Positions 1-14,363 of a DNA stretch of 14,363 bases are shown here, in pieces. The translations under genes and the position numbers were made by a program. The stretch lies in the UHGV virus genome UHGV-0778877; one strand, given 5' to 3'. Numbering within the stretch: position 1 is the first letter of the stretch; every line of letters starts with the position of its first letter. The notes beneath the pieces were generated by a model, which was not told where the DNA came from, ran no database searches, and was given only the letters and a program-made list of their open reading frames with translations. Source of the stretch: a virus.

Positions 1-130
1 TTGAAGATGCGTCGTACACGAGAACATGGCGCGGAAGATGGATAATCAGCAACTCATGCGCATCAAACCGCAGCGATTCCATCACGCCATCAGCCAGTTC
101 ATCAGCAGTGTAGGAGCGTAGTATTTTATC
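1..130. repeat. Direct-repeat copy of an internal gp10-like gene segment (copy A); 127 nt exact, 129/130 overall, matching 2271-2400
   Basis: Read directly: window 1-127 is letter-for-letter identical to 2271-2397; position 128 differs (a vs c); 129-130 match; sequences diverge completely from 131 versus 2401. Confidence 0.9.
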
Positions 131-504
131 GTAGCCAGTTGATTGCTTGTGGCTGTCGAACCAAGTCCTCCCGTAGCCTCAGCAGCAGCAAGGCTCTGGT
201 AACGAGCCTGACCTGCAAGGTCTTTATACTGCTGAGAGTTGTAATACTGATTAAGTGCCTTCCCCTGTCCTTCTAAACTGGAAAGATTCTGAAGCTGGTT
301 AACATACTGCTCCGCAAGCGGAGTGAACGGAGCAAGGTTTTTCATGATCGTCTGCCACTGCTGATTTTGCAGGTCTGCGGCATACTTCTGAGCTTCTGCT
401 GCATACTTTGCGCTTTTATCAGAGCTACCACCTTTCCCGCCTTTTTCAGGGCACCAAGGTTCCTCGCCGCGCAGTTTTCTGCCCAGCTTAAATGCATATA
501 ACAT
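82..504 (-). CDS. Ejection (injection) protein, P22 gp7-like, N-terminal ~126 codons only; ORF continues out of frame into the repeat copy and stops at 82
   Basis: ATG at 504 with GGGAG 6 nt upstream; translation (MLYAF...GGKGGSSDKSAKYAAEAQKY...) is recognisable as the gp7 ejection protein family by recall and by its position after the gp14-like gene. Codons after about residue 126 derive from the 1-127 repeat read in a non-gp10 frame. Full-length P22 gp7 is about 229 aa as I recall, so this copy looks truncated. Confidence 0.6.
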   Translation of the reverse strand: MLYAFKLGRKLRGEEPWCPEKGGKGGSSDKSAKYAAEAQKYAADLQNQQWQTIMKNLAPFTPLAEQYVNQLQNLSSLEGQGKALNQYYNSQQYKDLAGQARYQSLAAAEATGGLGSTATSNQLATIKYYAPTLLMNWLMA

Positions 505-506
505 GG

Positions 507-962
507 CTATCTCCCGTAATTCAGGAAGTCGATTAGTTCTTCGCGTGTGGCGCTGTAAAAAGTCACGTCATCCACGCCTTTGAAGTATTTCTTGATGGTT
601 CCTACACGCTTAAGGCCAATCATTGCGCAGTACATCTGACCGTGGCGGAATTTGCGCGCAGCGAACGATGTGACGCACTGAACGGTGGTGTTAGTCAGAA
701 TGTATCGCCAGAACGCCAGCCCGATTTCCTTGCTGAATCCACGAACCTCTGGCAGGTACATGGCGTGGCAATCAAAGGTCAAAGGCTGAATCTCCTGATA
801 GTAAACAATGCCGCCGAACTGCCCGTGCACGTTCACCTCGAAGTAACGGCATTCAGGCTTGTAGTCGTATCCATCACCGTTATTGCTTCCGGCGATAATG
901 TCAGGGTGATTTCCGACTGCTTCGATCAGGTCGATGTTTCGCGTTGGTTTGAACTGAATCAT
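507..962 (-). CDS. gp14-like head/ejection-protein assembly protein (assigned by synteny)
   Basis: 151-aa ORF, ATG at 962 overlapping the upstream stop (TAATG), stop 2 nt before the next gene start. Position between tail needle and gp7 matches P22/Sf6 gene order. The family name is an inference; the CDS call is strong. Confidence 0.6.
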   Translation of the reverse strand: MIQFKPTRNIDLIEAVGNHPDIIAGSNNGDGYDYKPECRYFEVNVHGQFGGIVYYQEIQPLTFDCHAMYLPEVRGFSKEIGLAFWRYILTNTTVQCVTSFAARKFRHGQMYCAMIGLKRVGTIKKYFKGVDDVTFYSATREELIDFLNYGR

Positions 963-1810
963 TACTGCTCCGCGATTATCTTGATGGTTGTGGCAGTAAA
1001 CGCCGCACCATTCGACTGAATGGTTAACGTACTGCCATTTGTGGCAAGAAAGCCGTCTTTATCCACACTGAAGAACGTAGCTAACAGGATGTTGTCGGTT
1101 GTTGTCGCCGCATTACGACTGCTGACCAGCGTATCAGGAACAGAACCGGAGAATGTTAGCTGCATTGACCTGTTGGCGGTTCCGCTGGGCCACGTCCCGA
1201 CAATCGACAGCTTGAAGAACAAGGTTTTGTTCTCGTTGAACACAACCATCTTGTTGTTAACGGTGTCGAAGAATGGTGCCAACGTTCCGGATGACGGCGT
1301 GAGCGTTTTCAGCAGGCTAACAAGGTTGGTCGGCGCTGTCGGGATGGTTACAGATACTCCTGAGTAAACAACCTCTGATTTCTTGCGCGTGGTGGCATAC
1401 TCAAGAGCATCGATGCGCGTCTCATGGTCTGAAAGCGTGTTTTGAATGGCGACAACTTCATCCGTCAGATAATCAATATCGTTTTCTGCTGTCGTTAATC
1501 GCGAATCAAGGCCGACTATCGCCGCTTCTGCGTTAGTGATCCTTGTTTCGTGGTCCTGTATCTTCGCTTCAGCCGATGCCAGTCGAATTTCGTGATCGAC
1601 CAGAATCACATCCTGCTCATCGTTCCTGACTTGTGCATCATAAGCGCCCTGTCCGACCTCGTTGGCCTTGTTAGCAACGTTACCAACATCAGTACCCTGT
1701 GCGATAACGTACAGCAGATATGACTGCGAGAAGATATTGCGTGGAAGGACTGATGTGTCGAGCCGCGTAGCCTGGATGATTACCGGCTCATTGAGATTCG
1801 AATCAGCCAT
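962..1810 (-). CDS. Tail needle protein (P22 gp26 / Sf6 gp9 family), 282 aa, with a C-terminal knob-like extension
   Basis: ATG at 1810 overlaps the gp10-like stop (TAATG), with AGGA 7 nt upstream. N-terminus [25 protein letters not shown] is the conserved gp10-binding tip of tail needles. The middle is heptad-rich with three DHE(T/I)R(I/L) repeats (coiled coil). The last ~140 aa are a Ser/Thr/Asn-rich beta-type domain absent from the short P22-type needle. The 316-aa ORF-track version is an upstream in-frame extension into gp10. Confidence 0.85.
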
Positions 1811-3228
1811 TACTCGATCCTTATCTGGCAGCCTGACAGAGTGACAGGTGACTTCGTGATAACGCGCAATTTGAAGCCGACATTTTTCCTGATGCGCCCG
1901 ACTCGCTTCCACAAAACGCGCTTGTCGTAAACGAACGGTTCATTCTGCTCAATCATCTGCTCACGCCCGTAATTGATGCCGTCAGTGGTTGCAGAGAGGA
2001 ACAGGCGGTCAGCGTACTGCGCAACGCCAGTTGACGATTCAACCTCAAGGTCGAAAACTCTGGCGTTATCTGCTTTGAAGAGTGGAGTAAACAGCAGGTG
2101 TTCCTGTTGCTTGTCGTACTGGCTGCTGATATCGAACTGCAGTTTACCGGTAACAGATTCCAGCTTATCGCCGCACGTTATCTGATTGCCTTCGTAAATG
2201 AAGTCGATAGCGCGGTACACATCGTCATACAGACCTGTTTTCAGCACACACCATTGCGGACCATTGGCGCTTGAAGATGCGTCGTACACGAGAACATGGC
2301 GCGGAAGATGGATAATCAGCAACTCATGCGCATCAAACCGCAGCGATTCCATCACGCCATCAGCCAGTTCATCAGCAGTGTAGGAGCGTAGTATTTTCTC
2401 AGTGCTCGCGCTGGCGATTGGTGATACCTGACCGGAGCCTATGATGTATACAGACGGCGCACCTGTTGCCGGATTGCTGATGAACGCATACGAGTCAGCA
2501 AACGGCGTTTTGCAGTAAGTCCCGGCAATGCCTTTCTGCACCATCAGTGATGGCTGTGCGACATACAAAGCGGCACCAACGGTGGTTGCACCTGTCAGGG
2601 AAAAATATTCAATCGTCGATGAGCCAAAGCAGACGATGAAGTCTCGCCATGTACCTATGCCGATGATGCCGTCCGGCTGAGACTCGGCACGATATTGTGC
2701 ACTGTAGCGGTCAGGATGCGATTCATCTTCAAGGTCAGTGATAAACCATGAATCAGTGCCGTCTTTTGACCACGCATAACGCCCACGTAAGCGCGTAATG
2801 TCGCGAACTGAACCTAACTCATACTGAGTGAATCCACTGTCTGTAGGCCAGTTTGAGACGGTTTTAACCGTGCCATCATAGCGATACTCGACCAGTTGAC
2901 CATTAACGCCTACCGCCTGTGATGTCCGACCATGCGCCATTGATACACGACCACTTCCGGCAACGTCACCGACTTCACTTTCTCCTTTGTACAGCTTGCC
3001 ACCACACACACGATAAACAGCACTCTGCGCCATGTTGTACTCGACGCCTCGCGATACTCCGTTCACATCAGAACGTTTGGCAATGCCCGGGAATGAGCGA
3101 AGATATCCGCTGCTGTTCAGGATTTCTTTGGGTGTAGCCAGCATATTCACTGGCAGATAGTCGATATAGTCGGCATTTCGGAAGTCTTTGCCGACACCTT
3201 TCATGAGCGGAAGTTGCTGAATCGGCAT
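1810..3228 (-). CDS. Head completion / tail hub protein, P22 gp10-like, 472 aa
   Basis: 472-aa ORF ([33 protein letters not shown]...), same length and recognisable sequence as P22 gp10; start ATG overlaps the gp4-like stop by 1 nt. Confidence 0.9.
2271..2400. repeat. Direct-repeat copy B, lying inside the gp10-like CDS (about codons 277-320)
   Basis: Same comparison as copy A; this copy is in its native coding context within the 1810-3228 ORF. Confidence 0.9.
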
Positions 3229-3728
3229 TATTCGCTCCCGTTATCGCAAGGTTCCTTTCGGTGGAAGTAATTCCAACCGTTCCACTTCGCCAACTGGTTA
3301 CCGCTACCAACAGGCATACGGTTTGGATAACCGGACTTACATTTAGCGGCTTTTGCTCTGTCCATTGCAGACAGTTTGACGAGTCGCTCTTTCCCGTATC
3401 TGGCAGTGGTTATAAGTTTTGCTGACGCTTCCAGCGCATAATCCGGAGCAATGCGGCAGGCAAGGTTGAAAATGACGGCATTGATAGCGTTATTTGATAA
3501 GCCGTGCTCATCGCCCGGATCCGGAGCGACATCTGCATCAGCAAAAATGTAGCCAACGTTGATACCAGGTGACACATCACCGCCAAGCCATTCAGCCATC
3601 ATCATTTCAAGGTCGTTGACCCCGTCTTCCATAGACTGCGGTTCGACATCGGTTAACGTGGCATTTGATGCAACACCGAGCTTACGTAATGCTGCAAGGA
3701 CTAAATCACCCTTCGTTGTCAGGTTCAT
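3228..3728 (-). CDS. Head completion protein, P22 gp4-like, 166 aa (alternative upstream ATG at 3797 would give 189 aa)
   Basis: The ORF-track frame is 189 aa; an internal ATG at 3728 gives 166 aa ([19 protein letters not shown]...), the length I recall for P22 gp4. The N-terminal 23 codons of the long form overlap the upstream small ORF. Start choice is uncertain. Confidence 0.8.
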
Positions 3729-3936
3729 CTGCTGCCGCCTTAGGTTTTCGATCAGGCTTTTTACGCTGTTTTTCTTCTGGCTCTGGCTCTGCAACATCCT
3801 TCAAAAGGTCATCAGGATGTGAAAACCAACCAGCATCCAGATATTCCTGAAGCTCTTCGGCTTTCACGATTTCAAAGTCGTAGCCAACGCCTTTCCACTT
3901 CTTCATGTCGCCATGACGAAAGATCATGTGTGTCAT
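3706..3936 (-). CDS. Small hypothetical protein with acidic, Lys/Pro/Glu-rich C-terminus, between coat and gp4-like genes (76 aa from the ATG; 92 aa if the GTG at 3984 is used)
   Basis: ATG at 3936 preceded by GGAGA about 6 nt upstream; the ORF-track start at 3984 is a GTG overlapping the coat stop. P22-like head modules carry a small ORF at this position, as far as I recall. No function recognised. Confidence 0.55.
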
Positions 3937-3980
3937 GCTTGTCTCCAGATAAAAAAGGGAGCCGAAGCTCCCTCTGGTTA

Positions 3981-5276
3981 TCACGCAGTCTGGCTAGGCA
4001 GACCAACACCAATTGCCTCTGGTCGTACAGCACATGCTGAATACCACACAGCAATACGGCACTTACCAGACAGAGTGTTGATATCACCCTGCGTTGCGAA
4101 GATGCCGTTAACACCAATACCAGGAATGCTGAAGGAAGACGTTTTCATACCAGCAAACAGTTCATGGGTTACCGGGATCGGCTGAGACAGCAGACGGATT
4201 GAGTCATCAGCCCAGAACACGTTAGCGGTGGTTGTTGCCACGTTCAGAACGTTTACCGGAGTGGTATTAGCAAGAGATGTGTTTACATTAGCGTAAGCCT
4301 TCTCTTCTTTTGTCAGTGACGCGTCATCCAGTGCAATCGGTTTCGGCGTGATTTCGATGTGAGTACCATCGATCACACGGGTGATTGAGAAAGTCGCATC
4401 ATCAGTCAGCACGTTCTTCGCCATCTGAGACAGGAATTTCACACCAGTGAAGCTGATTTTGTCGCCGCGCTTAAATCCGGTGGTGGAGGATACGGTCACC
4501 GTTGCAACACGGTTGTCGACGTTCTCTTTGTTACCATCGGTATCAAGGGTGTATGCCTGCGGCTTAAACTTCTGCGCACCAGAAACAGTTACACCAGTAG
4601 CGGTTGACTTGGTAACTGCAGGAAGTTTCGGTGAGCGAAGAATTTCATCAAAGCCAGCAATCTGACGCTGAATAGTACCGTTGCGATAAGCTTCTTCAGG
4701 AACGCGCCCAAAGATGTCACCATCTACCAGGTTGCGGCCTGCTTTGCGGTAATCGTCAGGGTTCAGGAAGTAACTGATGCCCATGTCGCGGTTGAGTTCG
4801 CGGGAGAACATCAGGCGCTCTGCATCAGACACAAAATCCCAGCCAGACAGGCCAGTAGATGGACCAATTGCGCGGGTATCGTGAACAACAAGTGAGCCCA
4901 TTTCAGTTGCCTGTTTGGCAATCGCTGACTCAATGTTATTCGCCAGTTTTTTGGCAGATGCCTGGATGCGGCGACGGTAAGAACGCTCATCACGCAGGTC
5001 ATCTGCACGAAGCTCGAAGAAATCGTTATCCGGATCGCCCATGTTGCATTTCACGGAGAGTTCCAGAATCCCGGTTGCGTTGCCAGTTAAATCCCAGCCA
5101 GTCTGGGTTGGCGCTTCCTGCTCAACAGGCATCCACACGGTGTTGCTTGAGCGCTGCATGGATTCTGCCGGAGGGGTGTATTTTGTCACTTTGGACGCCA
5201 TTGGCGTCAGGTTCTGGACGGTTTCGATGATTTCATCCAGAGCATACGTGACCAGTTGACCTTCATTTAATGCCAT
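3981..5276 (-). CDS. Major capsid (coat) protein, P22 gp5-like, 431 aa
   Basis: 431-aa [28 protein letters not shown]..., length and sequence recognisable as the P22 coat protein family (HK97-like fold with insertion domain); ATG overlaps the scaffold stop (TAATG). Confidence 0.92.
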
Positions 5277-6187
5277 TATCGAATTCCTTTATTCAGTTGC
5301 GCCTTGAGCTTGCGGTATGTCTCTACATCCCCTTTGTTTGCTGCCGCTTCCATCTGCTTTTCAATCGCAGATATATTTGCAGCAACAGCGTGTCCCTGAA
5401 TGGGTTCATCAGGTAGCGGGGCTTCTGAAACAGGTTTGGCTCGAGGCTTGAGAGTTAAACGTTCTGACAGTCGAGTGAGTTCAATCAACGCGGATTGCCC
5501 GTCCATCGCCAGCAACTGGCGTGTTTTTTCAGGATTAGCACCAAGGTGATACATGAGAGCAGCGGATTTCTCCGGGAAGAGGCGCATGATGTCGGCACCG
5601 ACTGCTGGCGGCACCAGTTGCATGAATGCATCCTCTTTCTCCTGATAGTCAGGGATATTGAGCTTTTCCGCTGCGTCGTAGTGCTTACGGGCTGCCTCGA
5701 CGTATTGCGCTGATTGCTGGGTGAACTCCTGAGTTTTGCGACCCTGCTCGGCGACAGCCTGGCTTCGTGCGTCCATAGCCTTGATCTGCCATTCACTGTT
5801 TGCCTGCTGGAAGGCAGCCAGTGCGCGGCTCTGGTCATAGTCGTACTTAGCCAGTGCATCTTCGGAAAGATAATCGTTAGGGTCTGGTTGTTTTGGTAAC
5901 TCAGGGTTAACCCGCAGGTGCTCCGGCAATTCTCCACGCTTAACCGCTTCCATCTGCTGCTCAAGCTCACGCTGGCGTTTGCGTTCGATGCGGCGACGGG
6001 CAAATTCAGCATTAGTTGCCGGGTCTTGTTTTGGTTTCTCATCGTCTTTCAGGACAATCTCGAAGCCTTCTTCCTGGCCTGCGTTGTCGTTGGCATTATC
6101 GACAACTAAGCCATCAGCAGATGCCGCTGCATGATTGCCGGGCAGGGTTAATTCTTCAGAAGCCTGAATGTCGGTGGTTTGGTCCAT
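5276..6187 (-). CDS. Scaffolding protein, P22 gp8-like, 303 aa
   Basis: 303-aa ORF, highly charged and helical in character (runs of E/K/R/Q/A), C-terminal basic helix-turn-helix-like tail (...[14 protein letters not shown]); position between portal and coat; same length as P22 gp8 as recalled. Confidence 0.9.
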
Positions 6188-6200
6188 GATTAACTCTCTC

Positions 6201-8366
6201 TTATTGAGGTGTCTCGGCTACTCCGCCGGAGGGGATTTGAACTTGACGCATAAGATTCGCGAAATCCATGCGTTGTGAATGAGTCTGGTCTGCATCTTTA
6301 AGAAGCAGCTCAGCGTTAGCACGAGCATCTTTGCTGCGCTGTTGCTGGAATTGACCTACGAGCTTGAGGTACTCACGCAGTTCTGCCTGCTTGTCGAGGT
6401 CCATATTGTTGAAGATTTCTGCAATCTTCGCGGCGTTGAGTTGGTTTTGGGCTTCAACCTTGGCAGCTTCAACCTGAATCTGCGCCTGTTGGTTCTCTGC
6501 CTTGAGCAATTCAGCCTGACCTTGCAGAAGGATACCCTGCGCCTGAATTTGCTCTGCTGATGGCTGCTGCGGCTGTTGTTGTGCCTGTTGTACCATCTCC
6601 ATCTCTTCAGGTGTTTCTGGTTTCTTCAGCCCCATCATCACCAGTTGCTTGTTCGCGTACTCTCGCATCATCTCGACGCCTTTACCGTCAAGGAGCGTGA
6701 AGTATTGCAGCATCAGCATCTGGAACTCTGGAGTACCTTGCGGAACCTTGGTGAGCAATTCCTGAATCTCTGCGCGGTTCTGTTCCTTCATGCTCTGGAA
6801 GGATGGCCCAACGTCCGTATAGCACTCATAGCGACCGCGAATGTCGTTGAGTGTGACCACATTGCCGGACTGATAATCGACAACTTGCGCATAGAGTTGA
6901 ACGTCTTTCTCGCTTCCATCTTCAAGTGTCAGCGTTACATGACGAGGAACGTCATAAATATCGTTGACCATTGAGGCATAAATCTCGCCATCACGTCGCA
7001 TTGCGGTAGCCAGGTTATCCTGAAACACATATGTCTCAAGGTCTGCCCGCATGTTCAGTTGATTGACAGTATCGAAAGCGACCTGAGAGTTTGCTGCCTG
7101 CGCATCCACGCCAAGACTAGCCACCTCTTTCACTGCGTTGGTGGCAGCCTCAAGCATGTAAGCGTTGGCTTGCGGCACTTCAGGGTTTTCCATGTAGGAG
7201 ATTGGACCAATCGGCAGGTCGTTACCGTTTTCATCAGTCCTGTTCTGGAGATAGTACGGATAGTCATCATTTCCACCGTACATGTATTCGTAGCCTTCGA
7301 TTTGCTCAGGGAAGAAGGTAGGTTTCTTCTTCGGTGAACGAGCAACAATATCGGCGTTGAACGACATGATCATGTTACGAAGGCGCTGACCGTCTTTCGT
7401 CAGCCTTACCACTCCTTCGTAGCACTCCTTGTCACCAGCGAATGACCATTCGCCGTACACAGGAACTATTGGGATATGCTCTCCGGCTATCTTCTCGCGG
7501 TCTTTCAGTATCTGCGTGCAGGTGATGATCGACTTATACACACGCCGACGCTTCACCTTGCGCTCTGCTACCTTAATGAATCCACGATTAGCCAGATCGT
7601 CGATGACGTCTTTGATATCCTGCTGGTAATAGCTGACCGGCTCACCTGTCAGCGGGTCGCGGTAGATGAAGACCTTCTCTTTCTTCTCTTCTACCTCGTA
7701 ATACTCAGCGACGTAGACGACATCATTCGATACCCACGGAAACAGCCATGTGTCGTTCGGATTCTGGAAAGATGGCAGGGTGTCAGGATCAATACCGTAA
7801 TCCTCTGCGAACTCTTTCCAGCCATTGCGTGACAAAGCGTTAATCACCGTGCAGTGCTTAGCGTCGCTCTTATCCATCTGCTTGCTGTTGGCGTCCCATA
7901 TGACGTGTGAGCAGGCTTCATGGATTGGCAGGCGTCTGATTACCTGATTGTTGCTTGTTGGGTCGTTGTCTTCGTACTGTGTGACCAGACGCCATGCACC
8001 AACGCCGGACTCTATCTGCTCACGAACGCCAACGTTAACGGCAATCTTTGCCGTGTTATGCCGCATATCAGTACGATACATCCCCATCAACAAATCGGCT
8101 GCATCAGGATTAGCGCCGTCTTTGGGTCGGAAGAGAACGTCGATAGGGTTCCGGCGCATCTCTGCGACCAGTTTCCTGACCACCGGGCGAACAACATCGA
8201 ATTGTCCGCGATATTGCAGGGTAGTGTAGTTTGATAGCCAGTCATCCCATTGCGACACTCGGCTAAAATACAGGTCATTTGTCGCCTCGGTTCTGGCTTC
8301 ATCGCTCGCCATCCAGTCCGCGTCAAACTTACACAGAATGGAATTGAGTCTGTTTTCGTCGGCCAT
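6201..8366 (-). CDS. Portal protein, P22 gp1-like, 721 aa
   Basis: 721-aa [31 protein letters not shown]...; recognisable P22 portal, including the long Q-rich C-terminal helical barrel region ([35 protein letters not shown]...). ATG directly follows the terminase stop. Confidence 0.93.
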
Positions 8367-9866
8367 TTAAGTTCTCCGTGCGATGGGCCTGATTGGGGCT
8401 GGTATCTTTTTCTCTTTTGGTTTTTTGATGTCGCGCATCATTTTGGCGAAGCGGCGCATCATGTATGCATAGCGAACGGCTGAGAGAACATCGTCGTTAA
8501 GCTTGACGATCTTCCCGTTTTCATCACGGTGATAGAGGCGGAACTCCTCAAAGAATGGCTCACAGGTGTTGAATACTTTGAAGCGACCATCGAGCATCAT
8601 GTCGCGCAATTCAGTGATGCCAGGCTCCACAGCATTACCGCCATCAGGCCATGTCGCATGCTCCTGCAACATCATAAAACCAGCGTCGGCATACTGCCCT
8701 TTGAGCTGCTCACCGCCGCCCTTCTCATGCTGGTTTCCGTCATGAGGCCATGCGGTTGGCACTTTATGCGCCCATGATTTAACGGCTCCCCACGCCTGAA
8801 CGGCTGTTTTTTCTTTCGCCTTCCACACGCGTGAAACGTAGATTGTGTCTGCGTCCTTATCCCACCAAAGCTGAACCTGCGCCTGTGGGTGATCCCATCC
8901 GAAATCCATCCCGCCAATTACGTAGAAGTGATCAGGACACTCGAACGGCTGACACTTAATCGTCTCTTCCGGTATCTGGAAGATTCGACCACTACCCATC
9001 GTAGGAATACCGCGAGCACGCGCCTCTCTCTCATGCTCTGGATAGGATGCGATGATTTGCTCTTTCTGCTCGTCGGTATAGTGCTCAGCGTCATAGATGG
9101 TCATGTTGACCACTTTCTGCGACTTGCTGGGATTCTTCAGGAACTTGGTAACAACGTCAGACATCCCCATCAGCGGGGTAAACGTCAGAATTGAGAATTG
9201 CCCGTATTTGTTGGTACGGGTAAGACCTTCGCCATAAATGCTGTATGGTGGCTCTTCGTCAAACCACACGCCGTGGATTGTGTCACCCTGCCAGCGAGCA
9301 CGGCCTTGCGAGTATGGTTTGAAGTAGCAGATTGAAATGCCATCTTCAACGCCATCAGCCGTGTGATGCTTAACCAGAAGATGATCAACAAGGTTCGGAA
9401 AGAAAGGAGACTTCTTCCAGCTAATGATGTCTTCTTTCGGTATGGAACCGTAGCCAGGCTCATCATTCTCTTCGATACGACCGCACAGGATGCGTTGAGT
9501 CGTTTTGGTTACAGTCTCGTTTGTCTCGCCACCAATCCAGAAGACAACAGGCTCATAGAAACGCTTACCTTTCCACTCCCCACCATATTTACCATCAGCA
9601 GGATATCCTTTTGTGCCCGGATAACGCCCGGTAAGGTGAAATGCGACTTCAGCAGCACCAGTAAATGACTTACCAAGCTGGTTACCAGCCATAAAACAGC
9701 GCTCTGGATAGTCATGCCCGGCGTCGATGAACTCACGCTGTTTGCTGTATGGCGTAAATTCATATAGCAGGTGTGTGTTCCGGTAGTTCTCTTCTTCTTC
9801 GAGTAGCTCGAGCAATTCGATTTGCTCTTCGTCGCTCAGGTTATCAAGAATCGCGTCCAGTTCCAC
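8367..9866 (-). CDS. terL: Terminase large subunit, P22 gp2-like, 499 aa
   Basis: 499-aa ORF with ATPase and nuclease character, located between small terminase and portal. The first codon at 9866 is GTG, not ATG (read from sequence), with AAGGAG about 10 nt upstream; no in-frame ATG lies nearby. It overlaps the terS 3' end by 23 nt. Confidence 0.9.
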
Positions 9867-10338
9867 GGTTGAATAGCTCCTTGATACGAGAGCGCCGCTT
9901 ATCGCGATCTCCCTTATCAGGTGTCACGTCTTCAACTTGCGACTGCTCTTTGAGGCCCAAATCACGGGCGATGATGTTAGCGTTGAGAAGGTCAGCGGCT
10001 GCGCCAGAGAATTTCTGGTCGTAGATGACCTGCTCTGCTCGCGTAACGACTTCAGATAAATCTTCTCTCAGGCGATATGTGCGCCATGTTTCAAGCGTCA
10101 CATCAATGAACAGAGTGAGGCCTGTAATAGTCATCGCTCGCATCTTGGCGATAGGCTCTTGTATCACTTCACCCTGATACGAGAACGCCTTCATCTCCCA
10201 TAGCGGGTTAGCTTCTACCCACTCGAAGTATTCACAACAAGCAGCCCACAGCGCCTCAGGCGATTCGAATTTAGGATTTCGCCCATGACTACTGCGGGCC
10301 TCCCAAAATCGGTTGCCCTTTGGTGCTGCCATATTCAT
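9844..10338 (-). CDS. terS: Terminase small subunit, P22 gp3-like (164 aa from the ATG at 10338; 162 aa from the ATG at 10332)
   Basis: [52 protein letters not shown]..., recognisable as P22 gp3; two in-frame ATGs 6 nt apart; it contains the pac-like sequence listed below. Confidence 0.9.
10044..10065 (-). other. Candidate headful packaging initiation site (pac), P22-type, inside terS
   Basis: The minus-strand sequence GAAGATTTATCTGAAGTCGTTA encodes EDLSEVV within terS, the codon context in which the 22-bp P22 pac site lies; it matches or nearly matches the P22 pac sequence as I recall it from memory (not checked). Confidence 0.45.
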
Positions 10339-10355
10339 CTCACTTAGTTGTTATT

Positions 10356-10535
10356 TCAGGCTGATGACTCTTTCGCGCCTTCAATCAATGACTGCTTCAG
10401 CAATTCGAGTGTGCCAATCGCCTCACATAAACTGATTTCACCATCGTAATCATGAATGACGCTTTCCAGCCGCTCGTATAGCTCTTGAGTAATTGGGAAT
10501 TTCTTCTCCTTACCCAAATTGATTACGCGGCTCAC
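10356..10535 (-). CDS. Unlisted small ORF, 59 aa, GTG start, tightly coupled to the upstream 80-aa ORF (alternatively a frameshifted continuation of it)
   Basis: Hand translation of the minus strand: GGAG, then 6 nt, then GTG at 10535, one nucleotide after the upstream TGA; it reads VSRVINLGKEKKFPITQELYERLESVIHDYDGEISLCEAIGTLELLKQSLIEGAKESSA, then TGA. It is below the apparent 60-aa cut-off of the ORF track. This frame is open for about 8 codons upstream of the GTG, inside the 80-aa ORF. Confidence 0.4.
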   Translation of the reverse strand: MSRVINLGKEKKFPITQELYERLESVIHDYDGEISLCEAIGTLELLKQSLIEGAKESSA

Positions 10536-10536
10536 A

Positions 10537-10779
10537 TCATGCTCCGGTGGTGAACAGGTCTAACGCTTCCTTCGATTTACGCACCGCTTCGAATGTGCGG
10601 ATCGTGATATCCGAATTAGCGCCGCCTGACTGGAAGTGAATTTTGAATAGCTCAAGCTTCAACTCGTCAGTACCAATGAACTGAAATGCTTCTTCTGCGG
10701 CTGCGTTCTGGTTCATGACCAGCTTGTAAATCTCTAACTGGAATTTCTGTTCTTCAGTCATGGGAATAATCTCTGCCAT
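10537..10779 (-). CDS. Hypothetical protein, 80 aa
   Basis: ATG at 10779 with GGAG about 7 nt upstream; no family recognised; sits between the gp49/gp66-like gene and terS in the late operon. Confidence 0.6.
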   Translation of the reverse strand: MAEIIPMTEEQKFQLEIYKLVMNQNAAAEEAFQFIGTDELKLELFKIHFQSGGANSDITIRTFEAVRKSKEALDLFTTGA

Positions 10780-10800
10780 TGTTGGCTCCGTTTATCCGTT

Positions 10801-10829
10801 AAAAGGGATATCAGTTAAGTTATCCCGTG
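10801..10829 (-). terminator. Weak hairpin plus short T-run between the gp49/gp66-like gene and the 80-aa ORF
   Basis: Inverted repeat GGGATA (10805-10810) and TATCCC (10821-10826) with a 10-nt loop; on the minus strand it is followed by TTTT. The stem is short and AT-rich, so any terminator function would be weak. Confidence 0.2.
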
Positions 10830-10882
10830 TAGGGTATAAGCCATTATCAAAGCCACTCTGTAGGGAATGGCTTTTGTAATAA

Positions 10883-11263
10883 CTACTGTTCGCTTAGCTT
10901 CTGCTTCAGCAAGTAACCTTCGAGCATCCAGATTTTGTTTACAGCATTTTGCCGGGCAATCTTCCGACCAATTTCTGCATCAAAGTTTTCCGGGCTCGCA
11001 CAGGCACTCTCTCCGGTGACGGTGAAGCCATTCTTCAGCACCAGTACGCAGAAAGTGAGCAACTTCAATGGTGATAAATCACGATCGCCTTCTTCTGGTT
11101 TTTCCCTGCCACAATATTCGTTGCTGGAAATGGCACCATTTCGTCCATCACAAGCAGTAAAGTAATGCTCGCTTTTAATCACGTCTTCGATGTGCTGCGG
11201 GGTGATTCGCGGTGCCGTTTTGCCTTTCTCAACGATTTCTTTTTCGATTTGCTGGTCGTTCAT
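10883..11263 (-). CDS. Phage gp49/Sf6 gp66-family protein (function unknown), 126 aa
   Basis: 126-aa ORF containing the stretch ...LKNGFTVTGESACASPENFDAEIGRKIARQNAVNKIW..., which I recognise as characteristic of the N4 gp49 / Sf6 gp66 family; placement just upstream of the terminase genes fits. Weak Shine-Dalgarno. Confidence 0.6.
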   Translation of the reverse strand: MNDQQIEKEIVEKGKTAPRITPQHIEDVIKSEHYFTACDGRNGAISSNEYCGREKPEEGDRDLSPLKLLTFCVLVLKNGFTVTGESACASPENFDAEIGRKIARQNAVNKIWMLEGYLLKQKLSEQ

Positions 11264-11641
11264 AATTATGACCCTGTGGAGTGGTTGCTTGATTAGGATG
11301 TCTTTCCATCAGTCCGCCACCACAAAGAATCTTTTTTGCCATAAGGCAGGAGGTTCATCTTTCAGTGGCTGCCAGTGTTATTTCCCCACTTACTGGCTTG
11401 GGTTGTTTCGCTGTACTGCCGTAACTGGTTACCCAGAATAAATTTTGGTTTCATTATCAAGCCCATCCGTAGATAGGCTTTGTAATGAACTGGCTCTTAT
11501 CTCAACGCAGCCCCTTACCGCGCGCAAGATGCTCAATATCAAGCATCAGCAATGAGATGTTTAATCTGGATTCACTCCAGAAGTGATCACCATCCTGTCT
11601 ACAGAGCCAGATGTGAAGGATGATGAGTAAAATTATCGCTA

Positions 11642-12109
11642 TCATCGAAGGCATTGCGTCCTGATGTATTCCTGAAGCGTTCTCAGTGCTGTTTGGTCGC
11701 GGATAATTCCGTCCCGGACACCGAGAACGTTTCGTCCAGCAACTGGAGAGAGTTCGACGGTGGCATCATTGCCCATGCCGGAGGCGCCGGAGGTTTCGGC
11801 TGAGGATGGCACAGGGCATTTTCCTTTGACGAGCACCCTGCCACCATTATCAAGCTTGCGCCGAAGAGCATCATTTTCAGCTTTCGCATCAGCTAACTCC
11901 TTCGTGTATTTAGCATCGAGTGCATCAGCAGCACGCTGGCGTTGCTGCATGTCAGTAATGGTGGCGGTCGCCTGCTTCAGCTCACTGACTTTTTTATCTC
12001 GCTGTTCTTTGTAGGCGATGGCGTTATCACGGTAGTGATTAACAGCCCATGACAGGCAAACGATGATGCAGATAACCAGAGCGGAGATAATCGCGGTTAC
12101 TCTGCTCAT
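11642..12109 (-). CDS. Rz: Spanin inner-membrane subunit (i-spanin) Rz, lambda-type, 155 aa
   Basis: [31 protein letters not shown]... recognisably lambda Rz; ATG overlaps the R stop (ATGA) as in lambda. Confidence 0.92.
11683..11889 (-). CDS. Rz1: Spanin outer-membrane lipoprotein subunit (o-spanin) Rz1, embedded in Rz in the +1 frame
   Basis: ORF wholly inside Rz in another frame: [21 protein letters not shown]... with a lipobox (VAGC) and a Pro-rich mature region ([11 protein letters not shown]), as in lambda Rz1. Confidence 0.85.
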
Positions 12110-12582
12110 ACCTCAATCTCTCTGACCGTTCCGCCAGCTTCTTTGAATTTTGCAATCAGGCTGTCAGCCTTATGCTCGAACTGACCATAACCAGCCCCCG
12201 GCAGTGAAGCCCAGATATTGCTGCAACGGTCGATAGCCTGACGAATATCACCGCGATCAATCATCGGCAAAGCGCCACGTTCCTTAATCTGCTGCAGCGC
12301 AACAGCGTCCTGGCTTTTGGGAGAGAAGTCTTTCAGGCCAAGCTGCTTACGATAGGCATCCCACCAACGGGAAAGAAGCTGATAGCGACCGGCTGCTGTT
12401 GATTTGAGTTTGGGGTTTAGCGTGACAAGTTTGCGAGGGTGATCGGAGTAATCAGTGAATAGCTCTCCGCCTACAATGACGTCATAACCATGATTTCTGG
12501 TTTTCTGACGTCCGTTATCTGTTCCCTCTGACCATGCCAGCATATCGAGGAACGCCTTACGTTGATTATTGATTTCCACCAT
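12106..12582 (-). CDS. R: Endolysin R, lambda-type lytic transglycosylase, 158 aa
   Basis: [42 protein letters not shown]... recognisable as lambda R along its whole length; overlaps the S 3' end by 17 nt as in lambda. Confidence 0.95.
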
Positions 12583-12889
12583 CTTCTACTCCGGCTTTTT
12601 TAGCAGCGAAGCGTTTGATAAGCGAACCAATCGAGTCAGTACCGATGTAGCCGATGAACACGCTCGTTATATAAGCGAGATTGCTACTTAGTCCGGCGAA
12701 GTCGAGAAGGTCACGAATGAACCAGGCGATAATGGCGCACATCGTTGCGTCGATTACTGTTTTTGTAAACGCACCGCCATTATATCTGCCGCGAAGGTAC
12801 GCCATTGCAAACGCAAGGATTGCCCCGATGCCTTGTTCCTTTGCCGCGAGAATGGCGGCTAACAGGTCATGTTTTTCTGGCATCTTCAT
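12566..12889 (-). CDS. S: Holin/antiholin S, lambda-type class I holin, 107 aa with dual start motif (Met1 and Met3)
   Basis: [34 protein letters not shown]... recognisable as lambda S; ATG at 12889 (S107-equivalent) and ATG at 12883 (S105-equivalent). Confidence 0.95.
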
Positions 12890-12894
12890 GTCTT

Positions 12895-12910
12895 ACCCCC
12901 AATAAGGGGA
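12895..12910 (-). promoter_or_regulatory. sdi-like stem-loop upstream of the S dual start
   Basis: Minus-strand CCCCTTATTGGGGG immediately upstream of the S start codons, as in the lambda S leader, where this hairpin sets the holin:antiholin start ratio. Confidence 0.6.
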
Positions 12911-13014
12911 TTTGCTCTATTTAATTAGGAATAAGGTCGATTACTGATAGAACAAATCCAGGCTACTGTGTTTAGTAATCAGATTTGTTCGTGACCGATA
13001 TGCACGGGCAAAAC

Positions 13015-13044
13015 GGCATGAGGTTGTTAGCGCAACCTCCTGCC
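13015..13044. repeat. Imperfect 12-bp inverted repeat with 6-nt loop in the Q-S spacer
   Basis: Minus strand GGCAGGAGGTTG cgctaa CAACCTCATGCC (one mismatch) followed by GTTTTGCCC; function unknown; weak terminator-like on the minus strand. Confidence 0.3.
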
Positions 13045-13423
13045 ACCCACTTTCACGAAGGTCATGTGTAGAAAGCCGCAGCATAACTATCACTGATGAA
13101 TTCAGGATAGCCAGTGGCTACGGCCCAGTTTGGGTTGTGGCGGTCGGTGCTGAACTCCGACTTAATGACGATAGGCGTGTACCGACGCCTCGTTTTACTT
13201 CCTCCGCTTTCACGGCTTCACCCTAGACCAGCTTTACGAAATCCTCGTAAACCTAACCGCGGCAGATATGACCGGCACGGTGTACCATATCACGGACCGG
13301 CGGGTGTCTCGTTCACCTGATTAACGCATCAGCCTGCGTATTCACCACAACGATAAGAGCACTGCGCGGCACCTTTCACCAATTCCGCGAGGTCTGCGGG
13401 TTCAATGCTCTTACCTGTTGTGC

Positions 13424-13469
13424 AAATAAAAAAGCCACCGTTGCAACTTAAGAGTCACTAACGGCAGCT
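13424..13469 (-). terminator. Intrinsic terminator immediately downstream of Q (tR'-equivalent)
   Basis: Minus strand AGCUGCCGUU (17-nt loop) AACGGUGGCU forms a 10-bp stem (two G-U pairs), followed by TTTTTTATTT. Downstream sequence (tgcacaacaggtaagagcattga...) resembles, as I recall it, the lambda sequence just past tR'. Confidence 0.55.
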
Positions 13470-13478
13470 TACCTTCTA

Positions 13479-13508
13479 ATTATGGCTAAATGGCTAATTG
13501 CATGTCAA
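13479..13508 (-). promoter_or_regulatory. Candidate Q-dependent late promoter (pR'-equivalent) overlapping the Q stop codon
   Basis: Minus strand TTGACA (13508-13503), 18-nt spacer, CATAAT (13484-13479); the predicted transcript start is about 35-45 nt upstream of the terminator above, the arrangement expected for a Q-modified late promoter. Confidence 0.45.
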
Positions 13509-14004
13509 GACTTTTAACAGCAACATGCTTAACTTTCTCAACACGTTTACGCATTTTGAAAGCATTTTGCATTGGTTGGTACAAAACAAATAACGACGCT
13601 TTCAGGATGTCGTCAATTTCGTTTCTACAGGTTGCCAGTGAAGGTTTTCTCCATCCCTCGCCACCACGTCCACACATCTTGCGTGGCTTTGCAGTCGCGT
13701 GATAGTAGGATGCAATTGCTCGCTTAGATGAACCATGAGCGTAGTAGCTGAGGAGGATGCCAAAGGCTTTCTTGTCAATGTACATGACGGAATCAACGAC
13801 CTGAGAAATCAACATTCCATCATCATCATTACACATTGGCCTTGTCATAATTCTTCCCGGCTCTACGCTCTCCATGAACTTCGCTATTACGCTGCTCATG
13901 CGCTTTTCCAGACGACCTGAATAAACCCATGCTCCCCACAGTTCAAGCCAGCCATTCAGCCACTCGTGCTGCTCTTTGGTGAGGTTTAGTTCTCTTATGC
14001 CCAT
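13486..14004 (-). CDS. Q: Late-gene antitermination protein Q, QuuD/phage-82-type (not lambda-Q-type), 172 aa
   Basis: 172-aa ORF with ...[13 protein letters not shown]...[19 protein letters not shown]...LLSYYAHG..., the pattern I recognise from E. coli prophage Q homologues such as QuuD; located directly upstream of the lysis cassette; start overlaps the ninI-like stop. Confidence 0.8.
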
Positions 14005-14363
14005 GCGCCTTCTCCCTGTACATGAATCAATGTGAGGTTTCCGCAGAACACTGCGCCGGTATCGATATACATCTGGTTGGCAAACTTGAGTGGTTTCACT
14101 GCTGGCGTATGACCAAAGATGAACGTGTCCGCTCCTTTGATTTCTTTCACGATCCCGTCTTGTGAGTTGCTGATTCGTTCGCGGTTCCAGATTACCTGCT
14201 GATGATCAACTGGCTTTCCAAACTCGTATTCGTCACAGGGATAATCGGCGTGGCAGATGACATATTTTTTACCTTCGCTCACCAGTTCGATGATTAACGG
14301 AAGTTCATCTGCTTTATGGGGCAAGAGCTTTAGCCAGAATTTCTTTGTCGTAATCGAGATTAA
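13995..14363 (-). CDS. ninI: Ser/Thr protein phosphatase, lambda NinI (ORF221)-like, C-terminal part; 5' end lies beyond the window
   Basis: The frame is open from the window edge: ...[42 protein letters not shown]...[12 protein letters not shown]...[11 protein letters not shown], a metallophosphatase pattern recognisable as lambda NinI. The ORF-track start at 14324 is an internal TTG, not the true start. Confidence 0.85.

What the first reader, a model, noticed from the sequence alone, without database searches (positions are those of the whole stretch)
1..504. Exact 127-bp copy of an internal gp10 segment fused out of frame to a truncated gp7-like gene at the window edge
Positions 1-127 are identical to 2271-2397 (129/130 over 1-130). 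On the minus strand the gp7-like reading frame runs normally for about 126 codons, then continues into this gp10-derived sequence in a different frame and stops after 14 more codons. The arrangement is what a tandem duplication of the about 2.27-kb unit 131-2400 (gp10 3' part, tail needle, gp14-like, gp7 5' part) would produce, with the window capturing the end of one copy and all of the next. It could equally be a deletion or rearrangement junction in a decaying prophage. The exact-match length of 127 nt equals a commonly used de Bruijn assembler k-mer size, so a contig-end artefact is a real alternative. If genuine, the gp7-like ejection protein in this copy is non-functional.
Basis: seen in the sequence. 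Interest (0 to 1): 0.75.

Follow-up and report, generated by a model that had tools for sequence, protein, structure and literature searches.

The report
Contig-end 127-base assembler overlap
The first 127 bases of this prophage fragment exactly repeat an internal piece of the same fragment, most likely because a k=127 genome assembler stopped at an unresolved loop, so this is ordinary unless sequencing reads show a genuine small duplication.

Summary
Window 1-127 is identical to 2271-2397, and the match ends exactly at 127|128. On the minus strand the gp7 gene runs for 126 native residues, then reads 14 out-of-frame codons of gp10 sequence and stops.

The interpretation cannot rest on the 127-base copy. 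That length is the largest k of the SPAdes assembler, the copy sits on the window edge, and its only real boundary is the junction. It is best read as the k-mer overlap left where a contig path closed a loop.

The one real datum is a single blunt, head-to-tail junction (2397 to 128, 2,270-base unit, no microhomology). The same prophage, identical over 13,910 bases, is in public contig CYGL01000178.1 with intact gp7, gp20 and gp16. The junction is absent from 5,426 complete E. coli genomes, 50,697 phage records, IMG/VR, JGI metagenomes and GTDB representative genomes. The fusion protein is absent from the gene index.

My view is that the junction comes from chimeric or minority molecules (about 0.55). 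A genuine recent tandem duplication stays possible (about 0.3). A decaying prophage is unlikely. Reads or the assembly graph would settle it. Interest is low.

The parts
1..127 (.). Terminal copy of gp10-internal segment S. I interpret it as the k=127 overlap (graph vertex) at the contig end.
   Evidence: It is identical to 2271-2397. The match stops exactly at 127|128. Homology of every relative to gp7 starts at base 128.
127..128 (.). The junction, joining gp10 gene nucleotide 832 (base 127) to gp7 gene nucleotide 377 (base 128). It is blunt, with no microhomology.
   Evidence: Three-way alignment. No match in complete E. coli genomes, phage records, IMG/VR, GTDB representative genomes or JGI metagenomes.
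82..504 (-). Truncated gp7-like ejection-protein ORF: 126 native residues plus 14 out-of-frame gp10-derived codons, 140 aa in total.
   Evidence: Translation. Pfam P22_gp7 E=8.8e-78, profile positions 1-135 of 230. The intact counterpart is 231 aa in L012.
507..962 (-). gp14-like DUF2824 protein, 151 aa.
   Evidence: Pfam PF11039 E=6.5e-53.
962..1810 (-). Sf6-type tail needle with knob, 282 aa.
   Evidence: Pfam PF16532 E=5.2e-109. The exact protein occurs on only 2 public contigs.
1810..3228 (-). gp10 packaged-DNA stabilisation protein, 472 aa, intact. It contains the internal copy of S.
   Evidence: Pfam PF11134 E=1.2e-299, full profile length.
2271..2397 (.). Internal, native copy of segment S inside gp10 (gp10 gene nucleotides 832-958).
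   Evidence: It is collinear with gp10 in all relatives.
128..2397 (.). The 2,270-base unit whose end is joined to its start by the junction. This is the loop in the assembly graph, or the duplicated unit if the junction is real.
   Evidence: Start-to-start spacing of 2,270 bases. The unit is 100% identical to CYGL01000178.1, where it is single-copy and continues into native gp7.

Best explanation
The window is very probably one whole contig from a de Bruijn-graph assembly with final k = 127 (SPAdes-type). Bases 1-127 are not independent sequence. They are the 127-mer graph vertex (the same k-mer as 2271-2397) at which the contig path closed a cycle and stopped, in the same way that SPAdes leaves 127-base overlaps on circular contigs. 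What the contig records is a single head-to-tail junction joining base 2397 to base 128. The junction has no shared bases, so it cannot be a k-mer collapse and must have been present in some reads. I infer that those reads came from chimeric library fragments or a minority of rearranged molecules, not from the predominant structure of the prophage. On that reading, the real prophage carries an intact gp7 followed by gp20 and gp16, as its identical twin does. Steps shown: the exact repeat, the exact breakpoint, the intact twin, and the absence of the junction elsewhere. Steps inferred: that the window start is a contig end, that the assembler used k=127, and that read support for the junction is low.
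For: (1) The repeat is exactly 127 bases, bounded on one side only by the window edge and on the other by the junction. SPAdes contigs are documented to carry 127-base artificial overlaps at their ends (PMC5923482, PMC8104045).
(2) The two copies are 100% identical, as a shared graph vertex must be. The same 130 bases differ at 6-10 positions in the ten other related loci compared, L001 and L003-L011.
(3) Window 128-14037 is 13,910/13,910 identical to CYGL01000178.1. That contig runs straight on into a complete 231-aa gp7, then gp20 and gp16. Divergence starts exactly at base 127.
(4) No place in 5,426 complete E. coli genomes or 50,697 phage records spans the junction. A 30-base junction string is absent from IMG/VR, GTDB representative genomes and JGI metagenomes. 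The exact fusion protein is absent from the gene index. None of the 21 gp7 homologues whose sequences I read carries its tail.
(5) The window's right end falls within about 400 bases of where the independent contig of the same prophage also ends, which fits the window being a whole contig.
(6) Other draft assemblies show non-native junctions in this gene cluster. L014 and L015 have internal gp7 repeats, for which the listed complete-genome matches each span only a single copy. L016 is a 3.9x metaSPAdes contig that flips to inverted gp20. CYGL01000178.1 has an inverted segment 414 bases from its own end.
(7) A blunt junction is what random fragment ligation most often gives; in-vivo illegitimate recombination more usually shows a few shared bases (my own knowledge).
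Against: A blunt junction cannot be generated by graph collapse, so real reads must contain it. SPAdes normally removes very low-coverage chimeric edges. As I understand its path extension, it would normally follow the well-supported native gp7 path rather than end a 14-kb contig on the chimeric edge. Both breakpoints lie only 2.27 kb apart on the same strand. That is unlikely for random chimeras across a 5-Mb genome and natural for a local duplication. A short-read assembler would collapse a true tandem duplication, so the intact gp7 in the twin contig does not exclude a duplication even in that strain. I could see no reads, coverage values or assembly graph, and the source assembly was not found in any collection.
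Confidence: 0.55

Rival explanations
1. The sequenced clone, or a large fraction of its prophage or phage DNA, carries a genuine and very recent 2,270-base tandem duplication of the unit 128-2397. It would arise by illegitimate unequal exchange between sister copies or concatemers, or by a deletion within a tandem double lysogen. In gene order the structure would be gp10, needle, gp14, gp7(1-126)::out-of-frame tail, gp10 3' part, needle, gp14, intact gp7, gp20, gp16. The assembler could not resolve the loop and stopped one k-mer past the junction.
For: The junction has exactly the head-to-tail topology of a tandem duplication. Its lack of homology means the junction was present in reads. The two breakpoints are close together and on the same strand. 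The contig ends on the junction edge rather than following native gp7, which suggests appreciable support. Zero SNPs against an intact twin fit a very recent event. Such a duplication would leave an intact gp10 and an intact gp7, so it would not be counter-selected (inference).
Against: Only 127 bases of the second copy are seen, and that length is the assembler's k, not a biological length. No other genome, phage or metagenome contig carries the junction. The lack of microhomology is less typical of in-vivo RecA-independent duplication (my own knowledge). As I understand SPAdes, it usually resolves a clean one-entrance, one-exit loop and carries on into the exit, which did not happen here.
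Confidence: 0.3
2. A fixed complex rearrangement in a decaying prophage. The native gp7 3' part, gp20 and gp16 are no longer adjacent, and a partial second copy of gp10 sequence follows gp7 codon 126, for example a duplication followed by a deletion.
For: A contig that ends in a cycle with no exit is what would be expected if the native gp7 377-to-378 adjacency were missing from the reads (inference). Real, heritable deletions that remove gp7 3', gp20 and gp16 5' do occur in P22-like prophage remnants and are seen with several different assemblers (L017-L021).
Against: The junction points upstream to gp10, not downstream, so a single deletion cannot produce it and at least two events are needed. 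The rest of the contig shows no decay: 13,910 bases are identical to a prophage in which every late gene is called at normal length. The second S copy is identical to this phage's own S, so it does not come from a diverged second prophage.
Confidence: 0.08
3. The truncated 140-aa gp7 fusion is a deliberate product, for example a short gp7 isoform or a recombination-generated variant with a function of its own.
For: None beyond the existence of the ORF.
Against: The tail is 14 out-of-frame codons of gp10 with no homologue among the gp7 relatives whose sequences I read. The fusion protein is not on record anywhere. The profile match stops at position 135 of 230.
Confidence: 0.01

Closest known systems
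SPAdes k=127 contig-end overlaps (artificial terminal repeats on contigs that close a cycle in the de Bruijn graph)
   Same: The length is exactly 127 bases, the two copies are identical, and one copy sits on the sequence edge. The phenomenon is described for phage assemblies in PMC5923482 and PMC8104045.
   Different: In the textbook case the first 127 bases equal the last 127 bases, because the whole contig is a circle. Here the first 127 bases equal an internal segment 2,270 bases in, so the path is a small cycle with a 12-kb tail. That shape needs an extra junction edge in the graph.
Spontaneous tandem duplications in phage and bacterial genomes formed by illegitimate (RecA-independent) recombination
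   Same: The junction is head-to-tail, the unit is a few kilobases, and an out-of-frame fusion ORF forms at the join.
   Different: The second copy is not observed beyond 127 bases. There is no microhomology at the join, no depth information, and no other carrier.
P22/Sf6-like (Lederbergvirus-type) late operon of E. coli and Shigella prophages
   Same: Gene order and Pfam families match: terminase small and large subunits, portal, scaffold, coat, gp4, gp10, Sf6-type needle knob, DUF2824, gp7. The first 3.3 kb is about 95% identical to Sf6, and the whole window is 96-97% identical to IME10 and to many E. coli prophages.
   Different: Only the terminal 127 bases depart from the family's arrangement.
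Deletion remnants of P22-like prophages that lack the ejection genes (gp7'-gp16' fusions)
   Same: gp7 is truncated at a similar distance into the gene: residue 102 in L017-L021 and residue 126 here.
   Different: Those junctions join gp7 to downstream gp16 sequence and recur across independent assemblers. This one joins gp7 to upstream gp10 sequence and is unique.

Membership tests
De Bruijn (k=127) contig-end overlap artefact | Repeat length equals the assembler's k | tested here: met
   The exact match is 127 bases, with a mismatch at base 128. 127 is the SPAdes maximum k, and 127-base artificial overlaps are reported.
De Bruijn (k=127) contig-end overlap artefact | One copy abuts a true contig end | tested here: inconclusive
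   The copy starts at window base 1. The window's other end lies within about 400 bases of the end of an independent contig of the same prophage, which suggests the window is a whole contig. The source record itself was not found.
De Bruijn (k=127) contig-end overlap artefact | The two copies are identical | tested here: met
   127/127 identical. The ten other related loci compared (L001, L003-L011) differ at 6-10 of 130 positions.
De Bruijn (k=127) contig-end overlap artefact | The junction has weak or no read support, or is a minor graph edge | not testable with these tools
   No reads, coverage values or assembly graph are available.
Tandem duplication | Head-to-tail junction, with the end of the unit joined to its start on the same strand | tested here: met
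   Base 2397 is joined to base 128 in direct orientation.
Tandem duplication | A second copy of the whole unit is present | tested here: inconclusive
   Only 127 bases of a second copy lie within the window, and the sequence ends there.
Tandem duplication | Doubled read depth over the unit, and reads or long reads that span the junction | not testable with these tools
   No reads are available.
Decaying prophage (deletion junction) | The junction joins a gene to sequence downstream of it, with loss of what lay between | tested here: not met
   gp7 is joined to gp10, which lies upstream in the operon.
Decaying prophage (deletion junction) | Other signs of decay such as frameshifts or truncated genes | tested here: not met
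   Window 128-14037 is 100% identical to a contig in which every late-operon gene is called at normal length. Pfam matches cover the full length of the profiles.
P22/Sf6-like late operon | Characteristic gene set and order: terminase small and large subunits, portal, scaffold, coat, gp4, gp10, needle, gp14-like, gp7 | tested here: met
   Pfam hits. The portal, scaffold, coat and large terminase families are taken from the identical contig's gene table. Collinear with Sf6, IME10 and HK620.

The most novel reading that the evidence does not exclude
The junction is real. A P22/Sf6-like E. coli prophage identical to an intact one has very recently acquired a blunt-ended 2,270-base tandem duplication spanning the gp10 3' part, the needle gene, the gp14-like gene and the gp7 5' part. 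It would add second copies of the needle and gp14-like genes and a 140-aa N-terminal gp7 fragment, alongside intact gp10 and gp7. A weaker extension is that gp7 nucleotides 377-383 are a recurrent breakpoint, because three other draft assemblies have odd junctions within 6 bases of it.
Probability: 0.3. Interest if true: 0.2.

Novelty: not a real feature. Interest (0 to 1): 0.1.

Why it matters
It matters mainly as quality control. A 127-base exact repeat that touches a contig edge should be read as the assembler's k-mer overlap, not as evidence of a duplicated or decaying gene. The gp7 gene of this prophage should not be annotated as a pseudogene on this evidence. If reads showed the junction to be real, it would be an ordinary, unstable tandem duplication in a prophage late operon. 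That would be a known kind of event, with no obvious consequence for the phage, because intact gp10 and gp7 copies would remain.

Tried and rejected
1. I tried to find the source contig or any other carrier of the junction. A 30-base junction string searched in IMG/VR, GTDB representative genomes and JGI metagenomes gave no hits. An exact look-up of the 140-aa fusion protein found nothing on record. A junction-spanning BLAST against complete E. coli genomes and phage records found no place covering at least 80% of the query.

2. I asked whether k-mer collapse at a short shared repeat could have made the junction. I rejected this because the two parental sequences share no bases at the break.

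3. I asked whether the S copy could come from a second, diverged P22-like prophage, as in a deletion between two prophages. I rejected this because S is 127/127 identical to this phage's own gp10, while the other related loci compared (L001, L003-L011) differ at 6-10 of 130 positions.

4. I asked whether a mosaic boundary at gp7 nucleotides 377-383 could explain a graph branch there. I rejected this because mismatch density against 12 related loci shows no step at that position.

5. I followed up the idea of a rearrangement hotspot at gp7 nucleotides 377-383. L014, L015 and L016 have junction donors at nucleotide 383. However, the hit list was selected for proteins that match the first 126 residues. 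Other recurrent break positions also exist (169, 180, 306-308, 423). The L014 arrangement is single-copy in the listed complete-genome matches. I estimate chance proximity at roughly 10% and leave this as an unproven side lead.

6. An Rfam scan and a tRNA scan of the window found nothing.

7. The cut position of a PvuI-like CGAT^CG site coincides with the gp7 breakpoint. I noted this but did not pursue it, because the gp10 side has no such site.

Full report
**Observation**

Window 1-127 is base-for-base identical to 2271-2397. Apart from a 26-base, 85% pair, this is the only direct repeat in the window, and there are no inverted repeats. An exact 127-mer repeat in 14 kb cannot arise by chance.

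All genes lie on the minus strand. ORF 82-504 encodes 140 aa: the first 126 residues of a gp7 ejection protein, then [14 protein letters not shown] and a stop. The junction codon still encodes Ile. Base 2397 is codon position 1 in gp10, but base 127 is codon position 3 in the fusion, so the gp10 sequence is read out of frame.

- P22_gp7, profile positions 1-135 of 230 only
- DUF2824 (gp14-like)
- Sf6-type needle knob
- Phage_stabilise (gp10), full length

The rest of the window is a standard P22/Sf6-like late region. Pfam matches the remaining window ORFs I tested to gp4, the small terminase subunit, the holin, Rz and antiterminator Q, and the 158-aa ORF between the holin and Rz genes had no Pfam match. 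The gene table of the identical contig adds the coat, scaffold, portal and large terminase genes. The whole window is 96-97% identical to phage IME10 and to many E. coli prophages, and the first 3.3 kb is about 95% identical to Sf6.

**Anatomy of the junction**

A three-way alignment of the window start, the internal gp10 copy and a native gp7 places the break exactly between bases 127 and 128. The gp10 parent reads ..GTATTTT|CTCAG and the gp7 parent reads ..GCGCG|ATCGTAG. The two parents share no base on either side of the break.

The junction joins base 2397 to base 128 on the same strand. This is the head-to-tail join of a 2,270-base unit, 128-2397. A single deletion cannot give that topology, because gp10 lies upstream of gp7 in the operon.

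**An identical prophage with a normal gp7**

The exact needle protein of the window occurs on only two public contigs. One is CYGL01000178.1, a 33.6-kb contig of assembly GCA_001292545.1.

Window 128-14037 matches that contig at 13,910 of 13,910 bases (alignment of the left part). Identity is lost exactly at window base 127. The public contig continues from there into a complete 231-aa gp7 with a full-length Pfam match, followed by gp20 and gp16.

So the ancestral state of this very phage is intact. Whatever produced the junction is either extremely recent or not biological.

**Is the junction seen anywhere else?**

No:
- A 191-base query across the junction finds no place covering at least 80% of it in 5,426 complete E. 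coli genomes. In every hit, homology to gp7 starts at window base 128.
- The same is true in 50,697 phage records.
- A 30-base junction string has no exact match in IMG/VR, GTDB representative genomes or JGI metagenome contigs.
- The 140-aa fusion protein is not on record among 153 billion gene positions.
- None of the 21 gp7 relatives whose sequences I read (of 835 homologues found) carries its tail.

**Why 127 matters**

The length of the repeat is set by two things only: the junction and the edge of the window. A breakpoint lying exactly 127 bases from a sequence end is what a de Bruijn assembler with k=127 produces when a contig starts at a graph vertex. The number 127 is the largest k SPAdes allows (my own knowledge). 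[quoted passage not shown]

The window's odd length suggests it is a whole contig. So does the position of its right end, which lies within about 400 bases of where the independent contig of the same prophage ends, in the ninH-phosphatase region that is multi-copy in some E. coli genomes.

Bases 1-127 are therefore best read as the same graph vertex as 2271-2397, written twice because the contig path closed a 2,270-base cycle. They say nothing about how far a second copy extends.

**What remains real**

The two parental sequences share no bases at the break. The junction therefore cannot be a collapse of a short repeat at any k and must have been present in reads. Those reads could come from three sources:
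- chimeric library fragments
- a minority of rearranged molecules
- a duplication present in all molecules

Several points favour a technical or minority origin. The join is blunt. The junction is unique. The twin prophage is intact. Odd junctions are also common in draft assemblies of this gene cluster, and in the two cases I searched (L014's repeats and the end of CYGL01000178.1) complete E. coli genomes did not show the same arrangement:
- L014 and L015 contain internal gp7 repeats, for which the listed complete-genome matches each span only a single copy.
- L016, a 3.9x metaSPAdes contig, flips from gp7 nucleotide 383 into inverted gp20.
- CYGL01000178.1 has an inverted ninH-phosphatase segment 414 bases from its own end that no complete genome reproduces.

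Other points favour a genuine duplication. The two breakpoints are only 2.27 kb apart on the same strand, which is improbable for random chimeras in a 5-Mb genome. SPAdes normally discards very low-coverage chimeric edges. A 14-kb contig ended on the junction edge instead of following native gp7. The intact gp7 in the twin contig does not exclude a duplication either, because short-read assemblers collapse tandem copies.

I put the technical or minority reading at about 0.55, a fixed tandem duplication at about 0.3, and a more complex fixed rearrangement at about 0.08.

**The decaying-prophage reading**

Real deletion remnants of P22-like prophages do exist. Fusions of gp7 residues 1-102 to gp16 fragments recur in contigs made by several different assemblers (L017-L021). 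Those junctions point downstream, and at least one such remnant (L018) carries a further lesion, a gp4-needle fusion. The window's junction points upstream, and the other 13.9 kb shows no lesion at all. A second, diverged prophage as donor is excluded because the S copy is identical to this phage's own gp10.

**Side lead**

Junction donors in L014, L015 and L016 fall at gp7 nucleotide 383, six bases from the window's break at nucleotide 377. I found no mosaic boundary there. The hit list was biased toward proteins that match the first 126 residues, and other recurrent positions exist. I therefore treat this as a possible local sequencing or assembly trouble spot, not as an established hotspot.

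**Verdict**

At most it is an ordinary recent tandem duplication. It does not show that this prophage's gp7 is defective. Reads, the assembly graph, an outward-facing PCR or one long read would settle it. Interest is low.

Noticed in passing
L012 1-420 (CYGL01000178.1), corresponding to just beyond window 14037/14038: The public contig that is 100% identical to window 128-14037 has its own unnatural junction. Its first 414-420 bases are the reverse complement of ninG-3'/ninH/phosphatase-5', joined with a 6-base overlap to phosphatase-3'/Q. This is consistent with an inversion of about 823 bases or with a contig-end artefact. No complete E. coli genome spans it, and the window itself runs through this point in the natural order.
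   Followed up: partly
L014 9345-9640 and L015 9397-9540 (CABWBR010000116.1, CABVWO010000109.1): gp7 carries exact internal repeats in these drafts: nucleotides 1-383, 169-383, 306-616 in L014, and 1-383, 169-308, 180-616 in L015. Both break the reading frame. The same contigs are reported from 6 and 2 samples respectively. The listed complete E. coli genome matches each span only a single copy of this region. These could be unmerged contig overlaps from an assembly-improvement pipeline or real clone-specific duplications.
   Followed up: partly
L016 4218-5461 (ERZ807457 NODE_46, coverage 3.9): This metaSPAdes contig switches at gp7 nucleotide 383 into gp20/gp7 sequence on the opposite strand. 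It is a fold-back-like chimera located 6 bases from the position where the window breaks.
   Followed up: partly
L017-L021 (gp7 genes at locus positions 4001-4411, 3018-3428, 948-1358 and 4001-4516): Two different deletions join gp7 residue 102 (..AGQARY) to C-terminal parts of gp16. Both recur in contigs from Logan, ENA metagenomes and NCBI, so they are real, heritable P22-like prophage remnants lacking gp20. The shared donor codon suggests a short homology between gp7 and gp16, which I did not examine.
   Followed up: no
L003 15495-17586 and L010 15636-17586; also L004/L009 13092-13607 and L020 2316-2849: Related prophages carry HNH/NUMOD4 homing-endonuclease genes inserted next to gp10, the coat gene or the needle gene. 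In L003 a 34-aa gp10 5' fragment precedes the HNH gene and a full gp10 follows it, which is a genuine small gp10 partial duplication flanking a mobile gene.
   Followed up: no
window 128-145 (gp7 nucleotides 360-383 on the minus strand): The gp7 breakpoint falls inside ..GGCTACGAT|CGCGCC.., exactly at the top-strand cut position of a CGAT^CG (PvuI-type) palindrome. It lies next to a 5-base stem, AGCCA..TGGCT. The gp10 side has no such site, so this may be coincidence.
   Followed up: no

What the first reader, a model, noticed from the sequence alone, without database searches (positions are those of the whole stretch)
1..14363. Mosaic late operon: lambda-type lysis cassette joined to a P22/Sf6-type headful head module
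S, R and Rz/Rz1 look near-identical to lambda; terS, terL, portal, scaffold, coat, gp4 and gp10 look P22-like; the tail needle looks Sf6-like; Q is a third type. All are co-oriented with short or overlapping intergenic distances, consistent with one late transcript. The exchange points fall at gene boundaries, as modular phage evolution predicts.
Basis: partly seen in the sequence, partly recalled or inferred. Interest (0 to 1): 0.4.

Follow-up and report, generated by a model that had tools for sequence, protein, structure and literature searches.

The report
Ordinary mosaic P22-like prophage late operon
This is the late (lysis plus head-assembly) operon of a common P22-like E. coli/Shigella prophage; it really is a patchwork of lambda-, phage 21/Sf6-, HK620-, CUS-3- and P22-type pieces, but that patchwork is textbook for this phage group and the same DNA already sits, base for base, in a public genome assembly.

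Summary
The mosaic is real but ordinary. All genes lie on the minus strand: ninI', Q, PR'/qut/tR', S, R, Rz/Rz1, four small accessory genes, terS, terL, portal, scaffold, coat, gp4, gp10, needle, gp14 and a truncated gp7.

**Confirmed by segment-wise comparison**
- S and R are about 99% (aa) lambda-like.
- Q is a third type, the phage 21/Sf6 kind (98.8% aa to Sf6).
- The head genes are P22-type.
- The needle has an Sf6-type knob (98.6%).

**Corrections**
- Rz/Rz1 are HK620-type (62%/41% aa to lambda).
- The P22-type head genes are only about 75% nt identical to P22 itself. The exception is orf80 to terL codon 304, at 96-100%, including an exact P22 pac site.
- Several breakpoints lie inside genes: terL, Rz, the needle shaft, gp10 and gp7.

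**Novelty: none**
- Window 128-14037 is 100.000% identical to NCBI assembly GCA_001292545.1.
- 160 complete E. coli genomes cover at least 80% of the window; the 25 best-matching records listed are 95.9-97.4% identical.
- Phage IME10 covers 87%.

Window 1-127 exactly duplicates an internal gp10 segment joined mid-gp7, and is probably a k=127 contig-end artefact.

The parts
13995..14363 (-). 3' part of ninI (Ser/Thr phosphatase), cut by the window end; last gene of the early-right operon
   Evidence: 97% nt identity to lambda, Sf6 and IME10 over 14002-14363; 90% aa identity to lambda NinI C-terminus
13486..14004 (-). Q late antiterminator, phage 21/Sf6 type (172 aa)
   Evidence: 98.8% aa identity to Sf6 gp59; Pfam PF06530, E = 1.6e-25; no hit to lambda, P22 or HK620 Q
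13479..13508 (-). Late promoter PR' (TTGACA-18-CATAAT), overlapping the 3' end of Q
   Evidence: Best promoter match in the window, 11 of 12; identical to the annotated Sf6 PR'
13425..13481 (-). qut site and tR' leader terminator (21/Sf6 type)
   Evidence: Base-for-base identical in alignment to the Sf6 region annotated as qut (L006 1408-1456) and tR' (1420-1464)
13131..13422 (-). Non-coding Q-S spacer of CUS-3/IME10 type, replacing the tRNA-Asn/tRNA-Thr pair of Sf6
   Evidence: 98.7% identity to CUS-3 and phage Huey, 91% to IME10; no tRNA; no Rfam family; fold z-score -1.75
12566..12889 (-). S holin/antiholin (107 aa, Met-Lys-Met dual start), lambda type
   Evidence: 99.1% aa identity to lambda S, 100% to Sf6 and IME10; PF05106
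12106..12582 (-). R endolysin (158 aa), lambda type
   Evidence: 98.7% aa identity to lambda R, 100% to HK620 R
11642..12109 (-). Rz i-spanin (155 aa), HK620 allele; lambda similarity ends at about codon 82
   Evidence: 91.6% aa identity to HK620, 61.7% to lambda; PF03245
11683..11889 (-). Rz1 o-spanin lipoprotein, embedded in Rz in another frame
   Evidence: 98.5% aa identity to HK620, 41% to lambda; PF06085, E = 3.8e-21
11502..11654 (-). Small ORF (50 aa), homologue of Sf6 gp65
   Evidence: 94% aa identity to Sf6 gp65 and to the HK620 equivalent
10883..11263 (-). Accessory gene, N4 gp49 / Sf6 gp66 family (126 aa)
   Evidence: 98.4% aa identity to Sf6 gp66; PF13876; absent from P22 and HK620
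10537..10779 (-). DUF2560 gene (P22 orf80 / HK620 hkbM)
   Evidence: 96-99% aa identity to P22, Sf6, HK620 and IME10; PF10834
10356..10535 (-). Small ORF (59 aa; P22 orf59c / HK620 hkbN)
   Evidence: 98.3% aa identity to P22 and HK620; absent from IME10 and the JNE082640 prophage
9844..10332 (-). terS (P22 gp3 allele, 162 aa)
   Evidence: 100% aa identity to P22 gp3 over 162 aa; PF16677; IME10 only 82%
10044..10065 (-). pac site, exact P22 22-mer GAAGATTTATCTGAAGTCGTTA inside terS
   Evidence: Exact match to the annotated P22 pac site; also exact in several E. coli prophage loci
8367..9866 (-). terL (499 aa), domain-chimeric relative to P22: codons 1-304 are 96% nt identical, the rest about 73%
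   Evidence: PF03237 (residues 57-302) plus PF17289 (318-470); max-chi-square breakpoint at nt 914, window about 8953, Fisher p = 6e-38; 99.8% aa identity to IME10
6201..8366 (-). Portal (721 aa), P22 type
   Evidence: PF16510, E = 5e-162; 99.6% aa identity to IME10, 77.6% to P22, 33% to Sf6
5276..6187 (-). Scaffolding protein (303 aa), P22 type
   Evidence: PF09306; 99.3% aa identity to IME10, 85.2% to P22
3981..5276 (-). Coat protein (431 aa), P22 type
   Evidence: PF11651, E = 3.5e-166; 98.4% aa identity to IME10, 72.9% to P22, no hit to Sf6 or HK620
3954..3975 (-). Stem-loop / terminator just after coat (t-coat)
   Evidence: 9-bp stem plus T-run; same position as the stem-loop or terminator annotated after coat in P22, Sf6 and HK620
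3706..3936 (-). Small ORF (76 aa) between coat and gp4
   Evidence: Called as a 76-aa gene in the identical contig L036; no Pfam family
3228..3728 (-). gp4 head-tail adaptor (166 aa)
   Evidence: PF11650, E = 2e-58; 99.5% aa identity to IME10, 58% to P22, 39% to Sf6
1810..3228 (-). gp10 head-closure protein (472 aa)
   Evidence: PF11134, E = 1e-299; 99.4% aa identity to HK620, 98.5% to Sf6, 93% to P22
962..1810 (-). Tail needle (282 aa) with Sf6-type knob; domain mosaic
   Evidence: PF16532, E = 5e-109; against Sf6 the N-terminal domain is 96.7%, the shaft 53.2% and the knob 98.6% aa identical
507..962 (-). gp14 (151 aa, DUF2824)
   Evidence: PF11039; 98% aa identity to Sf6
128..504 (-). gp7 ejection protein, N-terminal part of about 125 codons only
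   Evidence: PF25688 profile positions 1-135 of 230; collinearity with all relatives stops at window 128
1..127 (.). Exact 127-nt copy of window 2271-2397 (internal gp10), joined mid-gp7; probable contig-end artefact
   Evidence: junction absent from three public collections; fusion ORF not on record; the identical contig has an intact 231-aa gp7

Best explanation
The window is the reverse-complemented late operon of a P22-like (Lederbergvirus-type) temperate prophage of E. coli/Shigella, probably a whole short-read contig.

**How it works** (inferred from the well-studied homologues, not tested here)
1. The phage-21-type Q protein engages RNA polymerase at the qut site of PR' (13479-13508).
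2. The polymerase then reads through tR' and the downstream t-coat hairpin, giving one long late transcript.
3. That transcript encodes the lysis genes: S holin, R endolysin and the Rz/Rz1 spanins.
4. It also encodes a small accessory-gene slot and the P22-type headful packaging and head-assembly genes.
5. TerS recognises the pac site that lies inside its own gene. TerL cuts and packages DNA into portal/scaffold/coat procapsids. gp4, gp10 and the needle then close the portal channel.

**How the mosaic arose**
- The patchwork (lambda-like ninI, S and R; 21/Sf6-like Q and its promoter; a CUS-3-like spacer; HK620-like Rz/Rz1; Sf6-like gp65/66 and needle knob; a P22-identical terS with the terL ATPase domain; an IME10-like head core) is the normal outcome of recombination among co-resident lambdoid phages and prophages.
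- The surviving junctions lie at gene boundaries or protein-domain boundaries.
- This is a known population of prophages, not a new construct.
For: - Gene content and order, with all diagnostic Pfam families.
- Segment-wise identity profile against five reference phages.
- PR'/qut/tR' identical to the annotated Sf6 elements.
- Exact P22 pac site and a 100% identical TerS.
- terL breakpoint at the ATPase/nuclease domain boundary, p = 6e-38.
- Needle domain mosaic, matching the published HS1 pattern (PMC3741392).
- 100.000% identity over 13,910 nt to GCA_001292545.1. There the operon continues with gp7, gp20, gp16, mnt, a tailspike and an integrase.
- 160 complete E. coli genomes cover at least 80% of the window; the 25 best records listed are 95.9-97.4% identical. 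The JNE082640 prophage is collinear with 128-14361.
- The identical Rz protein sits beside at least 5 terminase/head types and both Q types.
- The identical portal occurs with varied flanks.
- Literature on mosaicism in P22-like phages: PMC2629481, PMC3741392, PMC10883804.
Against: - Nothing contradicts the assignment.
- Function is inferred by homology only. Transcription as one unit, Q specificity and pac use were not tested.
- The window shows a truncated gp7 (1-127 junction). In the identical public contig gp16 is called as two ORFs, so the prophage might be defective.
- The host species of GCA_001292545.1 could not be looked up.
Confidence: 0.93

Rival explanations
1. It is a genuinely new mosaic phage, a module combination not seen before.
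For: No record in the phage collection matches uniformly. The best are IME10 at 87% coverage and APC_JM3.2 at 84%. IME10 differs at Q, Rz/Rz1, terS, orf59 and the needle C-terminus.
Against: A public assembly contig is 100.000% identical over 13,910 of the 14,363 nt. 160 complete E. coli genomes cover at least 80% of the window. JNE082640 has the same gene order, including the 21-type Q and the knob needle. Every module and this type of shuffling are published.
Confidence: 0.02
2. The mosaic is an assembly chimera: pieces of several co-resident lambdoid prophages were wrongly stitched together by a short-read assembler.
For: The window's left end carries an exact 127-nt (k-mer-sized) duplicate of internal sequence joined mid-gene. 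The identical public contig also has an inverted 420-nt ninH/ninI piece at its own end. Both show that assemblers struggle here.
Against: The internal junctions are reproduced in independent assemblies, including closed chromosomes: JNE082640 is collinear over 128-14361, and IME10, Sf6 and HK620 each share individual junctions. Only the terminal 127 nt are anomalous.
Confidence: 0.03
3. The gp7/gp10 junction at window 127/128 is real. It would be a 2,270-bp tandem duplication (gp10 codon about 277 to gp7 codon about 125) or a rearranged, defective prophage remnant.
For: Copy spacing is exactly 2,270 nt in direct orientation. Decayed P22-like remnants are common in E. coli (PMC3741392: more than 100 genomes). 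Locus L032 shows a real deletion joining lysis genes to gp10.
Against: The duplicated length is exactly 127 nt, the usual largest SPAdes k, and it ends at the window edge. The junction is absent from viral, genome and metagenome collections. The fusion protein is not on record. The otherwise identical prophage has an intact gp7.
Confidence: 0.2

Closest known systems
Prophage in NCBI assembly GCA_001292545.1 (contig CYGL01000178.1)
   Same: 100.000% nt identity over window 128-14037, with the same genes in the same order.
   Different: It has an intact gp7 followed by gp20, gp16, a tailspike and an integrase. Its contig end upstream of Q carries an inverted ninH/ninI piece instead of the collinear ninI seen in the window.
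Enterobacteria phage IME10 (NC_019501, Lederbergvirus), the closest described phage
   Same: Head core from terL to gp10 is 98-99.8% aa identical. It has lambda-type S and R, gp66 and DUF2560 genes, and the CUS-3-like Q-S spacer.
   Different: Different Q type (no hit). Rz only 56% aa identical, with no Rz1 hit. terS 82%. No orf59. P22-type 233-aa needle instead of the knob needle.
Shigella phage Sf6 (NC_005344)
   Same: ninI-Q-PR'-qut-tR' at 98%; S and R; gp65-gp68 at 97-99%; gp10-needle-gp14-gp7 at 92% nt; knob at 98.6% aa.
   Different: Sf6 has a different head type (Sf6_terminase/Terminase_3; portal 33% aa, coat no hit), two tRNA genes after tR', a different Rz/Rz1 allele and a different needle shaft (53% aa).
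Salmonella phage P22 (NC_002371)
   Same: Same head-module type and gene order. terS is 100% aa identical with the exact pac site. orf80 to terL codon 304 is 96-99.5% nt identical.
   Different: The rest of the head module is only about 75% nt identical. P22 has a lambda-type Q (gp23), a different endolysin (gp19, no hit), rha in the accessory slot and a needle without a knob.
Phage lambda (NC_001416)
   Same: ninI 3' end at 97% nt. S and R are 99% aa and 94.7% nt identical, with the same S dual start.
   Different: Lambda similarity ends inside Rz (about codon 82) and at the Q start codon. It has a different Q family (PF03589), cos packaging and unrelated head genes.
E. coli phage HK620 (NC_002730) and phage CUS-3 (CP000711)
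   Same: HK620: Rz and Rz1 at 92% and 98.5% aa, R at 100%, gp10 at 99.4%. CUS-3: Q-S spacer at 98.7% nt.
   Different: HK620 has a lambda-type Q, an Sf6-type head, KilA-N genes in the accessory slot and a needle without a knob. CUS-3 was compared only for the spacer.

Membership tests
P22-like phages (Lederbergvirus), P22-type procapsid assembly cluster | Gene order terS-terL-portal-scaffold-coat-(small orf)-gp4-gp10-needle-gp14-gp7, each with the P22-specific protein family | tested here: met
   PF16677, PF03237/PF17289, PF16510, PF09306, PF11651, PF11650, PF11134, PF16532, PF11039 and PF25688, all in P22 order; collinear blastn to P22
P22-like phages (Lederbergvirus), P22-type procapsid assembly cluster | Ejection proteins gp20 and gp16, and a tailspike with the P22 head-binding domain, downstream | tested here: met
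   Outside the window, but present in the 100% identical contig: PF16928, PF26808 and PF09008
P22-like phages (Lederbergvirus), P22-type procapsid assembly cluster | Headful packaging started at a pac site inside terS | tested here: inconclusive
   The exact P22 pac 22-mer and a 100% identical TerS are present. Actual headful packaging cannot be tested with these tools.
Lambda-type lysis cassette (S, R, Rz/Rz1) | Class I holin with Met-Lys-Met dual start, directly followed by an overlapping lambda R-type endolysin | tested here: met
   S is 99.1% and R 98.7% aa identical to lambda; S begins MKM; S and R overlap by 17 nt
Lambda-type lysis cassette (S, R, Rz/Rz1) | Rz with Rz1 embedded in the +1 frame (two-component spanin) | tested here: met
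   PF03245 and PF06085; Rz1 (11683-11889) lies inside Rz (11642-12109)
   62% and 41% aa identity to lambda, against 92% and 98.5% to HK620
Phage 21-type Q antitermination module | Q of the PF06530 family (not lambda PF03589) with its cognate PR'-qut-tR' immediately downstream | tested here: met
   PF06530, E = 1.6e-25. Q is 98.8% identical, and the promoter/qut/terminator identical, to Sf6, whose record annotates them as phage-21-like. Phage 21 itself was not compared directly.
Phage 21-type Q antitermination module | tRNA genes downstream of tR', as in phage 21 and Sf6 | tested here: not met
   No tRNA found; the tRNAs are replaced by a CUS-3-type spacer. This is an accessory feature, not a defining one.
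Sf6-type tail needle (knob) | C-terminal knob domain of the Sf6 type on a gp26-like N-terminal domain and coiled coil | tested here: met
   PF16532, E = 5e-109; knob 98.6% and N-terminal domain 96.7% identical to Sf6

The most novel reading that the evidence does not exclude
The most novel reading still open concerns the block from orf80 to terL codon 304, which is 96-100% identical to Salmonella phage P22 and includes an identical TerS and the exact pac site. It could record a very recent cross-genus exchange that created a working TerL, with its ATPase domain from one lineage and its nuclease domain from another about 27% diverged in DNA. That would pinpoint the inter-domain linker as a permissive recombination joint, and would give Salmonella and E. 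coli phages a shared packaging specificity. The pattern itself is shown here. What is uncertain is whether it is new, because IME10 and many E. coli prophages share it and horizontal exchange of terS in this group is, to my knowledge, already published.
Probability: 0.07. Interest if true: 0.3.

Novelty: already known. Interest (0 to 1): 0.08.

Why it matters
It matters little beyond correct annotation. The window is a clean worked example of lambdoid/P22-like modular evolution, with breakpoints at both gene and domain boundaries. But the sequence is already public, the prophage type is common in E. coli, and the principles were established in the HK620, Sf6, epsilon34 and P22-group comparative papers. 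The practical lessons are that the last 127 nt should not be annotated as a gp7-gp10 fusion, and that 'near-identical to lambda' applies to S and R only.

Tried and rejected
- **tRNA genes between Q and S** (as in Sf6 and phage 21): none found.
- **A structured RNA in the 290-nt Q-S spacer:** no Rfam family at the gathering threshold or at E <= 1. The fold z-score is only -1.75. The segment is 98.7% identical to CUS-3.
- **Opposite-strand genes** (a lambda bor-like cargo gene): the nine longest plus-strand ORFs have no Pfam family.
- **Finding the source contig through the gp7/gp10 junction:** no hits in viral, genome or metagenome collections. The fusion ORF is not on record.
- **Reading Casjens & Thuman-Commike 2011 (Virology 411:393):** not held in the library, so it is cited only from its entry in the reference list of PMC3741392 and from my own knowledge.
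- **Whole reference genomes could not be used in scripts:** only one newly fetched locus was exported per script run, and the four whole-genome loci (38-48 kb) never appeared. The relevant parts were refetched separately.

Full report
**1. What is in the window**

All real genes lie on the minus strand, so the late operon runs from coordinate 14363 down to 1. In transcription order the genes are:
- the 3' part of ninI (13995-14363);
- Q (13486-14004);
- a 596-nt regulatory and spacer region;
- S (12566-12889), R (12106-12582), and Rz (11642-12109) with Rz1 embedded (11683-11889);
- four small accessory genes: orf50, a gp49/gp66-family gene, DUF2560 and orf59;
- terS (9844-10332), terL (8367-9866), portal (6201-8366), scaffold (5276-6187) and coat (3981-5276);
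- a 76-aa ORF, gp4 (3228-3728), gp10 (1810-3228), the tail needle (962-1810) and gp14 (507-962);
- the first ~125 codons of gp7 (128-504).

Pfam supports each assignment at E-values from 1e-21 to 1e-299. Two exceptions are R, which is identified by 98.7% identity to lambda R, and the small ORFs. There are no tRNAs and no Rfam families. The nine longest plus-strand ORFs have no Pfam family.

**2.

I compared the window, both segment by segment and in 200-nt sliding windows, with lambda, P22, Sf6, HK620 and IME10.
- **Lambda** aligns in only two places: 11862-13139 (S, R and the first ~82 codons of Rz; 94.7% nt) and 14002-14363 (ninI; 97%).
- **Q** has no similarity to lambda Q, P22 gp23 or HK620 Q. 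It is 98.8% aa identical to Sf6 gp59. The Sf6 record annotates that protein as phage-21-like. Pfam places it in PF06530, whereas the 207-aa lambda-type Qs of related prophages fall in PF03589.
- **The late promoter, qut and tR'**: PR' is TTGACA-18-CATAAT at 13508-13479 and is the best promoter match in the window. Together with qut and tR' it is base-for-base identical to the annotated Sf6 elements.
- **Directly after tR'**, Sf6's tRNA-Asn/tRNA-Thr pair is replaced by a 290-nt non-coding segment. It is 98.7% identical to phage CUS-3 and 91% to IME10.
- **Rz/Rz1** are the HK620 allele (92% and 98.5% aa), not the lambda allele (62% and 41%).
- **The accessory genes** are Sf6-like at 97-99% nt.
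- **From orf80 to terL codon 304** the window is 96-99.5% nt identical to Salmonella phage P22. TerS is 100% identical in protein, and the annotated 22-bp P22 pac site is present exactly at 10044-10065.
- **At terL nt 914 (window ~8953)** mismatch to P22 jumps from 3.9% to 26.8% (Fisher p = 6e-38). This is the boundary between the Terminase_6N ATPase domain (residues 57-302) and the Terminase_6C nuclease domain (318-470).
- **From there to the end of gp4** the window is P22-type but only ~75% nt identical to P22. It is 97-98% nt (98-99.8% aa) identical to E. coli phage IME10. Sf6 and HK620, which have a different head type, give weak or no hits.
- **At the gp4/gp10 boundary (3228-3233)** similarity to Sf6 and HK620 begins (92-94% nt) and runs to gp7.
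- **The needle** is a domain mosaic relative to Sf6: N-terminal domain 96.7%, coiled-coil shaft 53.2%, knob 98.6% aa. This is the pattern published for the HS1 prophage needle (PMC3741392).

**3. Verdict on the observation**

Most of it is confirmed: S and R are lambda-like, the head is P22-type, the needle is Sf6-type, Q is a third type, and the genes are co-oriented and tightly packed. Two statements are wrong or incomplete.
- Rz/Rz1 are not near-identical to lambda.
- Exchange points do not all fall at gene boundaries. Boundary-type junctions exist at ninI/Q, after tR', before S, upstream of orf80 and at gp4/gp10. At least five breakpoints are intragenic: Rz at about codon 82, terL codon 304, both ends of the needle shaft, and identity patches within gp10 (2600-3100) and gp7 (~400). 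The ones that can be mapped onto domains sit at domain boundaries.

**4. Is it a new mosaic?**

No.
- No single described phage is uniformly similar. IME10 covers 87% at 95.9% and APC_JM3.2 covers 84%.
- The coat and needle proteins led to contig CYGL01000178.1 of NCBI assembly GCA_001292545.1. It is 100.000% identical to window 128-14037: 13,910 nt, 0 mismatches, 0 gaps.
- In that contig the operon continues with an intact 231-aa gp7, gp20, gp16, an mnt-like gene, a tailspike with the P22 head-binding domain and an integrase. So this is a P22-like prophage.
- Among 5,426 complete E. coli genomes, 160 cover at least 80% of the window; the 25 best records listed are 95.9-97.4% identical. The best, JNE082640, is collinear over 128-14361 and has the same 21-type Q and knob needle. 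It is itself locally mosaic relative to the window, in the needle shaft, the accessory genes and Rz, and it lacks orf59.
- Population-level shuffling is directly visible. The identical 155-aa Rz protein sits next to P22-type, Sf6-type, CUS-3-like, lambda-type (Terminase_2) and Terminase_4/TerL_ATPase packaging modules, and next to both Q families. The identical portal occurs with different Q types, accessory genes, needles and homing-endonuclease insertions.
- The P22 terS allele with the exact pac site is also common in E. coli: 31 records at 99% identity or more, and the exact 22-mer in seven E. coli-derived loci.

**5. Literature**

- PMC2629481 describes P22-like phages as mosaically related lambdoid phages, with interchangeable lysis cassettes, highly mosaic early regions and Q genes, and a conserved procapsid-assembly cluster.
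- PMC3741392 reports that 69 of 164 P22-like genomes, all from Escherichia or Shigella, carry Sf6-type knob needles whose knobs differ by at most 4.9%. It also describes shaft-only divergence in HS1, and notes that more than 100 E. coli genomes hold P22 remnants.
- PMC10883804 describes intragenic mosaic modules in the ejection proteins.
- From my own knowledge, the HK620 (Clark 2001) and Sf6 (Casjens 2004) genome papers and Casjens & Thuman-Commike 2011 established lambda-type lysis genes next to P22-like heads, and the P22, Sf6 and CUS-3 head types. The 2011 paper is not held in the library.

**6. Mechanism** (inferred by homology, not tested)

Q of the 21 type loads onto RNA polymerase at qut in PR' and suppresses tR' and the hairpin just after coat (3954-3975). 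This gives one late transcript for lysis, packaging and head completion. TerS binds the pac site within its own gene. The domain-chimeric TerL packages by the headful mechanism.

The mosaic arises by recombination among co-resident lambdoid prophages, with selection retaining junctions that respect gene or domain boundaries.

**7. The left end**

Window 1-127 is an exact copy of window 2271-2397, which lies inside gp10. It is joined in direct orientation to gp7 at about codon 125, and position 128 is the first difference.
- Every relative, including the otherwise identical contig, continues with gp7.
- The junction is absent from the viral, genome and metagenome collections, and the resulting 140-aa fusion ORF is not on record.
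- 127 nt is the usual largest k-mer of SPAdes (my knowledge).
- I therefore read this as a contig-end artefact (~75%) rather than a real 2,270-bp tandem duplication (~20%).
- The right end stops in ninI, a sequence shared by many lambdoid prophages and a typical contig break point. The identical public contig has its own oddity there: an inverted 420-nt ninH/ninI piece.

**8. Conclusion**

This is a correctly perceived but ordinary feature: a P22-like prophage late operon whose mosaic structure, individual modules and exact sequence are already known. Interest is low.

Noticed in passing
window 1-127 (copy of window 2271-2397): An exact 127-nt direct duplicate of an internal gp10 segment is fused mid-gp7 at the window edge, creating a spurious 140-aa gp7'-'gp10 fusion ORF (82-504, minus strand). 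It is k-mer-sized and absent from all public collections, so it is probably an assembly artefact.
   Followed up: yes
L036 1-420 (GCA_001292545.1 contig CYGL01000178.1): The otherwise identical public contig starts with a 420-nt ninH/ninI segment in inverted orientation relative to Sf6, lambda and IME10, joined 33 nt upstream of Q. This is either a hairpin-type contig-end artefact or a real inversion in the nin region.
   Followed up: partly
L036 15948-17036 and 16990-17946: In the 100% identical prophage the ejection-protein gene 16 is called as two overlapping ORFs (362 and 318 aa, both PF26808). This suggests a frameshift, so the prophage may be defective.
   Followed up: no
L020 15495-16220; L037 7618-8343; L021 13092-13607: Prophages with the identical portal or coat carry NUMOD4/HNH_3 homing-endonuclease genes. 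Some are inserted at the gp4/gp10 junction, leaving a 34-aa gp10 N-terminal fragment. One lies between scaffold and coat on the opposite strand.
   Followed up: no
Slot between Rz/orf50 and DUF2560: window 10780-11500; L026-L035: This slot is a cargo hot spot. In different prophages with the same Rz it holds gp49/66, Rha/ORF11CD3, KilA-N, DUF551, T5orf172/MUG113 or a Tad2-like (PF11195, anti-defence-like) gene.
   Followed up: no
L032 3807-8468: A deletion derivative in which Rz-orf50-Tad2-like-gp49/66 is joined directly to gp10-needle-gp14, with no terminase, portal or coat. It appears to be one of the small P22 remnants carrying an Sf6-type needle gene that PMC3741392 mentions.
   Followed up: no
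window 13131-13422: Sf6's tRNA-Asn/tRNA-Thr pair is replaced by a CUS-3-type non-coding spacer that begins with a long perfect hairpin (GGTAAGAGCATTGA...CAGTGCTCTTATC). The first ~90-107 nt are shared with HK629, HK75 (annotated there as a terminator) and others. There is no Rfam match and no significant fold signal.
   Followed up: yes
L020 14430-15017; L025 14430-15017: In some relatives the small ORF between coat and gp4 is replaced by a 195-aa WDGH-domain (PF25311) protein.
   Followed up: no

What the first reader, a model, noticed from the sequence alone, without database searches (positions are those of the whole stretch)
962..1810. Tail needle with conserved N-terminal tip but a long C-terminal knob-like domain in an otherwise P22-like head module
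The first about 60 residues and the heptad-repeat coiled coil (with three DHE(T/I)R(I/L) repeats) are typical of gp26-type needles. The last about 140 residues (nt about 965-1378) form a Ser/Thr/Asn/Gly-rich, probably beta-structured domain that the 233-aa P22 needle lacks. At 282 aa it resembles the knob-bearing needles of Sf6/HK620-type phages. The needle distal end contacts the cell envelope during infection, so this is a likely host-range or entry determinant and a recombination mosaic point.
Basis: partly seen in the sequence, partly recalled or inferred. Interest (0 to 1): 0.5.

Follow-up and report, generated by a model that had tools for sequence, protein, structure and literature searches.

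The report
Ordinary Sf6-type knobbed phage tail needle
This gene encodes the well-known Sf6-type "tail needle knob" protein of a P22-like E. coli prophage: its knob is 99% identical to two solved crystal structures and about 15% of complete E. coli genomes carry it, so it is real but ordinary.

Summary
Window 962-1810 (minus strand) is an intact 282-aa ORF lying between homologues of P22 genes 10 and 14.

- **Residues 1-68:** the gp26-type plug, 81% identical to P22 and 97% to Sf6.
- **Residues 61-139:** an unbroken 11-heptad coiled coil with three DHExR[IL] motifs.
- **Residues 131-282:** identical at 150 of 152 positions to the crystallised Sf6 knob (PDB 3RWN), and similarly close to the HS1 knob (4K6B). 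It matches Pfam PF16532 at 362 bits, and the L-glutamate-contact residues E146, K200, S248 and D250 are conserved.

A database protein differing by one residue (V52A) is seen on 45 contigs. The knob DNA is in 821 of 5426 complete E. coli genomes, where PGAP names it "tail needle knob protein". That same protein sits next to P22-, Sf6- and CUS-3-type head modules and five different tailspikes, so the combination seen here is routine.

The mosaic claim is correct. Homology to IME10, HK620 and P22 stops at about codons 67-74 and resumes exactly at gene 14. The shaft (codons 69-126) is only 36% identical to Sf6.

Two points are wrong. HK620's needle has no knob (233 aa, P22-type tip). Published chimeras show the knob does not set host specificity; it affects DNA-delivery kinetics. 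Verdict: already known, low interest.

The parts
962..1810 (-). Tail needle gene (homologue of P22 gene 26 and Sf6 gene 9), 282 codons plus TAA
   Evidence: ORF and translation. phrog_1030 'tail needle knob' matches full length at E=8e-134. 85% aa identity to Sf6 gp9. P0001 differs by one residue, V52A.
1607..1810 (-). Codons 1-68: N-terminal plug domain that docks in the gp10 tail hub
   Evidence: 97% identical to Sf6 and 81% to P22. Matches PDB 8EAP_B, 2POH, 3C9I and 4ZXQ. The docking role comes from the literature (PMC9728967).
1394..1606 (-). Codons 69-139: trimeric coiled-coil shaft; the unbroken heptad register spans residues 61-139 (11 heptads); the three DHExR[IL] motifs lie at residues 72, 86 and 128
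   Evidence: Heptad register analysis and motif positions.
1433..1606 (-). Codons 69-126: shaft block that diverges from Sf6 (36% aa; ~50% nt in its centre), an allele common in E. coli prophages
   Evidence: Sliding identity to Sf6, per-domain identity, and the 99%-identical database proteins P0001-P0120.
965..1393 (-). Codons 140-282: Sf6-type knob domain, a TNF-like jelly roll
   Evidence: 150/152 identical to 3RWN over residues 131-282, with HS1 4K6B about as close (E=1.1e-89). PF16532 at 362 bits over residues 109-282. Model TM 0.81 to 3RWN and 4K6B; the next hits are TNF-family proteins and PRD1 P5. E146, K200, S248 and D250 are conserved.
963..1589 (-). Segment with no nucleotide homology to the knob-less needles of IME10 and HK620 (P22 homology ends at 1608); the mosaic replacement block
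   Evidence: blastn breakpoints: IME10 and HK620 match 1590 onward and up to 962; P22 matches 1608 onward and up to 964.
1810..3228 (-). Gene 10 homologue (tail hub, 472 aa), the needle's docking partner
   Evidence: PF11134 at 994 bits; 93% aa identity to P22 gp10.
507..962 (-). Gene 14 homologue (DUF2824, 151 aa), immediately downstream with an overlapping start
   Evidence: PF11039; 93% aa identity to P22 gp14.

Best explanation
The gene encodes the tail needle of a P22-like (Lederbergvirus-type) temperate phage or prophage of Escherichia, of the already described Sf6 type.

**Shown here by sequence and structure comparison.** The protein has three modules:
- an N-terminal ~68-residue domain of the gp26 type;
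- an 11-heptad coiled-coil shaft;
- a C-terminal ~143-residue TNF-like jelly-roll knob that keeps the four L-glutamate-contact residues and the S-R-N tip triad.

**Taken from published work on P22, Sf6 and HS1.** The protein forms a trimer. Its N-terminal helical hairpins plug the channel of the hexameric gp10 tail hub and hold the packaged DNA in. The shaft projects past the six tailspikes. After the tailspikes digest O-antigen, the tip reaches the outer membrane, the needle is released, and the ejection proteins (gp7, gp20, gp16) and the DNA follow. The knob modulates the kinetics of DNA delivery rather than host choice.

**Inferred.** This copy is functional as a gene.

**Evolution.** The gene is a three-part mosaic. 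The plug end is shared with all P22-like needles. The shaft comes in several alleles and lengths. The knob cassette is nearly invariant, and its 3' boundary is exactly the gene 26/14 junction.
For: - **Solved structures:** 3RWN (Sf6 knob) E=3.6e-90 and 4K6B (HS1 knob) E=1.1e-89, with 150/152 residues identical to 3RWN. P22 and HK620 needle chains match residues 1 to ~144 only.
- **Families:** PF16532 Phage_tail_NK at 362 bits against a cut-off of 27. phrog_1030 'tail needle knob' matches full length; phrog_1219 'tail needle protein' matches residues 1-146.
- **Fold:** a single-sequence AF2 model is all-beta. It superposes on 3RWN and 4K6B at TM 0.81, followed by EDA-A1, Eiger TNF and PRD1 P5.
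- **Ligand residues:** E146, K200, S248 and D250 are conserved, as is the S231-R232-N233 triad.
- **Heptads:** register analysis.
- **Synteny:** Q antiterminator, lysis genes, terminase, portal, scaffold, coat, gp4, gp10, needle, gp14, gp7.
- **Purifying selection:** 29-32 nucleotide differences from six other prophage copies, but only one amino-acid change.
- **Frequency:** 821 of 5426 complete E. coli genomes carry the knob DNA, annotated 'tail needle knob protein'.
- **Mechanism:** PMC3741392, PMC9728967, PMC9400499.
Against: - Nothing contradicts the identification.
- Trimer formation, virion incorporation and L-glutamate binding are inferred from 99%-identical solved proteins, not tested here.
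- The AF2 model was made without an alignment and has only moderate confidence (pLDDT 64.6).
- The neighbouring gene 7 is broken at window 128 by an odd junction, so this particular prophage copy may be rearranged or misassembled.
- The exact protein has a private A52V change in the plug domain, of unknown effect.
Confidence: 0.95

Rival explanations
1. The knob is a receptor-binding, host-range-determining domain. It would recognise a specific Escherichia/Shigella envelope component and thereby decide which hosts can be infected.
For: - The needle tip is the first part of the tail centre to touch the outer membrane.
- In 2013 the knob type was found only in P22-like phages of Escherichia and Shigella and in none of 48 Salmonella P22-like phages. 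The authors left open a specific function during Sf6 infection of Shigella (PMC3741392).
- The TNF-like and adenovirus/PRD1-like knob fold is used for receptor binding elsewhere (literature).
Against: - P22 chimeras with Sf6 or HS1 knobs infect Salmonella with normal titre and infectivity. Even a foldon tip gives viable phage, and L-glutamate-site mutants are normal (PMC3741392).
- All Sf6 host-range expansion mutations map to the tailspike (PMC9400499).
- The same needle protein (P0001) is linked to tailspikes of 479, 555, 646 and 690 aa here, and the closely related P0071 to one of 583 aa, so it does not co-vary with the known specificity determinant.
- The knob is nearly invariant (at most 4.9% divergence per PMC3741392), unlike typical receptor-binding domains.
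- 99%-identical needles are now recorded in a Klebsiella phage and in an assembly labelled Salmonella.
Confidence: 0.08
2. The long C-terminal part is an artefact: a gene fusion, frameshift or annotation error that joins the needle to an unrelated neighbouring gene.
For: None beyond the length difference from P22 gp26 (282 aa against 233 aa).
Against: - The same 282-aa architecture occurs in Sf6 gp9 and in more than a hundred near-identical database proteins.
- The knob follows the coiled coil in the crystallised constructs.
- Gene 14 follows intact with an overlapping start.
Confidence: 0.01
3. The gene is intact, but it lies in a defective or rearranged prophage, or in a tandemly duplicated segment, so in this genome it may not contribute to infectious virions.
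For: - Window 1-127 is an exact copy of 2271-2397 (inside gene 10), joined at position 128 to the middle of gene 7. This truncates gp7 after ~125 codons.
- PMC3741392 reports more than 100 E. coli genomes with small P22-like remnants that keep an Sf6-type needle gene.
Against: - All other late genes in the window are full length.
- The junction is in none of 5426 complete E. coli genomes nor in GTDB representatives.
- The exact repeat length of 127 nt equals a common assembler k-mer, which suggests an assembly artefact at a contig end.
Confidence: 0.2

Closest known systems
Shigella phage Sf6 gp9 tail needle (282 aa; knob structure PDB 3RWN)
   Same: Same length, same three-module architecture and same gene position. 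The plug domain is 97% identical and residues 127-282 are 98.7-100% identical. The L-glutamate and phosphate-site residues are conserved.
   Different: Shaft codons 69-126 are only 36% identical, a different coiled-coil allele. The knob carries S234A and S270A. Sf6 has a different head module; its homology to the window stops at 3233, the gp4/gp10 boundary.
E. coli prophage HS1 tail needle (317 aa; knob PDB 4K6B) and the 317-aa needle of E. coli SJC33
   Same: The SJC33 knob DNA is 100% identical over 414 nt. The HS1 knob protein matches about as closely as the Sf6 knob (E=1.1e-89) and shares A270 with the window.
   Different: The HS1-type shaft has 16 heptads, 35 residues more than here (PMC3741392).
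Salmonella phage P22 gp26 (233 aa; PDB 2POH, 3C9I)
   Same: Homologous plug domain (81% identity over residues 1-68), the same heptad shaft plan with 11 heptads, and the same position between genes 10 and 14.
   Different: Its C-terminal tip (residues 141-233) is unrelated in sequence and fold. Nucleotide homology ends at window 1608, about codon 67-68.
Phage HK620 gp26 (233 aa; PDB 5BU5) and phage IME10 gp26
   Same: Same plug domain. IME10 is the closest deposited phage genome to the window as a whole (87% covered at 95.9% identity).
Knob-domain homologues outside P22-like phages (RB43, 44RR2.8t, Vi01/Cba120-like myophages, Vibrio, Aeromonas and Klebsiella phages); structural relatives PRD1 P5, the adenovirus fibre knob and the TNF family
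   Same: A C-terminal domain of the same family at 30-57% identity. 134 clusters at 50% identity were found in 1.84 billion proteins, with the matched domain at or near the C terminus in most. TNF-like fold hits.
   Different: They are attached to other N-terminal parts and their function is unknown. They are not tail-hub plugs.

Membership tests
Sf6-type tail needle knob protein (Pfam PF16532 Phage_tail_NK; phrog_1030) | C-terminal domain scores above the curated Pfam threshold for Phage_tail_NK | tested here: met
   362.1 bits against a cut-off of 27, over residues 109-282 and profile positions 2-175 of 175. phrog_1030 at E=8.4e-134.
Sf6-type tail needle knob protein (Pfam PF16532 Phage_tail_NK; phrog_1030) | Knob nearly identical to the Sf6 and HS1 knobs (all P22-like-phage knobs differ by at most 4.9%, PMC3741392) | tested here: met
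   150/152 residues identical to 3RWN; 4K6B is about as close (E=1.1e-89).
Sf6-type tail needle knob protein (Pfam PF16532 Phage_tail_NK; phrog_1030) | TNF-like jelly-roll fold of the knob protomer | tested here: met
   The AF2 monomer model superposes on 3RWN and 4K6B at TM 0.81. The next hits are EDA-A1, Eiger TNF and PRD1 P5. Model confidence is moderate, so the stronger evidence is the 99% identity to the crystal structures.
Sf6-type tail needle knob protein (Pfam PF16532 Phage_tail_NK; phrog_1030) | Conserved L-glutamate-contact residues (Sf6 numbering E146, K200, S248, D250) and the S231-R232-N233 tip triad | tested here: met
   All are present at the same positions (sequence). Residue list from PMC3741392.
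Sf6-type tail needle knob protein (Pfam PF16532 Phage_tail_NK; phrog_1030) | Homotrimer with bound L-glutamate at the subunit interfaces | not testable with these tools
   Only monomer prediction is available. Inferred from the 3RWN and 4K6B trimers.
gp26-type tail needle of P22-like phages (any tip type) | N-terminal ~60-residue domain homologous to the P22 gp26 plug | tested here: met
   81% identity to P22 over residues 1-68. 8EAP_B at E=2.7e-27 and 2POH at E=5.7e-45.
gp26-type tail needle of P22-like phages (any tip type) | Continuous heptad-repeat shaft | tested here: met
   A single register over residues 61-139, with 77% core-type residues at a/d positions against 28% elsewhere.
gp26-type tail needle of P22-like phages (any tip type) | Gene lies between the tail-hub gene 10 and gene 14 in the late operon | tested here: met
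   PF11134 upstream and PF11039 downstream, with overlapping start and stop codons.
gp26-type tail needle of P22-like phages (any tip type) | Plugs the gp10 channel, retains DNA and is released on infection | not testable with these tools
   Needs virion biochemistry or cryo-EM. Known for P22 and Sf6 (PMC9728967, PMC3741392).
P22-type needle tip (P22, HK620 and epsilon34 subtypes; C-terminal part of phrog_1219) | C-terminal ~90 residues homologous to P22 gp26 residues 141-233 | tested here: not met
   PDB matches to P22 and HK620 chains end at query residues 144-153. There is no nucleotide homology in window 963-1589. phrog_1219 matches residues 1-146 only.

The most novel reading that the evidence does not exclude
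The most novel reading still open has two parts. First, the Sf6-type knob could have a function specific to natural Escherichia/Shigella infection, for example sensing an envelope cue through its glutamate-loaded interfaces to time needle release. Salmonella chimeras could not have revealed this. Second, the source genome could really carry a head-to-tail duplication of the gene 10'-needle-gene 14-gene 7' unit, giving two needle copies. Neither would be specific to this allele, which is otherwise a common one.
Probability: 0.1. Interest if true: 0.35.

Novelty: already known. Interest (0 to 1): 0.08.

Why it matters
It matters little beyond correct annotation. The window is a clean textbook example of intragenic mosaicism in P22-like phages: a conserved hub-docking end, exchangeable shaft alleles and lengths, and an almost invariant knob cassette bounded by the gene end. 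The natural breakpoint at codons 67-74 coincides with the site (codon 69) that Leavitt et al. chose to build viable P22/Sf6 hybrids. The knob should not be taken as a host-range marker when typing prophages; the tailspike is the determinant.

Tried and rejected
- **NCBIfam scan of the needle:** no family matched, even though PGAP names relatives 'tail needle knob protein'. Pfam and PHROGs were used instead.
- **Primary Sf6 knob paper (PMC3162447):** not held. It is cited only through PMC3741392 and PMC9728967.
- **Structure prediction:** a single-sequence AF2 run on the knob gave only moderate confidence (pLDDT 64.6). It was adequate to recover 3RWN but adds nothing beyond the 99% sequence identity.
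- **Alternative start:** the GTG at 1912 (316 aa) was rejected, because it lies inside gene 10 and the Sf6-length homologues start at the ATG at 1810.
- **Source of the window and the odd 127-nt junction:** no complete E. coli genome covers the junction, and there was no exact match to the junction 40-mer in GTDB representative genomes. None of six contigs encoding the nearest protein is the source; they are 95-98% identical at nucleotide level.
- **Exact identity to P0001:** the '100% identity' shown is a rounding. The two proteins differ at residue 52.

Full report
**What is at the coordinates**

Window 962-1810 holds a minus-strand ORF of 282 codons, from the ATG at 1810 to the TAA at 962-964. 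Its ATG shares one base with the stop codon of the upstream gene (TAATG). Its stop shares one base with the ATG of the downstream gene. An AAGGA motif lies 7 nt upstream of the start. The mechanical ORF list also gives a 316-aa version starting at the GTG at 1912. That extension lies inside the upstream gene, and the Sf6-length relatives begin MADSNLN at the ATG.

**Checking the observation**

Every descriptive element holds.
- **N terminus:** residues 1-68 are 81% identical to P22 gp26 and 97% to Sf6 gp9.
- **Coiled coil:** a single heptad register runs without interruption from residue 61 to 139. The a positions read N-L-L-I-I-I-L-I-V-L-I. Core-type residues fill 77% of a/d positions against 28% elsewhere.
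- **Motifs:** three DHExR[IL] motifs sit at residues 72, 86 and 128, with each His at a d position.
- **C-terminal part:** residues 143-282 are 27% Ser+Thr against 13% in the first half. P22 gp26 has no homologous part.

**What it is**

- **Solved structures.** The best hits are the crystallised knobs of phage Sf6 (3RWN, E=3.6e-90) and prophage HS1 (4K6B, E=1.1e-89). Identity to 3RWN is 150/152 over residues 131-282. P22, HK620 and engineered gp26 chains match residues 1 to about 144 only.
- **Protein families.** Pfam PF16532 ('Sf6-type phage tail needle knob') scores 362 bits against a cut-off of 27. PHROGs gives phrog_1030 'tail needle knob' over the full length and phrog_1219 'tail needle protein' over residues 1-146.
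- **Fold.** A single-sequence AlphaFold model of residues 131-282 is all-beta (pLDDT 64.6). It superposes on 3RWN and 4K6B at TM 0.81. The next hits are TNF-family proteins (EDA-A1, Eiger), C1q-like proteins and PRD1 P5. This agrees with the published description of a TNF-like jelly-roll trimer (PMC3741392).
- **Ligand sites.** The four residues that hold the bound L-glutamate in the Sf6 and HS1 knobs (E146, K200, S248, D250) are in place, as is the S231-R232-N233 tip triad.

**Context**

All genes in the window are on the minus strand and form a P22-type late operon. In order they are: Q antiterminator, holin, endolysin, Rz, small and large terminase, portal (721 aa), scaffold (303 aa), coat (431 aa), gp4, gp10 tail hub, needle, gp14 and the start of gp7. 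Identities to P22 proteins range from 60% to 93%. The closest deposited phage is IME10, with 87% of the window covered at 95.9% identity.

**How common it is**

- A protein differing by a single residue (P0001; V52 here, A52 there) is on record from 45 contigs. More than a hundred 98-99%-identical variants exist, named 'tail needle knob protein' in E. coli, E. albertii and E. fergusonii.
- The knob DNA occurs in 821 of 5426 complete E. coli genomes.
- 160 complete genomes cover at least 80% of the whole 14-kb window at about 96-97% identity.
- Leavitt et al. (PMC3741392) had already counted 69 Sf6-type knobs among 164 P22-like genomes.

**Mosaicism**

- **Against knob-less needles.** Nucleotide homology to IME10 and HK620 runs to window 1590, and to P22 to 1608, which is codons ~67-74. 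It vanishes through 963-1589 and resumes exactly at the gene 14 start.
- **Against Sf6.** The flanks are 93-98% identical, but gene positions ~210-376 (codons 69-126) drop to about 50% nucleotide and 36% amino-acid identity.
- **Against a longer needle.** In E. coli SJC33, a knob segment that is 100% identical over 414 nt is attached to a 317-aa HS1-type needle with five extra heptads.
- **Across phage backgrounds.** The protein P0001 is found next to P22-type, Sf6-type (coat 423 aa, portal 708 aa) and CUS-3-like (coat 417 aa, portal 733 aa) head modules. It is found with tailspikes of 479, 555, 646 and 690 aa; the close variant P0071 goes with a 583-aa tailspike.

The combination of a P22-type head with an Sf6-type needle is routine. 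Across six other copies the gene shows 29-32 nucleotide differences from the window but one amino-acid change. That indicates strong purifying selection.

**Mechanism**

Shown here: the three-module anatomy and its identity to solved structures.

From the literature:
- The trimer's N-terminal hairpins form a quasi-six-helix bundle that plugs the hexameric tail hub (PMC9728967).
- The needle projects beyond the tailspikes, touches the cell surface and is lost before the ejection proteins and DNA exit (PMC9400499; PMC3741392).
- P22 hybrids with the Sf6 knob (fused at codon 69) or the HS1 knob infect Salmonella normally.
- Glutamate-site mutants are normal.
- Even a foldon tip gives viable phage.
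- Altered tips slow K+ efflux, so the authors assign the tip a role in the kinetics of DNA delivery, not host specificity.
- Sf6 host-range expansion mutations all map to the tailspike.

- HK620's needle is 233 aa with a P22-type (subtype A) tip. The knob-bearing examples are Sf6 and HS1.
- The host-range reading is not supported by experiment.

**Wider family**

The knob domain alone finds only 134 clusters at 50% identity among 1.84 billion representative proteins. The match lies at or near the C terminus in most of them, in proteins of up to 1811 aa. It occurs at 30-57% identity in T4-like, Vi01-like, Vibrio, Aeromonas, Dickeya and Klebsiella phages. This extends the 21 'outside' matches reported in 2013.

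**Verdict**

This is a real feature, correctly recognised as a knob-bearing needle. It is already described structurally, genetically and in routine annotation, so interest is low.

Noticed in passing
window 1-130 and 2271-2400; junction at 127/128: Window 1-127 is an exact copy of 2271-2397 (inside the gene 10 homologue). At position 128 it joins the middle of the gene 7 homologue, so the gp7 ORF (start 504, minus strand) is truncated after ~125 codons and stops at 82. The geometry is that of a head-to-tail junction of a 2270-bp unit comprising gene 10', the needle, gene 14 and gene 7'. The 127-nt length equals a common assembler k-mer. The junction is absent from 5426 complete E. coli genomes and from GTDB representatives. 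It is either a real duplication or an assembly artefact; this is undecided.
   Followed up: partly
L012 (Klebsiella phage phiKp_30, needle at 9001-9849); L013 (GCA_007889425.1, labelled Salmonella enterica, needle at 10001-10849): Sf6-type knob needles of 282 aa (P0071 is 99% identical in protein; the phiKp_30 gene is ~94% identical in DNA) occur in a phage isolated on Klebsiella pneumoniae and in an assembly labelled Salmonella enterica. The 2013 survey found this needle type only in Escherichia and Shigella phages. The host labels were not verified.
   Followed up: partly
window 3228-3797 (minus strand): The gp4 (tail adaptor) homologue is listed as a 189-aa ORF, whereas P22 and the related prophages have 166 aa. 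The Pfam match starts at residue 25. The true start is probably an internal ATG, with a small upstream gene overlapping as in the related loci.
   Followed up: no
window 1657 (codon 52 of the needle): V52 in the plug domain is private to this window among the sequences compared. Sf6, HS1-type, P22, HK620, IME10 and the nearest database proteins all have Ala at this position.
   Followed up: no
window 10883-11263 and 10537-10779 (minus strand): Between the lysis cassette and the small terminase lie a Phage_gp49_66 (N4 Gp49 / Sf6 gene 66) family protein and a DUF2560 protein. This region differs between otherwise similar prophages; KilA-N, pRha or T5orf172 genes sit there in L005-L013. It is a second mosaic hot spot.
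   Followed up: no

What the first reader, a model, noticed from the sequence alone, without database searches (positions are those of the whole stretch)
10044..10065. P22-type pac site candidate embedded in the small terminase gene
The 22-nt minus-strand sequence GAAGATTTATCTGAAGTCGTTA encodes EDLSEVV inside terS. P22 initiates headful packaging at a 22-bp site at exactly this position in gene 3, and the sequence here matches or nearly matches what I remember of it. This would make the element a headful packager capable of generalized transduction if it is inducible.
Basis: partly seen in the sequence, partly recalled or inferred. Interest (0 to 1): 0.45.

Follow-up and report, generated by a model that had tools for sequence, protein, structure and literature searches.

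The report
Authentic phage P22 packaging start site
The 22-base sequence is an exact copy of the well-studied DNA-packaging start signal (pac) of phage P22, inside a small terminase gene whose protein is identical to P22's, so it is a correct but ordinary identification of a known element in a P22-like E. coli phage or prophage.

Summary
GAAGATTTATCTGAAGTCGTTA lies on the minus strand at 10065..10044 and occurs once in the window. It matches the published 22-bp P22 pac site and the P22 genome (AF217253) at 22 of 22 bases. In both it occupies nt 268-289 of the small terminase gene and encodes EDLSEVV in frame.

- **TerS:** the gene (10332..9844) encodes 162 aa that are 100% identical to P22 gp3. 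All six nucleotide differences from P22 are synonymous.
- **TerL:** it is 93% identical to P22 gp2. It is 100% identical to the TerL of the isolated coliphage APC_JM3.2, which carries the same pac.
- **Context:** the window is the late operon of a P22-like (Lederbergvirus-type) E. coli phage or prophage, with gene order Q, lysis, terS, terL, portal, scaffold, coat, 4, 10, 26, 14, 7.
- **Prevalence:** the module is common. The exact 22-mer is on 111 IMG/VR contigs, and 141 E. coli records carry terS at 95% identity or more.

The inferred mechanism is TerS recognition of pac, TerL cutting within about 120 bp, and unidirectional headful packaging toward decreasing coordinates. That would allow generalized transduction, and lateral transduction if the element is a prophage.

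Whether the element is inducible cannot be judged. The lysogeny genes lie outside the window, and gene 7 is interrupted at the window edge. This is already known, and interest is low.

The parts
10044..10065 (-). 22-bp pac site, identical to phage P22 pac (GAAGATTTATCTGAAGTCGTTA)
   Evidence: The published sequence is quoted in PMC11447400.
10053..10064 (-). 12-bp pac core AAGATTTATCTG. The 17-nt match to the functional pseudo-pac consensus AA[GC][AG][TC][AT][AT][ATC][TC][TC]T[GT][ACG][ACG][ACG]TC spans 10048-10064.
   Evidence: each found a single match in the window. The consensus comes from PMC11226127.
9995..10115 (-). Inferred zone of packaging-initiation cuts, about 120 bp centred on pac. 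It differs from P22 at one base only (10033, synonymous).
   Evidence: Inference from P22 literature (PMC11226127; PMC11260489). Cutting was not tested here.
9844..10332 (-). terS (gene 3 homologue), 162 aa, 100% identical to P22 gp3; contains pac at nt 268-289
   Evidence: 0 aa differences, 6 synonymous nt differences; PDB 3P9A, E=1.3e-108, residues 1-162; Pfam GP3_package, 114 bits.
8367..9866 (-). terL (gene 2 homologue), 499 aa, GTG start overlapping terS by 23 nt as in P22. It is 93% identical to P22 gp2 and has a mosaic junction at about aa 317/318, between the ATPase and nuclease domains.
   Evidence: It is 100% identical to APC_JM3.2 TerL.
6201..8366 (-). P22-type portal protein gene (721 aa), the expected docking point of terminase; the headful-sensor role is inferred by homology
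   Evidence: Pfam P22_portal, 541 bits; annotation of the homologous E. coli prophage.
8950..10793 (-). About 1.85-kb block that is 92-99% identical in DNA to Salmonella phage P22 (ORF80/DUF2560, 59-aa ORF, terS with pac, TerL ATPase domain). It sits in a late operon that is otherwise about 70-83% identical to P22.

Best explanation
This is the bona fide pac site of a P22-like headful-packaging phage or prophage of E. coli. The sequence and its recogniser protein are the same as in Salmonella phage P22. Shown here: the 22-bp site, its position in terS, the identity of the TerS protein, and a complete P22-type terminase, portal and capsid gene set. Inferred from P22 biology: when the late operon is expressed, the TerS ring binds the 22-bp site on concatemeric (or still-integrated) DNA. 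TerL then makes the first cut within a zone of about 120 bp around pac. DNA is pumped into procapsids unidirectionally toward the 3' end of terS, which here means decreasing window coordinates (terL, portal, coat ...). A sequence-independent cut follows once the head is full, at about 105% of genome length. Successive headfuls give terminally redundant, partly permuted chromosomes. [quoted passage not shown] If the element is an SOS-induced prophage, it would also start at pac before excision (lateral transduction of host DNA beyond the tail-gene end).
For: - The site matches published P22 pac and AF217253 at 22/22 bases and at the same gene offset.
- It is unique in the window and not expected by chance.
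- TerS is 162/162 aa identical to P22 gp3, which has a solved structure, 3P9A.
- TerL has both Terminase_6N and Terminase_6C domains. It differs from P22 gp2 by 1 aa in residues 1-317 and is 93% identical overall.
- The same TerL protein and the same pac occur in the isolated phage APC_JM3.2.
- Gene order and Pfam content match the P22 late operon.
- The literature shows that P22 terS carrying pac confers high-frequency packaging on a plasmid or a chromosomal site, with little need for surrounding context (PMC11260489).
- The literature also shows that packaging runs unidirectionally toward the 3' end of terS, with headfuls of about 44 kb (PMC8575938).
- All 80 of the best IMG/VR terS relatives carry the exact site. 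Among 61 distinct gene sequences, none of the 51 variable sites falls in nt 266-299.
- Natural variants elsewhere change only 22-mer positions 6 and 15, which are degenerate in the functional pseudo-pac consensus.
Against: - No experimental data exist for this element; termini are not mapped.
- The window covers only the late region, so inducibility and replication competence are unknown.
- The gene 7 homologue is truncated to 140 aa by a junction with a duplicated gene-10 fragment at window 128-130. If that junction is real and no intact copy follows, virions would be non-infectious.
- The TerL nuclease domain is about 81% identical to P22's (35 differences in residues 318-499). Exact cut positions could therefore differ from P22.
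- The lack of synonymous variation around pac is not exceptional. Other stretches of terS have similarly long invariant runs.
Confidence: 0.9

Rival explanations
1. The pac site is intact in sequence but is a relic in a defective or rearranged prophage. It would never initiate productive packaging on its own, and would work only if terminase and virion proteins came from a co-resident P22-like phage.
For: The gene 7 homologue is cut to 140 aa (Pfam P22_gp7 positions 1-135 of 230). It is joined to a 130-bp copy of an internal gene 10 segment. No junction-spanning match exists in 5,426 complete E. coli genomes or in 50,697 phage records. The lysogeny and replication genes cannot be inspected.
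Against: All the other late genes examined, from Q to gene 14, are full-length with strong family matches. TerS and TerL are 100% identical to proteins of viable phages, which argues against long decay. The junction sits at the very edge of the window. It could be an assembly misjoin, or one end of a tandem duplication with an intact gene 7 beyond the window.
Confidence: 0.15
2. The 22-mer is identical to P22 only because of recent common descent and coding constraint on EDLSEVV. In this E. coli phage background, with its chimeric TerL, packaging would initiate from another site or without sequence specificity.
For: The site lies in a coding sequence, so part of its conservation is explained by protein constraint. 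The synonymous-site invariance around it is not statistically exceptional. The TerL nuclease half and the portal belong to a different lineage from P22.
Against: In P22, recognition specificity resides in TerS, and here TerS is 100% identical. Published work shows that P22 terS carrying pac is sufficient in foreign contexts (PMC11260489). No other match to the pac core or the pseudo-pac consensus exists in the window. The TerL ATPase domain travels with terS in the P22-identical block.
Confidence: 0.04

Closest known systems
pac site of Salmonella phage P22 (22 bp within gene 3; Wu et al. 2002 and Leavitt et al. 2013, as cited in PMC11447400)
   Same: The 22-bp sequence is identical. The position (nt 268-289 of terS) and reading frame are the same. 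The TerS protein is identical. The surrounding 142 bp differ at 2 bases only.
   Different: It resides in an E. coli-type P22-like late operon. DNA identity to P22 drops from 92-99% to about 70% downstream of TerL residue ~317. The tail needle is of the Sf6 knob type. The host background is most likely Escherichia, not Salmonella.
Escherichia phage APC_JM3.2 (MG197996) and related E. coli P22-like phages and prophages (IME10, HZ41, JEP4; E. coli JNE082640 prophage)
   Same: terS is 99.0-99.8% identical in DNA. The exact pac lies at the same place. TerL is 100% identical in protein. The window as a whole is about 96-97% identical.
   Different: The window has a gene 10 fragment / gene 7 junction at its low-coordinate end that none of these share. 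A segment of about 170 bp upstream of terS is present here and in P22 but absent from the JNE082640 prophage.
Other gp3-family (PF16677) small terminases in prophages of Citrobacter, Erwinia, Tatumella, Proteus, Xenorhabdus and others
   Same: Homologous TerS at 42-92% aa identity, with the pac-equivalent segment at the same place, just upstream of the conserved TRAE motif.
   Different: Their pac-equivalent 22 nt match at only 10-21 of 22 bases, and the encoded residues 84-96 vary. They presumably have different pac specificities. The window belongs to the exact P22 allele.

Membership tests
P22 pac site | 22-bp sequence GAAGATTTATCTGAAGTCGTTA, including the 12-bp core AAGATTTATCTG | tested here: met
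   22/22 identity to the published sequence and to AF217253. The core occurs once in the window.
P22 pac site | Located inside the small terminase gene, near its centre, on the coding strand | tested here: met
   nt 268-289 of the 489-nt gene in both the window and P22, codon 90, frame 0.
P22 pac site | Cognate recogniser: P22-type TerS (gp3) encoded by the same element | tested here: met
   162/162 aa identical to P22 gp3; PDB 3P9A, E=1.3e-108; Pfam GP3_package.
P22 pac site | Packaging series initiates here: cuts within about 120 bp and a unidirectional series of headfuls | not testable with these tools
   This needs virion DNA end mapping. The behaviour is known for P22 (PMC8575938; PMC11260489).
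P22-like (Lederbergvirus-type) headful packaging module | TerL with Terminase_6N ATPase and Terminase_6C nuclease domains, closely related to P22 gp2 | tested here: met
   Pfam scores 162.7 and 99.1 bits. 461/497 aligned residues (93%) are identical to P22 gp2.
P22-like (Lederbergvirus-type) headful packaging module | P22-type portal, scaffold and coat genes, with late gene order 3-2-1-8-5-4-10-26-14-7 | tested here: met
   Pfam P22_portal, Phage-scaffold, P22_CoatProtein, P22_Tail-4, Phage_stabilise, tail needle knob, DUF2824 and P22_gp7 appear in that order. The order is collinear with P22.
P22-like (Lederbergvirus-type) headful packaging module | Terminally redundant, circularly permuted virion DNA | not testable with these tools
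   No virion data are available.
Intact inducible prophage | Complete set of essential genes, with integrase, repressor and att sites | tested here: inconclusive
   The window ends within the late region. The gene 7 homologue is truncated at a junction with a gene 10 fragment. The lysogeny module is not in the window.

The most novel reading that the evidence does not exclude
The only mildly novel reading concerns the context rather than the site. A 1.85-kb 'DNA-recognition cassette' (ORF80, terS with pac, TerL ATPase domain), almost identical to that of Salmonella phage P22, has been grafted onto an E. coli-lineage TerL nuclease domain, portal and capsid. The junction falls right at the TerL ATPase/nuclease domain boundary. 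If this exchange is recent and recurrent, Salmonella and E. coli P22-like phages would share one pac specificity. They could then cross-package each other's genomes, or the same pseudo-pac-bearing DNA. Mosaicism of P22-like phages is itself well documented (Casjens & Thuman-Commike 2011, cited in the bioRxiv paper).
Probability: 0.3. Interest if true: 0.2.

Novelty: already known. Interest (0 to 1): 0.1.

Why it matters
It allows a confident annotation. The element is a pac-type headful packager with P22 specificity, so packaging direction, approximate cut zone and transduction potential can be predicted from P22. For a lysogen, this predicts lateral transduction of host genes beyond the tail-gene end of the prophage, and generalized transduction from chromosomal sequences that match the P22 pseudo-pac consensus. 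It adds nothing new to packaging biology. The module occurs in over a hundred sequenced E. coli genomes and in many phage isolates.

Tried and rejected
- **Species-representative scan:** the exact 22-mer gave 0 hits in the species-representative genome collection. That collection has one genome per species, so this says nothing about rarity. IMG/VR has 111 contigs with the exact site, and 141 E. coli records have terS at 95% identity or more.
- **Test for DNA-level constraint beyond coding:** among 61 distinct near-identical terS sequences, no variable site falls in nt 266-299. Invariant runs of similar length occur elsewhere in the gene (nt 76-116 and 439-489), so this is only weakly supportive.
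- **Degenerate codon search:** a scan for [11 protein letters not shown] showed that the 22-mer is not invariant in the wider family. T6C and A15G variants are common.
- **Primary literature:** Leavitt et al. 2013 (PMC3643300) is not held, and I did not try to retrieve Wu et al. 2002. The published pac sequence is therefore taken from secondary quotations and from the P22 genome itself.
- **RNA scans:** Rfam and tRNA scans of the window found nothing.
- **Extra pac sites:** I looked for additional pac or pseudo-pac sites in the window and found none.
- **Gene 7 / gene 10 junction:** I searched for it in E. coli genomes and phage records to decide whether it is real. Nothing spans it, so the question is undecided.

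Full report
**Observation.** The minus strand of the window at 10065..10044 reads GAAGATTTATCTGAAGTCGTTA. A search allowing up to 3 mismatches finds this single site. None of 200 dinucleotide-preserving shuffles gives a match. The site lies in frame, starting at codon 90, in a minus-strand ORF, and encodes E-D-L-S-E-V-V. The mechanical ORF is 9844..10338. The start that corresponds to P22 gene 3 is the ATG at 10332, giving 162 aa.

**Comparison with the authentic site.** Two papers in the library quote the P22 pac site. PMC11447400 gives the 12-bp form AAGATTTATCTG and the extended form GAAGATTTATCTGAAGTCGTTA, citing Wu et al. 2002 and Leavitt et al. 2013. PMC11226127 gives the 12-bp consensus and a functional pseudo-pac consensus derived from mapped transduction start sites. 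The P22 genome record AF217253 contains the 22-mer once in the terS/terL region that was scanned. It lies at nt 268-289 of gene 3, the same offset as in the window. Over 142 bp centred on pac, the window differs from P22 at two bases. Published experiments indicate that P22 packaging needs very little context around pac (PMC11260489).

**The recogniser and the motor.**
- The terS gene is 98.8% identical in DNA to P22 gene 3.
- Its protein is identical at all 162 residues; the six nucleotide differences are all synonymous.
- It matches the solved gp3 structure 3P9A over its full length (E=1.3e-108) and Pfam GP3_package.
- TerL (8367..9866, GTG start, 23-nt overlap with terS as in P22) has the Terminase_6N and Terminase_6C domains. 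It is 93% identical to P22 gp2.
- The TerL protein is 100% identical to that of the isolated coliphage APC_JM3.2 and to that of a prophage in E. coli JNE082640. APC_JM3.2 carries the same pac at the same place. This exact TerS/pac/TerL combination therefore exists in a phage recovered as an isolate.

**Context.** Pfam assignments and collinearity with P22 give the following minus-strand order:
- Q antiterminator, holin, endolysin, Rz;
- a gp49-family gene, DUF2560 (P22 ORF80), a 59-aa ORF;
- terS, terL, portal, scaffold, coat;
- gp4, gp10, an Sf6-type tail-needle knob protein, gp14 (DUF2824), gp7.

The closest whole-window matches are E. coli P22-like phages (IME10, APC_JM3.2, HZ41; about 96-97%) and E. 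coli prophages (up to 96.9% identity over 96% of the window). The source is therefore most likely an Escherichia phage or prophage. No record in these collections is identical to the window.

**Prevalence.**
- The exact 22-mer is on 111 IMG/VR contigs.
- 501 IMG/VR stretches encode a TerS relative, and the 80 best all have the exact site.
- 473 of 5,426 complete E. coli genomes have a terS match. At record level, 141 of the 477 matching records are at 95% identity or more.
- Species-representative genomes gave no exact hit. That collection holds one genome per species.

**Is there DNA-level constraint?** Among 61 distinct near-identical terS sequences, 51 sites vary, 47 of them at third codon positions. 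None lies in nt 266-299, which includes pac. Comparable invariant runs exist elsewhere in the gene, so this is only weak support. A degenerate codon search for [11 protein letters not shown] found natural variants:
- GAAGACTTATCTGAGGTCGTTA, 34 loci;
- A15G alone, 13 loci;
- T6C alone, 3 loci;
- a few others.

Positions 6 and 15 are the positions that the functional pseudo-pac consensus allows to vary ([TC] and [ACG]). This fits with those variants remaining recognisable. In more distant gp3 homologues (42-92% aa identity, other genera), the pac-equivalent segment and residues 84-96 diverge (10-21 of 22 bases). The adjacent TRAE motif stays conserved. That is what one expects if each TerS lineage has its own site. 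The window carries the canonical P22 allele.

**Mechanism (inferred by identity with P22).** TerS binds pac. TerL cuts within a zone of about 120 bp around it (PMC11226127; PMC11260489). Packaging proceeds unidirectionally toward the 3' end of terS (PMC8575938), which here means decreasing window coordinates. Headfuls of about 105% of genome length are cut without sequence specificity. Consequences are generalized transduction from pac-like host sequences and, for an SOS-induced prophage, lateral transduction of the host DNA downstream. A recent preprint reports coverage patterns consistent with lateral transduction by P22-like E. coli prophages. None of this was measured for this element.

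**Caveats.** Only the late region is in the window. At the low-coordinate end, bases 1-130 are a 99.2% copy of 2271-2400 (inside gene 10), in the same orientation. They are joined at about 128-130 to the gene 7 homologue. That gene consequently ends after 140 aa, covering Pfam P22_gp7 positions 1-135 of 230. No complete E. coli genome or phage record spans this junction. It may be one end of a tandem duplication, a real rearrangement or an assembly misjoin. If it is real and no intact gene 7 follows, particles would be defective even though pac-dependent packaging could still occur.

**Side observation on mosaicism.** DNA identity to P22 is 92-99% from about 10793 to about 8950 (ORF80, terS, TerL residues 1-317, with one aa change). 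It then falls to about 70%, with 35 aa changes in TerL residues 318-499. The junction coincides with the boundary between the ATPase and nuclease domains. This agrees with the known mosaic evolution of P22-like phages and with the idea that DNA-recognition parts travel together. I did not test how often this junction recurs.

**Verdict.** It identifies a textbook element and has no novelty. Interest is 0.1.

Noticed in passing
window 1-130 and 2271-2400; junction at about 128-130; ORF 82-504 (-): Bases 1-130 are a 129/130 direct copy of an internal segment of the gene 10 homologue. The copy is fused to the gene 7 homologue, which is thereby truncated to 140 aa (P22_gp7 profile positions 1-135 of 230). 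No E. coli complete genome or phage record spans the junction. It could be a tandem duplication, a rearrangement or an assembly misjoin.
   Followed up: partly
window about 8915-8950 (TerL codons ~306-318), within terL 8367-9866 (-): There is a sharp mosaic junction inside terL at the boundary between the ATPase (Terminase_6N) and nuclease (Terminase_6C) domains. Upstream DNA is 92-99% identical to P22 and downstream DNA is about 70% identical. There is 1 aa change in residues 1-317 against 35 in residues 318-499.
   Followed up: partly
window 10365-10534 (59-aa ORF 10356-10535, minus strand): A segment of about 170 bp between the DUF2560 gene and terS is present here and in P22 (92-97% identical). 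It is absent from the closest E. coli prophage (JNE082640). The 59-aa ORF has no Pfam match.
   Followed up: no
IMG/VR loci L256-L289 and others (pac-equivalent position of terS): Natural synonymous pac variants T6C and A15G (GAAGACTTATCTGAGGTCGTTA) are common in related terS genes. Both changes fall at positions that are degenerate in the published functional pseudo-pac consensus.
   Followed up: partly
window 965-1813 (-): The tail needle gene is of the Sf6 knob type (Pfam Phage_tail_NK), not the P22 gp26 type. This is another mosaic difference from P22.
   Followed up: no
genome loci L203 (Erwinia tracheiphila), L195 (Citrobacter sp.), L214 (Xenorhabdus), L212 (Proteus hauseri): Prophage gp3 homologues at 70-92% aa identity in other genera keep 19-21 of the 22 pac bases. 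Other homologues of similar overall identity keep only 12-16. This suggests discrete pac-specificity groups within the family.
   Followed up: no

What the first reader, a model, noticed from the sequence alone, without database searches (positions are those of the whole stretch)
10356..10779. Two tightly coupled small ORFs of unknown function (80 aa, plus an unlisted 59 aa with GTG start) just upstream of terS
The 80-aa ORF has a good SD and ATG. One nucleotide after its TGA, a GTG with GGAG 6 nt upstream opens a 59-aa frame, just under the ORF-track size cut-off, encoding a helical-looking peptide. I recognise neither protein. The 59-aa frame is also open for about 8 codons upstream of the GTG, inside the 80-aa ORF, so a frameshifted single gene of about 140 aa is a second possibility. 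This slot between lysis and terminase genes is a frequent site for accessory cargo in lambdoid phages.
Basis: partly seen in the sequence, partly recalled or inferred. Interest (0 to 1): 0.6.

Follow-up and report, generated by a model that had tools for sequence, protein, structure and literature searches.

The report
Two known small P22-type phage genes
The two small reading frames are real, separate and already catalogued phage genes (P22 orf80 and orf59c) of untested function, sitting in a cargo slot before the DNA-packaging genes; the only new lead is that the 59-residue protein is predicted to fold like a small DNA-binding regulator.

Summary
The stop and the GTG start are 1 nt apart, and GGAG lies 6 nt upstream of the GTG.

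They are not new. They correspond to P22 orf80/orf59c, Sf6 genes 67/68 and HK620 hkbM/hkbN at 95-96% nucleotide identity. The 80-aa protein is Pfam DUF2560; the 59-aa protein is PHROG 3546.

Both are under purifying selection (median dN/dS 0.06 and 0.13).

The single frameshifted-gene idea is rejected:
- Mosaic breakpoints fall exactly at the gene borders.
- Relatives carry DUF2560 without orf59c.
- Relatives carry a 95-aa gene between the two, with orf59c using its own ATG.
- One relative has the reversed order, and one has orf59c alone.
- Only one fused 140-aa product turned up.

Orf59c is not needed by the terminase, because phages with a 100% identical terS lack it.

DUF2560 stays unassigned. 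It holds the lysis-to-terminase slot across many lambdoid phages. Relatives carry anti-defence-type genes nearby.

Verdict: ordinary, already annotated accessory genes.

The parts
10537..10779 (-). 80-aa gene, P22 orf80 / Sf6 gene 67 / HK620 hkbM; DUF2560 family. The product is a small acidic protein (pI 4.7) predicted to have four helices.
   Evidence: PF10834 scores 143 bits against a cut-off of 25. phrog_571. 95-97% nucleotide identity to P22-like phages. Median dN/dS 0.06. pI. The AF2 model has pLDDT of only 55.6, with four helices.
10786..10789 (-). GGAG Shine-Dalgarno for the 80-aa gene, 6 nt before its ATG
   Evidence: Read directly from the sequence.
10542..10545 (-). GGAG inside the last codons of the DUF2560 gene, serving as Shine-Dalgarno for whichever gene follows (here the GTG of orf59c, 6 nt downstream)
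   Evidence: Sequence. The same GGAGCAT(G/A)A junction precedes orf59c, terS, a 22-aa mini-ORF, an epsilon34 gp70-like gene or a 134-aa gene in the 77 usable related loci.
10356..10535 (-). 59-aa gene, P22 orf59c / Sf6 gene 68 / HK620 hkbN. It has a GTG start and a predicted ribbon-helix-helix-like fold: basic N-terminal arm and strand, then two acidic helices.
9844..10338 (-). terS (P22 gp3 type), the gene immediately downstream. This is context, not part of the pair.
   Evidence: PF16677 E 3.6e-33 and phrog_606. 100% identical to the terS of phage APC_JM3.2, which lacks orf59c.
10799..10884 (-). Intergenic leader upstream of the DUF2560 gene. It has a strong hairpin (10884-10839) and a second short hairpin followed by UUUU (10826-10799), which looks like a terminator.
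   Evidence: RNA fold -31.9 kcal/mol, z -3.56, with 0 of 200 shuffles folding as well. Inverted repeat I3.

Best explanation
Shown: these are two independent protein-coding genes of the late operon of a P22-like (Lederbergvirus) phage or prophage. The order is Q antiterminator, holin, endolysin, Rz/Rz1, variable cargo, DUF2560 gene, orf59c, terS, terL, portal.

Inferred: the DUF2560 gene ends in a conserved ...ACC GGA GCA TGA/TAA. Its embedded GGAG would hand ribosomes to whatever gene follows. Here that gene is orf59c, started at a GTG 1 nt after the stop.

Shown: orf59c is an optional cassette. It is present in roughly a third to 40% of phages whose DUF2560 is nearly identical, and it is cleanly absent from others.

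Inferred, moderate confidence: the Orf59c product is a ribbon-helix-helix protein. It would dimerise through its beta-strand. The invariant basic arm and strand (GKEKKFP) and the conserved YDGEISLCEA turn at the start of helix B would bind a specific DNA site, or possibly a partner protein. That would make it a small late-expressed regulator or adaptor rather than a structural or packaging component.

Unknown: its target. DUF2560 is a positionally conserved, non-essential late protein whose biochemical activity could not be inferred.

The confidence of 0.55 is for the whole statement including the RHH mechanism. The part 'two separate, real, already annotated accessory genes, not a frameshifted gene and not required by terS' I hold at about 0.95.
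For: Identity with known genes: (P22 orf80/orf59c, Sf6 67/68, HK620 hkbM/hkbN).

Operon context.

Coding status: dN/dS. An ATG-started orf59c follows a 95-aa insert in 16 of 80 loci.

Conserved junction and coupling.

Optional nature:
- A clean deletion leaves identical flanks (L011).
- terS 100% identical to the window's occurs without orf59c in L003, L077 and L086.
- orf59c sits upstream of P22-type terS in 38 loci and of Sf6-type or 146-aa-type terS in about 39 loci.

RHH fold:
- AF2 pLDDT 83.6.
- Invariant residues cluster in the arm, the strand and the inter-helix turn.
- The N-terminus is basic.

Non-essentiality of orf80 in P22: bioRxiv 10.1101/2023.08.15.553423 and PMC11016777.
Against: The RHH assignment rests on one model and one method.
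- Foldseek against PDB and BFVD found nothing significant.
- Pfam, NCBIfam, PADLOC and a PDB profile search gave no RHH match.
- Four of the five AF2 models scored only 62-73 pLDDT.
- The protein is acidic overall (pI 4.8), unlike Arc (pI about 10 for a sequence recalled from memory).
- The inter-helix turn is G-E-I-S, one residue longer than the usual G-x-S/T/N.
- No candidate operator was found. Only short two-copy repeats occur nearby, and nothing in the flanks co-varies with the presence of orf59c.
- No expression or binding data exist.
Confidence: 0.55

Rival explanations
1. Orf59c, alone or with DUF2560, is counter-defence cargo. One version is an orphan RHH antitoxin mimic that neutralises a host toxin-antitoxin or abortive-infection toxin late in infection. 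Another is a small acidic decoy.
Confidence: 0.15
2. Orf59c is a DNA-packaging accessory. As an RHH protein it would bind near pac and help the small terminase recognise or bend the DNA, much as TraY and TraM help relaxases.
Against: Phages with a terS 100% identical to the window's lack orf59c. Nearly identical orf59c precedes at least two unrelated terS families with different pac specificities (PF16677 and PF20901). In some loci it is separated from terS by other genes.
Confidence: 0.08
3. DUF2560 and Orf59c form an obligate two-protein module: an effector plus an RHH partner, organised like a toxin-antitoxin pair.
For: The two genes are adjacent in 64 of 80 orf59c loci, always with a 1-nt gap. 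They remain adjacent, in reversed order and with an ATGA overlap, in Pectobacterium. DUF2560 alone gives a poor AF2 model, as some obligate complex subunits do.
Against: DUF2560 occurs without orf59c in most phages, including all the distant siphovirus homologues checked. orf59c occurs without DUF2560 in Enterobacter. Their divergence is discordant: DUF2560 97.5% with orf59c 66% in L005, and DUF2560 45% with orf59c 78% in Hafnia. No toxin family matches. No promoter-like site on their strand was found near them, so they would be expressed only as late genes.
Confidence: 0.07
4. This is one gene of about 140 aa, either interrupted by a frameshift (a pseudogene) or decoded by programmed +1 frameshifting.
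For: The 59-aa frame is open for 8 codons upstream of the GTG. One fused 140-aa protein exists in the database (P0092).
Against: P0092 is a single sequence on a single contig, against thousands of separate copies. Mosaic breakpoints fall exactly at the 80-aa stop. The genes occur apart, with a 95-aa gene between them, or in reversed order. Each frame is separately under purifying selection. I saw no recognisable slippery site in GGA GCA TGA T (by eye).
Confidence: 0.01

Closest known systems
Phage P22 orf80 and orf59c (also Sf6 genes 67/68 and HK620 hkbM/hkbN)
   Same: Same two genes in the same order, with the same 1-nt stop/start junction and the same position before terS. Nucleotide identity is 95-96%.
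   Different: The flanks are mosaic. Upstream of 10793 the window follows Sf6 (a gp66-family gene) rather than the P22 pid/orf25 region. Downstream, the terS is P22-type.
Pfam DUF2560 (PF10834) / PHROG 571
   Same: Full-length match at 143 bits. It holds the same slot between the lysis cassette and the terminase genes as distant members in Klebsiella, E. coli and Proteus phages.
   Different: None; it is a typical member. The family has no assigned function.
Ribbon-helix-helix (CopG/Arc/MetJ) superfamily, including P22 Arc and Mnt and type II antitoxins such as TacA, ParD and MazE
   Same: The predicted strand-helix-helix topology superposes at 1.2-2.3 A over 43-50 residues. It has a basic N-terminal arm, a conserved Gly-containing turn before helix B, and a minimal size like Arc or CopG.
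   Different: There is no detectable sequence-profile relationship. The body is acidic (pI 4.8). The model has an extra N-terminal strand, the turn is one residue longer, and there is an invariant Cys. The gene lies in a late operon with no promoter or operator of its own.

Membership tests
DUF2560 (PF10834) | Whole-protein HMM score above Pfam's gathering cut-off | tested here: met
   143.3 bits against a cut-off of 25, covering profile positions 1-72 of 72.
P22 Orf59c family (PHROG 3546) | Full-length HMM match and synteny with P22 orf59c | tested here: met
   E 5.7e-43 over 59 of 59 positions. The DNA matches the annotated orf59c of NC_002371 and BK000583 at 95.8% identity.
Ribbon-helix-helix superfamily | Beta-alpha-alpha fold that superposes on solved RHH domains | tested here: met
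Ribbon-helix-helix superfamily | Sequence-profile match to an RHH family (for example Pfam RHH_1 or Arc) | tested here: not met
   No RHH family appeared at E up to 10 for any of 28 family members. There were no RHH chains in the PDB profile search.
Ribbon-helix-helix superfamily | G-x-S/T/N turn that caps helix B and contacts DNA phosphate | tested here: inconclusive
   The conserved turn is Y30-D31-G32-E-I-S35, with Y30, D31 and G32 invariant and S35 sometimes replaced by Gly. It is one residue longer than the canonical motif.
Ribbon-helix-helix superfamily | Intertwined homodimer and sequence-specific DNA binding through the paired strands | not testable with these tools
No convincing operator repeat was found.
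Type II toxin-antitoxin pair (RHH antitoxin plus toxin) | Obligate adjacent toxin gene of a known family, an own promoter, and a toxin-binding extension on the antitoxin | tested here: not met
   DUF2560 matches no toxin or defence model. Each gene occurs without the other. No promoter-like site on their strand. Helix B runs almost to the C-terminus, leaving no extension.
Programmed-frameshift or frameshift-disrupted single gene | A fused ORF in relatives, or a slippery site at the junction | tested here: not met
   One fused singleton against thousands of split copies. I saw no recognisable slippery site by eye. The genes are separable.
Terminase accessory factor | Co-inheritance with one terminase or pac type, and a requirement for that terS | tested here: not met
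   An identical terS occurs without orf59c. orf59c occurs with both PF16677 and PF20901 terS types.

The most novel reading that the evidence does not exclude
Orf59c is a late-expressed RHH protein that, possibly together with DUF2560, acts as a counter-defence or host-takeover factor. It could be an antitoxin mimic, or a repressor of a host or prophage defence locus. That would give a function to a gene pair left unassigned in P22, Sf6 and HK620 since their genomes were annotated.
Probability: 0.15. Interest if true: 0.55.

Novelty: already known. Interest (0 to 1): 0.22.

Why it matters
P22, Sf6 and HK620 are model phages, yet orf80 (DUF2560) and orf59c have no assigned function. In complete E. 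coli genomes, 911 of 5426 carry at least part of this region and 143 carry both genes.

The practical gains here are modest:
- The two-gene annotation, including the GTG start, is secure.
- A role in packaging is unlikely.
- The RHH prediction gives a concrete, cheap experiment: DNA-binding and deletion tests.

If the slot proves to be a counter-defence hotspot, these genes become candidates. Nothing here shows that yet.

Tried and rejected
- **Sequence searches for Orf59c.** Pfam, NCBIfam, PADLOC and PDB searches gave only noise: CATASP, bHLH_SAC51, JetB and PcrA, with E from 0.01 to 0.5.
- **Foldseek on the Orf59c model.** Nothing below E = 1 against PDB or BFVD.
- **DUF2560 structure.** The AF2 model has pLDDT 55.6 and was not used for fold search. 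PDB profile searches with both the close and the diverse DUF2560 alignments were empty.
- **DUF2560 exhaustive search.** A HMMER search of 1.84 billion representatives found only standalone proteins of about 75-100 aa. The longer hits I read (P0161, P0181) are frameshift or assembly chimeras; the 1293-aa and 502-aa multi-stretch hits (P0173, P0201) were not examined.
- **Orf59c profile search.** The family did not extend beyond Enterobacterales.
- **Locus scans that failed.** The genome-contig scans returned almost nothing. The afdb_sample library was unavailable.
- **Literature.** Nothing turned up for orf59c or hkbN, or for an RHH gene upstream of terS.
- **Operator search.** Only short two-copy repeats, compatible with chance.
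- **Rfam.** No RNA family in the window.

Full report
**Observation**

The window's late region is encoded on the minus strand.
- The 80-aa ORF runs from ATG 10779 to TGA 10539-10537. Its GGAG lies 6 nt upstream.
- One nucleotide later, a GTG at 10535 opens the 59-aa ORF, which stops at 10358-10356.
- GGAG at 10545-10542, inside the last codons of the 80-aa gene, sits 6 nt before that GTG.
- The 59-aa frame is open for 8 codons upstream of the GTG.
- The terS gene begins 17-23 nt after the 59-aa stop.

**Context**

The region is the late operon of a P22-like phage. In order it carries the Q antiterminator, holin, endolysin, Rz/Rz1, a Gp49/Sf6-gp66 family gene, the two small ORFs, terS (P22 gp3 type), terL, the P22-type portal and the coat gene.

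**Identity**

The pair is not unknown. Megablast against phage records finds it at 95-96% identity. It is annotated as P22 orf80 plus orf59c, Sf6 gene 67 plus 68, and HK620 hkbM plus hkbN.
- The 80-aa protein is Pfam DUF2560 (143 bits) and PHROG 571.
- The 59-aa protein is PHROG 3546 (E 5.7e-43) and has no Pfam family.

In complete E. coli genomes, 911 of 5426 carry at least part of the region and 143 carry both genes. PGAP annotates them as "DUF2560 family protein" and "hypothetical protein".

Literature held here reports that P22 remains viable when orf25, pid and orf80 are replaced by a cassette. [quoted passage not shown] I found no study of orf59c.

**Are both real genes?**

Yes.
- Over 118 distinct DUF2560 alleles and 60 distinct orf59c alleles from related loci, median pairwise dN/dS is 0.06 and 0.13.
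- In 16 of 80 viral contigs that carry orf59c, a 95-aa gene lies between DUF2560 and orf59c. In the one examined (L129), orf59c starts with its own ATG at exactly the residue position of the window's GTG.
- The Hafnia, Citrobacter, Enterobacter and Pectobacterium homologues are called with a start at the same residue position; the Hafnia and Pectobacterium DNA shows an ATG there.

**One frameshifted gene?**

No.
- Only one fused 140-aa protein was found (P0092, one contig). It has the signature of a 1-nt deletion. The separate proteins form clusters with hundreds to over a thousand members.
- Mosaic breakpoints fall exactly at gene borders. Many P22-like phages (epsilon34, SEN22, IME10, APC_JM3.2 and others) share only the 241-245 nt of the DUF2560 gene, at 95-97% identity, then diverge at its stop.
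- An alignment shows a clean presence/absence polymorphism of the orf59c coding sequence between identical flanks.
- I saw no recognisable slippery site at GGA GCA TGA T (by eye).

**Anatomy of the slot**

I classified the 77 usable loci, all but one with DUF2560 at least 97.5% identical to the window's. The gene after DUF2560 always starts a few nucleotides after its stop (1-3 nt in the junctions examined) and uses the embedded GGAG. That gene is one of the following:
- orf59c, in about 34 loci;
- terS itself, in about 31 loci, of two types, including the clean orf59c-less variant;
- a 22-aa mini-ORF followed by terS, in 16 loci;
- an epsilon34 gp70-like HExxH protein, in 3 loci;
- a 134-aa gene that the epsilon34 record annotates as head decoration, in 2 loci.

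The conserved 3' end of the DUF2560 gene therefore acts as a universal translational-coupling and recombination junction. Even the Hafnia allele, only 45% identical in protein, keeps those last 35 nt nearly unchanged.

Distant DUF2560 homologues came from an exhaustive profile search (69 representatives, nearly all standalone proteins of about 75-100 aa). In Klebsiella and E. coli siphoviruses and a bat-faeces siphovirus they lie in the same place, after the lysis cassette and before unrelated terminase modules.

**Relation to the terminase**

orf59c is not tied to a terS type.
- It precedes P22-type terS in 38 loci and Sf6-type or 146-aa-type terS in about 39 loci.
- In some Salmonella prophages, 47-aa and 134-aa genes separate it from terS.
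- Phage APC_JM3.2 and two viral contigs carry a terS 100% identical to the window's but no orf59c.

A required packaging role is therefore very unlikely.

**Relation between the two genes**

The evidence is mixed.
- For a link: they are adjacent with a 1-nt gap in 64 of 80 orf59c loci. In a Pectobacterium prophage the order is reversed, orf59c then DUF2560, with an ATGA overlap.
- Against an obligate pair: DUF2560 is alone in most phages. An Enterobacter prophage has orf59c without any DUF2560 within 4 kb. Their divergences are discordant: 97.5% against 66% in L005, and 45% against 78% in Hafnia.

**What the proteins might be**

For Orf59c, AlphaFold2 with a 28-sequence alignment gave a best model at pLDDT 83.6. 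The other four models scored 62-73. The model has a short N-terminal strand, a strand at residues 12-16, and helices at 17-29 and 36-58.

The sequence fits the RHH pattern in several ways:
- An invariant basic arm and strand (G8, E10, K11 and P14 within GKEKKFP).
- Hydrophobic core positions in both helices.
- A strongly conserved turn, YDGEISLCEA, where RHH proteins place their G-x-S/T/N phosphate-contacting cap.
- Residues 1-16 are basic (pI 10.3) while the helical body is acidic (pI 4.2).

The caveats are real:
- Foldseek found nothing in PDB or BFVD.
- No sequence profile links the family to RHH families.
- The protein is acidic overall.
- No operator candidate emerged.

I put the RHH fold at roughly 55-60% and DNA binding as its function at roughly 35-40%.

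DUF2560 gave a poor model (pLDDT 55.6, four helices) and no remote hits. I cannot infer its activity. What is shown is strong purifying selection, positional conservation across lambdoid phages, non-essentiality in P22, and a 3' end that carries the ribosome-binding site for the next gene.

**Neighbourhood hint**

In relatives, the stretch between the lysis cassette and terS carries anti-defence-type genes. An Acb2/Tad1-hairpin protein lies immediately upstream of DUF2560 in vB_EcoS-733R5. A Tad2-like protein lies immediately upstream of the orf59c homologue in Pectobacterium. Nucleases, Rha and KilA-N proteins and HExxH proteins also occur there.

It keeps a counter-defence role open, at about 15%, but it is only association.

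**Verdict**

The frameshift alternative is refuted. The genes are already annotated conserved hypotheticals of model phages. The only new element is a moderately supported RHH-fold prediction for Orf59c, plus the comparative evidence that it is an optional cassette independent of the terminase. Interest is low to modest.

Noticed in passing
window 10799-10884 (-): The leader between the gp66-family gene and the DUF2560 gene folds into a strong hairpin (10884-10839) and a second short hairpin followed by UUUU. The fold has z -3.56, with 0 of 200 shuffles folding as well. It may be a read-through terminator or an RNA-stability element inside the late operon. Direct repeats AT(T/A)CCCTACA lie 31 nt apart and flank the 3' arm of the first hairpin.
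   Followed up: partly
window about 10793 and 10333: The window is mosaic at gene borders. Homology to P22 begins only 14 nt before the DUF2560 ATG, and Sf6 homology covers the upstream gp66-like gene. Sf6 and HK620 homology ends within the first few codons of terS, which is P22-type.
   Followed up: partly
L011:3205-3290, also about 11 other IMG/VR loci: A clean orf59c-less variant has DUF2560 followed 33 nt later by terS between flanks identical to the window's. A 6-codon mini-ORF (MMLNLK) is left at the junction.
   Followed up: yes
L003:2247-2315, also 15 other loci: In many P22-like phages a conserved 22-aa mini-ORF (MATQGFDNPSKFRDEWDKQAEGK) occupies the orf59c position. It is coupled to DUF2560 and precedes either P22-type or Sf6-type terS.
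   Followed up: no
L004 (HK97) 1201-1282; also HK022, HK75, mEp phages: HK97-like siphoviruses keep only the first 82 nt (28 codons) of the DUF2560 gene, at 96-98% identity, just before the HNH and cos region. It looks like a recombination scar and corresponds to the short family phrog_23132.
   Followed up: partly
L171:2370-2663 (Escherichia phage vB_EcoS-733R5) and L175:3605-3877 (Pectobacterium prophage): Anti-defence-type genes lie immediately upstream of DUF2560 or orf59c homologues: an Acb2/Tad1 hairpin domain (E 1.1e-17) and a Tad2-like protein (PF11195).
   Followed up: partly
L001:1747-2136 (epsilon34 gp70), L176:3610-3984: A protein of about 125-129 aa with an HECAH motif can follow DUF2560 or precede orf59c. 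Its SprT-like Pfam hit is weak (E 0.078). A phage of the Flyfo group carries a PF18894 putative phage metallopeptidase at the same position.
   Followed up: no
L129:2704-2991 and 15 other loci: A 95-aa gene with no Pfam match (MTEQEMPRYQCHKKV...) is inserted between DUF2560 and orf59c in 16 of 80 orf59c loci.
   Followed up: no
window 10883-11263 (-): A 126-aa N4 Gp49 / Sf6 gp66 family protein (PF13876, E 2.3e-35) of unknown function lies directly upstream. It occupies the position taken by Rha, KilA-N, a GIY-YIG nuclease or the pid locus in other P22-like phages.
   Followed up: no
Orf59c residue 37 (window about 10425-10427): A single cysteine, in the LCEA motif at the start of helix B, is invariant across 16 diverse family members down to 61% identity (one 98%-identical variant, P0028, has Arg there). 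This is unusual for a small cytoplasmic helical protein.
   Followed up: no

What the first reader, a model, noticed from the sequence alone, without database searches (positions are those of the whole stretch)
13424..13510. Compact Q-dependent late promoter and terminator module, and a mosaic junction at the terminator U-tract
A consensus -35 (TTGACA) and a CATAAT -10 with 18-nt spacing overlap the Q stop codon on the minus strand, and a strong hairpin plus T-tract follows within about 50 nt. That is the promoter / short leader / terminator arrangement on which Q proteins act. The Q protein is of the QuuD/phage-82 class, yet sequence from the terminator U-tract onward toward S looks lambda-like (as recalled), and the ninI-like gene upstream of Q also looks lambda-like. 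The Q module therefore appears to be a swapped cassette with a junction at the terminator.
Basis: partly seen in the sequence, partly recalled or inferred. Interest (0 to 1): 0.5.

Follow-up and report, generated by a model that had tools for sequence, protein, structure and literature searches.

The report
Phage-21-type late promoter–terminator switch
This is the ordinary, already described "late gene switch" of a phage-21-type antiterminator Q (promoter, Q-binding repeats, pause signal and terminator packed into about 85 bases), sitting in a P22-like E. coli phage as an exchangeable cassette whose right-hand joint lies at the terminator's T-run.

Summary
On the minus strand, TTGACA (13508-13503), an 18-nt spacer and CATAAT (13484-13479) span the Q stop codon. 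A 17-bp hairpin (-20.4 kcal/mol) and a T-run end at 13424.

Q belongs to the phage 21 family (Pfam PF06530; solved Q21 structures, E = 2e-92), not the phage 82 family (PF06323). QuuD is a distant member of the Q21 family.

The module is position-for-position homologous to the annotated phage 21 late region:
- The spacer holds two Q-binding subsites 8 bp apart, TTAGCC twice here versus TGAGCA twice in phage 21.
- The predicted start is G13472.
- The pause element TAAGCT and the terminator match phage 21 except for one T fewer in the T-run.

The cassette swap is supported. Phage IME10 has the same flanks but carries lambda's Q, promoter and terminator. The joints lie at the Q start codon (14002) and at the T-run (13433-13424). 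Each joint has a short linker shared with lambda.

All of this is already annotated or published: Sf6, HK75 and phage 21 records, the CUS-3 "boundary sequence" bsq4, and the phage L paper for the variant Q-binding site.

Two things were added here. Q residues 95, 124 and 128 covary with subsite bases across 37 loci. A conserved long hairpin lies just downstream of the terminator.

The parts
13995..14363 (-). 3' part of a ninI-type phosphatase gene, which runs off the window end
   Evidence: 97.2% nucleotide identity to lambda ninI over 14363-14002. The reading frame ends at TAA 13997-13995. The Pfam scan of the 122-aa fragment found nothing.
14002..14017 (-). Left linker AGGGAGAAGGCGCATG (ribosome site plus Q start codon), shared by lambda-type and 21-type cassettes
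   Evidence: Alignment A5. Lambda and IME10 identity ends at 14002. Phage 21 identity begins at 14017.
13486..14004 (-). Q antiterminator gene, 172 aa, phage 21 family
   Evidence: PF06530 E = 1.6e-25. PDB 6JNX and 6P18 (Q21) E = 2e-92. phrog_943 E = 6e-93.
13741..14004 (-). Q codons 1-88: the part that forms the ring or nozzle in the RNA exit channel of RNA polymerase (inferred from Q21)
   Evidence: About 98.5% nucleotide identity to phage 21 and 99% amino acid identity. The Q21 torus elements, with Ser29 and Thr54, are described in bioRxiv 10.1101/651190.
13472..13740 (-). Diverged patch relative to phage 21: Q codons 89-172 (helix-turn-helix H5, loop, H6 and tail) plus -35, Q-binding element, -10 and discriminator
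   Evidence: 65-70% identity to phage 21, sharply bounded on both sides. Contact residues H95 to R and R128 to N are changed. S93, K94, R113, A124, T125 and R127 are kept.
13679..13711 (+). Antisense paQ-type promoter inside Q: CII-type TTGC-N6-TTGC at 13679-13692 and -10 TAGGAT at 13706-13711
   Evidence: Position-homologous to the annotated paQ and CII site of phage 21. Sequence read.
13503..13508 (-). -35 hexamer TTGACA of the late promoter pR'
   Evidence: Invariant in 85 loci. Aligned with the annotated phage 21 -35.
13492..13497 (-). Q-binding subsite 1, TTAGCC (positions -25 to -20)
   Evidence: Direct repeat 8 bp upstream of subsite 2. Aligned with phage 21 TGAGCA. Subsite definition comes from PMC6606751.
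13484..13489 (-). Q-binding subsite 2, TTAGCC (positions -17 to -12). It contains the Q stop codon TAG 13488-13486.
   Evidence: The C at -13, essential in phage 21, is kept.
13479..13484 (-). -10 hexamer CATAAT
   Evidence: Invariant in 85 loci.
13472..13472 (-). Predicted transcription start (G). Inferred, not mapped.
   Evidence: It has the same spacing as the annotated start of phage 21: 7 nt after the -10 and 1 nt before TAAGCTG.
13465..13471 (-). Sigma-dependent pause element TAAGCTG (-10-like, +2 to +8)
   Evidence: Identical to the annotated element of phage 21. Across 37 loci a -10-like hexamer lies at +2..+7; it fits TAnnnT in 35 of them and is offset in L109 and L123.
13432..13470 (-). 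Terminator hairpin tR'
   Evidence: -20.4 kcal/mol, z = -2.6. Identical to the phage 21 late terminator.
13424..13433 (-). Terminator T-run TTTTTTATTT, and the right-hand mosaic joint
   Evidence: Phage 21 and Sf6 similarity ends at 13428/13423. Lambda and IME10 similarity starts at 13433. At least 6 different sequences follow it among 85 loci. The CUS-3 record marks Q stop to here as boundary sequence bsq4.
13403..13423 (-). Right linker GCACAACAGGTAAGAGCATTG, identical to the sequence after lambda tR'
   Evidence: Alignment A2. Present in 5 downstream contexts.
13346..13423 (-). Long hairpin just after tR', with a 19-bp outer stem shared with lambda and a variable apical part
   Evidence: Covariation: 9 of 19 pairs show double changes, and 0 of 500 shuffles reach the observed values.
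13140..13345 (-). Filler segment without a lambda counterpart (CUS-3, Huey and IME10 type)
12890..13139 (-). Lambda-like leader just upstream of S. It includes the 241 bases upstream of S that the CUS-3 record marks as bsq3.
   Evidence: 97.3% identity to lambda over 13139-12500. CUS-3 annotation.
12566..12889 (-). Lambda-type holin gene S, the first late gene
   Evidence: PF05106 E = 2.4e-30. Lies in the block that is 97.3% identical to lambda.

Best explanation
The region 13510-13424 (minus strand) is the late-gene switch of a phage-21-type Q protein.

Proposed mechanism:
1. Host sigma-70 RNA polymerase starts at pR' (-35 at 13508-13503, -10 at 13484-13479), probably at G13472.
2. It pauses almost at once because sigma re-binds the -10-like TAAGCT at +2 to +7.
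3. Without Q, it terminates at the hairpin and T-run (13470-13424) and releases an RNA of about 47 nt.
4. When Q has accumulated, two Q molecules bind the two TTAGCC subsites in the promoter spacer.
5. The upstream Q molecule inserts its N-terminal ring into the RNA exit channel of the paused polymerase. The polymerase then ignores this terminator and later ones, and transcribes S, R, Rz and the P22-type head genes.

Status of the steps: the sequence elements and their homology are shown here. The start site, the pause, termination and Q action are inferred from phage 21, where they were demonstrated.

In evolutionary terms the unit from the Q start codon to the T-run (14004-13424) is an exchangeable cassette. 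It is bounded by short linkers that different cassette types share. Inside it, the DNA-reading half of Q and its binding site form a sub-unit that differs from phage 21. The polymerase-binding half of Q and the leader and terminator are virtually identical to phage 21.
For: Protein family:
- Pfam PF06530 and the solved Q21 structures at E = 2e-92.

Homology to phage 21:
- Alignment with the annotated phage 21 late region (-35, Q-binding element, -10, start site, pause element, terminator) puts every element in register.
- 13471-13424 is identical to phage 21 apart from T-run length.

Conservation:
- -35, subsites and -10 are invariant in 85 loci that carry this allele.
- The same layout is found in 35 full-length Q21-type loci from at least a dozen genera.
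- Roughly 400 of 5,426 complete E. coli genomes carry this allele at 95% identity or more.

Cassette exchange:
- Lambda identity (97.2%) stops at the Q ATG and resumes at the T-run.
- IME10 is the closest relative of the whole window (95.9%). It has the same flanks but lambda's Q, pR' and tR' (97.1% to lambda).
- Linkers are shared at both joints.

Sub-unit inside the cassette:
- Identity to phage 21 runs 98.5%, then 65-70%, then 100%, with sharp edges at 13740 and 13472.
- The diverged part holds H5, the loop and H6, which read the DNA in Q21.
- Protein and DNA covary across 37 loci. Residue 128 R goes with subsite base 2 G (22 loci), and N goes with T (13 loci). Residue 95 R goes with base 6 C (18 of 19). 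Residue 124 R goes with base 3 G (4 of 4).
- By parsimony these changed together 4-6 independent times.
Against: - Nothing was measured in this phage: no start-site, pause or termination data.
- The promoter match alone would occur somewhere in 14.5% of shuffled windows.
- The hairpin has several G-U pairs and a bulge, and its z-score is modest at -2.6.
- The 18-nt spacer is one base longer than in phage 21, which shifts the -35 relative to the subsites.
- One locus (L093) has R95 with the TGAGCA site, so residue 95 is not a strict determinant.
- The covariation counts come from related sequences. The subsites were parsed by a rule that favours repeats.
Confidence: 0.9

Rival explanations
1. 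One reading: the cassette is of the phage 82 / QuuD class, so loading would follow the phage 82 rules (different binding site layout, pause near +25).
For: QuuD does fall in the same Pfam family as this Q (PF06530). It aligns with this Q at 27% identity, E = 1e-10.
Against: - The phage 82 family is PF06323 (PMC9388147). This Q gives no PF06323 match at E up to 0.01.
- It is 85% identical to Q21 overall and 99% over residues 1-88.
- The pause element and terminator are identical to phage 21.
- A phage 82 Q sequence itself was not compared here.
Confidence: 0.03
2. There was no cassette exchange. The region descends vertically, and the identity steps reflect locally different rates of change.
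For: The whole region 14363-12500 is colinear with phage Huey at 98.1% and with CUS-3 from 14015.
Against: - Identity to lambda drops from 97% to none within one codon at 14002. A patchy 69% resumes at 13433, and 97% returns only from 13139.
- IME10 and the window are about 96% identical on both sides but hold unrelated Q proteins, PF03589 versus PF06530.
- The same Q cassette is joined to at least 6 unrelated downstream sequences.
Confidence: 0.03
3. The joint at the T-run exists mainly because the spot just after tR' is a preferred landing place for extra genes (tRNA-Asn/Thr in phage 21 and Sf6, an HNH endonuclease in HK629, stx genes in Stx phages). Whole Q cassettes being swapped there would then be secondary. 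This can hold together with the best explanation.
For: - Sf6 and the window share ninI, Q and the terminator at 97.8% up to 13423. They differ only in what follows: tRNA genes in Sf6 versus the hairpin and filler here. They rejoin at 13155.
- 35 of 85 loci have tRNA-Asn directly after the T-run, and 14 have the HK629-type sequence.
Against: The IME10 comparison shows the reverse case: same downstream sequence, different Q cassette. Both kinds of exchange therefore use this joint.
Confidence: 0.35
4. The short RNA ended at tR' is itself a regulatory RNA in lysogens, like StxS of Shiga toxin phages. That role, not only termination, would keep the leader identical between otherwise diverged phages.
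For: - The leader from 13471 to 13424 is 100% identical to phage 21, while the neighbouring 270 nt are only 65-70% identical.
- StxS shows that a pR'-tR' by-product can act in trans. Short RNAs are made from the late promoters of phages 21, phi80, 82 and P22 (PMC7547250).
Against: - The RNA would be only about 47 nt and almost entirely hairpin.
- An alternative leader and terminator (HK629 type) replaces it in 16 of 85 loci with the same Q.
- Recent recombination explains the identity just as well.
- There is no Rfam match.
Confidence: 0.1

Closest known systems
Phage 21 late regulatory region (pR'21, Q-binding element, sigma-dependent pause element, tR'; GenBank OL657228; structures 6P18 and 6JNX)
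   Same: - Same protein family, with residues 1-88 99% identical.
- Same order and spacing of -35, two subsites 8 bp apart, -10, start site and pause element.
- Pause element TAAGCTG and terminator are identical.
   Different: - Subsites are TTAGCC twice instead of TGAGCA twice.
- Contact residues differ: H95R and R128N.
- The spacer is 18 nt instead of 17.
- The -10 is CATAAT instead of AACACT.
- Q is 10 aa longer and its stop lies inside subsite 2.
- No tRNA genes follow the terminator.
The same allele in Sf6, HK75, HK629, CUS-3, Huey and Salmonella phage L ('type 3' late activator)
   Same: - 96-99% identical Q, promoter and subsites.
- pR', qut and tR' are annotated in Sf6 and HK75.
- The variant binding site AATTATCC/ATTTAGCC and divergence from residue 94 onward are described for phage L (PMC8022706).
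- CUS-3 marks Q stop to terminator as boundary sequence bsq4.
   Different: - The window has G where CUS-3, HK75 and L have T in subsite 1 (TTAGCC versus TTATCC).
- Upstream gene is ninI, as in Sf6 and Huey, not ninH as in CUS-3, HK75 and HK629.
- The downstream content differs from Sf6 (tRNAs) and HK629 (second leader plus HNH gene).
Lambda pR' - 6S RNA - tR' module
   Same: - Same logic and same genome position, between ninI and S.
- The flanks are shared: the ninI 3' end, the linker AGGGAGAAGGCGCATG, the 21 nt after the T-run, the outer stem of the following hairpin, and the last 250 nt before S.
   Different: - Unrelated Q protein (PF03589).
- Terminated RNA of about 47 nt here, against a lambda terminated RNA recalled as about 194 nt (the 6S RNA; length from my own knowledge, not from a tool call).
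- Different binding site.
QuuD / 434 / H-19B / 933W-type Q proteins
   Same: Same Pfam family PF06530.
   Different: Only 27% identity over 85 residues, and 127 aa long. Their promoter regions were not compared here.

Membership tests
Phage 21-type Q-dependent late switch | Q protein homologous to Q21 (Pfam PF06530) | tested here: met
   PF06530 E = 1.6e-25. Q21 structures 6JNX and 6P18 at E = 2e-92 over residues 1-162.
Phage 21-type Q-dependent late switch | Sigma-70 promoter at the 3' end of the Q gene | tested here: met
   TTGACA, 18 nt, CATAAT, scoring 11 of 12. Unique in the window. Aligned with annotated pR'21.
Phage 21-type Q-dependent late switch | Two direct-repeat Q-binding subsites 8 bp apart between -35 and -10 | tested here: met
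   TTAGCC at 13497-13492 and 13489-13484. Same register as TGAGCA twice in phage 21, with the essential C kept. The sequence is a variant.
Phage 21-type Q-dependent late switch | -10-like pause element at the start of the transcript | tested here: met
   TAAGCTG at 13471-13465, identical to phage 21.
Phage 21-type Q-dependent late switch | Intrinsic terminator directly downstream, before the late genes | tested here: met
   Hairpin of -20.4 kcal/mol plus T-run. Identical to the annotated phage 21 terminator.
Phage 21-type Q-dependent late switch | Sigma-dependent pausing, Q loading and terminator read-through actually occur | not testable with these tools
   Needs in vitro transcription or RNA mapping. 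Inferred from phage 21 work.
Phage 82-type Q (Pfam PF06323) | Match to PF06323 | tested here: not met
   No PF06323 hit at E up to 0.01. Family numbers come from PMC9388147.
Lambda-type Q (Pfam PF03589) | Match to PF03589 | tested here: not met
   No hit for this Q. Lambda Q and IME10 Q do match.
Lambdoid 'boundary sequence' at a module joint (as annotated in the CUS-3 and Sf6 records) | A short sequence conserved among phages whose neighbouring sequence on one or both sides is unrelated | tested here: met
   - The CUS-3 record annotates bsq4 at the homologous position.
- The 21-nt block after the T-run is shared with lambda and occurs in 5 downstream contexts.
- The 16-nt block at the Q start is shared by lambda, IME10, phage 21 and Sf6.

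The most novel reading that the evidence does not exclude
Q21-family proteins may fall into several mutually non-cross-reacting specificity classes, set by a simple pairing of residues with bases in each subsite:
- residue 128 with base 2
- residue 95 with base 6
- residue 124 with base 3

On this reading, the segment 'DNA-reading half of Q plus its binding site' (13740-13472) is exchanged as a unit. It would move independently of the polymerase-binding half of Q and of the leader and terminator. Co-resident prophages could then avoid switching on each other's late genes.

The window would belong to the R95/N128-TTAGCC class and phage 21 to the H95/R128-TGAGCA class. The phage L paper already suggests a different specificity for this allele. 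The family-wide pairing rule was derived here and is untested.
Probability: 0.45. Interest if true: 0.4.

Novelty: already known. Interest (0 to 1): 0.17.

Why it matters
It matters little as a discovery. The module is a textbook element. It is annotated in close relatives, present in hundreds of E. coli genomes, and its variant Q-binding site is already in print.

It is useful in three smaller ways:
- It corrects the family assignment from phage 82 to phage 21.
- It documents at base resolution that both cassette joints sit on short linkers shared with lambda.
- It offers two testable by-products: a residue-to-base pairing rule for Q21-type proteins, and a conserved structured element just after the late terminator.

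Tried and rejected
- Rfam search of 12500-14363 at E up to 1 found only a chance snoRNA hit. The leader and the downstream hairpin match no curated RNA family.
- The simple terminator scan did not report the tR' hairpin, so it was folded directly.
- The Pfam scan of the ninI fragment and of R gave nothing. ninI identity rests on DNA identity to lambda instead.
- The first blast script read only one file name and compared everything to a pooled file. It was redone per locus.
- A regular expression for the 3' arm of the downstream hairpin missed many variants. The arms were then taken by hand, which is a bias to keep in mind.
- The primary paper on the phage 21 late region (PMC207295) is not held. 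The 1988 paper on RNase III sites in the lambda late transcript could be found only as a citation.
- The tblastn of QuuD against the phage collection did not list a phage 82 record in the 60 rows shown, so phage 82 Q itself was never compared.
- I first took the variant binding site and diverged C-terminal half of Q to be a new observation. That was dropped after finding it described for phage L.

Full report
**What is there**

On the minus strand the window reads as follows:
- the 3' part of a ninI-type gene, up to 13995
- Q, 14004-13486, 172 aa
- a compact non-coding module
- about 530 nt of leader
- lambda-type S (12889-12566), then R and Rz, then P22-type head genes

The module contains:
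- TTGACA at 13508-13503
- an 18-nt spacer
- CATAAT at 13484-13479
- a 17-bp bulged hairpin at 13470-13432 (-20.4 kcal/mol, z = -2.6)
- TTTTTTATTT at 13433-13424

The Q stop codon TAG (13488-13486) lies in the promoter spacer. The promoter is the only site scoring at least 11/12 in the whole window. Shuffled windows give a mean of 0.15 such sites.

**What it is**

Q matches Pfam PF06530 and the solved structures of the phage 21 Q protein at E = 2e-92.

According to PMC9388147, PF06530 is the Q21 family, PF03589 the lambda family and PF06323 the phage 82 family. This Q matches neither of the latter two. The right label is phage 21 type.

The complete phage 21 genome (OL657228) is annotated with -35, Q-binding element, -10, start site, sigma-dependent pause element and terminator. 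Aligning it with the window puts every element in register.

By that homology:
- The start is G13472.
- The pause element is TAAGCTG at 13471-13465.
- The two 6-bp Q-binding subsites, defined in PMC6606751, are 13497-13492 and 13489-13484.
- The RNA ended at the T-run would be about 47 nt.

**How it most likely works**

These steps are inferred from phage 21:
1. RNA polymerase starts at pR'.
2. Sigma re-binds the -10-like TAAGCT and the enzyme pauses.
3. Two Q molecules bound to the subsites dock on the paused enzyme.
4. The upstream Q threads its N-terminal ring into the RNA exit channel.
5. Terminator hairpins can then no longer form, and the late genes are transcribed.
6. Without Q the enzyme stops at 13428-13424.

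None of this was measured for this phage.

**Fine structure relative to phage 21**

Nucleotide identity falls into three sharply bounded blocks:

| Region | Identity to phage 21 | Content |
|---|---|---|
| 14017-13741 | about 98.5% | Q codons 1-88 |
| 13740-13472 | 65-70% | Q codons 89-172, -35, subsites, -10 |
| 13471-13424 | 100% (apart from T-run length) | pause element and terminator |

The diverged block is the part of Q that reads DNA in the Q21 structures: helix H5, the loop at residues 105-121, and helix H6. It also contains its target.

Of the residues reported to touch bases, H95 and R128 are changed to R and N. R113, A124 and R127 are kept. Both subsites change in concert from TGAGCA to TTAGCC.

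This is not new. The phage L paper describes the same allele, the variant site AATTATCC/ATTTAGCC, the divergence from residue 94 onward, and the likely change of specificity (PMC8022706).

**Extension made here**

A scan of one genome per species returned 35 full-length Q21-type loci from Escherichia, Pantoea, Yersinia, Serratia, Morganella, Providencia, Xenorhabdus, Erwinia and others.

All keep the same layout: -35, two subsites 8 bp apart, -10, then a -10-like hexamer at +2..+7. That hexamer fits TAnnnT in 35 of the 37 loci and is offset in L109 and L123.

Across these loci plus phage 21 and the window:
- Residue 128 R goes with G at subsite base 2 (22 loci), N with T (13 loci), and K with T in one locus. 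The only departure is one mis-parsed locus.
- Residue 95 R goes with C at base 6 (18 of 19). H, Y or L go with A (18 of 18).
- Residue 124 R goes with G at base 3 (4 of 4).

On a tree of the C-terminal domain these characters change 4-6 times each, in step.

Caveats: the sequences are related, the subsite parser favours repeats, and L093 is an exception for residue 95.

**The mosaic claim**

Word-9 blastn of 14363-12500 against reference loci gave these results:

| Phage | Matching window region | Identity | Note |
|---|---|---|---|
| lambda | 14363-14002 | 97.2% | ninI; ends at the last base of the Q start codon |
| lambda | 13433-13340 | 69% | starts in the T-run |
| lambda | 13139-12500 | 97.3% | runs into S |
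| phage 21 | 14017-13428 | 84.6% | Q through terminator |
| Sf6 | 14363-13423 | 97.8% | tRNA-Asn/Thr follow; similarity resumes at 13155 |
| IME10 | 14363-14002 | 97.5% | |
| IME10 | 13433-12500 | 95.6% | |

IME10 is the closest relative of the whole window (95.9%). Between its two matching blocks it carries a lambda-type Q (PF03589). That stretch is colinear with lambda at 97.1% through Q, pR', the 6S region and tR'.

Both joints carry short linkers common to the unrelated cassettes:
- AGGGAGAAGGCGCATG at 14017-14002
- the T-run plus GCACAACAGGTAAGAGCATTG at 13423-13403

Among 85 loci with this Q allele, the promoter and subsites are invariant. There are two leader and terminator types. At least six unrelated sequences follow the T-run.

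The CUS-3 record already marks Q stop to terminator as 'boundary sequence' bsq4, and the 241 nt before S as bsq3. The Sf6 and HK75 records annotate pR', qut and tR' at the homologous positions. The joint is real, recurrent and already annotated.

'Lambda-like from the U-tract to S' is true only in patches. 13339-13140 has no lambda counterpart.

**Prevalence**

The 317-nt stretch 13740-13424 is found in 755 of 5,426 complete E. coli genomes. About 400 records match at 95% or more, which is this allele. About 360 match at 60-80%, presumably the phage 21 allele.

**Verdict**

- The feature is already known and ordinary.
- The residue-to-base pairing rule and the conserved hairpin after the terminator are small additions that need experiments.

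Noticed in passing
window 13423-13346 (minus strand); lambda locus L004 1787-1863: A long hairpin starts right after the terminator T-run. Its 19-bp outer stem is shared with lambda, and its apical 31-75 nt come in at least 5 unrelated versions.

In an arms-only alignment of 11 variants (including Pantoea, Erwinia and Izhakiella prophages):
- 93.8% of cells pair
- 9 of 19 pairs show changes on both sides
- none of 500 shuffles reaches these values
- slid controls pair at 33-62%

There is no Rfam match. A 1988 paper title cited in PMC7547250 reports RNase III processing sites in the lambda late transcript. This hairpin is a candidate for such a site, but the location could not be checked. The arms were picked by hand.
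   Followed up: partly
L007 (HK629) 2020-2800; 16 of 85 loci: In HK629-type phages the same Q, -35, subsites and -10 are followed by a different leader (pause element TATGCT), a different terminator, and then an HNH endonuclease gene (phrog_99). After that comes a promoter-less second copy of the phage-21-type leader and terminator, starting exactly at TAAGCTG. It looks like an insertion between the -10 and the pause element that brought its own pause element and terminator.
   Followed up: partly
window 13679-13711 (plus strand): A CII-type site TTGCGTGGCTTTGC (13679-13692) and a -10 TAGGAT (13706-13711), with a 17-nt spacer, lie antisense inside Q. They sit at the positions homologous to the annotated paQ promoter of phage 21. 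They are kept even though this lies in the diverged part of Q.
   Followed up: partly
window 13516-13486 (minus strand): This Q allele is 10 residues longer than Q21 ([10 protein letters not shown]). The extra codons are read through the -35 hexamer and subsite 1, and the stop lies in subsite 2. In Q21 the last six residues contact RNA polymerase in the loading complex, so the extension might matter. This was not examined.
   Followed up: no
window 13114-13320 (plus strand) and 12944-13093 (minus strand): There are two small ORFs in the late leader. The 68-aa ORF on the opposite strand is annotated as hypothetical in phage Huey and has no PHROG match. The 50-aa ORF matches phrog_22751, of unknown function (E = 2.6e-29). 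Whether either is expressed is unknown.
   Followed up: partly
window 13325-13365 (minus strand): A stretch of about 40 nt within the filler after the hairpin matches Klebsiella and other phages at 90-98% in otherwise unrelated contexts (query positions 76-116). It may be another short shared linker.
   Followed up: no
L093 (Shimwellia pseudoproteus prophage): This locus has R95 but the phage 21 site TGAGCA twice. It is the single exception to the residue 95 to base 6 pairing. It is otherwise nearly identical to phage 21, so it may be a recent single substitution.
   Followed up: no
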